Positions 1 through 64,000 are shown, counted from the first letter of the stretch. The stretch is 64,000 bases of DNA from Bugula neritina (GCA_964035545.1 OZ037773.1:6167751-6231750), one strand, 5' to 3'. A program made the numbers and translations. The notes: a model not told the origin generated them from the sequence alone.

Positions 1-3000
1 CTTCAGCTACGCATCCGTAAACCCACCACAACTTTCTCTCTTTCTTCAGCCAATGAGATCTCAAGGTTGTGAATAGTTTCGTCCTTCTCAACCAGCGTGT
101 GTCTCAGTTCGGAGTACTCACTTTGCAGCTGATCACTAAGAGAAACCGTGTTATTCAGTACATCTATTTTATTCTGGAGATCCTGAAAATAAATTAATCA
201 ATTAATAAATATCAATTGATTTCTAAACGAGTAACGATGCAAAAAGCAAAATGAACCATTATGTGTCACCTACTAGTTACTAAAATAATCAATAAGTCAT
301 TATATGACTCACTCACTGATTACCTAACTGATTAATTCACTGATTAACTTAGTCACTTACTCACTGACTAACTCACTCACTCACTCACTCACTCACTCGC
401 TCACTCACTCGCTCACTCACTCGTTACTCACTAAACCAATCACATGCAGGGTTGGGGTCAATTACATATGAATGTAATTAATTACAATTACATGAGAATT
501 TGTCAATTACAATTACAATTATAATTACAGTTGAAATAAATGTAATTAATTACAATTACTTTTGTTCTCACAAGAGACAAATAAAAGTTATATAATCTCA
601 CTTCTGAGGTTCAACTATCAGGGGCAATTTTGACAACTGAAAACCTTCTTTGTTCTTAACAGTAACCAATATGGTGGTAAATATGGCATTAAACTATTCT
701 GAACTTATATTAAACAGTAGGCAAGGCAGGAAAAATATGAATGTTATAAGATTTAAAAATTTGAAGTAATTATTATGTAATTATAAAGTAATTGTGAAAT
801 TTAATTACATAAGCAATCTAATTAATTACAATTACAATTTTATACATCAATTACAAATTGCATTCAATTACTTGAGAAAATGTAATTAATTACAACCAAT
901 TACAATTAAAAATTACAATTAACCCAACCCTGATCACATGGCCAGGAAGGTTATCAACTTACATCATTGGTCTCTTTCAAAGCTTGATTACACGCTTTCA
1001 GTTCGTGTATCTTTGATGACTTTTTATCCAAGTCTGACTCAAGTAAAGTGACAGAAAGACTAGCTTCTTCCGCTTTCTTCAAGCTCTCCGACATGTTCCA
1101 ATTCTTCTTCCTCAAATCCTGTCAAGCAGTAATAATCTCAAAACTAAGCTGTAACCCAGCAATCTTGAAGCTACTATTGAGGAGGACACTTGAACAACTA
1201 GAAAACCAGTTTATTGGAAAAGCAGATGTACCTCCAGGGTTAGTGATTCACAAAGCAACTATGGTGTAGATGATAAAGTAGACACAGCAAGCTGAATTAC
1301 AGAGAGAGGAGTGTCACTATATTATTAATAAAAAAACTGCATGCTTTATTTAAAATGGGATTCATACTTGAATGTATTTTTACAGATTAATAACTTCCTT
1401 GTAAATAAATCCACTAAAAATATTGTTTACTTTGAGATTCGTTGAGAAAATGAATTTTTTGCGGCCAAGCTTTGCAATCATCTAAAGATATGTATATAAA
1501 TTAAATTAACAAAATTAACTGAGAAGATGTATATTTTTTAAAAATATATTTAGGAGTTCAAGCATTTCCGAATCATTTGTCATTGGAAGATTCGCTGTAC
1601 AGCAGAGCTAATGGAGTTGTACAAAAGAGATATACAGAAGAGATATACAGAAGAGCTGTACAGAAGAGATATACAGAAGAGATATACAGAAGAGATATAC
1701 AGAAGAGATATACAGGAGAGATATACAGGAGAGATTTACAGAAGAGATATACAGGAGAGATACACAGAAGAGATATGCAGAAGAGCTATGCAGAAGAGAT
1801 ATACAGAAGAGATATACAGAAGAGATATACAGAAGAGATATACAGAAGAGATATACAGGAGAGATATACAGAAGAGATATACAGGAGAGATTTACAGAAG
1901 AGATATACAGGAGAGATACACAGAAGAGATATGCAGAAGAGCTATGCAGAAGAGATATACAGAAGAGACATACAGAAGAGATATACAGAAGAGATATACA
2001 GAAGAGATATACAGAAGAGATATACAGGAGAGATATACAGGAGAGATATACAGAAGAGATACACAGAAGAGCTATACAGAAGAGATATACAGGAGAGATA
2101 TACAGGAGAGATATACAGAAGAGATACACAGAAGAGCTATACAGAAGAGATATACAGGAGAGATATACAGAAGAGATATACAGAAGAGATATACAGGAGA
2201 GATATACAGGAGAGATATACAGGAGAGATATACAGAAGAGATATACAGAAGAGATATACAGAAGAGATATACAGGAGATATATACAGGAGAGATATACAG
2301 AAGAGATATACAGGAGAGATATACAGAAGAGATATACAGGAGAGATATACAGAAGAGATATACAGAAGAGATATACAGAAGAGACATACAGAAGAGATAT
2401 GCAGATTCCACTCACGTTGTTCTTATCCCTGAGAGTGTCCACATCTGATTGTAGCCTAAGTATCTCATGCTCAAGCTGAGACGTATCATCTCCGGGCTGA
2501 TGGGTGCCATTTTCTACCACTACAAGCAGAAATGGAAAGAGATGACAACTAAAACGTTGCTAAATAAAATTATAAATATATTTCATTAGTGTAATGCTGC
2601 AGCACACAACACTCTAGGGGTTACATGCTTACTGTGGCAACTACTAAACATATATATACTTTAGTAAAGAAGAGAAAACTCCAAATAATCAAATAGGAAG
2701 CCACCCTGAGAGTGTGATTTATGACATAGCAACTAGTGCCAATGAAGTGTAAACATACTTTATTTAATAAAATTCAAGTCATGCATTACATCAACTAAAT
2801 AGAACTCCAATATACCAACAGCTATTGCTTCTATAAAATATGACAATTCCAGCCCAACTAGAGGTGAAATATTAACCTATAACTAACTGGTTTGCAATAC
2901 ATAATTCTTTACCTGTGGCATCTTTAATTTGACTGTTTGTTGCCATGGCTTGCTCCAATTCATCTTTTGCGAGAGCTAATTTTACCTGCAAATTGTCATT

Positions 3001-6000
3001 CTCAGACTGCTTGCAGCTAACCTCTTTCTGTAGCTCATTCAAAGTTTTTTCTCTTCAAATACAGAATAGAATACTCTACACCACACACACCAGTTTAGTA
3101 GTAAATATTTCATCTAGGCTTACGTGACAAATTGCTCAAACTAGTGTATTTATATATAACTAATGGACAGAGAACTGTGCCAGCAGATTTGACAACTTAC
3201 AGCTGCTCTATCTTAGAGTTGTCTGCCCGAGAGGTACTAGAGATTGTATCAGCTGTAGACTGTTTAGCTGCCAGGATCTCCGAGTGCAGCTCCTGCAACA
3301 GCCAATAGCAACAAAATGAGAAAATTTCCCTCTTTGAACTGCTAAGTTTATACCTGAAAATGATGAGTTGTTCAAGGTATGTCAGAAGTCAAGCTAAGCA
3401 AACAAGGTGTACCAATTATGAAAAGATGACTCCAAAACTTGGCATTCAGTTTGTCTGTGAATAAACTGTATGTCACCCCATGAAATGCATCATGGTCTTA
3501 AAACAAAGTTCTTAATAAATACCGCATATCCAGATTCTTTCTACATCATGGAAAACACTAATGAGTGAGACTGATGGGGCAATACTACAAGTTATTTTTT
3601 AACTGAAACATGAAATGACATTAGCGACCCTCCCACCTTGATCTCCAAGTCCTTAGACCTGAGGTGGTCCTGGACGTTGTGTAAATCGGTTTCGGCAGCG
3701 TGAGCTCTGGTCTGCATGTCGGTGAGCTGCTTCTCTAGCCTGGTGTGCTGGAATGAGAGATCGTCTGCCCGGGCCACCAGCTCAACGCAACGCATGTTCT
3801 CTTGACGGTAGGATTCGTTGGCGCTAAAAAATAATGTATACATATAAACATAACTGTTGTGTTATATCACTGAGGTATTAAATGACATCACTGAGGCACT
3901 AGATGACATCACTAAGGTATTAGATGACATCACTGAGATACTAGATGACATCACTAAGGTATTAGATGACATTACTGAGGTACTAGATGACATCACTAAG
4001 GTATTAGATGACATCACTGAGATACTAGATGACATCACTAAGGTATTAGATGACATCATTGAGATACTAGATGACATCACTAAGGTATTAGATGACATCA
4101 CTGAGATACTAGATGACATCACTGAGGCACTAGATGACATCATTGAGGTACTAGATGACATCATTGAGGTAATAGATGACATCACTGAGGCATTAGATGA
4201 CATCATTGAGGTATTAGATGACATCATAAAATAATACCGAACGTCACACTTGATATTGTCATGTCTTTAAATTATAAAATAAGATGTATAAAATATAAAG
4301 ACAAGCTAAATTATATTGAAATAAACATAAGGCATCATAAAAACATTTGATATGACCTATCATCTTAATGCTACATGGTTGTAATACTAGTATAAATAAT
4401 CAATAGAGATATAATATAATTAGGCTACAGGGCAGTAAGAAAACTACATGCCAGTGTTAATCTACTAAAATTTCTTCTAGTGCTGTAGTAACCCAAGGCA
4501 TAGGCTGTCAGCACAACATTGATACTGTTCACTTTAAACACTACACTACTGAGTACTCTAACTTCTACCAGTTTGTGTAACTAATCTCCACCTACTGCAC
4601 TGACTTCTCTAGTGCTGAACCAGCGCAGTTGAGGAAAAAATATTACGCCTATATAAGATAAAGTGTTGGTGATTATGTTGTGTCGTTGGCTCTGATTGGC
4701 TGGCATTACGGTTCTTGGTGTTACAATGCAAATAATAGTAAAAATAATAACACTAATAATGATATTTAAATCATCACACATAAAATCATAATAAATAGAC
4801 CGGTTATATAAAAATATAAGGAATATCAACTATATCACTAGTTATTGATTATAAAAGCTGGGACAAGAGACAAGCTGGGTTAATTTAAAGTTCAAAGTGA
4901 CTTTCAATCTTTGAGAGACAGTATTTCTAATACTTATTTTAATTTAGCAGTATAAATAGAAATAATCAATTGACAGCTTTAGTATTAGTTTTTACCATAA
5001 AAATAACTATTCCAATACAGTTAGAAGCTGCTTAACTATGCATAAAACAGCCATTAAATACTCAAATTTGATATCATAATAGGAGATCATTTAAAAACTT
5101 TGTTTACTTACAGCAGAGTTCAAATATTGATGACAATAAGCTATCTATCTGTTCACTTATATTATAGCCTCAACCTGCTATACTCAACAGTAAAATAAAC
5201 ACCTGTTCAGCCTCAGGGTGAGTTCTTGACATTTAGCCTCAGACTTAACTACATGTTTCTGTTGATCCTTGAGCTCCGTCTCCAACGCCCTCAACTGATT
5301 CCTCATCTGGGCCACCTCGTCCGTGTTGGGGAGGGCCTGGCGCAAGCTCTGGTTCTCCTACAGACAGACACAACAGTCAAAGTTCAAAACAAACTCGACG
5401 CCTGCAAATGATTTCCATTTGAAACCGTATCAAGATTTTTCTCCCCATAAGAACCTAGCAAATCAAGACACGCTTGTCATTGAAAGAAACCGGGAAACAT
5501 TCTCAGGAGATGTTAGCTATGGTGCAAAATCGAAAGAGGGCGAGTCCTTTGCATTACAGCCCCTCCCTTAACATTTAAATTAAAATTTAGAAATGAACTG
5601 CAGTCATTTCCTATCTTATTAATTACCTAATTATGAGCAAATTATATTATTACTCGCTCTATCTATCCTAAATCTAAACAGCCAATCAGAATACATCTCT
5701 TAACCAAATCAACTAATCATCTTATCCATTAGAAAACTATTGTCAACTATTAAGTGGAGCTACTTAATGTCTCCTTACCAAACTGATTCTTTTTACTTTC
5801 TATCAACATGATCTACCAATCATGCTACCTTTTATATATGTTTCGGCCAATCAGCTCACCTCTCTCAGTTGCTGCATGTGCTGCTGCATACGCTGCATAT
5901 CTTGATACCTGGCCTGCTGTATCCCCTGCACCTCTGCTCTGTGCTGATCATGACTCTGTGCAAGTCTCATCTACAGTACAGGGTATTATTGGTAATATTA

Positions 6001-9000
6001 TTACTGACATACAGCGTATTATTGGTAATATTATTACTAACATACAGGGTATTATTATCAATATAAACAGTATATTATTACTAATATACAGTGTATTATT
6101 GGTAGGGGAAGCCGGGGTAATTTGAGCCATGGGGCAATTTGAGCTAGGGCATATTTTAGAAAAACTGTTCAATATACAGCATTGTCTTTTTATGTACACA
6201 GGTACACTCACAAATGTGGCATATTTTTTCCTGTTCATCATTTCTAAGCTGCATGGTAAGTAAAATATTTCACATTTACCTGTTTGTTTAACAAAACGTA
6301 AATTTGATGGTCTGCATGTCAAGTTATATTGCTTTACTCCAAATTGAGAAAACCTCGTCAAAGTTTTTGCATTTTATTAGGATGATGCTAGCTACAGTTA
6401 CATGTTAAAAAGGAAAGCCTACGTTTAATTTTTACTCCAGCATTAAGATTTTTCTTCAGCATGGCACCTTGGGGTAATTTGAGCCATTCAGTTTGGGGCA
6501 AATTGAGCCTCAACTCAAATACACCATGACTAAGTTATTACAGCATAAATAGTTTTTGTAGTTAAAAACAGTTCTGTAGCTATAACAAAACAGTTTACTA
6601 CACTCAGTGTGCATATATAATGTTGTTGCAAGTTTGCTACCTTACCTGTTTTGTGTTGTAGCTGATACATATACAAACTGCCACGCAAGTACACACCCAA
6701 AACCAATCAATTGAGCTTACTTACAGGAGATAAATTAAAGAAAGCTGCTTGTATGATTGCTGGGGAAAAGAGCAGTATAAGACATGCAGCAGAAACCTAT
6801 GGAGTGGACAGAATGACTCTGAAGTGTTATTTTGATAAGTTGAAGTTAGGATATGAAATCACCAGTGCTGCAAAGAGAGTGTTCACTATTGAGGAAGAGA
6901 AACTAATGGTCGACTATCAGAGTTTTGGATGCAAAGAAGCGACAAAGTTGTAAAACTTCAAAAAAGGCTCCTGTTAGAAAGAATCTTAATGGTTTTACTA
7001 GAGAGTAGACTTTGGCCTGGCCTCATTGGCTGTTGTGAAAATTTGTCACAATTTGACACTAATTTACGGTCGCATCTGCAACAGTAGATGTATGTTAATC
7101 TTTGAAATAAATGTAATACTACTATTGTCAATAAAAAACTTGATTAAAACATAACTGTGTGTGTTAAGTTGGCTATTCGCACCAAAATAGCCCACGGCTC
7201 AAATTACCCCCAATAGGGGGTAATTTGAGCCGCACAATATGGTGTTATTATTATGGGCTTAAATTTTTTTTCGTGCTGTAATCCAAAAGTTTTTTAAGTG
7301 TTTACAATAGCAAACATGTACATTTGTATGTGTAGCGAATGTTAGTGCTCAATCCACAGTATTTTGTTTGACACCTGGAAAAAGGTGAAAATCGGCTCAA
7401 ATTACCCCGGCTTCCCCTAATATTATTACTAACATACAGGGTATTATTGGTAATATTATTACTAACATACAGGGTATTATTACTAATGCACTGCGTATTA
7501 TTACTAATATCTAGTGTACAATATATCATTATGATGATTATACAAAATATTATCGGTCTTCTCACATAAACTACTTTCTAGTGTATAATTAAATTGTTGA
7601 ATTGAGCACATAATGCTGTACTAGTTTAATTTAAACTCCAGCACTCTTCAGAGTAAAGTCGGCATACATTTTGTAAGAAGAAAAATTGTAAAGAAACAAT
7701 AAACAATACTTGAATTCAACCTTTTAATGTTATTGCACATACAAATTATCCTCACTGAATATAATGTAATTATTTGTAGCTATGAATAGTATAATTTCGT
7801 ATTGCCTATATAAACTTGCATGCTGCTTAAAAACAGAAAAATTCTTGTTGGGGGAGAACCTACCTGCAAATCTTGGAGTTGTGAGTTCGCTGTTTTATGA
7901 CTACGCTCCATACAGACTAGCTTATTGCTGGAATCCCTGAGCTGATCGCCTGTCCACTTGTGTTCGGATTTTTCCCTGTCCAACGCAGTCTGCAGAGTTG
8001 TCACTTTTTCTGTCAGTTCCACCAGCCTTTCCTAACAGAAGATTAAGTTACCGGGGTTAAGGCTAAGATGAGTGTAACTTGGCAAACTAATATTTCTTCA
8101 TATTCCCTAGTTTACAAGCTTCCATTATGCGAATAGATTTTTCATTTTCATTTTCAAACAGTTGCATTAAATGAAAGCACAACCAATAAACTAATGCAAA
8201 CAGCAACGACAAATTCACAATTCGAAGCCATGGAAAGCAGAAATTGTAATATCTGCCCAATACAAGTATAAGTTGAAGGGTTGCACTGTATAGCTAAAGT
8301 CATGGAATCAAAATCTGTGACAGATAATGAACCAACAGCACTATACATCATAATGCAGCACTTAGCAAAAAAATGCAGCCCTTCCCACCCCCTCCCCCAT
8401 ATCTCACGGCTCCAGTTCTCGCAAAATTCGATAGGTTACGAGAAGGGCTTGGACCCTCATTATATGGCTTATGCATGTGTGTATATGGACAAAATGACCG
8501 ATTTTAAAGGATCCGTGAGTTAAATCTGGCATTCTATTATGTCACGAATTGGGGTTTCGAGACTTGGTGAGATACGGAGGGAGCAACATATATTGTATTA
8601 TGTAATATAACTAATAAAGCATAAACTAGCACCTTCTTATCCCAAACATCAGGGCAGTGTTTAGCAACCAACTCATTCACCAATTGCTGCATTTCCTCTT
8701 TCCTCAACTCTAATTGGCTGAGACTGCTGATGACGGCATCCACACTGGGTACATGCTGTGAGTCATCCATACTAGCTGCCGGTTTAGATTTGGATTTTCG
8801 ATTGCTGCCTTTAGACGATGTCTAAAACACGAATGCTCAACAATGGCTCTTTGTTCAGTAACCCCCCCCCCCCTTGTGCAGCACCTATAACAAGGACAAG
8901 TGAGAACTTCAACCAACAGGTAGTACTTCTGTCTGTAACTTGTGTTATGTAAAAGCTGCATCCAGCGTTTACAACGTATCACTGTGATTAGGTATTTACA

Positions 9001-12000
9001 GGCAGCAGTTAAGCTAACTGTGTGAAGGCAGCAGTTTAACTGAGTCTGTGTAAAGGCAGCAGTTTAGCTGACTGCGTGTAGGCAGATACAGGATGTGCTA
9101 ATACTATGAAACAGGCCTATCCTGCTATATGATGAGATAGTATCCGGACACAACTATTGGCATACTATACTATACTATTGGTATACTATACTATACTATT
9201 GGTATACTATACTATACTATTGGCATACTATACTATACTATTGGTATACTATACTATACTATTGGTATACTATACTATACTATTGGCATACTATACTATA
9301 CTATTGGCATACTATACTATACTATTGGTACACTATACTATACTATTGGTATACTATACTCTACTATTGGTATACTATACTATACTATTGGTATACTATA
9401 CTCTACTATTGGTATACTATGCTATACTATTGGTATACTATGCTATACTATTGGTATACTATACTATACTATTGGTATACTATACTCTACTATTGGTATA
9501 CTATACTATACTATTGGTATACTATACTATACTATTGGTATACTATACTATACTATTGGCATACTATACTATACTATTGGTACACTATACTATACTATTG
9601 GTATACTATACTCTACTATTGGTATACTATACTATACTATTGGTATACTATACTCTACTATTGGTATACTATGCTATACTATTGGTATACTATGCTATAC
9701 TATTGGTATACTATACTATACTATTGGTATACTATACTCTACTATTGGTATACTATACTCTACTATTGGTATACTATACTCTACTATTGGTATACTATAC
9801 TCTACTATTGGTATTCTATACTCTACTATTGGTATACTATGCTATACTATTGGTATACTATGCTATACTACTGGTATACTATACTATACTATTGGTATAC
9901 TATACTCTACTATTGGTATACTATACTATACTCTACTATTGGTATACTATACTATACTATTGGTATACTATGCTATACTATTGGTATACTATACTCTACT
10001 ATTGGTATACTATCCTATTGGTATACTATACTCTACTATTGGTATACTATACTCTACTAATGGTATACTATACTATACTACTGGCATCACTCAGTAATTA
10101 TTATAATTCCAGAGTTGAAGCTGTTTTTATCCATTTGACTAGTGCTGAGTTACTCTCTGATTAGAAAGAAGAAACTTACTACTCAATACTCGCACATGTT
10201 CACACGACATAAACAAATGAGAAGACAACTCATGAACTTCCTATAGCCTAGATTGTTCAAAGCTGAAATTCGTCACTAACCAAGTGCTATATGACATACC
10301 TTCGCCTGAGATGAGTCCTGATTGGCTGACAATGTAGCAGCTGATTCCACACTGAGAGAGAGGGCGGGTACTACAACCTCTTCAACTACTTCATCTGTAC
10401 TCACTGAAGAATCCTGGCCTACAGTAGACTCGGTAGGAACTGCTGACACAGCACTTTTCTGTGGCTATAAATACAGCATATACAGTAGTATTACAATACA
10501 TTACAGTATATCATATTATACAGTATTACAGTACAGTACAGTATATCATAGTATACAGTATTACAATACAGTACATCATAGTATACAGTATTACAATACA
10601 GTATATCATAGTATACAGTATTACAATGCAGTATATCATAGTATACAGTATTACAATACAGTATATCATAGTATACAGTATTACAATACAGTATATCATA
10701 GTATACAGTATTACAATACAGTATATCATAGTATACAGTATTACAATACAGTATATCATAGTATACAGTATTACAATACAGTATATCATAGTATACAGTA
10801 TTACAATACAGTACATCATAGTATACAGTATTACAATACAGTATATCATAGTATACAGTATTACAATGCAGTATATCATAGTATACAGTATTACAATACA
10901 GTATATCATAGTATACAGTATTACAGTACAGTATATCATAGTATACAGTATTACAGTACAGTACAGTATATCATAGTATACAGTATTACAATACAGCATA
11001 TCATAGTATACAGTATTACAATACAGTATATCATAGTATACAGTATTACAATACAGTATATCATAGTATACAGTATTACAATACAGTATATCATAGTATA
11101 CAGTATTACAATACAGTATATCATAGTATAATAGTACAATATATTACAATACAGTATATCATAGTATACAGTATTACAATACAATATATCATAGTATACA
11201 GTATTACAATACAGTATATCATAGTATACAGTATTACAGTACAGTATATCATAGTATACAGTAATACAGTACAGTATATCATAGTATACAGTATTACAAT
11301 ACAGTATATCATAGTATACAGTATTACAATACAGTATATCATAGTATAATAGTACAATATATTACAATACAATATATCATAGTATACAGTATTACAATAC
11401 AGTATATCATAGTATACAGTATTACAGTACAGTATATCATAGTATACAGTATTACAATACAGTATATCATAGTATACAGTATTACAATACAATATATCAT
11501 AGTATACAGTATTACAATACAGTATATCATAGTATACAGTATTACAGTACAGTATATCATAGTATACAGTAATACAGTACAGTATATCATAGTATACAGT
11601 ATTACAATACAGTATATCATAGTATACAGTATTACAATACAGTATATCATAGTATAATAGTACAATATATTACAATACAATATATCATAGTATACAGTAT
11701 TACAATACAGTATATCATAGTATACAGTATTACAGTACAGTATATCATAGTATACAGTATTACAATACAGTATATCATAGTATACAGTATTACAATACAG
11801 TATATCATAGTATACAGTATTACAATACAGTATATCATAGTATACAGTATTGCAATACAGTATATCATAGTATACAGTATTACAATGCAGTATATCATAG
11901 TATACAGTATTACAGTACAGTATATCATAGTATACAGTAGTATTACAATACAATACAGTATATCATAGTATACAGTATTACAATACAGTATATCATAGTA

Positions 12001-15000
12001 TACAGTATTACAATACAGTATATCATAGTATAATAGTACAATATATTACAATACAATATATCATAGTATACAGTATTACAGTACAGTATATCATAGTATA
12101 CTGTATTACAATACAATACAGTATATCATAGTATACAGTATTACAATACAGTATATCATAGTATACAGTATTACAATACAGTATATCATAGTATACAGTA
12201 TTACAATACAGTATATCATAGTATAATAGTACAATATATTACAATACAATATATCATAGTATACATTAGTAAAATACGATACAATACAGTATATCATAGT
12301 ATACAGTATTACAATACAGTATATCATAGTATAATAGTACAATATATTACAATACAATATATCATAGTATACAGTATTACAATACAGTATATCATAGTAT
12401 ACAGTATTACAGTACAGTATATCATAGTATACAGTATTACAATACAGTATATCATAGTATATAGTATTACAATACAGTATATCATAGTATACAGTATTAC
12501 AATACAGTATATCATAGTATAATAGTACAATATATTACAATACAATATATCATAGTATACAGTATTACAGTACAGTATATCATAGTATACTGTATTACAA
12601 TACAGTATATCATAGTATACAGTATTACAATACAGTATATCATAGTATAATAGTACAATATATTACAATACAATATATCATAGTATACAGTATTACAGTA
12701 CAGTATATCATAGTATACTGTATTACAATACAATACAGTATATCATAGTATACAGTATTACAATACAGTATATCATAGTATACAGTATTACAATACAGTA
12801 TATCATAGTATACAGTATTACAATACAGTATATCATAGTATAATAGTACAATATATTACAATACAATATATCATAGTATACATTAGTAAAATACGATACA
12901 ATACAGTATATCATAGTATACAGTATTACAATACAGTATATCATAGTATAATAGTACAATATATTACAATACAATATATCATAGTATACAGTATTACAAT
13001 ACAGTATATCATAGTATACAGTATTACAGTACAGTATATCATAGTATACAGTATTACAATACAGTATATCATAGTATATAGTATTACAATACAGTATATC
13101 ATAGTATACAGTATTACAATACAGTATATCATAGTATAATAGTACAATATATTACAATACAATATATCATAGTATACAGTATTACAGTACAGTATATCAT
13201 AGTATACTGTATTACAATACAGTACATCATAGTATACAGTATTACAATACAATATATCATAGTATACAGTATTACAATACAGTATATCATAGTATACAGT
13301 ATTACAGTACAGTATATCATAGTATACAGTATTACAATACAGTATATCATAGTATACAGTATTACAATACAGTATATCATAGTATACAGTATTACAATAC
13401 AGTATATCATAGTATACAGTATTACAATACAGTATATCATAGTATAATAGTACAATATATTACAATACAATATATCATAGTATACATTAGTAAAATACGA
13501 TACAATACAGTATATCATAGTATACAGTATTACAATGCAGTATATCATAGTATACAGTATTACAGTACAGTATATCATAGTATACAGTAATACAGTACAG
13601 TATATCATAGTATACAGTAATACAGTACAGTATATCATAGTATACAGTATTACAATACAGTATATCATAGTATACAGTATTACAATACAGTATATCATAG
13701 TATAATAGTACAATATATTACAATACAATATATCATAGTATACAGTATTACAGTACAGTATATCATAGTATACAGTATTACAGTACAGTATATCATAGTA
13801 TACAGTATTACAATACAGTATATCATAGTATACAGTATTACAATACAGTATATCATAGTATACAGTATTACAATACAGTATATCATAGTATACAGTATTA
13901 CAATACAGTATATCATAGTATAATAGTACAATATATTACAATACAATATATCATAGTATACAGTATTACAGTACAGTATATCATAGTATACAGTATTACA
14001 GTACAGTATATCATAGTATACAGTAGTATTACAATACAATACAGTATATCATAGTATACAGTATTACAATACAGTATATCATAGTATAATAGTACAATAT
14101 ATTACAATACAATATATCATAGTATACAGTATTACAGTACAGTATATCATAGTATACAGTATTACAGTACAGTATATCATAGTATACAGTAGTATTACAA
14201 TACAATACAGTATATCATAGTATACAGTATTACAATACAGTATATCATAGTATACAGTATTACAATACAGTATATCATTGTATACAGTATTACAATACAG
14301 TATATCATAGTATAATAGTACAATATATTACAATACAATATATCATAGTATACATTAGTAAAATACGATACAATACAGTATATCATAGTAATAGTACAAT
14401 ATAATACACTATACTCTATAGTTAATGCTCACAATAGTATAAACTTCCTACCAGCCACAACAAATCTGCACACATTACCTGCTGTGTGTATACAGAAAGC
14501 TTGCTTTTCTACTCACCTTTCCATCTCCCACAAAATTAAAATTTTAGACTAATTTAAGAATTCTTTTGGTTTTGAGTGTCAAGTAAGTTAGTCCATAAAT
14601 TTAAATTTTGGCAAACCTGATCAAACATTTTATTTCTATTCAATAGAAACATCAAAAGCATAAAAGGAAATTTTATAGAAACAAGTATTTAATAAAATAA
14701 TCTCCAGTCACTCTACACTACAAAAACTGAGTTATATATATTCGAAAATAAAGGCAACCATGTCTATTAAGCATAAGCTACTGTTCAAGTGACACTAGAG
14801 TGCTGTGAGAACTAAGTCTATGTCAAGGTCAACTCACCCCTGCCTGCTGACCCGAGTGTTTACGATGCTTTGTATCCACTCCGTCTACCAACTCGCTGTC
14901 GACAGCAGAACTGACCTCTACAGTCTCATCCAACTGAACTTCATCTTTCACAGCAGGAATGGTTTTAGAGGTCTTGCGTTTTCTCGACTACAATATGAAC

Positions 15001-17401
15001 CAGGTGTTACCTTTACACCAGGTATTACCTTTACACCAGGTATTATGCTTACACCAGGTATTACCTTTACACCAGGTATTACCTTTATCCCAAGTGTTAC
15101 CTTTACACCAGGTATTACCTTTACACTGCTTTCATCGTGAGTGAAGTATAACTACGGTAGATGGTATGAGTCACCATATTGTTTCCCTACCTTAGGTTTG
15201 TCTGCAGGCTGTGGGACAGGCTTTCCTCCAATCACAGGAGGTTCTGAAATTGCCTCCTCATGGAGCTCCTCATTATGGACAACTTCGGCATCTGCATTTT
15301 TACCTGCAGATGAAGTTTTCGGCTGACTAACTTTAGCTAATTTAGCTACAAAGGAAGCAAACATCAAGGTCAGTGCATAAGTAGTAGAGTTCCACTTGTA
15401 GGGGTCATTCGGTACAAATGTCTGCTCGGTGTACAGCTGTGAAGTCATTATCAGCCCAATAAGACACACAACACTGTCAACAAGTATCCGATGGTGTGAC
15501 CAAGGCTGATAACAGTCTAGCATATTTCACTGTACCCCGAGCATGATTATATCTTGAATCACTAAAAGGCCAATCATAATTCTTACTGTGGCATATGCAA
15601 TGATAGAATTTTTCTAACTCCCCAATCCTCAACCATTATAAGTTCTTCTCTTTAGAGATAAACACATCCCCAAATGATATTAATCCACTAACAGATTGAA
15701 CACACACAAGCAGTACACACTGACAATGTACATGTATGTATGACAGACTGCTATGAGCTACATCACTGCTGTACTGATAAATCAATACTTGTATCTTACT
15801 CCATCTTACAATATCAGGGACGTCAGGGAAATCAACAACAGCACTAAACAGCAATTTCAGAAAGAGGCTGCAGAGACAAGAAGGTTAAATTGAGGTCAAT
15901 CAAGAATGCATCTTTCATTGATGTGCAGGAAATAGCATTCTTAGATGTAAAAAGAAATCAAGGAACAATACAGTACCTCACTATATTATAGATATTATGC
16001 TGATCAGCTTTATGGACTTTACAACGCTAGTTGTACAGACAACCTAATATATTTAAATATATAACTGTGTTGATAAAATCTCTAGCAACACTTGGGGCTA
16101 ATTATATAGCATGAAGTCAGGTTGGAGTTAGAGTGAAGCTTTCTCACAAAGATTGGTACGAAATTCACCCATCCACAGCTTAGTACTAGCCTGGTGTAAG
16201 GTTAATATAACTAAATCTTAAGTGTTTAAATGATTTCAATAGCTGCTCATTTTGTTAGAGCCTGCAGTAGAAACTTGTAAGCATGATTTCATCAGGGTCT
16301 GTATCGAATAGTAACCTCAATATGCGAAGTGTGCAGAGGGGAGCAATCAGCTTGTAAACATAATCAGTATCATTCTTTAGAAAATAAAGATACTTAAGCA
16401 CAATCAAAACTAACCAGAAATCTCTCTTAAATAATTAACTTGCTAAAAATTAGGCTAATTATCTTTGATGATAACATGTTACTTCAAGCCATCTGTCACA
16501 AAATATTAAAATAATTGAGAAGAGTAACTAGCAAAGAGCCTGTGTGAGCAAGACTAGAGTGACTGAAGATGACTGACAAGTCTGATGAGACAGACATTGG
16601 CAGAAGAGCAGCTGTAGAGCAGACTCACCATCCATGGTAAAAGTCTTTGTGCTGGAGTTTTCACTCTCTTATTTAGAAAATAAAATATGATTACAGCAAC
16701 CACTACAGAATTCCTTCCCTGCATTGAAACCTCATTTCGAATTCCTAATTACATGACTGCAAGCTGGTATCAAAAATGCAAAAACACTTAACAATAAAAT
16801 ACAATTACTTCACAACTGCAGTTGATGTTCTACACCACAATATATAATTTAAAGACATGGGGTTACATTCTTAGTTAAAAATAAAGTACAAATTCACTCA
16901 CCTAGGCTTTAAGAATACTCTACAACTCAAAGCTCTCACTCAACTGAATTAATGCTAGGATTAAAATATCTGCCAGAGGAGTAAGACATTATCTTGAGCA
17001 GAATTCCACACAGATTGGATAACTAGTATTTAATTTTGAGATTAAATAACCAAAAGATAAGATAAGTAGAACTTGAGACTACTGAATGCCATTTTGTTTC
17101 AGCAGCAACTTATCAATCTTTATAAGAAATTTCTAGAAAGACACTGAGAGAAGAGATACAAACTGAAAATCTCAATAGTAAACTAAGTAAATTTACCTCT
17201 TTTCTTTTTCTCTGCTGCTTTGACTGCTTTGTTTTTGGCGGTTGAGCTGCTACCATATAAGGTGCTAATATGCTCACTGTACGCTATTTCCTGAGAAGCA
17301 AAGCTATACTTCATGAAAGTCAAGATAACCCCAGCCACTAGAACTGAGGCTACAAACCCTCCAAGAACTGTAGGATCCACCAGGGTTAGCAGACTTTCCA
17401 T
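1..17401 (-). CDS. Ribosome-binding protein 1 (p180)/kinectin-like ER membrane coiled-coil protein, multi-exon, 3' end outside window
   Basis: First coding exon 17197-17401 encodes an N-terminal TM anchor (MESLLTLVDPTVLGGFVASVLVAGVILTFMKYSFASQEIAYSE) and a Lys-rich segment. Phase-consistent exons lie at approx. 15191-15345, 14838-14987, 10300-10464, 8632-8822, 7864-8031, 5860-5970, 5203-5357, 3636-3822, 3200-3292, 2913-3052, 2416-2519, 963-1118 and 1-182. Family hallmarks LRDKNN|DLRKKNW (cf. RRBP1/KTN1 KNNDLREKNW) and ENQSLRQAL are present. Confidence 0.8.
307..432. repeat. (ACTC)n microsatellite, degenerate on the left
   Basis: actcactcactcactc... run. Confidence 0.9.
447..932. mobile_element. 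hAT-type MITE (486 bp)
   Basis: TIRs CAGGGTTGGG (447) / CCCAACCCTG (ends 932); perfect 8-bp TSD ATCACATG at 439-446 and 933-940; many subterminal AATTAC/GTAATT motifs; no ORF. Confidence 0.85.
1598..2404. repeat. 13-bp minisatellite (AGAAGAGATATAC)n
   Basis: About 60 tandem copies; explains the spurious long ORFs on both strands; ends about 10 nt from the donor of exon 2416-2519. Confidence 0.95.
3866..4226. repeat. 21-bp minisatellite (GATGACATCACTGAGGTATTA)n
   Basis: About 17 tandem copies in an RRBP1-like intron. Confidence 0.95.
6105..7417 (+). mobile_element. Internally deleted pogo-like (Tc1/mariner superfamily) DNA transposon
   Basis: Perfect 24-bp TIRs GGGGAAGCCGGGGTAATTTGAGCC (6105-6128) and its reverse complement (7394-7417); TA TSD (6103-4, 7418-9); internal GGGGYAAWTTGAGCY repeats at ~6131, 6471, 6495, 7196, 7217. 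Confidence 0.9.
6678..6953 (+). pseudogene. Truncated transposase N-terminus (pipsqueak-type HTH)
   Basis: (L)PRKYTPKTNQ...LKKAACMIAGEKSSIRHAAETYGVDRMTLKCY...KRVFTIEEEKLMVDY resembles HTH_psq followed by the start of a CENP-B HTH; start codon reads CTG; no DDE domain. Confidence 0.7.
8392..8584. mobile_element. Possible short MITE with nested imperfect inverted repeats
   Basis: CTCCCCCATATCTCAC (8392) vs GTGAGATACGGAGGGAG (~8568); CTCACGGCTCC (8404) vs GGATCCGTGAG (8509); GC-richer than the flanks; no clear TSD. Confidence 0.35.
9154..10085. repeat. 21-bp minisatellite (CTATTGGTATACTATACTATA)n
   Basis: About 44 copies; source of the spurious LLVYYTI ORF. Confidence 0.95.
10467..14410. repeat. 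~3.9-kb 30-bp satellite (GTATATCATAGTATACAGTATTACAATACA)n with higher-order structure
   Basis: Tandem 30-mers; variant blocks recur; identical ORF translations at 12106-12357 and 12723-12974 (617-bp offset). Confidence 0.95.
14998..15127. repeat. 18-bp minisatellite (CCAGGTATTACCTTTACA)n
   Basis: About 7 copies, intronic, next to the acceptor of exon 14838-14987. Confidence 0.9.
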
Positions 17402-17999
17402 TCTCTACATCTTGGAAAGTGAAACATAGAGCATTTTACATAGAGCACTAGAAAGTGTCAATTGGTAAATAATCTAAACTCCTGGCAATAGATTTTATAA
17501 CAGACATATTAAAAGTACTATTGTACTAACATTTCTATTAGCTAACCGTGTTCATTGTTCTATAGTAGCAGTTAAAGTAACAGTTAACAGTAACAGTTAA
17601 AGTAAGAACATATTCCGAATTGCTATTATGAGAGGAAAAGAGATCAAAATGATCACGGCTGTTAAAGAATGTAAAAAAACCAGATATTACATTTCAGTAA
17701 AGCTGCTTGGCTTATTTTTTAAACATTGATGCCCAAAAGCATAAACAAATATATCGATTCACCAAATATAAATTGCATACTTGTTCTCGATTGTTTGACA
17801 AATTTTCAGAAAAAGAAAGAATGGCAACATTGGATTAATTGATTATGAATTCTCCTTTCGCATACGGACTCAATTTTACGAATTATGACTAATTTAATTA
17901 ACCATTTTTTAAAGTTTGTAAATTTTACTGTGAAAATGGCAAAAAGCTTTGCCGAAAGATTGAATAACATTTGTTTTACTAGCCACTGTAAGGATATCA

Positions 18000-20800
18000 A
18001 GTATTATAGCATATAGTGTATAGAGTAGAGAATATAAAGTACAGTATACTACATAATCATTAGTATAGTATGTATATACCTTAAGATAAGCCTAAGGCGT
18101 ATAGATATACTATACTTCATATACTATACTAGTTCATTTTCAGTTTGATTTTCATGACTTAAATTAATCACTAAAGCTAGAACGAGAGTGATTAGACTTT
18201 AGGCAGCATGAATATGAGCATCTCTATAAAATTTAGAACACACTAGCTTGACAAAGTTAAAAGACAGGTAGTTGACATGAGCCACATTTTGACCTCACTG
18301 ATACTCTAGGTCTAAGCACTATTATACGCTAAAGAAAAAGAGGTAGCCAGAAGAAAATCAAAATTATTAGTATTAATTAGTCACTATTACTACGCTTATG
18401 ACATCACTATGACTATGGTTGATGAGCATCAGAAACTAAGCAATTCAAAGTGTTAGTGTAAGTGTTGGCTATTAAACTTGGTACTAACTTAAACTACTAA
18501 GAAAACATCGATGACTAACTCTAAAACTTCGACTAAGCGTAAGATTTACAGTTGGACTTTGAGTTAACGTTGAACTATTCACTAAACTTCAGTCTTAAAC
18601 TAACCTAATTTAATCATTTGCCAAACCGTAGTTCTAATTTTAATTTGGGTCATTTGACTATTTAGTACACATCTGCAAATTGTGACCAAAAATTGATGTT
18701 TGCTTAAAATAATTGAAAATTTACTAAATGGGGTAATTTTATGTGCTGATTCTAACTATGCATAGCGAAAGAAAAATGGGAGGAGGTCCTGCAACATTAG
18801 AGCGCAACATCATTGTCATATGAGCTGAATAAATATCTGCAAACCGTAATAAAAAACCATCACAGTCTGCACGTCTCAATTTAATAACAATTAAAATTCT
18901 TAGTCTGAAACATAGAAAAATCAAGTAAAATTTTAAAAACCTTAATTATTTAATTGTTTTTGTTAATATTTTATTAGTTTAGGGCAAAAGAAAACATATA
19001 AATTAGCAGCTAAATTGTGAAAAATAGCTAAAAACCAGTTATCTGGAGTGCATACTAAATGAAATGAAATGACCCATTTACTGATTTCGTGAGACCAAAA
19101 GTGGATGCTTATTAATATAATAAACAGAAAATTAAAACTTTGATTTAATATTTACTTTTAATTTTATAGTGTTTAATACTTATATAATATATTTATGCTT
19201 CTATTAGCTTATACTTATAGTAAAGTTATACTAATAGTAATACTAATACTAATAGTTAGATTTTTGATTTTACAATTACTCATAGTCATAATTATTAGTT
19301 ATTATTCATATCGTAATTATTAAATTAAAACTAACATTACAGTTGTAGTATTAGTTATACCAAGTTCAATACTTTACTCACATCGATTTACTTTTACTTT
19401 AATACTTACACTTAGTCTTACAGTTACTTACACTTAGTCTTACAACTATATTATAACTCATAAGTATAACTATAAGTAATAGTATAACTAAAACTTTAAG
19501 TTAAAGTCAAACTATTTTAATTTACTTATCTTAAACTTAAAGAGTAAAAGGCTATAGTTATTGTCAAACTTAATGACCTATCACTATCACTATGAGTATG
19601 AGACCAATATGAATCTTAATCTAAAACTAAAAACAGTTTTAGTTTTACTAAAACTTAAAACTTAAAAGTAAAAGTTAAAAGTAAATCTGGCTTGTAGTTG
19701 TTTAGACTTTAGTTTTTAACTATTACCGGAATAAAAATCACATCAGATCACATTGAAATTGAGTTTTCTAAGAGTTAAAAACATCGGGCGGCGGCGTCAC
19801 CCCTAGAATACATAGGAGTGCAACTTTTTTTACCTTAATTTGAATTACTGTTGTACTAGGAAAAAAGATGCTTTGATGTGTATTTAATTATTGGTGGCCA
19901 AGTCATTTAGGCTCAAATGTATTATTAGCACAATGCAATTTAGTCAATGTATTTTTTAATGTAGGTTTTGTATAGATGGTTTACTTTCGGACTAGCGTAA
20001 ATGTCAAGGCTCAATAAGCTCTTTAGCTTGGAATCATTCAATCGAGATTGAAAAGATGGCAGCCTCCTTCGATTATACAAAAGTCGACCTGTATAATATT
20101 TTAGGAATACAGATTGACGCAACCGCTAAAGACGTGAGTTTATCTGCATTTCACTTTATAATAATAAGTTGTCTATAACTATAATTATTTTCATTAAACA
20201 TCATGTGACTAGTAGAGGCTTAAAGACTCGTTACTTTAACTGAGAGTAATACTAACATGAATAACAACTAACAAGTAACACTAAATTACTAAAACTGAAA
20301 GTGAAGAACAAGATGAAGATGAAGATAAAGTTAAACATAATCATAATGATAATGATATTGATAATGATGAAGACCCTCTTCATCTTGATGAGTTTGGGTT
20401 TCACTACTCAGTAGGTGTAGATCTAGTGAGTAGTCACTATCGGTGGTGAAACTTGACAAATTAAAATAGTAATGCAAATTAAAAATATAAATTAATCTAA
20501 TCTAATGCGAACTGAAGCAGTGACACCAATGGGCTATGAGCAATGACTAATCACTAATCAGTAATAACCAAATCTAATGTGTTGATTTACTTGAAGTTGA
20601 TGAGATAGCAAATTAAAATCTACAAATAGTAATACCAAAGGCAACTGTTGTGATTTTGATAATTATAGTAATACTAATAATATAATAATAATAATACTAT
20701 ATTAGTAATACTATTACTAATAATCATAATGAAATACTAATAGTAATAGTAGTAATTATAATGATTCTCGTTCTCATTCTGTGTCGATAATTATAACGTA
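18000..20800. promoter_or_regulatory. Head-to-head promoter region of RRBP1-like/DNAJC17 with 6-bp-periodic ACT/AGT tracts
   Basis: Divergent ATGs at 17401(-) and 20056(+); tracts such as AGT ATA ACT ATA AGT AAT AGT ATA ACT AAA ACT TTA AGT TAA AGT CAA ACT (~19463-19513). Confidence 0.55.
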
Positions 20801-23800
20801 CGTCAAAGCTGACGGCCGATTCAAGTTGTAGACTATTTATTGTAAAAAGAGAATGCTTTTAATATTAATACTCTTACAGTTAGTGTTATTTCTGCAGGTA
20901 ATAAAAGCCTACAGAAAAAAGGCTCTAAAGTATCACCCGGATAAAAATAAGGACCCAGGAGCTGTAGAAATATTCCACCAGCTTTCAAAGGCTTTAGAAG
21001 TTCTGACAGATGAAGCGGCCAGGGTAAGTGCAGTTGAAGTCCGGCACTGCATGCTTGTTGTTTAAACAACAAAAACTAAATGGTGGAATATTCTAATAAG
21101 AAACCTTAGTGATGAAGAGTTTCAAGTTTTACAGTTTTGTTCTATCCTCGTTACCACCATACTATTCACGGAGAGGACAAGTCATAAGCTTACTATAAGC
21201 TTTTTTACACTGGCTACAGTTAGATCTGCTCACTTGAATTGTTCAACTACTTGGAAATGCATGCTACTACAGCTAAAGGGTGGTGTTTCTGATGAAGTAA
21301 ACTTATGGTATTGAACTGTGACTAAGATATAGATATTGTCTTTAAGTTATAATACACGAGCCTGATTCTGCAATGTAGTATAACACTATGTACATATATG
21401 TTTAAAGTAATATATAATAACCAATAGGCAGTGTTTTACACTATATACAGATATGTATTAAGTTATATATAATAACCTACAGGCAGCTTATGACAAGATA
21501 TTAAAGGCACGAGCAGCTGCCCAGTTGAGACACAAACAGCTGGATGCTAAGCGACAGAAGCTTAAAGAAGGTTTGTCCATTCATTGAGTCACAGAACAGA
21601 GTTTTTTACCTGCCTTCGTCTTACGTTACCCTTTTCTATTCTGCTTATAGGTTTTCAGTTACTTCTTAGTTCAATCAGACTCTCATTTTTTTATCTTTTT
21701 TTTCATGGCATTCTATTCTTGACTCAACTCTTCTAAAATAGGCTGACTCTAATTTGTAGTATTTTGTAATGGCAACTAGTTATTAGATATACTAACAAGT
21801 GTTACAAATCATTCTTTAATTCTTTTTGTTGGTATTTTTTAAAATTGATTGCAAAATTCTAAACTTGGCTGCAGCTGGTTGCTTTGTTGCAGGAGTTATC
21901 TTCTTGTTTTTTGTTCTGACACAAAGGAATGCAAGTGGAATTATTCTCCATGCTCTGTTGTGCTGTAGGCTGGCATGTTACTTATCAGAGCTTTATGAAA
22001 CAATTTTATCTTCACATCTTTTCTCGTATTCAAATAAAAGTTTAGCCGAACTCTTTATGTTTTTTATGTTTAGTTTTCATGTTTAATTGTTATGTACAGC
22101 AGATACAACTTTTATTCGCCTGTGAACTTCTTGTAGTTTAGTTATAAATATATGTAAAAGTGAGTTTAATAACCATCTTGTTACAAATATGAACCTAATA
22201 AGAACCACATTGTAGACTTAGAAGCAAGAGAGCAAGCTGGTGTGTCCGAGAAGCAGAAGAATGTTCAACAGGCTAGAAATTTGCAGGCAGAAGTAGAGAG
22301 ATTAAGAAAAGAGGGGAACAAGCTCCTAGAGAGAGAGCAGGCATTGCTGAGAGAAGAGTTGGCTAAAGAACAAAGGCTATATTCTGCAGGTGTTGATAGG
22401 TAAGTTCTTAGACTGTGGTCTTTTGATTTTATGGGCAATTTGCCTAATGACAAGTCATCAGATTTTGTGTTGTTCAGTGATGTATAATGTATTGTAGGTA
22501 AATGTCACGTGTAAAATTAATAGAGCAATATATTACTAATAATTTCATATATAATAATAAATATACTCCTCAGATTATATCTTGTGAGAGTTTTGCAAAA
22601 ATCTGCTGTAGGCTGAACAATGGTGGTGACTCCATAAGGATCAAACTGAAATGGAAATGTTCTAAAACTGACACTACTAATGGGGGCTACACTGAAGATG
22701 TTATCAAGTCTGTATTTTCTAAAGTAAGTGTTAATATTTCCTACTATCTCATGCTGGGACCATTAACATGAGAGAAAGTAGGATTTTATGTTTATATCAA
22801 TGTGTGTAGTTATACCTTTTCTTCTAATAGTATGTAGCTGCTCTGATGGTGTAAACTTAATATCTATGAATATTATAGTAGTAAACAAATATTATAAGTA
22901 AATAAATACAAATACTATAGTAAGTATACAAATACTATAAGTAAATAAATACAAATACTATAGTAAGTATACAAATGTATCACTTAATTCAAGCATACAC
23001 ATTTGTAAATAAGTGGTGTATTTGTTTGTGTTTTAAAGATATATAACTTATTTTTCTATTTATAAAATTGAAGTTTCTATTATTATACAATACAAAATAA
23101 TATATCGACAGAATTGAAATTCATGTTATTTATTGCTATTTACAGTATGGGGGTGTCTCTATTATACTTATCAGCTCTAAAAGAAATGGATCTGCTATTC
23201 TAGAGTTTGATAATCTCCATGCGCAGGTAAAGTGTTCACGGGTCCTACTATTAATAATAATTAACAATTGAATTTAATTTTGTTGCATAACATAGGGTTA
23301 TCATCTAAAATATTACTATTTAGAGGGGTTGGTATACTAGTTGCGAATTATCGTATGAGGATATCTGGCTAATATTTTTGACCTTTCACAGTGATTAAAT
23401 TATTGGCTCTATCCTCAGCTGTTGCTTTTTATTAACGGAGGAGATAACTCTATGACTCTCACCATGTTCCCCGTAATATACCACATAATTCAACACAGGC
23501 ACCACGCACCACTAGGATATTTCGGATTACTTAGAAAGCGTCAGCTAGTGTACTTGGTGTGTAGCTGTGTATGTGTCATAGACAGCTGATGTATTGCAAT
23601 TCTTATATTCAGTTCATCTTTAGGCGGATTCGTTAGAAAGTGAGTCTGGCCTGTCAACATGTCCGTTAATCGTTTCCTGGCTGAGTGGAAAACCTTTGCA
23701 ATCCAACTCCGAAACACCAATTAGTACATCTCTAACATCACCTCATGAGAATGTAAGAGTTTTAACTTTTGTAAATTTACTAAATATTCAAATTTAATAA

Positions 23801-25548
23801 TTTAAATAATTATTTGAAAAAATTAATTCAATAAGTTATTAATCATATGGCAAACTTTTATCAAGAGCTGTGGGAGGATTTACTCTCTCGGAGATGTGCA
23901 AATTTTGTAATTTTAAAAATCTCATTCTTTTGTGAAAATGTGAACTTTTTTAATTGTTTTAGTTTCGTGCATCTTTTAACTCGCTGGTTTTAATGGTTTG
24001 GCATATGCTTTGCTTCAGTGTACTAATTGTGTAGGGGATAAATAGCACTATATGATCATTTATTATACAATACATGATGTTCTATACATTTTGTGAGTAG
24101 AAATTATGCCAACTGACATTTTTAAAGTAGTGCAAAAGCAAATATAATACATACTTTGAATAATTCTATTTATGAAAAAGGCAATAATATAATAATAATA
24201 TATATAATAATGAAAAGTAATAATATTTTTATTTTTATTATTAATTTCTGATAATATCGTAAAACGAAATATAATAGCACTACAAAGCCAGTAGGCCACT
24301 GATAACACATTCTTTTATAATCATGAAGCCACAAATGAGAGGGCATTAACATTTGCCCCCCCCCCCCCCTTAATTTCTGCTAAATTAGTCTTTTGCCATT
24401 GGCACACTTGATACTACAGGAGAGAGGCTTTCTATTCCTTCAATTTCTCTTTCTTTGGCCACGGCTTTGGCATTGGCTCAGTGATATATTTAACATCTGT
24501 ACTTCTTTCCGAATGCTTACGGAAAAACTGCAACAACAATATATAATTTGGAATTTTTCAGGCTAATAATTTATTTTTTATGCTAGACGACTAAACAAAA
24601 CTTTCATAGGCCCTGTTATATTTGGCACTAATTCTACAATTCCTAGTAATATCCCAGGTGCTTTATATTGCAAGATATTCTCTTTTTTTATTGGTATCAA
24701 AACATTTCAACATTTTTCTGTCTTTGACAAAACTTTAATGCATGTGGCGTTTTTTTTTTGTAGTTTTGCTTAAAGTACAATTTTCTTGATGCTATTTTTA
24801 AAGGCGTTTGTTCTCTTAATCCTGATTAGTAGAATGTCCTGTTGGCTTTTAAATTTCGACATGATTTAGATGCAGTTGTTGTGTGGCCATTACATTCTGT
24901 GCAGGCAATGTTTGCATTGTCGTTGCCTAATGACTACTTTTTTTAACAAAGCTGAGTCATGAATCCCAGTTGGTTTCATCTGTAACCTTAATTATAGAAG
25001 CAGAAAAAATTAATCATAATTTTACTGGTTCCACATTTAAACATAATTGTTTAAACTATTGCAGCTCAGGCTACTCTAAAAACACCAAATTGACATCATG
25101 TGTTGAAATTAGCTGTATATTTTAGAAGTTATTCTGCATCCCCTGTCTAATTTAATTGCTCTAAATTTCTACAATTGTATGAAATTGCAATATATACTCT
25201 CATAACATTTAAAAGAACCTTCAAATCACATTATTCCTGTAATATTTATTTTGCTAGTTTTTTAGTTGTGCTCTCAATATTTTTGAGTATTTTCAAACTT
25301 TTACATTAACAATCAGTTACCTGCTGAAATGTAATCTTATTACATTTTTTTAAATTTTTGCAGTTGGTTGAAACGTTTTATTTATTTGTATTTTACAGGA
25401 AGCTTACAAAAATACCGTGGACTACTCTACAGATGCTGATTTTGAGGACTTTGTGTTAAATAAGTTAGCGAAAGCCGAAACCAGTAAACAAATAGTTGAG
25501 CCTTTGCCGGATGAACTCTATGATAATCAGGAAATTCCCAGCGGGTAG
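20056..25548 (+). CDS. DNAJC17: DnaJ homolog subfamily C member 17 (J domain + coiled coil + RRM)
   Basis: Exons 20056-20133, 20898-21023, 21483-21570, 22216-22399, 22612-22723, 23146-23226, 23624-23752, 25399-25548 join in frame: [98 protein letters not shown]. Confidence 0.93.
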
Positions 25549-25717
25549 CAGCTAACACCCCCTGGATTTAGTACAGATCTGTTTTATGATTGCAGTCTAA
25601 ATTGTGAAACACTGTCTATCCAATTAGTGTAATGTGGCCGCTTTTTCAAAATGGCTGAACATGGCTCAATCAAAATACGTCTTCTGAAGCCTAACCCTGT
25701 CAGAAGAATTTCTCTAT

Positions 25718-25790
25718 AAGCAGCTCCCAGTTGGGGGTGACTAAGTGTAGTTAGTTTGGAGTTGGGGTTAAAATTTCCAACCTAGACATC
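25718..25790. repeat. Fragment related to the palindromic element at 38349-38494, in the predicted DNAJC17 3'UTR
   Basis: AGCAGCTCCCAGTTGGGGGTGACTAAGTG matches the reverse complement of 38466-38494 (AGCAGCTCCGAGTTGGAGGTGACTGAGTG) with 3 mismatches. Confidence 0.6.
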
Positions 25791-27044
25791 CAGTCAAGCT
25801 GCGACTCATTTTGTTACTAACTATGAGAGTCTCTTCTAACCTTGACCCTGCCAACAACTCATTTTAAAACAGGTCACAGCGTTTAGGTGTTTTTATATCA
25901 CTTTTGTTAGAAATTGGTTCAATCTTTTAGCATCTCTTGTTTGTTAACACGCTGTATATGGTTTTCTATTCATTTCTTTTAGTAAATAAAACTAATTCTG
26001 AGAACTAACGTTTGTTTTTCTGTGTATCTTCATGTATTTCACAGGACAGTATGTCTATACTAATGTTCTAACCCTTTATAAGGGAAGTAGTTTTTTGCTA
26101 ATATTTTCTTGGTAATGTGTCGACATGTTATCTCTTTTTTATCATTTGAACTTTTGACTGGTGAAAAGGAGCATGTTGGTGCATTAGCAGAAAATTGACA
26201 AAAGTAGCCTTGTAGGTAAACCAGGAGCCACATTCTTTGACTTTCTCTATACCTGCTTATAAGAAACCTTCTGAGGTTATTTTAGGCACAGTGGTAATAA
26301 AAAAGTCTGTGAATAATAGTGATAATAAGACATTGGAAAATAACAGTTCAAATATTATTTTAAAATTGGCAATTTAGGAATAGACACTTCAGAAAATGGC
26401 TATTTTCAATATCGTGATATGAATTTAACTATTAAAATCTTCAACAATCGAAAATATTACTTATTTGTTAGCAACTGGATCATATTTTTTTTAATTTTTA
26501 ATGCTGTTTATTTTAGTTGCTCTATTTTTATTCAGTAATTACTGTATAACTGCTAAAAACAAATTATCAAGTAGTTACTACAAAAAACTTGTTGGTAGCT
26601 TAAATGACAATCAAATTGCTACATCATCTGTAAAATCAATTAAATTAAAGACTTGTAAAAAAATTCATCTCACATTTCACGTTATCAATAAAACTTTCTG
26701 TTTTTGTAGCGGATCAATTTTGAAATGCTCATTTTCAAATTGGAACTTTTGATTAGCGGCGGATTCACAATAAGTTGTGCATCTTTTTGGAACCAATGAA
26801 TGAATATTGTTGAAGCTGCTGCTACCATTATTGCCGTCACATGTATACTTCGATTAGCAGAAGTTAACATAAATATGATAAATTTTTATCAAATAGCATT
26901 CTAGCTTAAACTTGGATTGATCACAGTGGTACCACGTATAGGGTCAAAGAAATCTGTCCTTAGATTTATATTTCTGCAAAATAATAAAGATCTTCTAGAT
27001 GTAGCTGAACAATAATTCTGTACCCAAAGGTAAAATAGCAAAAC

Positions 27045-27206
27045 CACATAATATACCCACATGATATATACCCACATAATATATACCCACATAATTTTTA
27101 CGTAATATATACCCACATAATATATACACACATAATATACCCACATGATATATACCCACATAATATATACCCACATATTATATACCCACGTAATATATAC
27201 CCACAT
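27045..27206. repeat. ~17-bp minisatellite (ATATATACCCACATAAT)n
   Basis: About 10 imperfect copies. Confidence 0.9.
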
Positions 27207-28946
27207 ACTCTAACTGATTTGAACCAATATTGACTAAGTATTTATAGCCTTGTGTTGCACTAAATCTGAGCCACTTTTACACAATTTTTTGAAACTTATA
27301 TAAGCATTAGTTTTAACCAATCAAAAGGTTTAAATGATTTTAAAACTTACATAATTAGCAGAGGTTTTATGGTTTTTCAATTTCATGTCAGCGATGCTTG
27401 CACCATTACTCATAATAATAGGAAGTAGGTAATAAAAAACTTTCCTTCAACGATATCAGCTGCCGAAGAACATTTTGAGAGCACGCTTCATTTGCCTGAC
27501 GATAATGGGAGGAAGAGCTATATTTAGCTAGACTGCAGTTGACCTTCTTCATGGTCACAGCTACTGCCCCCTGACAGTTCCTATATACTAGTTTGGTATA
27601 TAACTAATAGTTTGGTTTACCAAGAATTTTGAAATTATACATTCAGCGCCAGCATGGCGCCTAAATGCCTTGCAAATATTATTTGCAACTTGTTATACAA
27701 TCAAATTTAATGCCAATTGACGCTATACAACCCTAGCATCTTTGGCATGTCTGGCCATATCGGAAATTGCTAGACCTGAATCATAGATGCAACACCAGGT
27801 GATGGGGGTCAAGGTCCAGTGCCATGATGTAAAAAGTTGTTGGAACTGGTTTTTTACCTAATTACTATAATGCAGCAAGTTTTGTTTTAGACAAAGTACT
27901 TTTGGAGTCTTTACCAATTTGTTCCCATAAATTTAATAAGAAGTAAAATTTTTATGAGATTGTAAACTAACCCAGAACTACTGATTGTTCACTTTAAAAG
28001 CTTTTTAAATGAATATTGTACTTTTAGTTGTGATTTTAGCCATGTAAAGAGACATATTTTACAGCTGTATTCCTACGACCTTTTCATTATTATTAGTAAC
28101 GTTACCATGAATATATGTTTTAGTTCACAGTGTTTCCCTAAATCACACTAAATCTAAATTCCCGTTTATACCTAAAGAAGCAAGTATGGATGCATGCGCC
28201 TTAAATAATCATAAATAAAAAATTACATTAATATCATAAACCAAACACATTCAAGTTGCAGGTAAACATTGTGAGCAACCTTATACATTACATTTATAAC
28301 TCATTATTAGATAATAATGAAAGTCCTCAACTTGGGGTAATTTAAGAAAAATTTATTTGCTGTTGTCCCACAACCAAAACTTGCTGCAGATTACAGTTTA
28401 TCTGTTAAAATTTTGTTGTAACGTATAGAGTATAAACCCATCCATAAAAGCAATGAAGTCTTATAATTGAATGAAATGATGATTTTGTAATAATAATAAT
28501 AATGATAATAATAAATATATAAATTGCTAAATATAGTAAGCAACCTGTCACAAAAATAATGTAAAACTCATTTATTCTGTAACAGAAGTATATTACTAAA
28601 TAATTGGATGTCAAAAAGATTTTAAAATGGAAGATTATAGGCTGCTCTAACTCAACAGTCTGCATAACAAACAACCACTAGAAAACAGCAAAAACTCTTG
28701 CAGGTGCTTTAATCCTAAACGTAATTTATTGAATTGTTTTTAATTAAAACAATAAATCAATTATTTCTAATTAAAATTTTGAAGTTGCCTGCTACCAATT
28801 AAAACTTATTTAAGTCATTTAGCTATAAAAGATATAAACCAACCCAAAACAATTTTACAAGTTTGTAGTTTTTTCAAATAGCGCTAAATATTTGTGGCCA
28901 TCAAACTCAATTAAAAGCTTAAACATTTATGCTGCATAGTACTATC

Positions 28947-29459
28947 ATTATAAATATATAATAATTATAATATTGTCATAAGAAATATCAATTATTGTTG
29001 ATACGGTTTAAATGATCAACTATAAAAAGTTTCTATAAATGATAATATAAATAATTCCTATTTCTTGGTTTTTTATACAGAAATGGTTGTTTTCCAGATG
29101 TTGTATGTATTTGGGAACATTGTCTTAACCATTTTTTGTTTAAGCTAGAGGACAACATGAGTTACAAAAAGAGCTAAAAATACTATTTCTTAGAAATCAA
29201 AGGTTTATCTTGTGTACTTTTTATTATGTGCACCATTTCCTTCAATTAACTGAAATATCACTTCCTGGACTTGCTTTGCAATTCAAACTTGTGATACTTT
29301 TAATCAATATATAAACATATCTGTTTATATATTTAACAAATACAATAATTTATACAAATACAATACAATGAGCCTACCATGATAGATAATAGCTAATAGC
29401 TAATAGTGGATATTGCTGTATCTATAATGCTTTTTACAGAAGTCTGTTAGAAATCTTAG
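28947..29459 (+). repeat. ~0.5-kb direct repeat, copy 1 (upstream of the TGF-beta-like gene)
   Basis: Colinear with 31836-32354 (offset ~2890), with long identical stretches, e.g. ATAATTCCTATTTCTTGGTTTTTTATACAGAAATGGTTGT. Confidence 0.9.
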
Positions 29460-30362
29460 ATACAAACTACTGAAATTGCTAATTAGTGTAGCACAAAAGA
29501 TGTATATATTATGAAATTTAAGCATAAGTCAAAATTCAGGCCAAGCGCAGAAACCTGCCTTAAGATAGTTGTCAACAAACTGTATTTATTTTGGAGTTTG
29601 TTTTAGGCTGAAGTGCGTTTCCCGTGTTTAGAATTTTAAGTGAACAAAATTTCTCAGACGAAAAAAAAGTTTCTCTTTTTTACATGCAGTCCTTCAAAAT
29701 GTTTGGCATGTATAAAGATGGCATTTTTAAATGCAAAGCTGCAAATAATTCAAACATTCATTTACCAATAAGCGCTCAGTCACAACTCACACATTGTATC
29801 AGTTAATTCCTTGCTTGTAATGTTATTTAAGGCGCATGCTTTATATTAATACCTAGTGCATGTGTTTAGCTTGAAAATAAAAATACAGTTGTACAAGTGC
29901 ATCTGCCAAGTATATCTCCTTAATATAATAACCACATGCAAGAGGGAGCAAAGGTGTTGATATTGGCTGCAGCAAAATGCAACTGAAACAAGCTAAAACA
30001 TTCATTGTTTTTCATAGAATGTACTTGTGGTATAGAACTACTAGCATTGTTTAGGCTATGTCTTTTAATGTTATAAATATGATGCATTGGTATTTAATAA
30101 GCGTTTTCATAAAGACATCATCAATATTCTGCATAAAACATACGATTATTTTCCACATTTTCTACTGTTGCTTCTTTGATAATATTTTCTTGCTGCTATC
30201 TAAACACTAACCTGGACATGCACAATTTTCATGCTTTAAGATATTTTACATATTTGGTTACACAACAACATCTTTTTGTATATCTGGAACCTTGTTTTCC
30301 ATTCTGGCAATGCTGCCAATTTAGTATACATGCACTTCGAACACTTTTTACAAAATGAAAAG

Positions 30363-30370
30363 TATATAAG
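30363..30370 (+). promoter_or_regulatory. Candidate TATA box of the TGF-beta-like gene
   Basis: TATATAAG 58 nt upstream of the ATG at 30421. Confidence 0.45.
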
Positions 30371-30420
30371 AAAGAGATAGGGACTCTCTTTTTATACATT
30401 GGTCAGCCTGTTTAGTCACC

Positions 30421-30872
30421 ATGTCTGTTTACATGTTTCTAATTGTCTTTATCGTTATGGGTGATCAAATCACTGCCTGCTTGCCAACACCAACGGCAGC
30501 GAAGGCAGCAAGAGCGAAAACATCACCGGCATTGAAAGCATCACCGACATTGAAAGCCTCGTCAAAAGACTATTTGGCTTCACTGGAGTCTATTCCACAC
30601 GAGGAAACAAGAACCAGGTATGACTCTATAGTTAAATTAGCTGTTGAGGTTTTTGTTTCCAGATAATATGTTATTCTATCATAGTTGCAACTTTGAGGAA
30701 TGTTTTGTTTAAATGTACTTTTAGCTTACAACAGATCTATTACACTTTATGTAACTAAGAATGCAATTATCAGAAAGAAGTTCAAACTTGTGTGTATAAA
30801 ATACACATAACCACCTGCATACGCACACACAAACAGACACAAACACCCACATGCACACACACACACACATAA

Positions 30873-30903
<31 letters not shown>

Positions 30904-30961
30904 AACACCCACACACAAACACACACACACACGCACACAAACAGACACAAACACCCACACA

Positions 30962-31004
<43 letters not shown>

Positions 31005-31763
31005 ACATGCACACGCACACGCACACACACACACACACACAGGCACACAGGCACAAATGCCAGACATTTTCACCAGTTTCATTTATTGCATTTTGTTTTG
31101 TAGAGAACCGAGGAAAAATCCTTTTACTGGCTTTGACTATTGTGAAGAAGGGCAGACGTCATGCTGCCTCCACCCATTTGTTAAAAGGGCCTCAGAACTT
31201 GAGCTACCCTATGTTTTTCCTCAAATCATACCTCTCAACCACTGCCAAGGGCACTGTAAGTTCATGCAACATAAAGATGTTCTGTTTATAAAATTACAAA
31301 GTGTTACTGCATGTGACTAATATAACTCATTGCATAAATCCTACTTATATATTTTCTATCATATTCAGCTGCACGTCTGACTGATGTGCTAGCTCGTGAT
31401 TCTGTACAAAAGTCTGAAATCAAACCTCAGGCTTCTAACTAGCAAATCAGCTTGCTAACCACTGCTCTACTTAGGGTCTACTGTGGAATCTAAAAGCTAC
31501 AGTCTGTTTACTATTATATATTAAATTTTCTGAGAAATTTTTTGTTGAACTGTTTCTAAAAACAATGCCCGGCATTATTAGATGTTATGTGTTTAATAGG
31601 CCGCTTAGAAGGCAGCGTTCATTCTCAGCTGCTGAGCAAGGACTCCTCCTGCTGCCACGCCACAGAGTTTGAGCCAATCATGGTTACGTATTACGACGGC
31701 AACGGTGTACTGCAATCAGAGTGGCTGGATGGAGCTGTCGCAACCAAATGTGCATGTTCATAA
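30421..31763 (+). CDS. Divergent TGF-beta superfamily ligand, 170 aa, minimal prodomain
   Basis: Exons 30421-30617, 31104-31255, 31600-31763 (phases 2, 1) give signal peptide + ~50-aa pro region + REPR site + KNPFTGFDYCEEGQTSCCLHPFVKRASELELPYVFPQIIPLNHCQGHCRLEGSVHSQLLSKDSSCCHATEFEPIMVTYYDGNGVLQSEWLDGAVATKCACS*; 9-Cys pattern C..CC..CxGxC..CC..CxC. Confidence 0.88.
30815..31055. repeat. (CA)n compound microsatellite in intron 1 of the TGF-beta-like gene
   Basis: cacacacaca runs. Confidence 0.95.
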
Positions 31764-31835
31764 GTAGTCCTTGGTAAAATGAGGGTGGTTGCGGACAATA
31801 TTTTTTATTATATAATTATAATTATATCTAAATAA

Positions 31836-32354
31836 TTATAAATATATAATAATTATAATATTATCATAAGAAATATCAATTATTGTTTATATATTGCTTA
31901 AATGATCAAATATAAAAAGTTCCTATAAATGATAATATAAATAATTCCTATTTCTTGGTTTTTTATACAGAAATGGTTGTCTTTCAGATGTTGTATTTAT
32001 TTGGGAACATTGTCTTAACCATTTTTTGTTTAAGCTAAAGGACAGTATGAGTAACAAAAGGAGCTAAAAATACTATTTCTTAGAAATCAAAGGTTTATCT
32101 TGTGTACTTTTTTATTGACAAACGGATGTGCGTATCATTTCCTTTAATTACCTGCAATATTGCTACTTGGAATTGCTTTGCTGCTAGTATATTTTTAGTC
32201 AACACATAAACATATCTGCTTGTATATTTAACAAATACAATAATTTATACAAATACAATACAATGAGCCTACTATGATAGATAATATAGCTAATAGCTAA
32301 TAGTTGATATGGCTGTATCTAATGGTTTTTACAGAAGTCTGCTAGAAATCTTAG
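31836..32354 (+). repeat. ~0.5-kb direct repeat, copy 2 (immediately 3' of the TGF-beta-like gene)
   Basis: Homologous to 28947-29459; begins about 70 nt after the stop codon. Confidence 0.9.
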
Positions 32355-32660
32355 CTCAGGCATTCTACTGGCAATATTCTTAGGCATGTACTATACCCAC
32401 ATTTATGATGCTGTTATGGTAAAATCAACATACCTATATAATTTCCATAATACAGTCTTTGCATCAGCCACCTCATTGGCTGAACATCTTTATATAATAC
32501 ATATAAAGTCTCCACAATTAAAAGCAATAATTTTTTTCTGATTTGTTGCACCAGCTTGACTTCAACACTAAGAAAGTTATTCTTATAAAATAATTACATT
32601 TATTAACATAGCATTTATTGCAGCACAAAACAACTGAATAGATTACACTAAAATAGCTGC

Positions 32661-35600
32661 CTAATGCTGCCTGTCACCATGTTTGTGGTGATGTTTGCCA
32701 TGCTTTTCCTGTTTTTGCTGCTGTTCAACCAGGTGTTCCCACGCCTTTACTTTCACTTCAGCGTCTTTCATTTTATTTCTCAGCTAAAAATAGAGCTTCA
32801 ATAAGAAATGTGATAGAAGATAACTTCCTATTAATATTTTGCTGATTTTACTTGGGGAAACTATTGTTACAGTATACAATGTTGCACAAACATGTACATG
32901 ATATGGTACGGTGCTTTATTCCATAAAATTCTTAAACCGCTTAATTCTTAAACAGTAATTTTTTTTATAATATTACTATTTATTATTATTATTTATTATT
33001 TATAATTATTTTTTACGAGAGTTTTACGTCAAAAGAAGTATTCAGAGAGTAATAACACCGCATGCAGACAGTCACAATTATGCTTCCATAGCATTTTCCA
33101 GTGGCTCTATTCTGAAACCCTTTCTCTTAATAAACTCAACAGGCACACAACTACAAACCACTTTGTAACCTTAAATATACTTACCATATCGTAGGCAGCA
33201 TGAAACAATTGCTTCTGTTCCTTGCCATCTTTCCCATTTGGTTTAGAAGTGTGGAGCTTCTTCCTAATCTCTTTATATTTCTCACGGATGTTCTTCATTA
33301 TTTTTCTGATTGGAGTTCCAGTTGGCCTTCTGCCAAAAATATCCTCCAGGTGTTTCCTGAAACCCTCCACATGTGGGCCATAGGCTGAGCTGCAAATGTA
33401 TATATGTATATTATGTATACATGTATATTATGTGTATTATGTATATTATGTATACTATGTATATTATGTATACTATGTATATTATGTATATTATGTATAC
33501 TATGTATATTATGTATATTATGTATACTATGTATATTATGTATACTACATGTATATTATGTATATTATGTATATTATGTATATTATGTATACTATGTATA
33601 TTATGTATACTATGTATATTATGTATATTATGTATACTATGTATATTATGTATATTATGTATATTATGTATACTATGTATATTATGTATATTATGTATAT
33701 TATGTATACTATGTATATTATGTATACTACATGTATATTATGTATGTTATGTATACATGTATACTATGTATACTATGTATATTTTAACATATGCAAGTCT
33801 AAACAAATTAATTGCTCTATAATCATCAGTGTTCTCAACACAAGTAGGAAGTTATATATATTAAGGAACAAAGGCTAGTCGCTATAACGTACCCAGCAAT
33901 TTTATTTTCAATTTCCTGTTTCTTCACTTGGTGTTCTAGATCATCAAGTTGTGACGTCACGTCCTGAGCATGTTTCTTTAGCTACATATATTATATTACA
34001 ATTTAATATGGTAAAATGTTGCAGTATTATTTCTAACATTATAATATAAAATTTATGCAACATACAATTACATAGACACTATGTTGAAACAATTATTGTT
34101 TCTGCAAGCAGTGATGGTACCAAAAAAGCATTTTACTAATTTTAACCTAACAAATGCCCTTCTTGATACTAATATTCCAATATCAAACATAACAATGGTA
34201 GCATAACTCCAGTCAATTGATATATAATATATATCAAGTGTGGTACAGGTAGCGCTAGTAAGCAATTAATTTAGAAATATTTTGTTGAGGGAGAAAACAT
34301 ATAAAGCATATACCTTAATACAGATATCAATGTCAAATTGTTGTCTATAATGATATATTGAACATAATATGCTTATTTTCAACATACAATAAATCAATCT
34401 GTATTTATCTGTTGATGGCATTATTTTAGGAAATTTATTCAGGCTGTAAATCTAACTATTGGGCCACAACGTTGCAATTAGGAATTGCCCCCCCCACACT
34501 GATTAATTGAAGACATGTGTAAACAAAATGTAATATAAACCTGAATGGGCATATATAAATCTGAAGGTGCATTTGCATGAGTGGTAGCCAAGATATTTCA
34601 GCTGCAGCTAATAATACTACACAAATGTAACTAAGTAGCCCTGCTATAAAAAACGGTACTAGCACTTCACACACTAGAGTTGTCAACCTCTTTAACCTCA
34701 AAGATACCTGTTTATAAGCTTCCTTGTATTTATGTCCATGTGTAGATGACTTCAATTCTTCCTTTACTTCTTCATATTTCTGTCTGATCATGTGTCTGTA
34801 TCCGTCAAAGTCTGGTCTACCAGTTGGTCTGTGGGCCAGCAGGTCCTCAAAATGATCTCTAAACATCTTAACATGATCTCTGCAATAAACACCATCAAAG
34901 ATGTCTTTAACAATTAAAAATTTGATAAAGTTCAGCAGCTTTACTGGCTGAAAAATACAAATATATACGTTTCAATTCAATACCTAACTTTATTTGGTTA
35001 AATATAAAATATTTTATCACCAAATAAGAGTCCTTGACTTTTAATAGAGTTGATGTATTTAAACGCAGATAATGAAGCCATATTTAATGTACAAATACAG
35101 TACACTACAAGATTATTTATTAAATTGGCTATTAGTCAGTCGAAAATTATGAAAAACATAAAAACATCTGTACAGGACTGGTTCTGAACATTTTAGGCCA
35201 GCTACTAAAGATCTCTGCATCAACTCCAGTTTTTCAAATCAATAAAATATTTTCACTCTACAAACATTTGAAAATGACAATCGAAGTTATTCTGTGAATG
35301 CAAACACGGAAATTGACACCCGCTTTCATGCTTTAGCTGCAAGTACTTATCTATGCTGTAGAAGATTAGTCAATGTCTTACACAACAGCTTCTGTCTCAT
35401 CAGCATTGCTGCCGGCAGCAGTTAGCTTAGCATCCTGGGACAGTTTCTCAGCCCATTTTCTTAGAGCAGTTTGAGCTTTTCTGAAGTTTGAGTGCAACTA
35501 AAAAGTACCCAGTTATATAACATAACTTGCATGAGTGAGCAAAACATATATTCCATCACTTACTATATGGAAATAAACCTGCAGGATATGTGATTTTCTC

Positions 35601-36805
35601 CATAATAAGTTATTAAATATTAGTTTCTGCATCACCTATACATCGTCTTATAAAGAGTATTTGGTTTTTAGAGCTCATAGTTGTGCTCTGAGATCTAACA
35701 GAGTTGAGAGCAATACATGTTCGTTATGATAGGCAAGATACAAATAGTTAGTTCTTATAGCCCCCAGCTGCTGGTTTCAGGTTTGAGAGGTATAAAACAA
35801 ATTACCATAGCAACAATGTTGCTACTCTGTTCATCTATCCTAGCCAGCAATATATACTTGGAATTATCCCCCTCTACTAGGTGCAGCATTGCTTCACTTA
35901 GTACTTACCGCCCAGACAGCGTGGTTGTGATCAGCCCGGTCCTTGTGACTAACGGCCAGGCCACCTGGTCTCAGACTAGCCAAAGTCTTTGATGTCTGTC
36001 TGTAGAGGTTGTGTACTTGTTTATAGATATCCTTGGGTCTACCAGTTGGCCTGGACTGCATCAGTGATTGGAACTTAGATGCAAAGTCCAGAGCATGCTG
36101 ATGGTATGGACTAGCAACAGAAATAATACATGCATAACGAGACAGGAAAAGTGTTAGTATTTTATGTAACTCAAAAGATGCAGTCCTCCATGTATGCAGA
36201 GCTTTAAAAATAAAAACTTTGTGTTTAATAAATGATACTTAATGACCTTCCAACATTAATGTTTTTATATCTTTACCCTACCATTAGTGGTTCTATATTT
36301 TTTTTATTTCCATAATTGTTTGGATGTCTTAGTGGTTTGATATTTTCCTATATTCTCTATTGTTGCTTTAGTAATGCTGTTAAAATTTAAAATTCAATGT
36401 CAGATAACGTGCCCACTGTCCCATTACCTTAGGATTTCACCAGTCTGTAGTTTGTACAAAATTTGAACAGTTTAACCTGGTTAAACAATGTTCAATGAAG
36501 TGCATTTTGGGTAAGCATAAGACTGATACTCCAAAGCAAGCACAACACTTCATCACACCAGTGTTTACTTCAAGCACTCACCTTCTAAGAACAGCCGTTT
36601 TATCTGTATCCACGTCTGCAGCAATTGCCTACAACCAATGATATTTGGCTAAAATATGTGACAGTACAGAAACTTTCATTGGTGCAAAAGAACGTATGCT
36701 TATTACACTAAAATGATAACAGTTGTTGATTGGCTAGCATCACTCAGGAAGGAGAAATGTACTCACCACAGCTACAAACAGACAGAAAAACGTAGCGAAA
36801 TTCAT
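32661..36805 (-). CDS. Uncharacterised secreted protein, 330 aa, three ~95-100-aa helical repeats with an RPTG(R/T)P motif and a His-rich tail
   Basis: 8 exons (36767-36805, 36582-36628, 35909-36110, 35382-35497, 34708-34879, 33893-33981, 33185-33389, 32661-32783), all GT-AG, total 993 nt, open frame; signal peptide MNFATFFCLFVAVAIA. Confidence 0.82.
33397..33782. repeat. 9-bp minisatellite (TATATTATG/TATACTATG)n
   Basis: About 42 copies abutting the acceptor of exon 33185-33389. Confidence 0.95.
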
Positions 36806-38068
36806 CTTGTGTTCAAGATAACTACACTGACAACTAATCGCTATGACAGGTCCTATTATGCAAGGAGCATGGGAACTAGCAGCAGGAATTTAAAATTACA
36901 CTGTTAGATGAGGAGGGGTGGCAAACAAACCCACTCATACCGTATCATATATAACTCCTAAAGCTACAAATAGCCTGTAGGGCGTGGCAACACATGTATT
37001 GAAAAACATATTTGGGTGGGGCTCTGGAACTGAAGAAGACTGAATTAACTTAAGCAGCTTCAAAATGCTGAAAATACTAGTAGGCTATTTGTGTTGAAGT
37101 TTTGAGAATAACTGGTACTGATGCTTTGATAAATAGTATTAAGTCATTGAAATGGAATAAAAATATATTTCAGTTGTATTTATAGCTTTAAAAACATTCA
37201 AATTGCAAGCCTATCATTTTATCCATGTCATAATTGGCACTGAGCTAGTAATATATTGTAGGTATATCTTATCACTCCTACATATGCTGGGTTACAGCTT
37301 GTGTTTTATGTTATCCTGAGATAGTATTATGTAACAACTTTATCGTACTAAATTTTTTATTGTATTAAGCAAGCGTCAACGCATCTCACTGTACCATCAA
37401 AATAATTTATTATAATATAAAATGATACAATATAATGTAATGTAATATAAAATAAAATGCAATATAATATAAGTACCAAGAGTGCAGCAGGCCACTTAAT
37501 GTTAAAATGAATGTACATTATTATGAAAAGCTAGTAGTAAATTAATAAAGTATTATATAATAATTTTGATTAGGAAATGATTTAGTATAAAGGTGAGGTA
37601 ACACTCATTATAAACTAAATTTAACCTCGAGACCTGCGCAATGCTTTATTTGATAAAATGGCTTTCTTTACAGTTGCATAAAAGGCATTTAATTAGTAAA
37701 TTAAAAAAAAGTTACGAGATTGTAGACAATTCAGCAGCTATGTAGTTGAATTATATTCTTATATAAACTTATTAAAATTAAGAAGTAATAAAATTCTTTA
37801 CCATTACCAAAAAATTTTTTTCTCGGTTTTCATTTAATAGTATTTAATAATTAGTGAAAAACAGTTTCATCATAATTATTACACAAAAATGATTAGATCT
37901 TTCCAACAGAATGATTTTCTCTTACATGAAACAAACATCGTAGGCTCAAAAAATCTCTCTTGTTCAGCAAGTGTTTATGTTTGACAGATACGACAGGTAG
38001 ATATAGAAGTCTGTTACAGTCATATTGGCTAATGCTAATCTACACTAGATATAGTCTGAGCACAAATT

Positions 38069-41000
38069 CTATGCTTTTTCCACAAGATCTTTACTGGAGA
38101 AGTCCTGTTTCCACACAAATTCCGCAGCATAGCCCTCGATTTCACAAGACTTCTCACAAGTGTATACTAGCAGTGTACCCCAGTCTAAGCCGTCTTTCAC
38201 ATCGGTCATGTGGAGATAACTCAAAGTCTGACTCATGATCTACAAGATCGTACATCCATAAAGACTGTTTGCAACTGGAGTGTTTTCAATATGATTTGAA
38301 GTTTCAACACAGGTGATAATTGTACAAGCTTCTATACTGTCATGAATCGCTCTGCGTCGAGGGTGACTAAGTGCAACAGTTTGGAATTCTCGAGTTTGGG
38401 GGGGGGAGGGGGAGAAATTCCAACTTAAACCCCTCAACTCAAAACTAGAGAATCCCAAACTATTGCACTCAGTCACCTCCAACTCGGAGCTGCTTTTAGA
38501 ACAATTTTATTGCCATATTATGATTATGTAACATGTATAAACAGCATTAGTTCATGAAAAAAACACAGCAATGGCATCAAAATGACACAATCTATAAAAC
38601 AGACACTCCATGATGCAATTCTACAACTTAGACATACGCAGAGGAAGTACCTGAAACTCGAACTGCCGAGCTGCACCACATGACTCACAGTTTGGTATAC
38701 TCTCGGGAACTGCGCTGTCATCAGATACCAGCAGCGGTCTACCACCTCTGTTATACCTTATTATCTACAATAAGGTCAAGGATGTATACACATGTTGCTC
38801 GGCAACAGCAACTAGAGTATTCAGAGTATAACTACTAACTAGAATTTATAGAAATAGTATATTATTCAAGTTCTCTATTAATCGCATAAAAATTAACTCA
38901 ACTTTCAAACTTTACTCTCTTTGCAACAAAATCACTTTAGAATAAATGTCTTCAAATATGTACAATAGTTGTGTAAACTACTTTGGGAATGAAATGTGGA
39001 TTTTAATATATTTTACACTACATTGTATTCATCGAGAGCTTCAATAAGCAATGTGATATTTCCAGATTCATGCTGCAACAATAATGAACCGTCTAACATA
39101 ACTAACTTGGGATTTTCCAACAAACCTGGTATCCCCCAGCATACCTGATAATTCTAGCAAACCTGTATTTCTCCAACATACCTGGTCTGGATTATCGGCA
39201 ATCCTTTCTCTAAACTTCATAAAAGCTCTGTCAGCAATTTTAATTTCTTCAGCTGCATCCCAGTCTGATTTAGTTGCTTGGGCAGACAACTCCTTGCCAG
39301 GTTTATTATTTCTGATGTAACTCTAAGAGCGTAAAGAACAGGGTGACGTGATTGGCTAACTTGTCACCTTTTAATATACTATTTTAGACAAACAGTCAAC
39401 ATGCTTACAGATAGCACAACTTATTCAAATATAGTATTGCATCAACTGTTCGTATGTAATAACATATATACTTCAATAAAAACATAGGTTATTATTAACC
39501 ACAATGAACTATAATTTAGATCTTCAGTATAAATTAATTCTTCGTGCAAACATCGGCTTTACTTATAGCTAGTAAACAGGATAAAAGGCAGTGTCTGAAT
39601 ACAGTTACTAATCTTAAGCATAACTTTACACATTTATGTGTTTCAGAATCAATCATAGACCCTAAAGGTTATGGTTAAACCTAGCTTTTGTAGATTTATA
39701 AGAAATTGAACATAGACCTCTAATAAACGCGCAGCAGAACTTTTTCACTGCTCAGAATAGAATTTGCTGAGCCGATTAACTATTGATAACAACACTTACC
39801 TCAAACTCTTGGAGTGTCTCTTTCTCTGACTTACTTCTAGGCTTTGAAATCGTTTCAGCTTCCACCACAATTTCATATTCATCAAAAAAATAATTCAGTT
39901 TCGTTTTTTTATAACTTTTCTCACCTACAAATTTATAAAGGGAATATTGCAATACAACCTGTCACATGTTACTCTCAGTAATGATGGCTATCATGAAAAG
40001 ATAATGTAAAACTAAAAAACTCATTAAAAAATTGTAAAAAACCTAAAAATCATGTTCAAGAAATGTATTTAAACAAGGCTTGTGTGTATTTTCAAGAGGT
40101 CAGTGTCAATAAATTACCAATGTGAAGATTAAAACAAAACAAAAAGTTATACCTATTGCATAAAGAAACTTATTCAACTTACCAATTTCTACTGGATTCA
40201 TTGCTGATGCAGAATCGCTGACCAAATTTTGTGAGTCAGCGCATTCAATTTTATGATGAGCTTTCCAGTGAAGCACTTGATGCTCTTTGCAGCAATACGT
40301 GTACCTTTTACACCGAGAGCAAGACTTTGTTGCTGAACAGTGACATACATGGCAGAGTTTGCAGTAATCCGAAGCTTGGGGATATGGCTGTGATTCGTCA
40401 AAAAAGTGTTCATTTGGTGGGTTGAAACTGTAAACAGAATTTTTTCGTGGCAGTTGGCTTCTAAAGCATTTAATAGAAGGCTTGGTACAACTCTCATTTT
40501 CACACACGAATATAAACAAAGTCCGGTGATAAGTTTGTGAGTTGTCGGTGTCAATCAAATTAACGTTACTGTTAGGCTTGTCATTATGAGAATGATTCAG
40601 AATTGGTAGCCTAATTTGCGAGTTTGATGGCGATAAAGAAAATTCGACATCAGTCTGAGTCTTCGTTTGAGGCTCTCTTTTATTCTGGCTTTCAGTAAAA
40701 TTTTCAGCCTTAGTCTGCTTGGTCACTTTTTGAGTACAAGGTCCAATTTCATCTCCAGTTCCGTTTGGCTTTAGACTTGCAGTTTCAGTTTGAGTCTGAG
40801 TCTCTATCTCAGACGATGGAAACGTAGATCCATGAACAGTCTCAAAATTCGATAGTGAATATCCAGGACGACCTTTAAGGTCACCAAGTGCAACTCCACC
40901 GTCAGTATCAGTATGGGTATTATTGTTATTAGATTTAGTAGTAGTACTACTACTAGTAGTAGTACGAGGCTCCGACGGCGACAGTGAGTGTGACACTGAC

Positions 41001-41230
41001 TGGGAGTGAGTTTCACTTTCAGCTTCGCCTGCCCCTGGTGAATAAATCTGCATAAGAAACTTGCACACTCTTGAACATTGGCAACATTTTAAGTTTTCAT
41101 AGCTTGGTATATGTTTCAACTGTAACCAGGCAGGAGATCCGCCTAGTTTAGAAGGAAAATAATGACTTAACAGTCTCCAGCTATCGTCACACTCTTCAGC
41201 AAAACCGAGATCCACACATGCTGAAGCCAT
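38069..41230 (-). CDS. PDCD2: Programmed cell death protein 2 (uS5 chaperone; zf-MYND + PDCD2_C)
   Basis: VDLGFAEE..FPSKLGGSPAWL..FLMQIYSP..YHRTLFIFVC..FRSQLPRKN; MYND CHVC..CSRC..YCCKEHQVLHWK..HKIEC; C-terminal LDWGTLLVYTC..EFVWKQD; exons 40183-41230, 39801-39924, 39182-39322, ~38651-38763, 38069-38239. Confidence 0.95.
38349..38494. mobile_element. Palindromic MITE-like element in a PDCD2 intron
   Basis: ~49-bp imperfect inverted arms (38349-38397 vs 38442-38490); related fragment at 25718. Confidence 0.6.
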
Positions 41231-42612
41231 TTCCGAAAGTAAATAAAAGTTGAAAATCGCTGTTTGCTAACTAAGGGTTCACCAATGGAGTAAATGTGTA
41301 AATTCATTAGTAAAAGTTCTGAAAAGTTGCCGTGTTAAAAAAACCCGAGCTATTGTTATAGCCCTGTGAACAGAAAACCACAGAGCTATTTCACAAATCG
41401 TCGGGGAGATTTAATTGATAGATGTAAAAGCACTCTAAAATAGCGTGAGAAGGAAATTTTGACAACAAACTATCTAATTCAGGTTTTCAGTTCATTGTCT
41501 ACGTACTCTCGTTCGGTTTACTCGATCTCACGCTCACAATGATCACTCTGGTGATAAGATAAATGTATTTGGCTAATAGTAATACTTAGTAATAGTTATT
41601 CAGTAACCTAAATGGTGATTCAGATTGTAATTTTAAAAATAAACGTATGCTGCATTTTGACAGATAAAACGGATCGTCGTAATAGCTATTATAATATTAA
41701 AACAGTATTACTAGTCCTGTTGTAACCTAATCCTATACTAATAGTAATAGTAATACTAATACTAATAGTAATAGTAATACTAATAGTAATAATAATACTT
41801 CAAGTTCAACTTCAACTTGTAGTTTACTTATAACTTATAAGTTATACACTTTATCAACACTTGCTAGTTGCTGTCTATTACTATTCCTTACTCTTAGTTT
41901 TTTACTACTGCTAGTAGTAGTAGTAGTAGTTAGAATTATGGTAATAGCTAATACTAATAGTAATACTAATAGTAATACTAATAGTAATATAGTTATCTTA
42001 TTCTTATTTAGTTTATTTATACTTACACTAACTCTAAGTCTAATGCTTATACTTATAACTTATGAGTTATAATTATAGTGAGTAGTTATGCAAATTACAA
42101 GCTCCAAATCTCAATTTACTATTACTAGTACTAGTAGTACTAGTACTACGTCTACTAAAAGTAAATCTAATACTAATAGTAATAGTATTAGTCTAATAGT
42201 AATAGTCATCCTAACAATAATATTAATATTAAAACTAATACTAATAGTAATAGTTATAGTAATACTAAGTCTTAGTCTAATAGTTGTAGCAATACTAATA
42301 TGTCAACCAATAATGAGTATCACTAACAAACAAGTCTAATACCAATGGCTATATTTATACTATAGTTATATTTATAGTGATACTAATAATGATTTATATA
42401 TATTAATTGTCAATGTGTACTGATAATGTAGTATATCGCAGTAGCAGTTCAAACTTTGAGTGATATCATTCTGAATTCGGTCAGCATTGTGGCTATCACT
42501 TGTCATTGTGAGACTGAGTCACTAGTCAGTTTATTATGATTACCATTATGATTATGATTGTGACAGGTTAGCTACGGTTTTCAAAGTTGACTTGGAATTG
42601 AAGATCATCATC
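41231..42612. promoter_or_regulatory. Head-to-head promoter region of PDCD2/ING with 6-bp-periodic ACT/AGT tracts
   Basis: Divergent ATGs at 41230(-) and 42613(+); AGTAATACTAAT-type tracts across 41570-42420. Confidence 0.55.
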
Positions 42613-45600
42613 ATGACTATGATTAATCAAGCCCACGTTGAAGCTATTTGCTCCGCAACTTATTTGCAAAATTATTTGGACTGTATGGACTCGCTCCCAG
42701 ACGAGTTACAAAGAATTTTCACTCGTATCAGAGAAGTAGATGTGAAATTAACTGGTAACACATTTAATTTTCCGCTTGTCTCATTATGATTAACTTATCA
42801 TTTTGTTGTCAGTGCTATAGCCCTAACTTATCAGCACATAGTATTGTTTGATGTTAAGTTAATAACCATAAAACCTTTGCCTATGGTCAACTCTCAGAAA
42901 TGATTTAATTGACTTAAAACCACCATTTAGGATTGCCGAATTCTGCTTTAACCTTCCGGTGTAGATTGTCTGCTAGCAATTGCAGCTTATATTGAGTCTT
43001 TAGAATCATATGTGAAGGTGCAGCTCAGTTTATTTGTTTGTGCAGTCTTATAAATAAACTGCATAATTAGCAACTTGTGTGCTCATATAACAGTTTGTTA
43101 TAGCTTTAATTACCTAAGAGATAAAATTGTATATAACTTTTAGGCGTTAGACTTTAATTTAGTTTTATTGATTTTTAAACGCTTTCTCTGTAGACACTCT
43201 CTTTCTCTTACAATCTTATCCAGGTCTGTGGCATTAGCACTAGTTCTATATAACTCGTATGACACATTGACTAAACTGTTTATGATAAAGATTAAAGTTG
43301 GTGGAAGTTATGAGTTAATTACTTTTGCTGCATGTTCTGTAATACACAAGTAAGCAATCACAAATATTGACAGAAAAGTACCAAATTCTATATTTTGTGT
43401 CCTGTTTTTTATTATGCAGAGTTGGAAAAAGATTCCACACCATTTGATGAAGTCTTTGTAAAGCTTCAAGATGAAAAAGCAATAGACAGTAAATTTGTAA
43501 ATCGTTTACAAAGAATGCTGATAAAAATGCAGGTAAAATTTAACTTATACACTTGCCGTGTGAAATTAGTTTTTCAATGGTTTTATTGCAAGTTGTAGTC
43601 ATGGCGATTTGACTTCTTCTTGAGCACTGATTTCTCTTTCAGGAGTTAGAAGATGAGAAGATTCAGTTATCAAATATTCTGCTTGAGTTTATTGAAAACA
43701 GAAGCAAGTTGCTGGATGCTGATCGAGAAAATTTAGGTTTGTCTTCCTCTGCAAGTTATAAAGTAATAATTGAATTCTCCCACAAGTTCCTAACTGCTGC
43801 ATGTTTGAGTCTTGTTTGTGAAATATCGCTCTTTTAATTAAAAAACTAGTCTGGAATCAATTGGTTCACGCTTTAGGAATTTTATTTTGATGCATCGTGT
43901 TAATTATTTGCAAAATGAACCACAATGTATAGGATGTGAGCTCACACATTTTATACACTACCCGTCAAATCACCTAATAAAAGTAACTGCAACTGTTTTA
44001 GGTGGCTCCACATCATGCTATGTCAGCAGCACCATGTATTTTTTCTAATTTTTCATTTAAGTTTACATAAACTAGATATATATTACAATTAGCTCCTTTT
44101 GAACTTGCAGCTAAAATTCAAGTTGATATTATTTTCTTTTATACTACATTACTCAATCAATTTGTTAGTATTATTCAATTTCAATAGTGGGAGTTTGCCC
44201 CTCATGGTACGTTTTGAAGGAATCTAGACTCTTTCTCGTACTAATAATATAGTGTGCATTATACTGGTAACTTTCGGTGTTTTTAAAGTCATCAGATTTT
44301 ATAAATTTGACTTTTTTCAGATCCTGCCAATCATGTGATAAACGATGGACCATCCAATAAAGCCATCAACTCTACAGGCAAGAAAAATGGTAGTTCGGAG
44401 GCTAAGAATTCATCTAATGTCCAATCCTCTGCTTCCACACAATCTGTAAACAGTCATAAAGATTCAGCCAAACAGGTAACTCGTACTGTGTTCATGACTC
44501 GCTGTCTAATTTTCAGTATACTTTATTTTAACCCATACTCCGTCTCTTCCTTATACTGTAGTCTAGATTTTGACTCTAACACTCACTTTGACTCACTGCT
44601 CAATTGTGATTTTCATGAGAAATAGTAATATCCTTTTTACGCAATAATTGCTGCATGCAGCATGCATTACATTCTATTTATAGGTCATTGTCTTCTGCTA
44701 ATAAAGTTTCTTTGTTTTACATTTCAACTTCCAATACAATTTAGTTTCTTACTCTGCATAGATTTAAAATACATTATTTGTTATATATCTAGTTTAAGAA
44801 TTTAATATGTCAATAAACTTGGAAGAAACGTTTTCATCTGCCACTTATTATAACTAATTTGACTAGCTGCCATGCTATTACGTCATACAACCCTGTCATT
44901 AATATAACAAAAGAAACAATACACTTGGAAGAAACATTTACTTCTGCCTCTTATTATAAAGAATTTGTACATATGCAGGCTGAGCACAAGCCCCCGTTGC
45001 ACTCGACTAAGAAGAGGAAGCAGAGAGCTGTTGAACCACAGGCTACGACTAAATCAAACTCCGCCACGTGTAGAACTACATACAACTCTTCCCAGACTGT
45101 CAACTCGACCTCTTCTGCTGCCAACAGTAATAAGGATGAGCCACCAGCTAAAAAGGTAAACAGTTTGTCTAGATTGGCAAAAAGTATTAGGGAAGAGAAT
45201 TTTTATTCATCCGTGCATAGTATATTTTATGAGTAAGAATTTATTATTTGGGGTTACTTTGAAGTGAGTTGAATAGAGAACAATTGTATAATTCGCTTCT
45301 TGTGCATATAACTGAATGTTGCTATACTTGCTTCTGTGCCTCCCTCGCTTTCGCTGTAGCTGTATTTGTGCTGAGTCTTAAGAATATTTTATCATCTTGG
45401 TTTAGCAAGCTGACACTATCTTCTATCTTTTAGCAAGCCATTTCGTCTTCTGTACATGACGACTCCAAGGCTGCGTCTAGACTACCCGCTAAACGAAAGC
45501 GTCGTAGCAGGATTGGAGCTCACACTAAGGCTAGCAGTAAAGACGTAGTGAAGGAACCCAGTCCAGAGCCCGAGGAACCTTTATATTGCTTGTGTAGTCA

Positions 45601-46159
45601 GGTAGGGGCATTACCCAATTGTCTCTTCTTACTCTAAAGAGTGTGGTTGTGGGAAAATAGTTTGCTGCACAATTTTCACCTCAATAAATGTCTCACCAGC
45701 ATGCAGAACTCTGAAAGGTTTGATTGTTTTCCATCAGAATGTGTAATCTAGAGCTAGCCACTTTCTTGCTAGTGTTTTGATATATAATTGTTATGATACC
45801 AACAACTCTAAACGGAAGCAAATTAAGTTAATTACTCAAGTTAGGAAAATTTCTTTTCGAACATCTGCACCAATTTTTTTCAAAGAACAAACTGCACATC
45901 AGTATAATATATCCTGAGTATTATTTTGTCATTTTGAAAAATATGCTTAAATGCAGAATTTCATGTTGATGGAATAATTTGTATGTTTCAGATCTCATAC
46001 GGAGAGATGATTGGCTGCGACAATGACGTGTGTCCAATTGAGTGGTTTCACTTTAATTGTGTCAACCTAAATAATAAGCCAAAAGGTAAATGGTATTGTC
46101 CCAAGTGTAGGGGAGACAAACCCACTATTATGAGGAGAGGAGCTGATAAGATAAAATAA
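42613..46159 (+). CDS. Inhibitor of growth protein, ING1/ING2-like (PHD finger)
   Basis: N-terminal ING domain [18 protein letters not shown]; ELEDEKIQL; [12 protein letters not shown]|[42 protein letters not shown]; exons approx. 42613-42754, 43420-43532, 43643-43736, 44321-44475, 44979-45155, 45434-45601, 45992-46159. Confidence 0.93.
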
Positions 46160-46602
46160 ATCTGTAATATTTGCTTTAATTTAGTGTTGAAGTTTTTGCT
46201 TTCAAAATAATGCATCTGTAAACAAGCCAATGAATGACCTGTAAATAACTTACAATGATTAAACTAGAATGTATTAGACAATGTATGTTATTATGACTTC
46301 TTGTTTTTATCTTGTTGATTTATATATATAGTAATATAGAACTTTGCATGTTTTAGTTTTGCCAAGAGTAAAGTTTTATTTATTTTCTATAATTTCCTGT
46401 AAATATTCAGCTTACCTTGTAAATAAATATTGCTTGAAATAAACAAAAGTATGAAGTGATAATATAGCCAGTAGTAAAATTGTGATGACATATGCCACAG
46501 TTTCTGATAAAAAGCATTTATAAATTTAGTCACTCAATTTCAACAGCGTTTATACAAGTAGCCCTCACATGTTCGTACATATTTCAGTTAGCCAATCAGT
46601 GT

Positions 46603-49600
46603 CTAGTCCATCAAACTTATGTTTGACCAATCAGGCACCAGACCATTGTTAGATTCAAAAGTTTCCCTGGTTAAAGCTTGTCCATCTAACTGTGAACAAG
46701 CTCCCAATATGGCTCCTGTGAACAGAAATAATAGAGAACTAAAACACCGAAAAGCATTTTCATATTCATGACATTTTATTAGCCACAATATATCAATACC
46801 ATTGCTGCTTTCATGGTACTTTGGTGAATGTTGACTATTTAGGAACTTATTACTTGGACCTTCTAAACACTTTCTTTAATCTGGTGAACATGAAAGGTAA
46901 TAATATGGCTGACTTCATACCATCTTCCAGTTAATGCTAATAGATATATTATAGTTAATAGTTTTCTTACAAATAAATGAGTTCCAAGCCTGCCCAAGTA
47001 TAATATAACACTATCACTGCATTACAACATTGATTACAATACAATTATATGATCAGTGTATAGATATGTACAATTAGAGCTCTTTAAAATCTAATGGCGA
47101 AGTCCTATTAATCACCTATGTTATTAACACTAAATACAGCCTCACCTCCTAGCCAGGCTGTGTAATTCTCCTTTACAGGGGGGTCATGAAAAGCAAACTC
47201 AGTGACGGCTATTTTCTGAGAGTACTGAGGAGTTTTGCTAAGAGAGGTCAGTTCACATTGTAGTCTGTGTTTGAAGCCGGGCATTGCGCAATTACCTCCT
47301 ATCAGCACTATGTTAGACAGTAGTTCATGTCTAGTATCTATAGCACACTGTAATAGAAGTAGTAATAGTATCTATAGCACACTGTAATCTAAGTAGTAAT
47401 AGTATATATAGCACACTGTAATAGAAGTAGTAATAGTAACTATAGCACACTGTAATAGAAGTAGTAATAGTAACTATAGCACACTGTAATATAAGTAGTA
47501 ATAGTATCTATAGCACACTGTAATCTAAGTAGTAATAGTATCTATAGCACACTGTAATCTAAGTAGTAATAGTATCTATAGCACACTGTAATCTAAGTAG
47601 TAATAGTATCTATAGCACACTGTAATCTAAGTAGTAATAGTATCTATAGCACACTGTAATCTAAGTAGTAATAGTATCTATAGCACACTGTAATAGAAGT
47701 AGTAATAGCACCTTATAGTAAGTATAGCACACTGTAATATAAGTAGTAATAGTAACTATAGCACACTGTAATAGATTGTAATAGTTGGCCAAACTAGAAA
47801 CCAGCCCATCTCTTCAGCATACTTAACTACGCAAAAGGCCCGCCCACCTCTAGAACAGCGTCCAATAAGAGATGAGCTAAAGTTTTCTCTTCGGTATCTT
47901 TATACAGAACTTCACATGCTGATTCTCGTACTTTCCCGGGAATATGCAGCATGGCGTCACCTTAAAATACCAACGCTATCAAAATAATAAACCATAAAAA
48001 CTAATACAGACTTATTGCAGTACCATTTTCGTTCAGAACATTTGCTCTTCAAATGCAAAATAATAAAACACAGGTGGACTCACCACTAACTGGGTACACA
48101 ACGTCTGCAGGAGGAGAGAGTGACTCTGGTGCTTCCTTTAGGGCTTGAGCTCTGTCGAATCTTGTCACAAAGCAGGTCCGCACTAATTTATTCAAAACAA
48201 AGAAACATGGTCAAAGTATATAAACTCAAGAAACATAGTTGATGAATGTACTCGAAAAACATACTTCCTATATTATACTTGATATATTATATACTCAAAA
48301 AACACAATTAATGATTCACAATAACTACAAGAGGTATAATGATTGAACATATAGTTTATACGGCATACTGTAATAGTGCTGAGTAATGTATGAAATCCCT
48401 TCCTTTGTTTATATCGACAAAACCTTTATATTATAGTGATGCAAATGCATAGAATCAAAGAAAAGACAACCCCAAAATTAATCAGAGACCCACGCCAAAA
48501 TACATTCTTTCATTTATATTGAAGAAACCTATAAAAGCCTGTTAAACTTGAAAAGTGCTAAATACATAAGCATAATAAAATAACAGGATGATATGAATGA
48601 AATCTCGCATTTCAGCACTATATTTCAGCCCTTGAACTAAAACCCCCTCCCCAGTTGGCATATTTCACCAGGTACATGCAGGTGTGGCAGCTTTCTCAAG
48701 TCTTTAGAGAGAGAATACCAGAACATAACTAGACACCAACCTTTTATATCTTCCAACTGCTTTTGCGTCAAAACCTCTGCAAAATGAAAAGTTGAAATAG
48801 TGCTATCCATCTAAGGTGATAACGCATTAAAATAAAAAAATATAACACATTGTTTCAATAGTGTAAACAAATCACATGACCATAGTCATACTCTGCTACG
48901 CCACATGTAATACAACCACCAGGCATGTAGAAGTACTGCTATAGTGACAAACAGACAGACTATGCAAATATATGGAGAGTAGACAACTCCTACCAGTGGA
49001 TTCTTTGAGTGGTTGTTTGGTGCCCAACACTTCCAATTGAGCAGAGTCGCTAAGAAGCTGACTTAGATTGTCTTCTACGGCCTTACCACCAACAGGCAGG
49101 GTTTGCCAGGCATTTAATAGAACCTGTAAAGAGATAAAACAGCACTATACTATAACAGGAAACCAATGCAGAATGAGAAAGTAGAGTAAAATATAAGAGA
49201 GACAACTTTAAGTTCTTACGTTGACAGGTAAAATAAATAGCCGTGGTGCTAAAAATAGCAACTGACTCATTACAATGTGTGAACATGGAGTATAAACTAT
49301 TCTCACCCACAAAAATAACACCACACAACAGGTATACCAGGTAAAATAATGCAAAACACTGCACCCAGAAGAAAAGTAGTAGCAGCAAAAGTTATATACT
49401 CTTATCATATTCTTCTATATAGGTTAAAGGTTAAACTCTCACCATATTCTCGTATATAGGTTAAAGGTTAAACTCTCACCATATTCTCGTATATATGTTA
49501 AACTCTCACCATATTCTCACATATAGGTTAAACTCTCACGATATTCTCGTATATAAGTTAAAGGTTAAACTCTCACCATATTCTCACATATAGGTTAAAC

Positions 49601-51022
49601 TCTCACCATATTCTCACATATAGGTTAAAAGTAAAACTCTCACTAAACTCTCGTATATAGGTCAAAGGTTAAACTATCACCATATTCTTGTATATAGGTT
49701 AAAGGTTAAATTCTCACCATATTCTCGTACATAGGTTAAAGGTTAAACTTTCACCATATTCTGTATATAGGTTAAAGGTTAAACTCTCACCATATTCTCG
49801 TATATAGTTTAAAGGTTAAACTCTCACCATATTCTCGTATATAGGCAGCACCAGAGTCTCTGAGTATCCAGAATCTACGACTAGAGCTGTGGTGATGCCG
49901 AGAGTGTACATAGACAGCAGGTGACTGGGTGCAAAGGTCACTGATGGCACCTAAAGTCAGCATGGCAATTATAATATTTTTACTATTATTATATAATCTT
50001 TGTAAATAGTATCCTTCAAAACTATATGTACTGTTTCGGAGTTAAATTCAATATAATAAAAAAAAATTGGATGGACAAACAATAAACTATTTGTTGGCAT
50101 CAGTAAAAATATTTAACATAGTTCTAAATAAAAGCCATTATTTCTACCAAAGGGAAAGACCATCAGGCAATTTGGTGTCTGAGGCAAGTCAATATTCTTT
50201 TGCATATTTTCACAGCAGGTTCTTAATAGATATATAATGGTATGAACTAAATTATAAAGATCAAGTCTAAGTAGTAGAATACTAGCCTCAAAGTCAATGA
50301 GCAGAACTTGAGCTAAAGTCGTTCTCCATATTTCTGCAGAGAGCAGAGATTCACAGATGATCACGGGTCTTTCACTCATCGACACCAACAGCTCACTGAA
50401 AGATGAGTCAGTTTTACAAAATGTAGAGACAATTTAATATTTACCAAACGGGCATATTATAACTAATAACCAATTCCAAAGCATTTACCTTTATGTAATT
50501 CAGTGCTGATACAATTATGCTGACAATCATAAAATAGACTACAACTAACCGAAGATAAACATGTCTGAGAAAAGCTCGTAGCACTTCTCTCAACTCTTTT
50601 GCATCAGTAATGTCCCTAAGCCATCGCTCACGTTGAACCTCTTTTAACTTGCTTGGTATAATGCATATAGGGGCATCATGGTTTGCATAGCCAGCCCTTT
50701 AAGTAAATGCACCAAAACTGTTGAATAACTCATAAACTAATATTTAAATTTATTCAAAACTTTTAGTAAATGTTCAGTAACCCAATGCGGCAATGCTACT
50801 TATTAGTACGTTTTCAGCATAACTATAAAAACAATGGGTATTGTAATGCAGCTATACTCTCCATAAGACTCAAAATAGAACTTCTAATTAGTTTATATAT
50901 GTTCGTAAAACCAAATACTATCTTTTGCATTGCCATTGATAGATAATAACTTACTTTGTAAAAGCATTTCCAATGTCTAGAACAATTGCTGGCTTCTTAT
51001 TACTGATTTTGTGTGAGACCAT
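46603..51022 (-). CDS. ACTR10: Actin-related protein 10 (Arp11, dynactin pointed end)
   Basis: [23 protein letters not shown]; [11 protein letters not shown]; FE|[11 protein letters not shown]; ETLVLPIYE; EDIKVRTCFVT; [25 protein letters not shown]; [17 protein letters not shown]; about 10 coding exons. Confidence 0.92.
47334..47783. repeat. 34-bp minisatellite derived from an ACTR10 intron/exon (acceptor) junction
   Basis: About 13 copies; minus-strand unit ATTACTACTTCTATTACAG|TGTGCTATAGATACT. Confidence 0.93.
49405..49844. repeat. 37/30-bp minisatellite derived from an ACTR10 exon/intron (donor) junction
   Basis: About 12 copies; minus-strand unit CCTATATACGAGAATATG|GTGAGAGTTTAACCTTTAA. 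Confidence 0.92.
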
Positions 51023-52896
51023 AACTGGTGACTAACTAGCAACTTTAATTTACTCAGTTGATGTTATAAGTAAAGCAACAATAAAATATAAACAAAAGTA
51101 ATACTAATAGGTATTAAAAATAAATTATTGTCATTAACTGTAAGTAATTACTGATAGTGACAGTGATTACACTGAAAATTATTATTACAATTTCTTAAAC
51201 AAACAATCATAAAGGGGCAACTTCAATTTTGACGCTGATTTTTTATTATTACTATTATTATAACAGTATGAATGAGTGTCGGCGTGAGTGCTGCAATCTC
51301 TGCGTGACTGAGTGACTGTAAGAGTAAGAGTTAAAGCTGTTAGTCAAAGTGAGTGACACTCACATTGATTGAGTGATTGAGAGTCTGAGGGTGACCGTAA
51401 CTGTAAGTGCAAGCCGTAAGGCGTAATCACTCTACTCACAGATTCAGTAAAACTATGACTATAACTATAAGTATTAGTATGACTATCACTATGGGTATCC
51501 ACTATTCTAATTTTTATCCTAATTTCTACTTAAGCTTATCCTTTTATATCCAAGCTCACTTAATACTTAATAGTTACGTTCTAAATTCCAAAGCACTTCT
51601 TAAATTCTCTATCAATCATAACATAGCCCATTTTTAGTGCCTACGGCTAACGATTACTACTAATATTAAAAATCTATCCAATTACTACAAGAAACTCGTA
51701 AAATACAATAAAATAAAAATGTGTAATCACAGCAAACTTCAACGAGCCATAGTTAAAACCGGAAACCTTTTCCAACTTTTTGTATAGAGTTCAAGGTCAT
51801 CCCCACAAGGTTCACCATCGACTTCAACGCCAAACTCATGTTTCCCTTAGTTTACTTTCACTTAGCAGTGTACACTAACAACCAACGTCTACGATGTACA
51901 ATGACAACCACAGTCACAGCTTAAACGGACATTAGAAATTACATTGTGCTGGTATTGTAGCATTTTTATTTATGAAATTTGATTCAGATTGCTATGATAA
52001 CGAACTCATCACTTCAAGTTCAACTTCATAAATCATAATGATAATCATAATCATAATGATATTGATATAGTTTTACTTTTAACTTTTAGTTTTATTCCTA
52101 CTTTTAGTCCTATTCTTACTCTTAGTCTCATACTTGTTATCTGTAGTTATAGATATAGTAATACTCAAATAATAATACTAATAGTTTAGTAATACTAATA
52201 GTAATACTAATACACTAATAGACATAGTTATAGTAAATCACTAAAAGTTAATGCAATACTAATAGTAACACTAACAGTATTACTATTAGTAATGCTCATA
52301 CTCATAGTCATAGTAATACTAATACTAATAGTAATACTAGTATTAGTAATACTGTATTACTATTACTATTAGTATTAGTATTACTAATATTACTATTAGT
52401 ATTAGTACTATGATTATGTGTATGTTTATAGTATGTAAAGTATAAGTATAACTTAGTATAAGCCTAAGCATAATAATAAAGACCAATCTTTTACTTTGAA
52501 GATTTTATTATTTAATTATACAGTAAGAATGCCTTAGAATCACTCAACTAGTGATGTAGGCGCAGCAATGAACTAACTAGCTTTCATGAAGCTAAGAGCT
52601 TTCAACAAAATTCTATTTAATGATTAATTCTTTGTCAAAATCTCCATTTTTGCACCTAACTGAAGGTAATTAGTTCAAATATTTTGAATCAGAAATGCCA
52701 ATAACTTAGTGAATAACTATAAGTATAACTCTAAGCAAATATCATTTTGATTTTCATCATGATAGTTATCATTATAGTTATGATAATGATTGCTATCCAT
52801 TTCCATTTTGAATTTATGTTTTATAGTCATGCTAAACTGCTACTTAGTATTATATTGTTCTATTTTTAGCTCGAAATTTTTTGAAACCCAAGAATC
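51023..52896. promoter_or_regulatory. Head-to-head promoter region of ACTR10/COX18 with 6-bp-periodic ACT/AGT tracts
   Basis: Divergent ATGs at 51022(-) and 52897(+); AGT AAA ACT ATG ACT ATA ACT ATA AGT ATT AGT ATG ACT ATC ACT (~51446-51490); ETS-like ACCGGAAAC at ~51758. Confidence 0.55.
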
Positions 52897-55800
52897 ATGC
52901 TCACAATGACAAATACAATGATTTGTCACTCTTGTCGCATTTCAAGGTCTCACGTGCTGACAAAATATCAAGGTATAACTGATGGGTGCCTTGTGATTAT
53001 TAATTATATTTATTATCTACTTTCAAAATGTTTGATTCAGTCCTTAGCTTTAAATTATTGACCAGACTGTGTATTAATTTTTCAAAATTACTTTTTTCTA
53101 GCGTTATTTAATTTCATTACTAACGTTAAAATTATAATATATATTTTTGTATCTAAAACTTAATACGTTAAATCGTTAATCTAAATTTTTTTAACTTGCA
53201 GTTATATTTTGCAATTTCTGATTAGTATATTTTTAGTAGTTGGACCCAAAAGTAGAATATCTAGGCGGACGAACTCCACTTTTCTACAGACTATTGATCA
53301 AAGTTTGCAGTTATCTACCACAAATCCCCTATACCAAGGAACAGCTTCATTGCTTGATTCCGTCCATTCAGCTACAGGTTGTTGTAAAAGAAACTTCAGC
53401 TCATAAAAACCTGATTTATTCTGATTATGCAGCATTTTTTTTATTTTATTTTTTTGTTAAATGTTCATTATATTATATAAAGCTGCTTTATGAAAAACCT
53501 ACATTTATTTGAACTGTTGTCCCACTTTACCATAAATTTTAGAATTTGGAGAGTATGAGGTTTTTCATTAGGTCTAGAGTAAAATGTTTTGGGACGGGTT
53601 TTACACAGAATATTAACATTTTTTGCAAGTCACTGGCATAGGTACTTATTATTCAATTCAGAGTTAAGAATATAAACTTACACTATTCTTAGTGTGCACA
53701 CTTGAGCATACTCGGTGCCCCTAAGGTTAATATAGTCATTATTGCAATATTCACTAATATAATTTTACTGTATTACATTTTCTGTCCATTATTTGCTGCA
53801 GGTCTACCATGGTGGATGTCTATAGTGGCTACTACTTTCTGTGTCAGGTCTCTACTACATGTGCCATTAATGGTCGTAGCTCACCGTGGCCAGGTGTGTC
53901 TCTAGAAATCGTTGTAACTCATTCTCAACTCTTACGTCAGTAGATTGTTTATTTAATAAAACATAGCTACTTTTTTATATCTTTATTTGTTCTTTAAACA
54001 TATATTTTTATTGACTTTTTATGTGGACCACAGGCTAAGTTGGTGAATCTAAAGCCACAGCTTGATGAAGAGTTCAAAGAGCTGTCTAACAAGCTAAAGC
54101 AAGCTAAATGGGTGTATAAGATGTCAGATAAGCAGTTTCTAGCAGCAGCAGCTGCCTCTAGGGCAAAGGTTAAGTTTCTGTTCTTTAGGCTGCCATTGCA
54201 ACACAGCTAGAATATATATGCCTCTAACTCTATGTAGTATATATTCTACTAGTTCAACCAAAGAGTATATATTCTGCTAGTTCAGCCAAAGAGTATATAT
54301 TCTGCTAGTTCAATCAAAGAGTATATATTCTGCTAGTTCATCCAAAGCGTATATATTCTACTAGTTCAACTAAAGAGTATATATTCTACTAGTTCATCCA
54401 AAGCGTATATATTCTACTAGTTCAACCGAAGAGTATATATTCTACTAGTTCATCCAAAGCGTATATATTCTACTAGTTCAACTAAAGAGTATATATTCTA
54501 CTAGTTCATCCAAAGCTTATATATTCTACTAGTTCAACCGAAGAGTATATATTCTACTAGTTCATCCAAAGCGTATATATTCTACTAGTTCAACTAAAGA
54601 GTATATATTCTACTAGTTCATCCAAAGCTTATATATTCTACTAGTTCAACCGAAGAGTATATATTCTACTAGTTCATCCAAAGCGTATATATTCTACTAG
54701 TTCATCCAAAGCGTATATATTCTACTAGTTCAACCGAAGAGTATATAAAATTCTACTAATTCAACCAAAGAGTATATATTCTACTAATTCAACCAAAGAG
54801 TATATATTCTACTAGTTCATGTTTTGTTTATAGTTACTTCGGCAGTTCTACATGAAGCACAACGTACATCCTCTAAAAGGAGTTGTGGTCTCGCTCACCC
54901 AGCTGCCTGTTTGGATCCTCATTTCTCTGACTTTGCGTGAATTTGCCGGGCGTTTCACCAATACACCGCGAGAAGATTTTCTTACAGAAGGAGGACCATG
55001 GTTTGCTAATCTCACCTTGGCAGATCCAACCCTAGCACTTCCTATTTCTCTAGGTATTACTGTGTGTTGCGACATCTAGTGGTAGAACTTGAGATAAAAT
55101 TATGTATTATTGATCAGCCTGGAATATCTATAAATTTATTTTTCAGTTAGAAGTTGTCAAAAGGATAGAAAGAAGGATTAGTGTGTGTTATTAAAGTTGA
55201 AATTGTCAAAAGAATGTAGAGACAAAATGCTTTGTGTTATTAAAGTTTCAAACGTAATTTTGACTAGCTTATAGTGTATTTTTATCAATAGAAAATAAGT
55301 GTTGACTTTTGTCTCAAGTCTGGCAGTTATTTTAAGAGTTGTCCCATCTTAGTTATTATCTACGCACAATTGGATCAAATTATGTCACTATATCTATGAG
55401 CATAAGCGTGTGGTTACAGCCCTGCACCAATATGTCTAGTATATCTTATATACATGTGTTGAAATATCCTTACACATTGTGATCCACAGGGCTGGTGACT
55501 TTGCTGAACATAAAGATGGGGAAAGCCATGAATCCCGCAATGACCTCTTTAGCTCAACGAGATATCCGAATGGAGAAGAAAGTTGCAGTCACAATGTATT
55601 TGTTATCAATAGCCATGGTCCCTTTAGCCGCTATACAGCCCAGTTGCATCAGCCTTTACTGGCTCACCTCAGCTGTCTTCAGCTCTGTTCAGAACTTGGG
55701 CTTTGCTGTTCCTTTTGTGCGCAGGTTTTTAGGTTTGTGTTTAGTTTTTGACATGTTTATAATTTTTAATGACGGCATATTTCACTGATACAAATACAAG

Positions 55801-56260
55801 TCTTGGTTTTAAAACACCACAGTTTTTACAGTATATTTGAAAGTTTTCAAAGAAAGTGAGAAGTTAGTGTTATTTGCACTTTGTACTAAATGAAATTCCG
55901 TTGGAAAACAATTTTTGATAGTGACAAGCTTCCCGTGGCTTCAAGTTTGCTGTTCAAGTTCTATTTTAAAAGAGGCCATGTTATATATTCTATTAAGTTG
56001 GCATCATACTCCATCTGTAAGTAATCTGTTCAATTCACAGCTTCTAAATGTAGCAAGTTTTTACATGATCACCTACCTCATGGAGTTGTTTTGTGCAAAA
56101 AGTTTCATCACATGATTTTGCACATAAATTCTGTCACGTGTTTGAACCTTTAACTGAGTTTAATAAATTGAATTGTATATTTGCTACTTTCTCTCATCAA
56201 GGTATTCCACAGCATGCAGCTGAGCCAGACATACACAGACTGTTTAGAGCTCGCAGTTGA
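52897..56260 (+). CDS. COX18: Mitochondrial inner membrane insertase COX18 (Oxa1/YidC family)
   Basis: VHSATG|LPWWMSIVATTFCVRSLLHVPL; KHNVHPLK..QLPVWILISLTLR; TEGGPWFANLTLADPTLALPISLG; PSCISLYWLTSAVFSSVQNL; exons approx. 52897-52972, 53237-53377, 53802-53893, 54034-54168, 54834-55053, 55490-55732, 56201-56260. Confidence 0.88.
54236..54818. repeat. 28-bp minisatellite (GTATATATTCTACTAGTTCAACCAAAGA)n with alternating variants
   Basis: About 21 copies filling a COX18 intron; ends about 15 nt from the acceptor. Confidence 0.95.
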
Positions 56261-56574
56261 GTGGAAATCTCTACAGAAGTCTCTACAGAAGTCTTTACAG
56301 AAGCCTTTACAGAAGCCTCTACAAAAGTCTGGAAGTTTCCTGCCGGTACCTTTGACTTGCTGGTACTTTTGACCTGCCGGTACTTTTGACCTGCTGGTAC
56401 GCTTCTTACTGGAGCCTCGTTCCTGCATGTCTCTAACATTATGAAATCAGTAACGTCATTCTAAAGTGATGGAATATCACTTCTGAATGAATACAATAAC
56501 TGTTATTTAATGGAGTTTGTTGTACCTGTGTAATAAGAGTTTGCATTGTCTTTGATTCAAATGTCTGGTTGATT

Positions 56575-56772
56575 GGGTACCTTGTAGCCTATGTTGCCAT
56601 GACAACCTGTGGTGGCTTTGTAACCTATGTTACTACGACAACCTATGTTACTATGGTAACCTGTGGTGCCCTTGTAACCTATATTGCTATAGCAAACTAT
56701 GTTGCTATGACGACCTGTGTTACTATAGCAACATATGTTACTATGGTAACCTATTTTGTAATGGTAACCTGT
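56575..56772. repeat. Degenerate ~18-bp repeat (AACCTATGTTACTATGGT-like)
   Basis: Recurrent aacctatgtt/aacctgtg motifs downstream of COX18. Confidence 0.7.
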
Positions 56773-57696
56773 AGATCTTTGTTGAGTTTAAAATCCAAAC
56801 ACTGCAAAGGCCAGGAAGGCAGTTGACTTTATGGTTGCAAATTTAATAATGAATGTTTGGTAATCCCATTCTAAGTTTAACCTTAGAAATTATCGCATAG
56901 CATCAAAACTCAGCGCATAAATTTTGTCGTGTCACATCATTTTGAAAAGACTGATAGTAACAGTATTTTATATTTTAAAGTTTTTCAAATAGTTTTGTTG
57001 CGACATTCAACTAATTGTTATAAAATCTTTTAACAAAATATATTATGGATTATTCTAATAATTTGTGTCTATTTCTACTACTATTACGACTCCTATTACT
57101 GCTAGCACCACCATTACCACTACTGCTGCTACTGTTAATATTGCTAATGACAAGATAATATTTTTGGCTTGTGAGTTTTTTTTTAATATTGTTCACCTAT
57201 TTGATCAGCTGGGAAGTTTGAAAGTATCTTTACCAAAAGTTTCATGTGAGAGAAAATACAATACAATGCTGCTATGTATTCATATAATGCTATTGATTTT
57301 ATTCTAATTTGCTGAAACTACATATAATTGTAATAAACAATTTAAATGACACACATTATTTTAGTGCCTTGAAATTTGAAAAGCATGAAATGAATATATT
57401 AATACTTCGTAGAGTTATGACTGCATTTTCGTATTGCTAATTTTGCAGAATAGTTATAAAAATTAATCGATACAAAAATAGTTGTGGTAACCTTTTTGCA
57501 GATATACAAGATGCTAAACATTAACCATAATGTTTGTTTGGTTACAAAATATGCACTAGCCGTTATTGAGATTCTTGAAAACATATAACCATTGCTTTTC
57601 TACTGTCTGGAACACTTTGGGGTAAATCTGTTCTGAGACAATATCTAGAAAGTTCTGAAATAGGCTAGAAAGAGTTCACAATAATTTGTCTTCTCT

Positions 57697-61496
<3,800 letters not shown>

Positions 61497-61570
61497 TTTG
61501 GTCCTCATAGCTACAGCTTGCTTTTTTCTTGTAACATCTGTTACATAACTTTAAAGTCAATAGCTTTTAA

Positions 61571-61578
61571 TTTATATA
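61571..61578 (-). promoter_or_regulatory. Candidate TATA box of the PAN-FReD gene
   Basis: TATATAAA on the minus strand about 75 nt upstream of the ATG at 61496. Confidence 0.4.
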
Positions 61579-62956
61579 TGAAATGAAAACATTGATTTCC
61601 AATAAAGTTTTCTTAGAATTCATTACATTGGCTCTTTAAAACTGTAATTTTGTTTTGTAAACTCTTTAAGTGGCTTTGATTTTGTGCATTTATGCATTGT
61701 CATTAAACTGTGTAATTTGCAGATACTTAAGAGTTATTATAGATTTCATGTGTCAAAATCAATTTAGGCCTGATTTCAGTATTGTACCTACTACAGAGCC
61801 TTGCAGTTGTCTTCTCTAAACACTATACTAGCTCAGCAATGACCTCTTTCTAAAGTATTCAAGTATATACTGACCCATCCAGCACTGATAAAAATAAAAA
61901 TATCCTGAAACTTTCAACTTGTCCTGGAAAGAAAAGCATATCTACATGCAGATGATATCATGAATTATCACATATATCTTATATTATGTTGTTTATTTGT
62001 TTATGAAATAAAGATCATAAAAGTAATGAAACAGTACAACATGTGGCTTAAATGCCTATAAATACTAAAAAAGACAATTGGACAACAGTTTTATGTGGCA
62101 TATAAGTGTTATAAGATGAAAGATTTGCCAAATGATTGAAGATGCTTTGCCAACTATTATTTTGAGCTAGGTAGTTACCAGTCTGCCTGGTTGAATCATC
62201 CTAGCTGCTGTGTAATTTTTTTTTTATATTTTCAGTCAAGAAGTTTTGCTCTTCAACTATGATTGTTGTGGCTATGTTTGCATTTTATATTGGGGAAGAG
62301 CTTTAACAGCTTTATTTTCTTAGAATAGTTGGCATAGGCATTTCAATAATTTTTAACTATAATTGAACTGAGATGTCCTTTAAAATTATAAGTTCGTCGT
62401 AAAGTAATGCACTATTAGTTATAGAGAAATATAACTATTAGTTAAACTATGTTATATTAGACTTAGCACTAATGAATAACTAATATAATATACCTGATAT
62501 AATACAATGCATTATAGTTTCACTAATAATATAAAGAAGCCGTGTAGATCTAACATGAGACATCTTGAAAAGAAGCAAACTAATAACTAACAATTTACTT
62601 CACAATGTATTTTGATTTATCTATACGAAGAATTGTGCTTTCTTTTCTTTTTTTGTTTTATTATATAATTATGTAAACTGATTTTACCCACAGTTAGTTC
62701 ATCATTATTTAATTGCCTGCTGTAATAAAGATGCGTTTACACTAAATATGTGTATAAAATTTATCCACACACGCACACACACTCGTTTGCACACGCACAC
62801 GCAACATGTACCAATATACACAAAACTCAGCAAGTATAACCTCACAATAAAGTCAATTTTTGAAGTTTTGAATGTCATACAGCTGTACACACATATATAT
62901 ATATATAGAAAGTTCTAGAATACGTGGGAGACAACCCACAATGAGATCTCTTCTGT

Positions 62957-63713
62957 CTAACCATCGCGAGAAACTCTCATCACTATGTACTTCAAGGCTG
63001 TAGAAAATGTGAAATTCTCCCCTTCCCAGACTGCATTGTACTTGTCTGAATAACTTGAGTTAGCCAATCGGCCATTTAAGTTACACTTGAAACATTCTCC
63101 CTCTGCCGCATACCACCAGCCAGCTGTAACACAAGTATTCTATTAGTTGCAACTTGCATGGAGTTGTCTTCTTTTTGAAGTAGAAACTGAATTACTTAAG
63201 CAGATGAAAACCTTTGTTTTTTATCATTATATATATGCCTGATTTTATATTTGATCCGCCGTTTGCATGATAAATTACTTGTTTCTGTCAAGTTACCACC
63301 TTAATGAGAGAAACTTTTAAATAGTTGAGCATGTGTATCCATGCTAACATAGAAAGTGTTTTAAAACAATAGCCAGCACACCTTGTTTGCCTCACTAATA
63401 CTCAGTAGCAATTATTCTAATTGCAAAAAGGAATTCTTGCCTTAAAAAATATGAATCTAAAATCTAAATTAATAATAAGCTATTGAGATTTTACTTTGGT
63501 TTGCAAATAGCAGTGCAGGCATCATATAAATTTTGTTTCTAAACTTTTAATTTAATTTTGGTTAAATTTTAATTTAATTTAATGTTATGGCTTACTTCCA
63601 TATGTCTTTGAGCAGTTGTTGTTGTAGTTTGTTTTGTCGGAAGTAGAGAAAAAGTTGTCCTTCTCTCTGACATAAGACAGCGCATCACCAGCATTTCCTG
63701 TATAACCATCTAC
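62957..63713 (-). CDS. 3' end (last two exons) of a tandem FReD paralogue; 5' part outside window
   Basis: Exons 63596-63713 (VDGYTGNAGDALSYVREKDNFFSTSDKTNYNNNCSKTYG) and 62957-63123 (TGWWYAAEGECFKCNLNG...VMRVSRDG*). Confidence 0.88.
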
Positions 63714-64000
63714 CTGTTAATTCAAGTGTGATACGTTATAAGGATTTCTAGCTGCAGACGTTACAGCTTTTAATTTTTTTTTGATGTAAAATGTATGTCA
63801 AAATTAGCATGAAACATTTAATTTACTCAGCAATTATAGCAAACTATTAAATTAATATTGTAAGGAATTTGTGTTATAGTGTATATATCGAACAGGCAAC
63901 TCCTTGTTTTACTACGTAGTATTTCACAAATATTAGAGGCGATGTAACTAGTCTAGTACACGCCTACTGATGCTCATACAATGGATATCTAGTTAACGAT

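Follow-up and report, generated by a model that had tools for sequence, protein, structure and literature searches.

In the prevailing view, the folding, dimerisation, latency and matrix targeting of TGF-beta-family ligands all rely on a large prodomain; in particular, the canonical members need this part of the precursor to fold and dimerise. The mature ligands of the family recruit type I receptors via the wrist region and a pair of tryptophan residues (Trp pair). AMH signals through type I receptors despite having no GWxxW motif, and Lefty is devoid of the interchain cysteine. The ligands of the GDNF family (neurturin, artemin and persephin), distant members of the superfamily, possess short pro-regions, have no Trp pair in finger 1, and are further distinguished by seven cysteines, a different wrist and the use of RET/GFRalpha receptors.

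A short precursor has been described in Schistosoma mansoni, where RACE cloning of SmInAct revealed a precursor of 161 aa with an RQRR site at position 32 and a mature domain of 126 aa harboring nine cysteines; this ligand is needed for embryo development (PMC1847691). The prodomain of an Echinococcus activin, on the other side of the scale, spans aa 30-374 (PMC7225322). A shortened heel/wrist helix region is known from the engineered protein mmTGF-beta2-7M (PDB 5tx6, 5ty4, 5tx4), in which the whole helix (residues 52-71) was deleted and the interchain Cys was removed (C77S, title of 5tx4). TGF-beta2 engineered to lack residues 52-71 keeps its binding to the type II receptor (TGFBR2) and is cited as a dominant negative (PMC11845725). 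Bryozoan lineages are reported to have gained and lost many genes of the BMP pathway, acvr1 being among those absent (PMC13121700), so unusual ligand–receptor pairings would not be surprising in these animals.

The locus considered here resides in a 64,000-nt stretch of Bugula neritina DNA (below, the window), in which a predicted three-exon gene encodes a TGF-beta-like ligand with a very short pro-region. It was compared with four other copies: one from the B. neritina contig VXIV02003003.1 (L002) and three from B. neritina-associated JGI metagenomes (L001, L003 and L004). The features of the locus, in the coordinates of the window, are as follows.

28944-29460, plus strand: upstream copy of a direct repeat of ~0.5 kb, 93-95% identical to the downstream copy
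30316-30320, plus strand: CCAAT box-like motif in the block CATTCTGGCAATGCTGCCAAT, identical in the window and L002
30363-30369, plus strand: TATA box TATATAA, with the ATG 52 nt downstream and a 14-nt context AAAAGTATATAAGA identical in L002
30421-30617, plus strand: coding part of exon 1 (signal-like N-terminus, Cys20, pro-region and the conserved DYLASLESIPHEETRT), the end of which, up to 30617, supplies the first two bases of the Arg66 codon
30618-31103, plus strand: intron 1, GT..AG, phase 2
about 30800-31045, plus strand: imperfect CA microsatellite in intron 1
31104-31255, plus strand: exon 2 (completes RTREPR; mature N-terminus, Cys 1-4 and finger 1 without the Trp pair), the end of which, up to 31255, encodes CQGH and supplies the first base of the last CxGxC Cys codon
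31104-31113, plus strand: part of the candidate convertase site RTREPR completed by exon 2
31256-31599, plus strand: intron 2, GTAAGT..AG, phase 1, splitting the last Cys codon of CxGxC
31600-31763, plus strand: exon 3 (16-aa wrist segment, CC, finger 2 and the CAC-S end)
31761-31763, plus strand: stop codon TAA
31832-32350, plus strand: downstream copy of the direct repeat, beginning ~70 nt past the stop codon

Joined together, the three exons (197 + 152 + 164 nt) form a 513-nt CDS of 170 codons. The exon coordinates proposed in the first-pass annotation turned out to be exact: the frame is open over 170 aa, and both introns are of the canonical GT-AG type and possess a pyrimidine tract (CAG/GTATGA...TTTTGTAG/A for intron 1 and CACT/GTAAGT...TTTAATAG/G for intron 2). 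Its remark that the ORF track does not assemble the gene fails for the B. neritina contig, where the same three exons were called by AUGUSTUS. The gene is bracketed by the two copies of the direct repeat. A tblastn search revealed no second copy or paralogue within the 64-kb window, a scan against Rfam gave no match, and neither AATAAA nor ATTAAA was found within 540 nt 3' of the stop codon.

The locus is collinear with L002 over 16 kb (window 20480-36593) at 70-90% DNA identity, which puts the source of the window among the bryozoans of the B. neritina complex. The orthologue on that contig (EB796_020126/EB796_020123; KAF6021565.1, KAF6021568.1; UniRef100_A0A7J7J6B2) shares 83% of 157 aligned residues with the window protein and displays the same cysteines, RTREPR, the short wrist and the missing tryptophans. 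It differs by a pro-region 10 aa shorter and a mature N-terminus 2 aa shorter. Its annotated start is the second Met, though the frame is open from MSIYMFLIV, and in the B. neritina assembly it is present twice, in a 12.8-kb tandem unit. The databases list this 154-aa product as a 'hypothetical protein' or, in UniRef, as a 'TGF-beta family profile domain-containing protein'. Its gene model was obtained with AUGUSTUS using transcriptome hints (PMC7576161) and is not a proof of expression; word searches of protein collections found no full-length product from transcript assemblies, and the three sequencing runs in which the locus was detected are all DNA and contain no exon-exon joints. Thus, the gene already figures in the public annotation, its product having no name there, and is undescribed in the literature: a search for the accessions KAF6021565.1 and KAF6021568.1 retrieved no paper mentioning the protein, and a literature search on absent or unusually short prodomains yielded nothing relevant.

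For the family assignment, the spliced protein of the window was represented by its exon pieces and by the B. neritina orthologue. The Pfam comparison suggested by the first-pass annotation confirmed the family: the full-length orthologue matched TGF_beta (PF00019) at 41.8 bits (E 2e-10, profile positions 2-104 of 104), above the gathering cut-off of 27 bits. Exon 3 alone reached 26.9 bits (E 9e-6, profile positions 65-104), and exons 1 and 2 taken singly gave no Pfam match. In the PDB sequences, the orthologue was closest to GDF8/GDF11 (E about 3e-5 to 5e-5), followed by BMP10, activin A and TGF-beta2; the chains of the latter three were also matched, weakly, by exon 3 alone. In the ESM Atlas, exon 3 fell into TGF_beta clusters at 0.95, and the nearest cluster to exon 2 was 'Artemin', a weak match at 0.77. 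The orthologue's model in the ESM Atlas (pLDDT 0.64) superposes on TGF_beta clusters with a TM of 0.81. From an eight-row alignment, AlphaFold gave two poor models (pLDDT 35 and 47); the better of them displayed, at low confidence, a finger-2 hairpin and a six-residue wrist helix. The top 50 PDB matches of this low-confidence model in Foldseek were almost all TGF-beta-superfamily ligands, with one artemin/RET complex, and were weak (E about 5e-3, TM 0.35). Overall, as judged from its sequence, the gene encodes a genuine TGF-beta-superfamily ligand with a very short pro-region, and the nine-Cys pattern and the best PDB matches would place the protein in the TGF-beta/activin/myostatin subgroup.

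Membership in the GDNF family was considered and rejected, given nine cysteines here versus seven in that family and the weak match of neurturin to the orthologue (only E 0.097 over residues 66-108, i.e., part of finger 1).

The N-terminus of the precursor is strongly hydrophobic (MSVYMFLIVFIVMG), with 9-residue Kyte-Doolittle means of 2.4-3.4 within residues 1-14, and a putative signal segment, delimited by eye and by hydropathy, comprises approximately aa 1-19, ending in ...ITA/C. Cys20 is followed by a low-complexity pro-region rich in Ala, Lys, Ser and Pro, and then by DYLASLESIPHEETRTREPR. The pro-region between the signal-like segment and RTREPR amounts to ~47 aa in the window and 37 aa in B. 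neritina. A large N-terminal prodomain was not found: the Pfam scan of the exon pieces and the orthologue detected no TGFb_propeptide (PF00688/LAP) domain, TGF_beta being the only domain at E <= 1.

Such a precursor would also be expected if the gene model were incomplete, with a normal prodomain encoded in exons further upstream and an internal hydrophobic stretch mistaken for a 'signal peptide'. An AG at 30414-15, just before the ATG, is conserved in B. neritina and could act as an acceptor, no stop codon intervening. The best upstream acceptor candidate (a pyrimidine tract and CAG at 30404-06, the AG being at 30405-06) reads TTG in B. neritina, and an in-frame stop TAA (30367-30369), made up of the last three bases of the TATA box, precedes the ATG by 17 codons, the frame being open from 30370. 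The CCAAT block lies ~45 nt upstream of the TATA box and ~100 nt before the ATG; these conserved blocks are embedded in DNA about 76% identical between the window and L002, and probably represent the gene's own promoter, located directly upstream, their function being judged from sequence. The 4.6 kb upstream contain only short AT-rich frames and no protein-like open frame of at least 45 codons. In B. neritina, AUGUSTUS with transcript hints called no upstream exon for this gene, and the next annotated gene upstream is a DnaJ gene. Finally, the hydrophobic signal-like segment is situated directly at the ATG, as expected of a first coding exon. Considering the stop, the conserved TATA and CCAAT blocks, the lost acceptor, the upstream content and the signal-like start, a hidden prodomain exon appears very unlikely. 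The description of the precursor as having almost no prodomain thus stands as far as the missing propeptide domain and upstream exons are concerned; it is not unprecedented, as SmInAct demonstrates (PMC1847691).

In all five copies the frame is open, and all the cysteines, RTREPR, the three-exon layout and every splice site present on the respective contig are retained. The donor of intron 1 (CAG/GTATGA) is kept in L002-L004 and its acceptor in L001-L004; both splice sites of intron 2 are kept in five of the five copies. The N-terminus, MS(V/I)YMFLIVFIVMGDQITACLPTP, is conserved in L002. Indels between the exons of the window and L002 (3, 36, 3 and 6 nt) are all multiples of three, whereas those in the introns and flanks are of many lengths; across the copies, the predicted product varies from 158 to 170 aa. 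Over 157 aligned codons, 31.3 nonsynonymous changes per 363 sites were estimated versus 24.7 synonymous changes per 108 sites (odds ratio 0.31, Fisher p = 1.3e-4), and the pairwise dN/dS ranged from 0.23 to 0.57. This pattern of substitutions indicates that the gene is under purifying selection.

The selection is uneven along the gene. In the comparison with L001, DNA identity amounted to 92.5% in exon 3, 86.3% in intron 2 and 80.9% in exon 2; the latter is the fastest-evolving part (16 amino-acid changes per 50 codons, dN/dS about 0.5), and exon 3 showed a dN/dS of 0.23. The tip of finger 1 occurs in two forms separated by six clustered substitutions: ELELPYVFPQII in the window and L004, and ELKLPYIFPPAI in L001-L003. 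Both forms co-occur in one JGI sample and in the sequencing run X2, and may represent alleles, paralogues or mixed lineages. The four other copies span at least two further divergent lineages; the DNA of the locus from the runs X2 and X3, filed under the same organism label, is 5-15% diverged, corresponding to divergent lineages.

These data bear on the suspicion that the locus is a functionless relic, i.e., a duplicated canonical TGF-beta/activin gene that has fallen silent or is decaying. Such a fate would be in line with the lack of a canonical poly(A) signal in the 540 nt past the stop, with an exon 2 more diverged than the introns and with the position of the gene between duplicated flanks. 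Nevertheless, a decaying duplicate would hardly have preserved its frame, nine cysteines, cleavage motif and all the available splice sites in five copies differing by 7-16% in intron 2, restricted its exon indels to in-frame ones and kept the nonsynonymous rate significantly below the synonymous one; we therefore consider decay extremely improbable.

The cysteines of the precursor occupy residues 20, 79, 86, 87, 113, 117, 134, 135, 167 and 169; the first of them belongs to the pro-region, the other nine to the mature part. REPR corresponds to residues 66-69, and the 101 aa downstream of it constitute the predicted mature domain, with cysteines at its positions 10, 17, 18, 44, 48, 65, 66, 98 and 100; the residue count thereby bears out the nine-Cys mature domain of 101 aa reported by the first-pass annotation. 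The knot motifs CQGHC, CC and CAC-S are all present with the spacing of the family and align to the cysteines of myostatin; an extra N-terminal motif, C-x6-CC, brings the number of mature cysteines to nine. RTREPR is a minimal, rather than optimal, candidate furin site, since its P2 position is taken by Pro. The lone Cys20 is kept in four of the four copies that include exon 1; all the sequences compared are close relatives, so the conservation of Cys20, like that of any single residue, says little.

The structurally characterized ligands myostatin/GDF11, activin A and TGF-beta2 (3hh2, 5e4g, 1nys, 1tfg) share with the Bugula protein the Pfam domain, the nine cysteines, the CxGxC and CxCS motifs and an RxxR site before the mature part; myostatin also has exactly the same number of residues, 31, between CC and CxC. 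They differ in that their prodomains run to several hundred residues, the Trp pair is present and the wrist is longer by at least nine residues, and their E-values to the Bugula orthologue are only 3e-5 to 5e-4. The wrist segment between CQGHC and CC (RLEGSVHSQLLSKDSS) comprises 16 aa in the window as compared to 25 in myostatin. In the HMMER alignment of the B. neritina orthologue with myostatin, the nine gap positions in the wrist represent deletions of 3, 4 and 2 residues flanking LEGSVHAQLLN, the segment aligned to the myostatin helix, i.e., the loops preceding and following the helix are shortened. The myostatin motif GWDWIIAP is opposed by KLPYIFPP of the orthologue, so that both finger-1 tryptophans are absent, and the sole Trp of the mature part is located in finger 2. 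Neither the canonical Trp pair nor a full-length wrist was thus found, and the count and the alignment uphold the earlier statements on the 16-aa segment and the lost tryptophans. Because the deletions map to the pre- and post-helix loops and a short wrist helix is probably retained, "shortened wrist region" is a better term than the earlier "truncated wrist helix". With the wrist loops shortened and both finger-1 tryptophans replaced, the type I receptor surface is probably remodelled, and the receptor usage is therefore probably atypical.

A more speculative proposition, which goes back to the first-pass annotation, is that the mature protein would act as a decoy like the antagonists inhibin and Lefty, binding type II receptors (or else co-receptors or other ligands) and being unable to recruit type I receptors. 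The loss of both tryptophans and of nine wrist residues relative to myostatin speaks for it, as does the fast evolution of finger 1 and the N-terminus, which is expected for a modulator. The engineered TGF-beta2 without residues 52-71 (5tx6) offers a parallel in its retained TGFBR2 binding and its citation as a dominant negative (PMC11845725). The Bugula protein is also akin to mmTGF-beta2-7M in that the latter was among its sequence and fold matches, but the natural ligand keeps about 16 wrist residues, including, by alignment, a short helix, and, unlike the engineered monomer (C77S, 5tx4), the interchain Cys. The retained interchain Cys sets it apart from Lefty, too. As the example of AMH suggests, the loss of the Trp pair alone is no proof of lost type I binding; moreover, the type II receptor-binding surfaces cannot be judged at 25-30% identity. 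Taken together, these considerations make a decoy function rather unlikely.

As far as the searched databases reach, the ligand is confined to the Bugula neritina group, in agreement with its initial designation as lineage-specific. A HMMER search with exon 3 among 1.84 billion representatives returned one close match of 58 aa with 91% identity, the 90% cluster of which includes KAF6021565.1 and KAF6021568.1 of B. neritina, and one plausible distant match, a weak one, to a SmInAct-type ligand of Schistosoma. Nine other matches in this search were repeat proteins with many short stretches and were discounted as spurious. Apart from the weak Schistosoma match, two very large protein searches revealed no relatives outside Bugula. 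Word searches gave no match for exon 2 (contained in a 169-aa stop-free reference) and none for the B. neritina orthologue, the own 90% cluster of which has as its representative a 58-aa fragment that falls outside the length window; the search with this 58-aa exon 3 fragment recovered only two Bugula exon-3 ORFs. Metagenomes were scanned twice, with exon 1 and with an exon 3 alignment; neither scan found a relative in a collection that evidently lacks the own contig of L001 as well.

The distant match, RTG88991.1 of S. bovis (the best non-Bugula match of exon 3; E 1e-4, 41% identity over 39 aa), leads back to SmInAct. SmInAct and the Bugula ligand are both lophotrochozoan proteins of the TGF-beta/activin type with nine cysteines and a short precursor, and the S. 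bovis counterpart shares the ...C-A-C-S end with the Bugula protein. In the S. bovis counterpart, a phase-1 intron follows CxGxC at a distance of two codons; the phase-1 intron of the Bugula gene is inside the last Cys codon of this motif. At the same time, the S. bovis counterpart is only 29% identical to the Bugula mature domain, and keeps GWDNWIIHP and a long wrist, with 37 aa separating CxGxC from CC; the mature domain of SmInAct comprises 126 aa as compared to 101 aa in Bugula. Judging by sequence comparison, SmInAct is the nearest described case rather than an established orthologue of the Bugula ligand. The ESM Atlas also holds a cluster of 213-aa nematode TGF_beta proteins, which suggests that short precursors occur elsewhere too.

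Overall, the evidence is probably best explained by a genuine gene, maintained by selection in the Bugula neritina group, for a predicted short-precursor secreted ligand. The hydrophobic N-terminus would act as a signal peptide directing the protein to secretion, and a furin-type convertase would cut after the conserved RTREPR, removing the low-complexity pro-region of 37-47 aa. The mature peptide of ~100 aa would then fold as a cystine knot; its efficient folding is an assumption, since the canonical members need a large prodomain for it. The first Cys of the CC pair, the retained interchain Cys, would link two subunits into a disulfide-linked dimer; by spacing, we take this residue to match Cys77 of TGF-beta2. 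The most likely reading is that the secreted, non-latent ligand would act locally in the colony.

A bolder version of this scheme, which we regard as doubtful, portrays the protein as a natural 'mini-TGF-beta' that would need no prodomain to fold and dimerise, have lost a working type I epitope and serve as a non-latent antagonist or engage a non-canonical receptor, with the two finger-1 forms under selection. Colony recognition, larval settlement or symbiont control are examples of contexts in which the two forms of the finger-1 tip might be selected.

The significance of the predicted secreted ligand is tempered by its finding in one species group only, by the published short precursor of SmInAct and by the presence of the gene in the public annotation. 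Still, a conserved natural ligand without a prodomain, a full wrist and the Trp pair would offer a minimal setting in which to ask for what the prodomain and the wrist are required, and in it the engineered mini-monomer antagonists would have a counterpart in nature. The ligand also fits the view that the BMP/TGF-beta toolkit has been reshaped in bryozoans (PMC13121700).

The short TGF-beta-family ligand gene is present as a single copy in the window, versus two copies on the collinear B. neritina draft-assembly contig (L002, NCBI VXIV02003003.1), where a unit of approximately 12.8 kb containing this gene occurs twice in tandem. The features described here are as follows:

Window 28944-29460 and 31832-32350: two copies of a direct repeat of ~0.5 kb, located on either side of the TGF-beta gene
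Window 30800-31045: imperfect CA microsatellite of ~250 nt in intron 1 of the TGF-beta gene
Window 31195-31230: finger-1 tip in exon 2, found in two discrete forms on comparison with the metagenomic copies L003 and L004
Window 40106-41230, minus strand: neighbouring gene whose N-terminus resembles PDCD2 and which also encodes a MYND finger, matched by Pfam zf-MYND at 27 bits
L002 4122-8912 and 16914-21438: tandem unit with the TGF-beta gene
L005 (Schistosoma bovis QMKO01001535.1) 5806/6831: phase-1 intron of the SmInAct-type gene, two codons past CxGxC

The proteins EB796_020123 and EB796_020126, one from each tandem unit, are identical, and the repeated arrangement may reflect a genuine duplication or else a haplotig that the assembly failed to collapse. 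In the window, the two copies of the direct repeat (93-95% identity) are spaced by ~2890 bp, the downstream one starting ~70 nt from the TGF-beta stop codon; the B. neritina contig apparently has the downstream copy only. This repeat pair could be a leftover of a tandem duplication of the TGF-beta gene unit. The neighbouring minus-strand gene features a long insert rich in Ser, Thr and Asn.

Intron 1 of the B. neritina copies differs in length from that of the window, and the CA microsatellite of the window intron has no alignable counterpart among them. The S. bovis phase-1 intron is situated near the position of intron 2 of the Bugula gene; in the 366-aa S. bovis model RTG88991.1, the mature-domain exons occur twice in tandem and the two copies are fused.

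The two forms of the finger-1 tip, ELELPYVFPQII and ELKLPYIFPPAI, are distinguished by six clustered substitutions, the majority of them amino-acid changing. Both forms are contained in JGI sample 3300002729 as well as in sequencing run X2, and L004 combines the window-type tip with a remainder similar to other B. neritina copies.

Across window positions 31050-32000, compared in the DNA runs X1-X3, run X1 harbored two haplotypes, that of the window and another; the exon 3 differences listed for this run (31649, 31676 and 31691) are all synonymous. The DNA of X2 and X3, which carry the same organism label, is 5-15% diverged, a degree of sequence divergence which fits a cryptic species complex.
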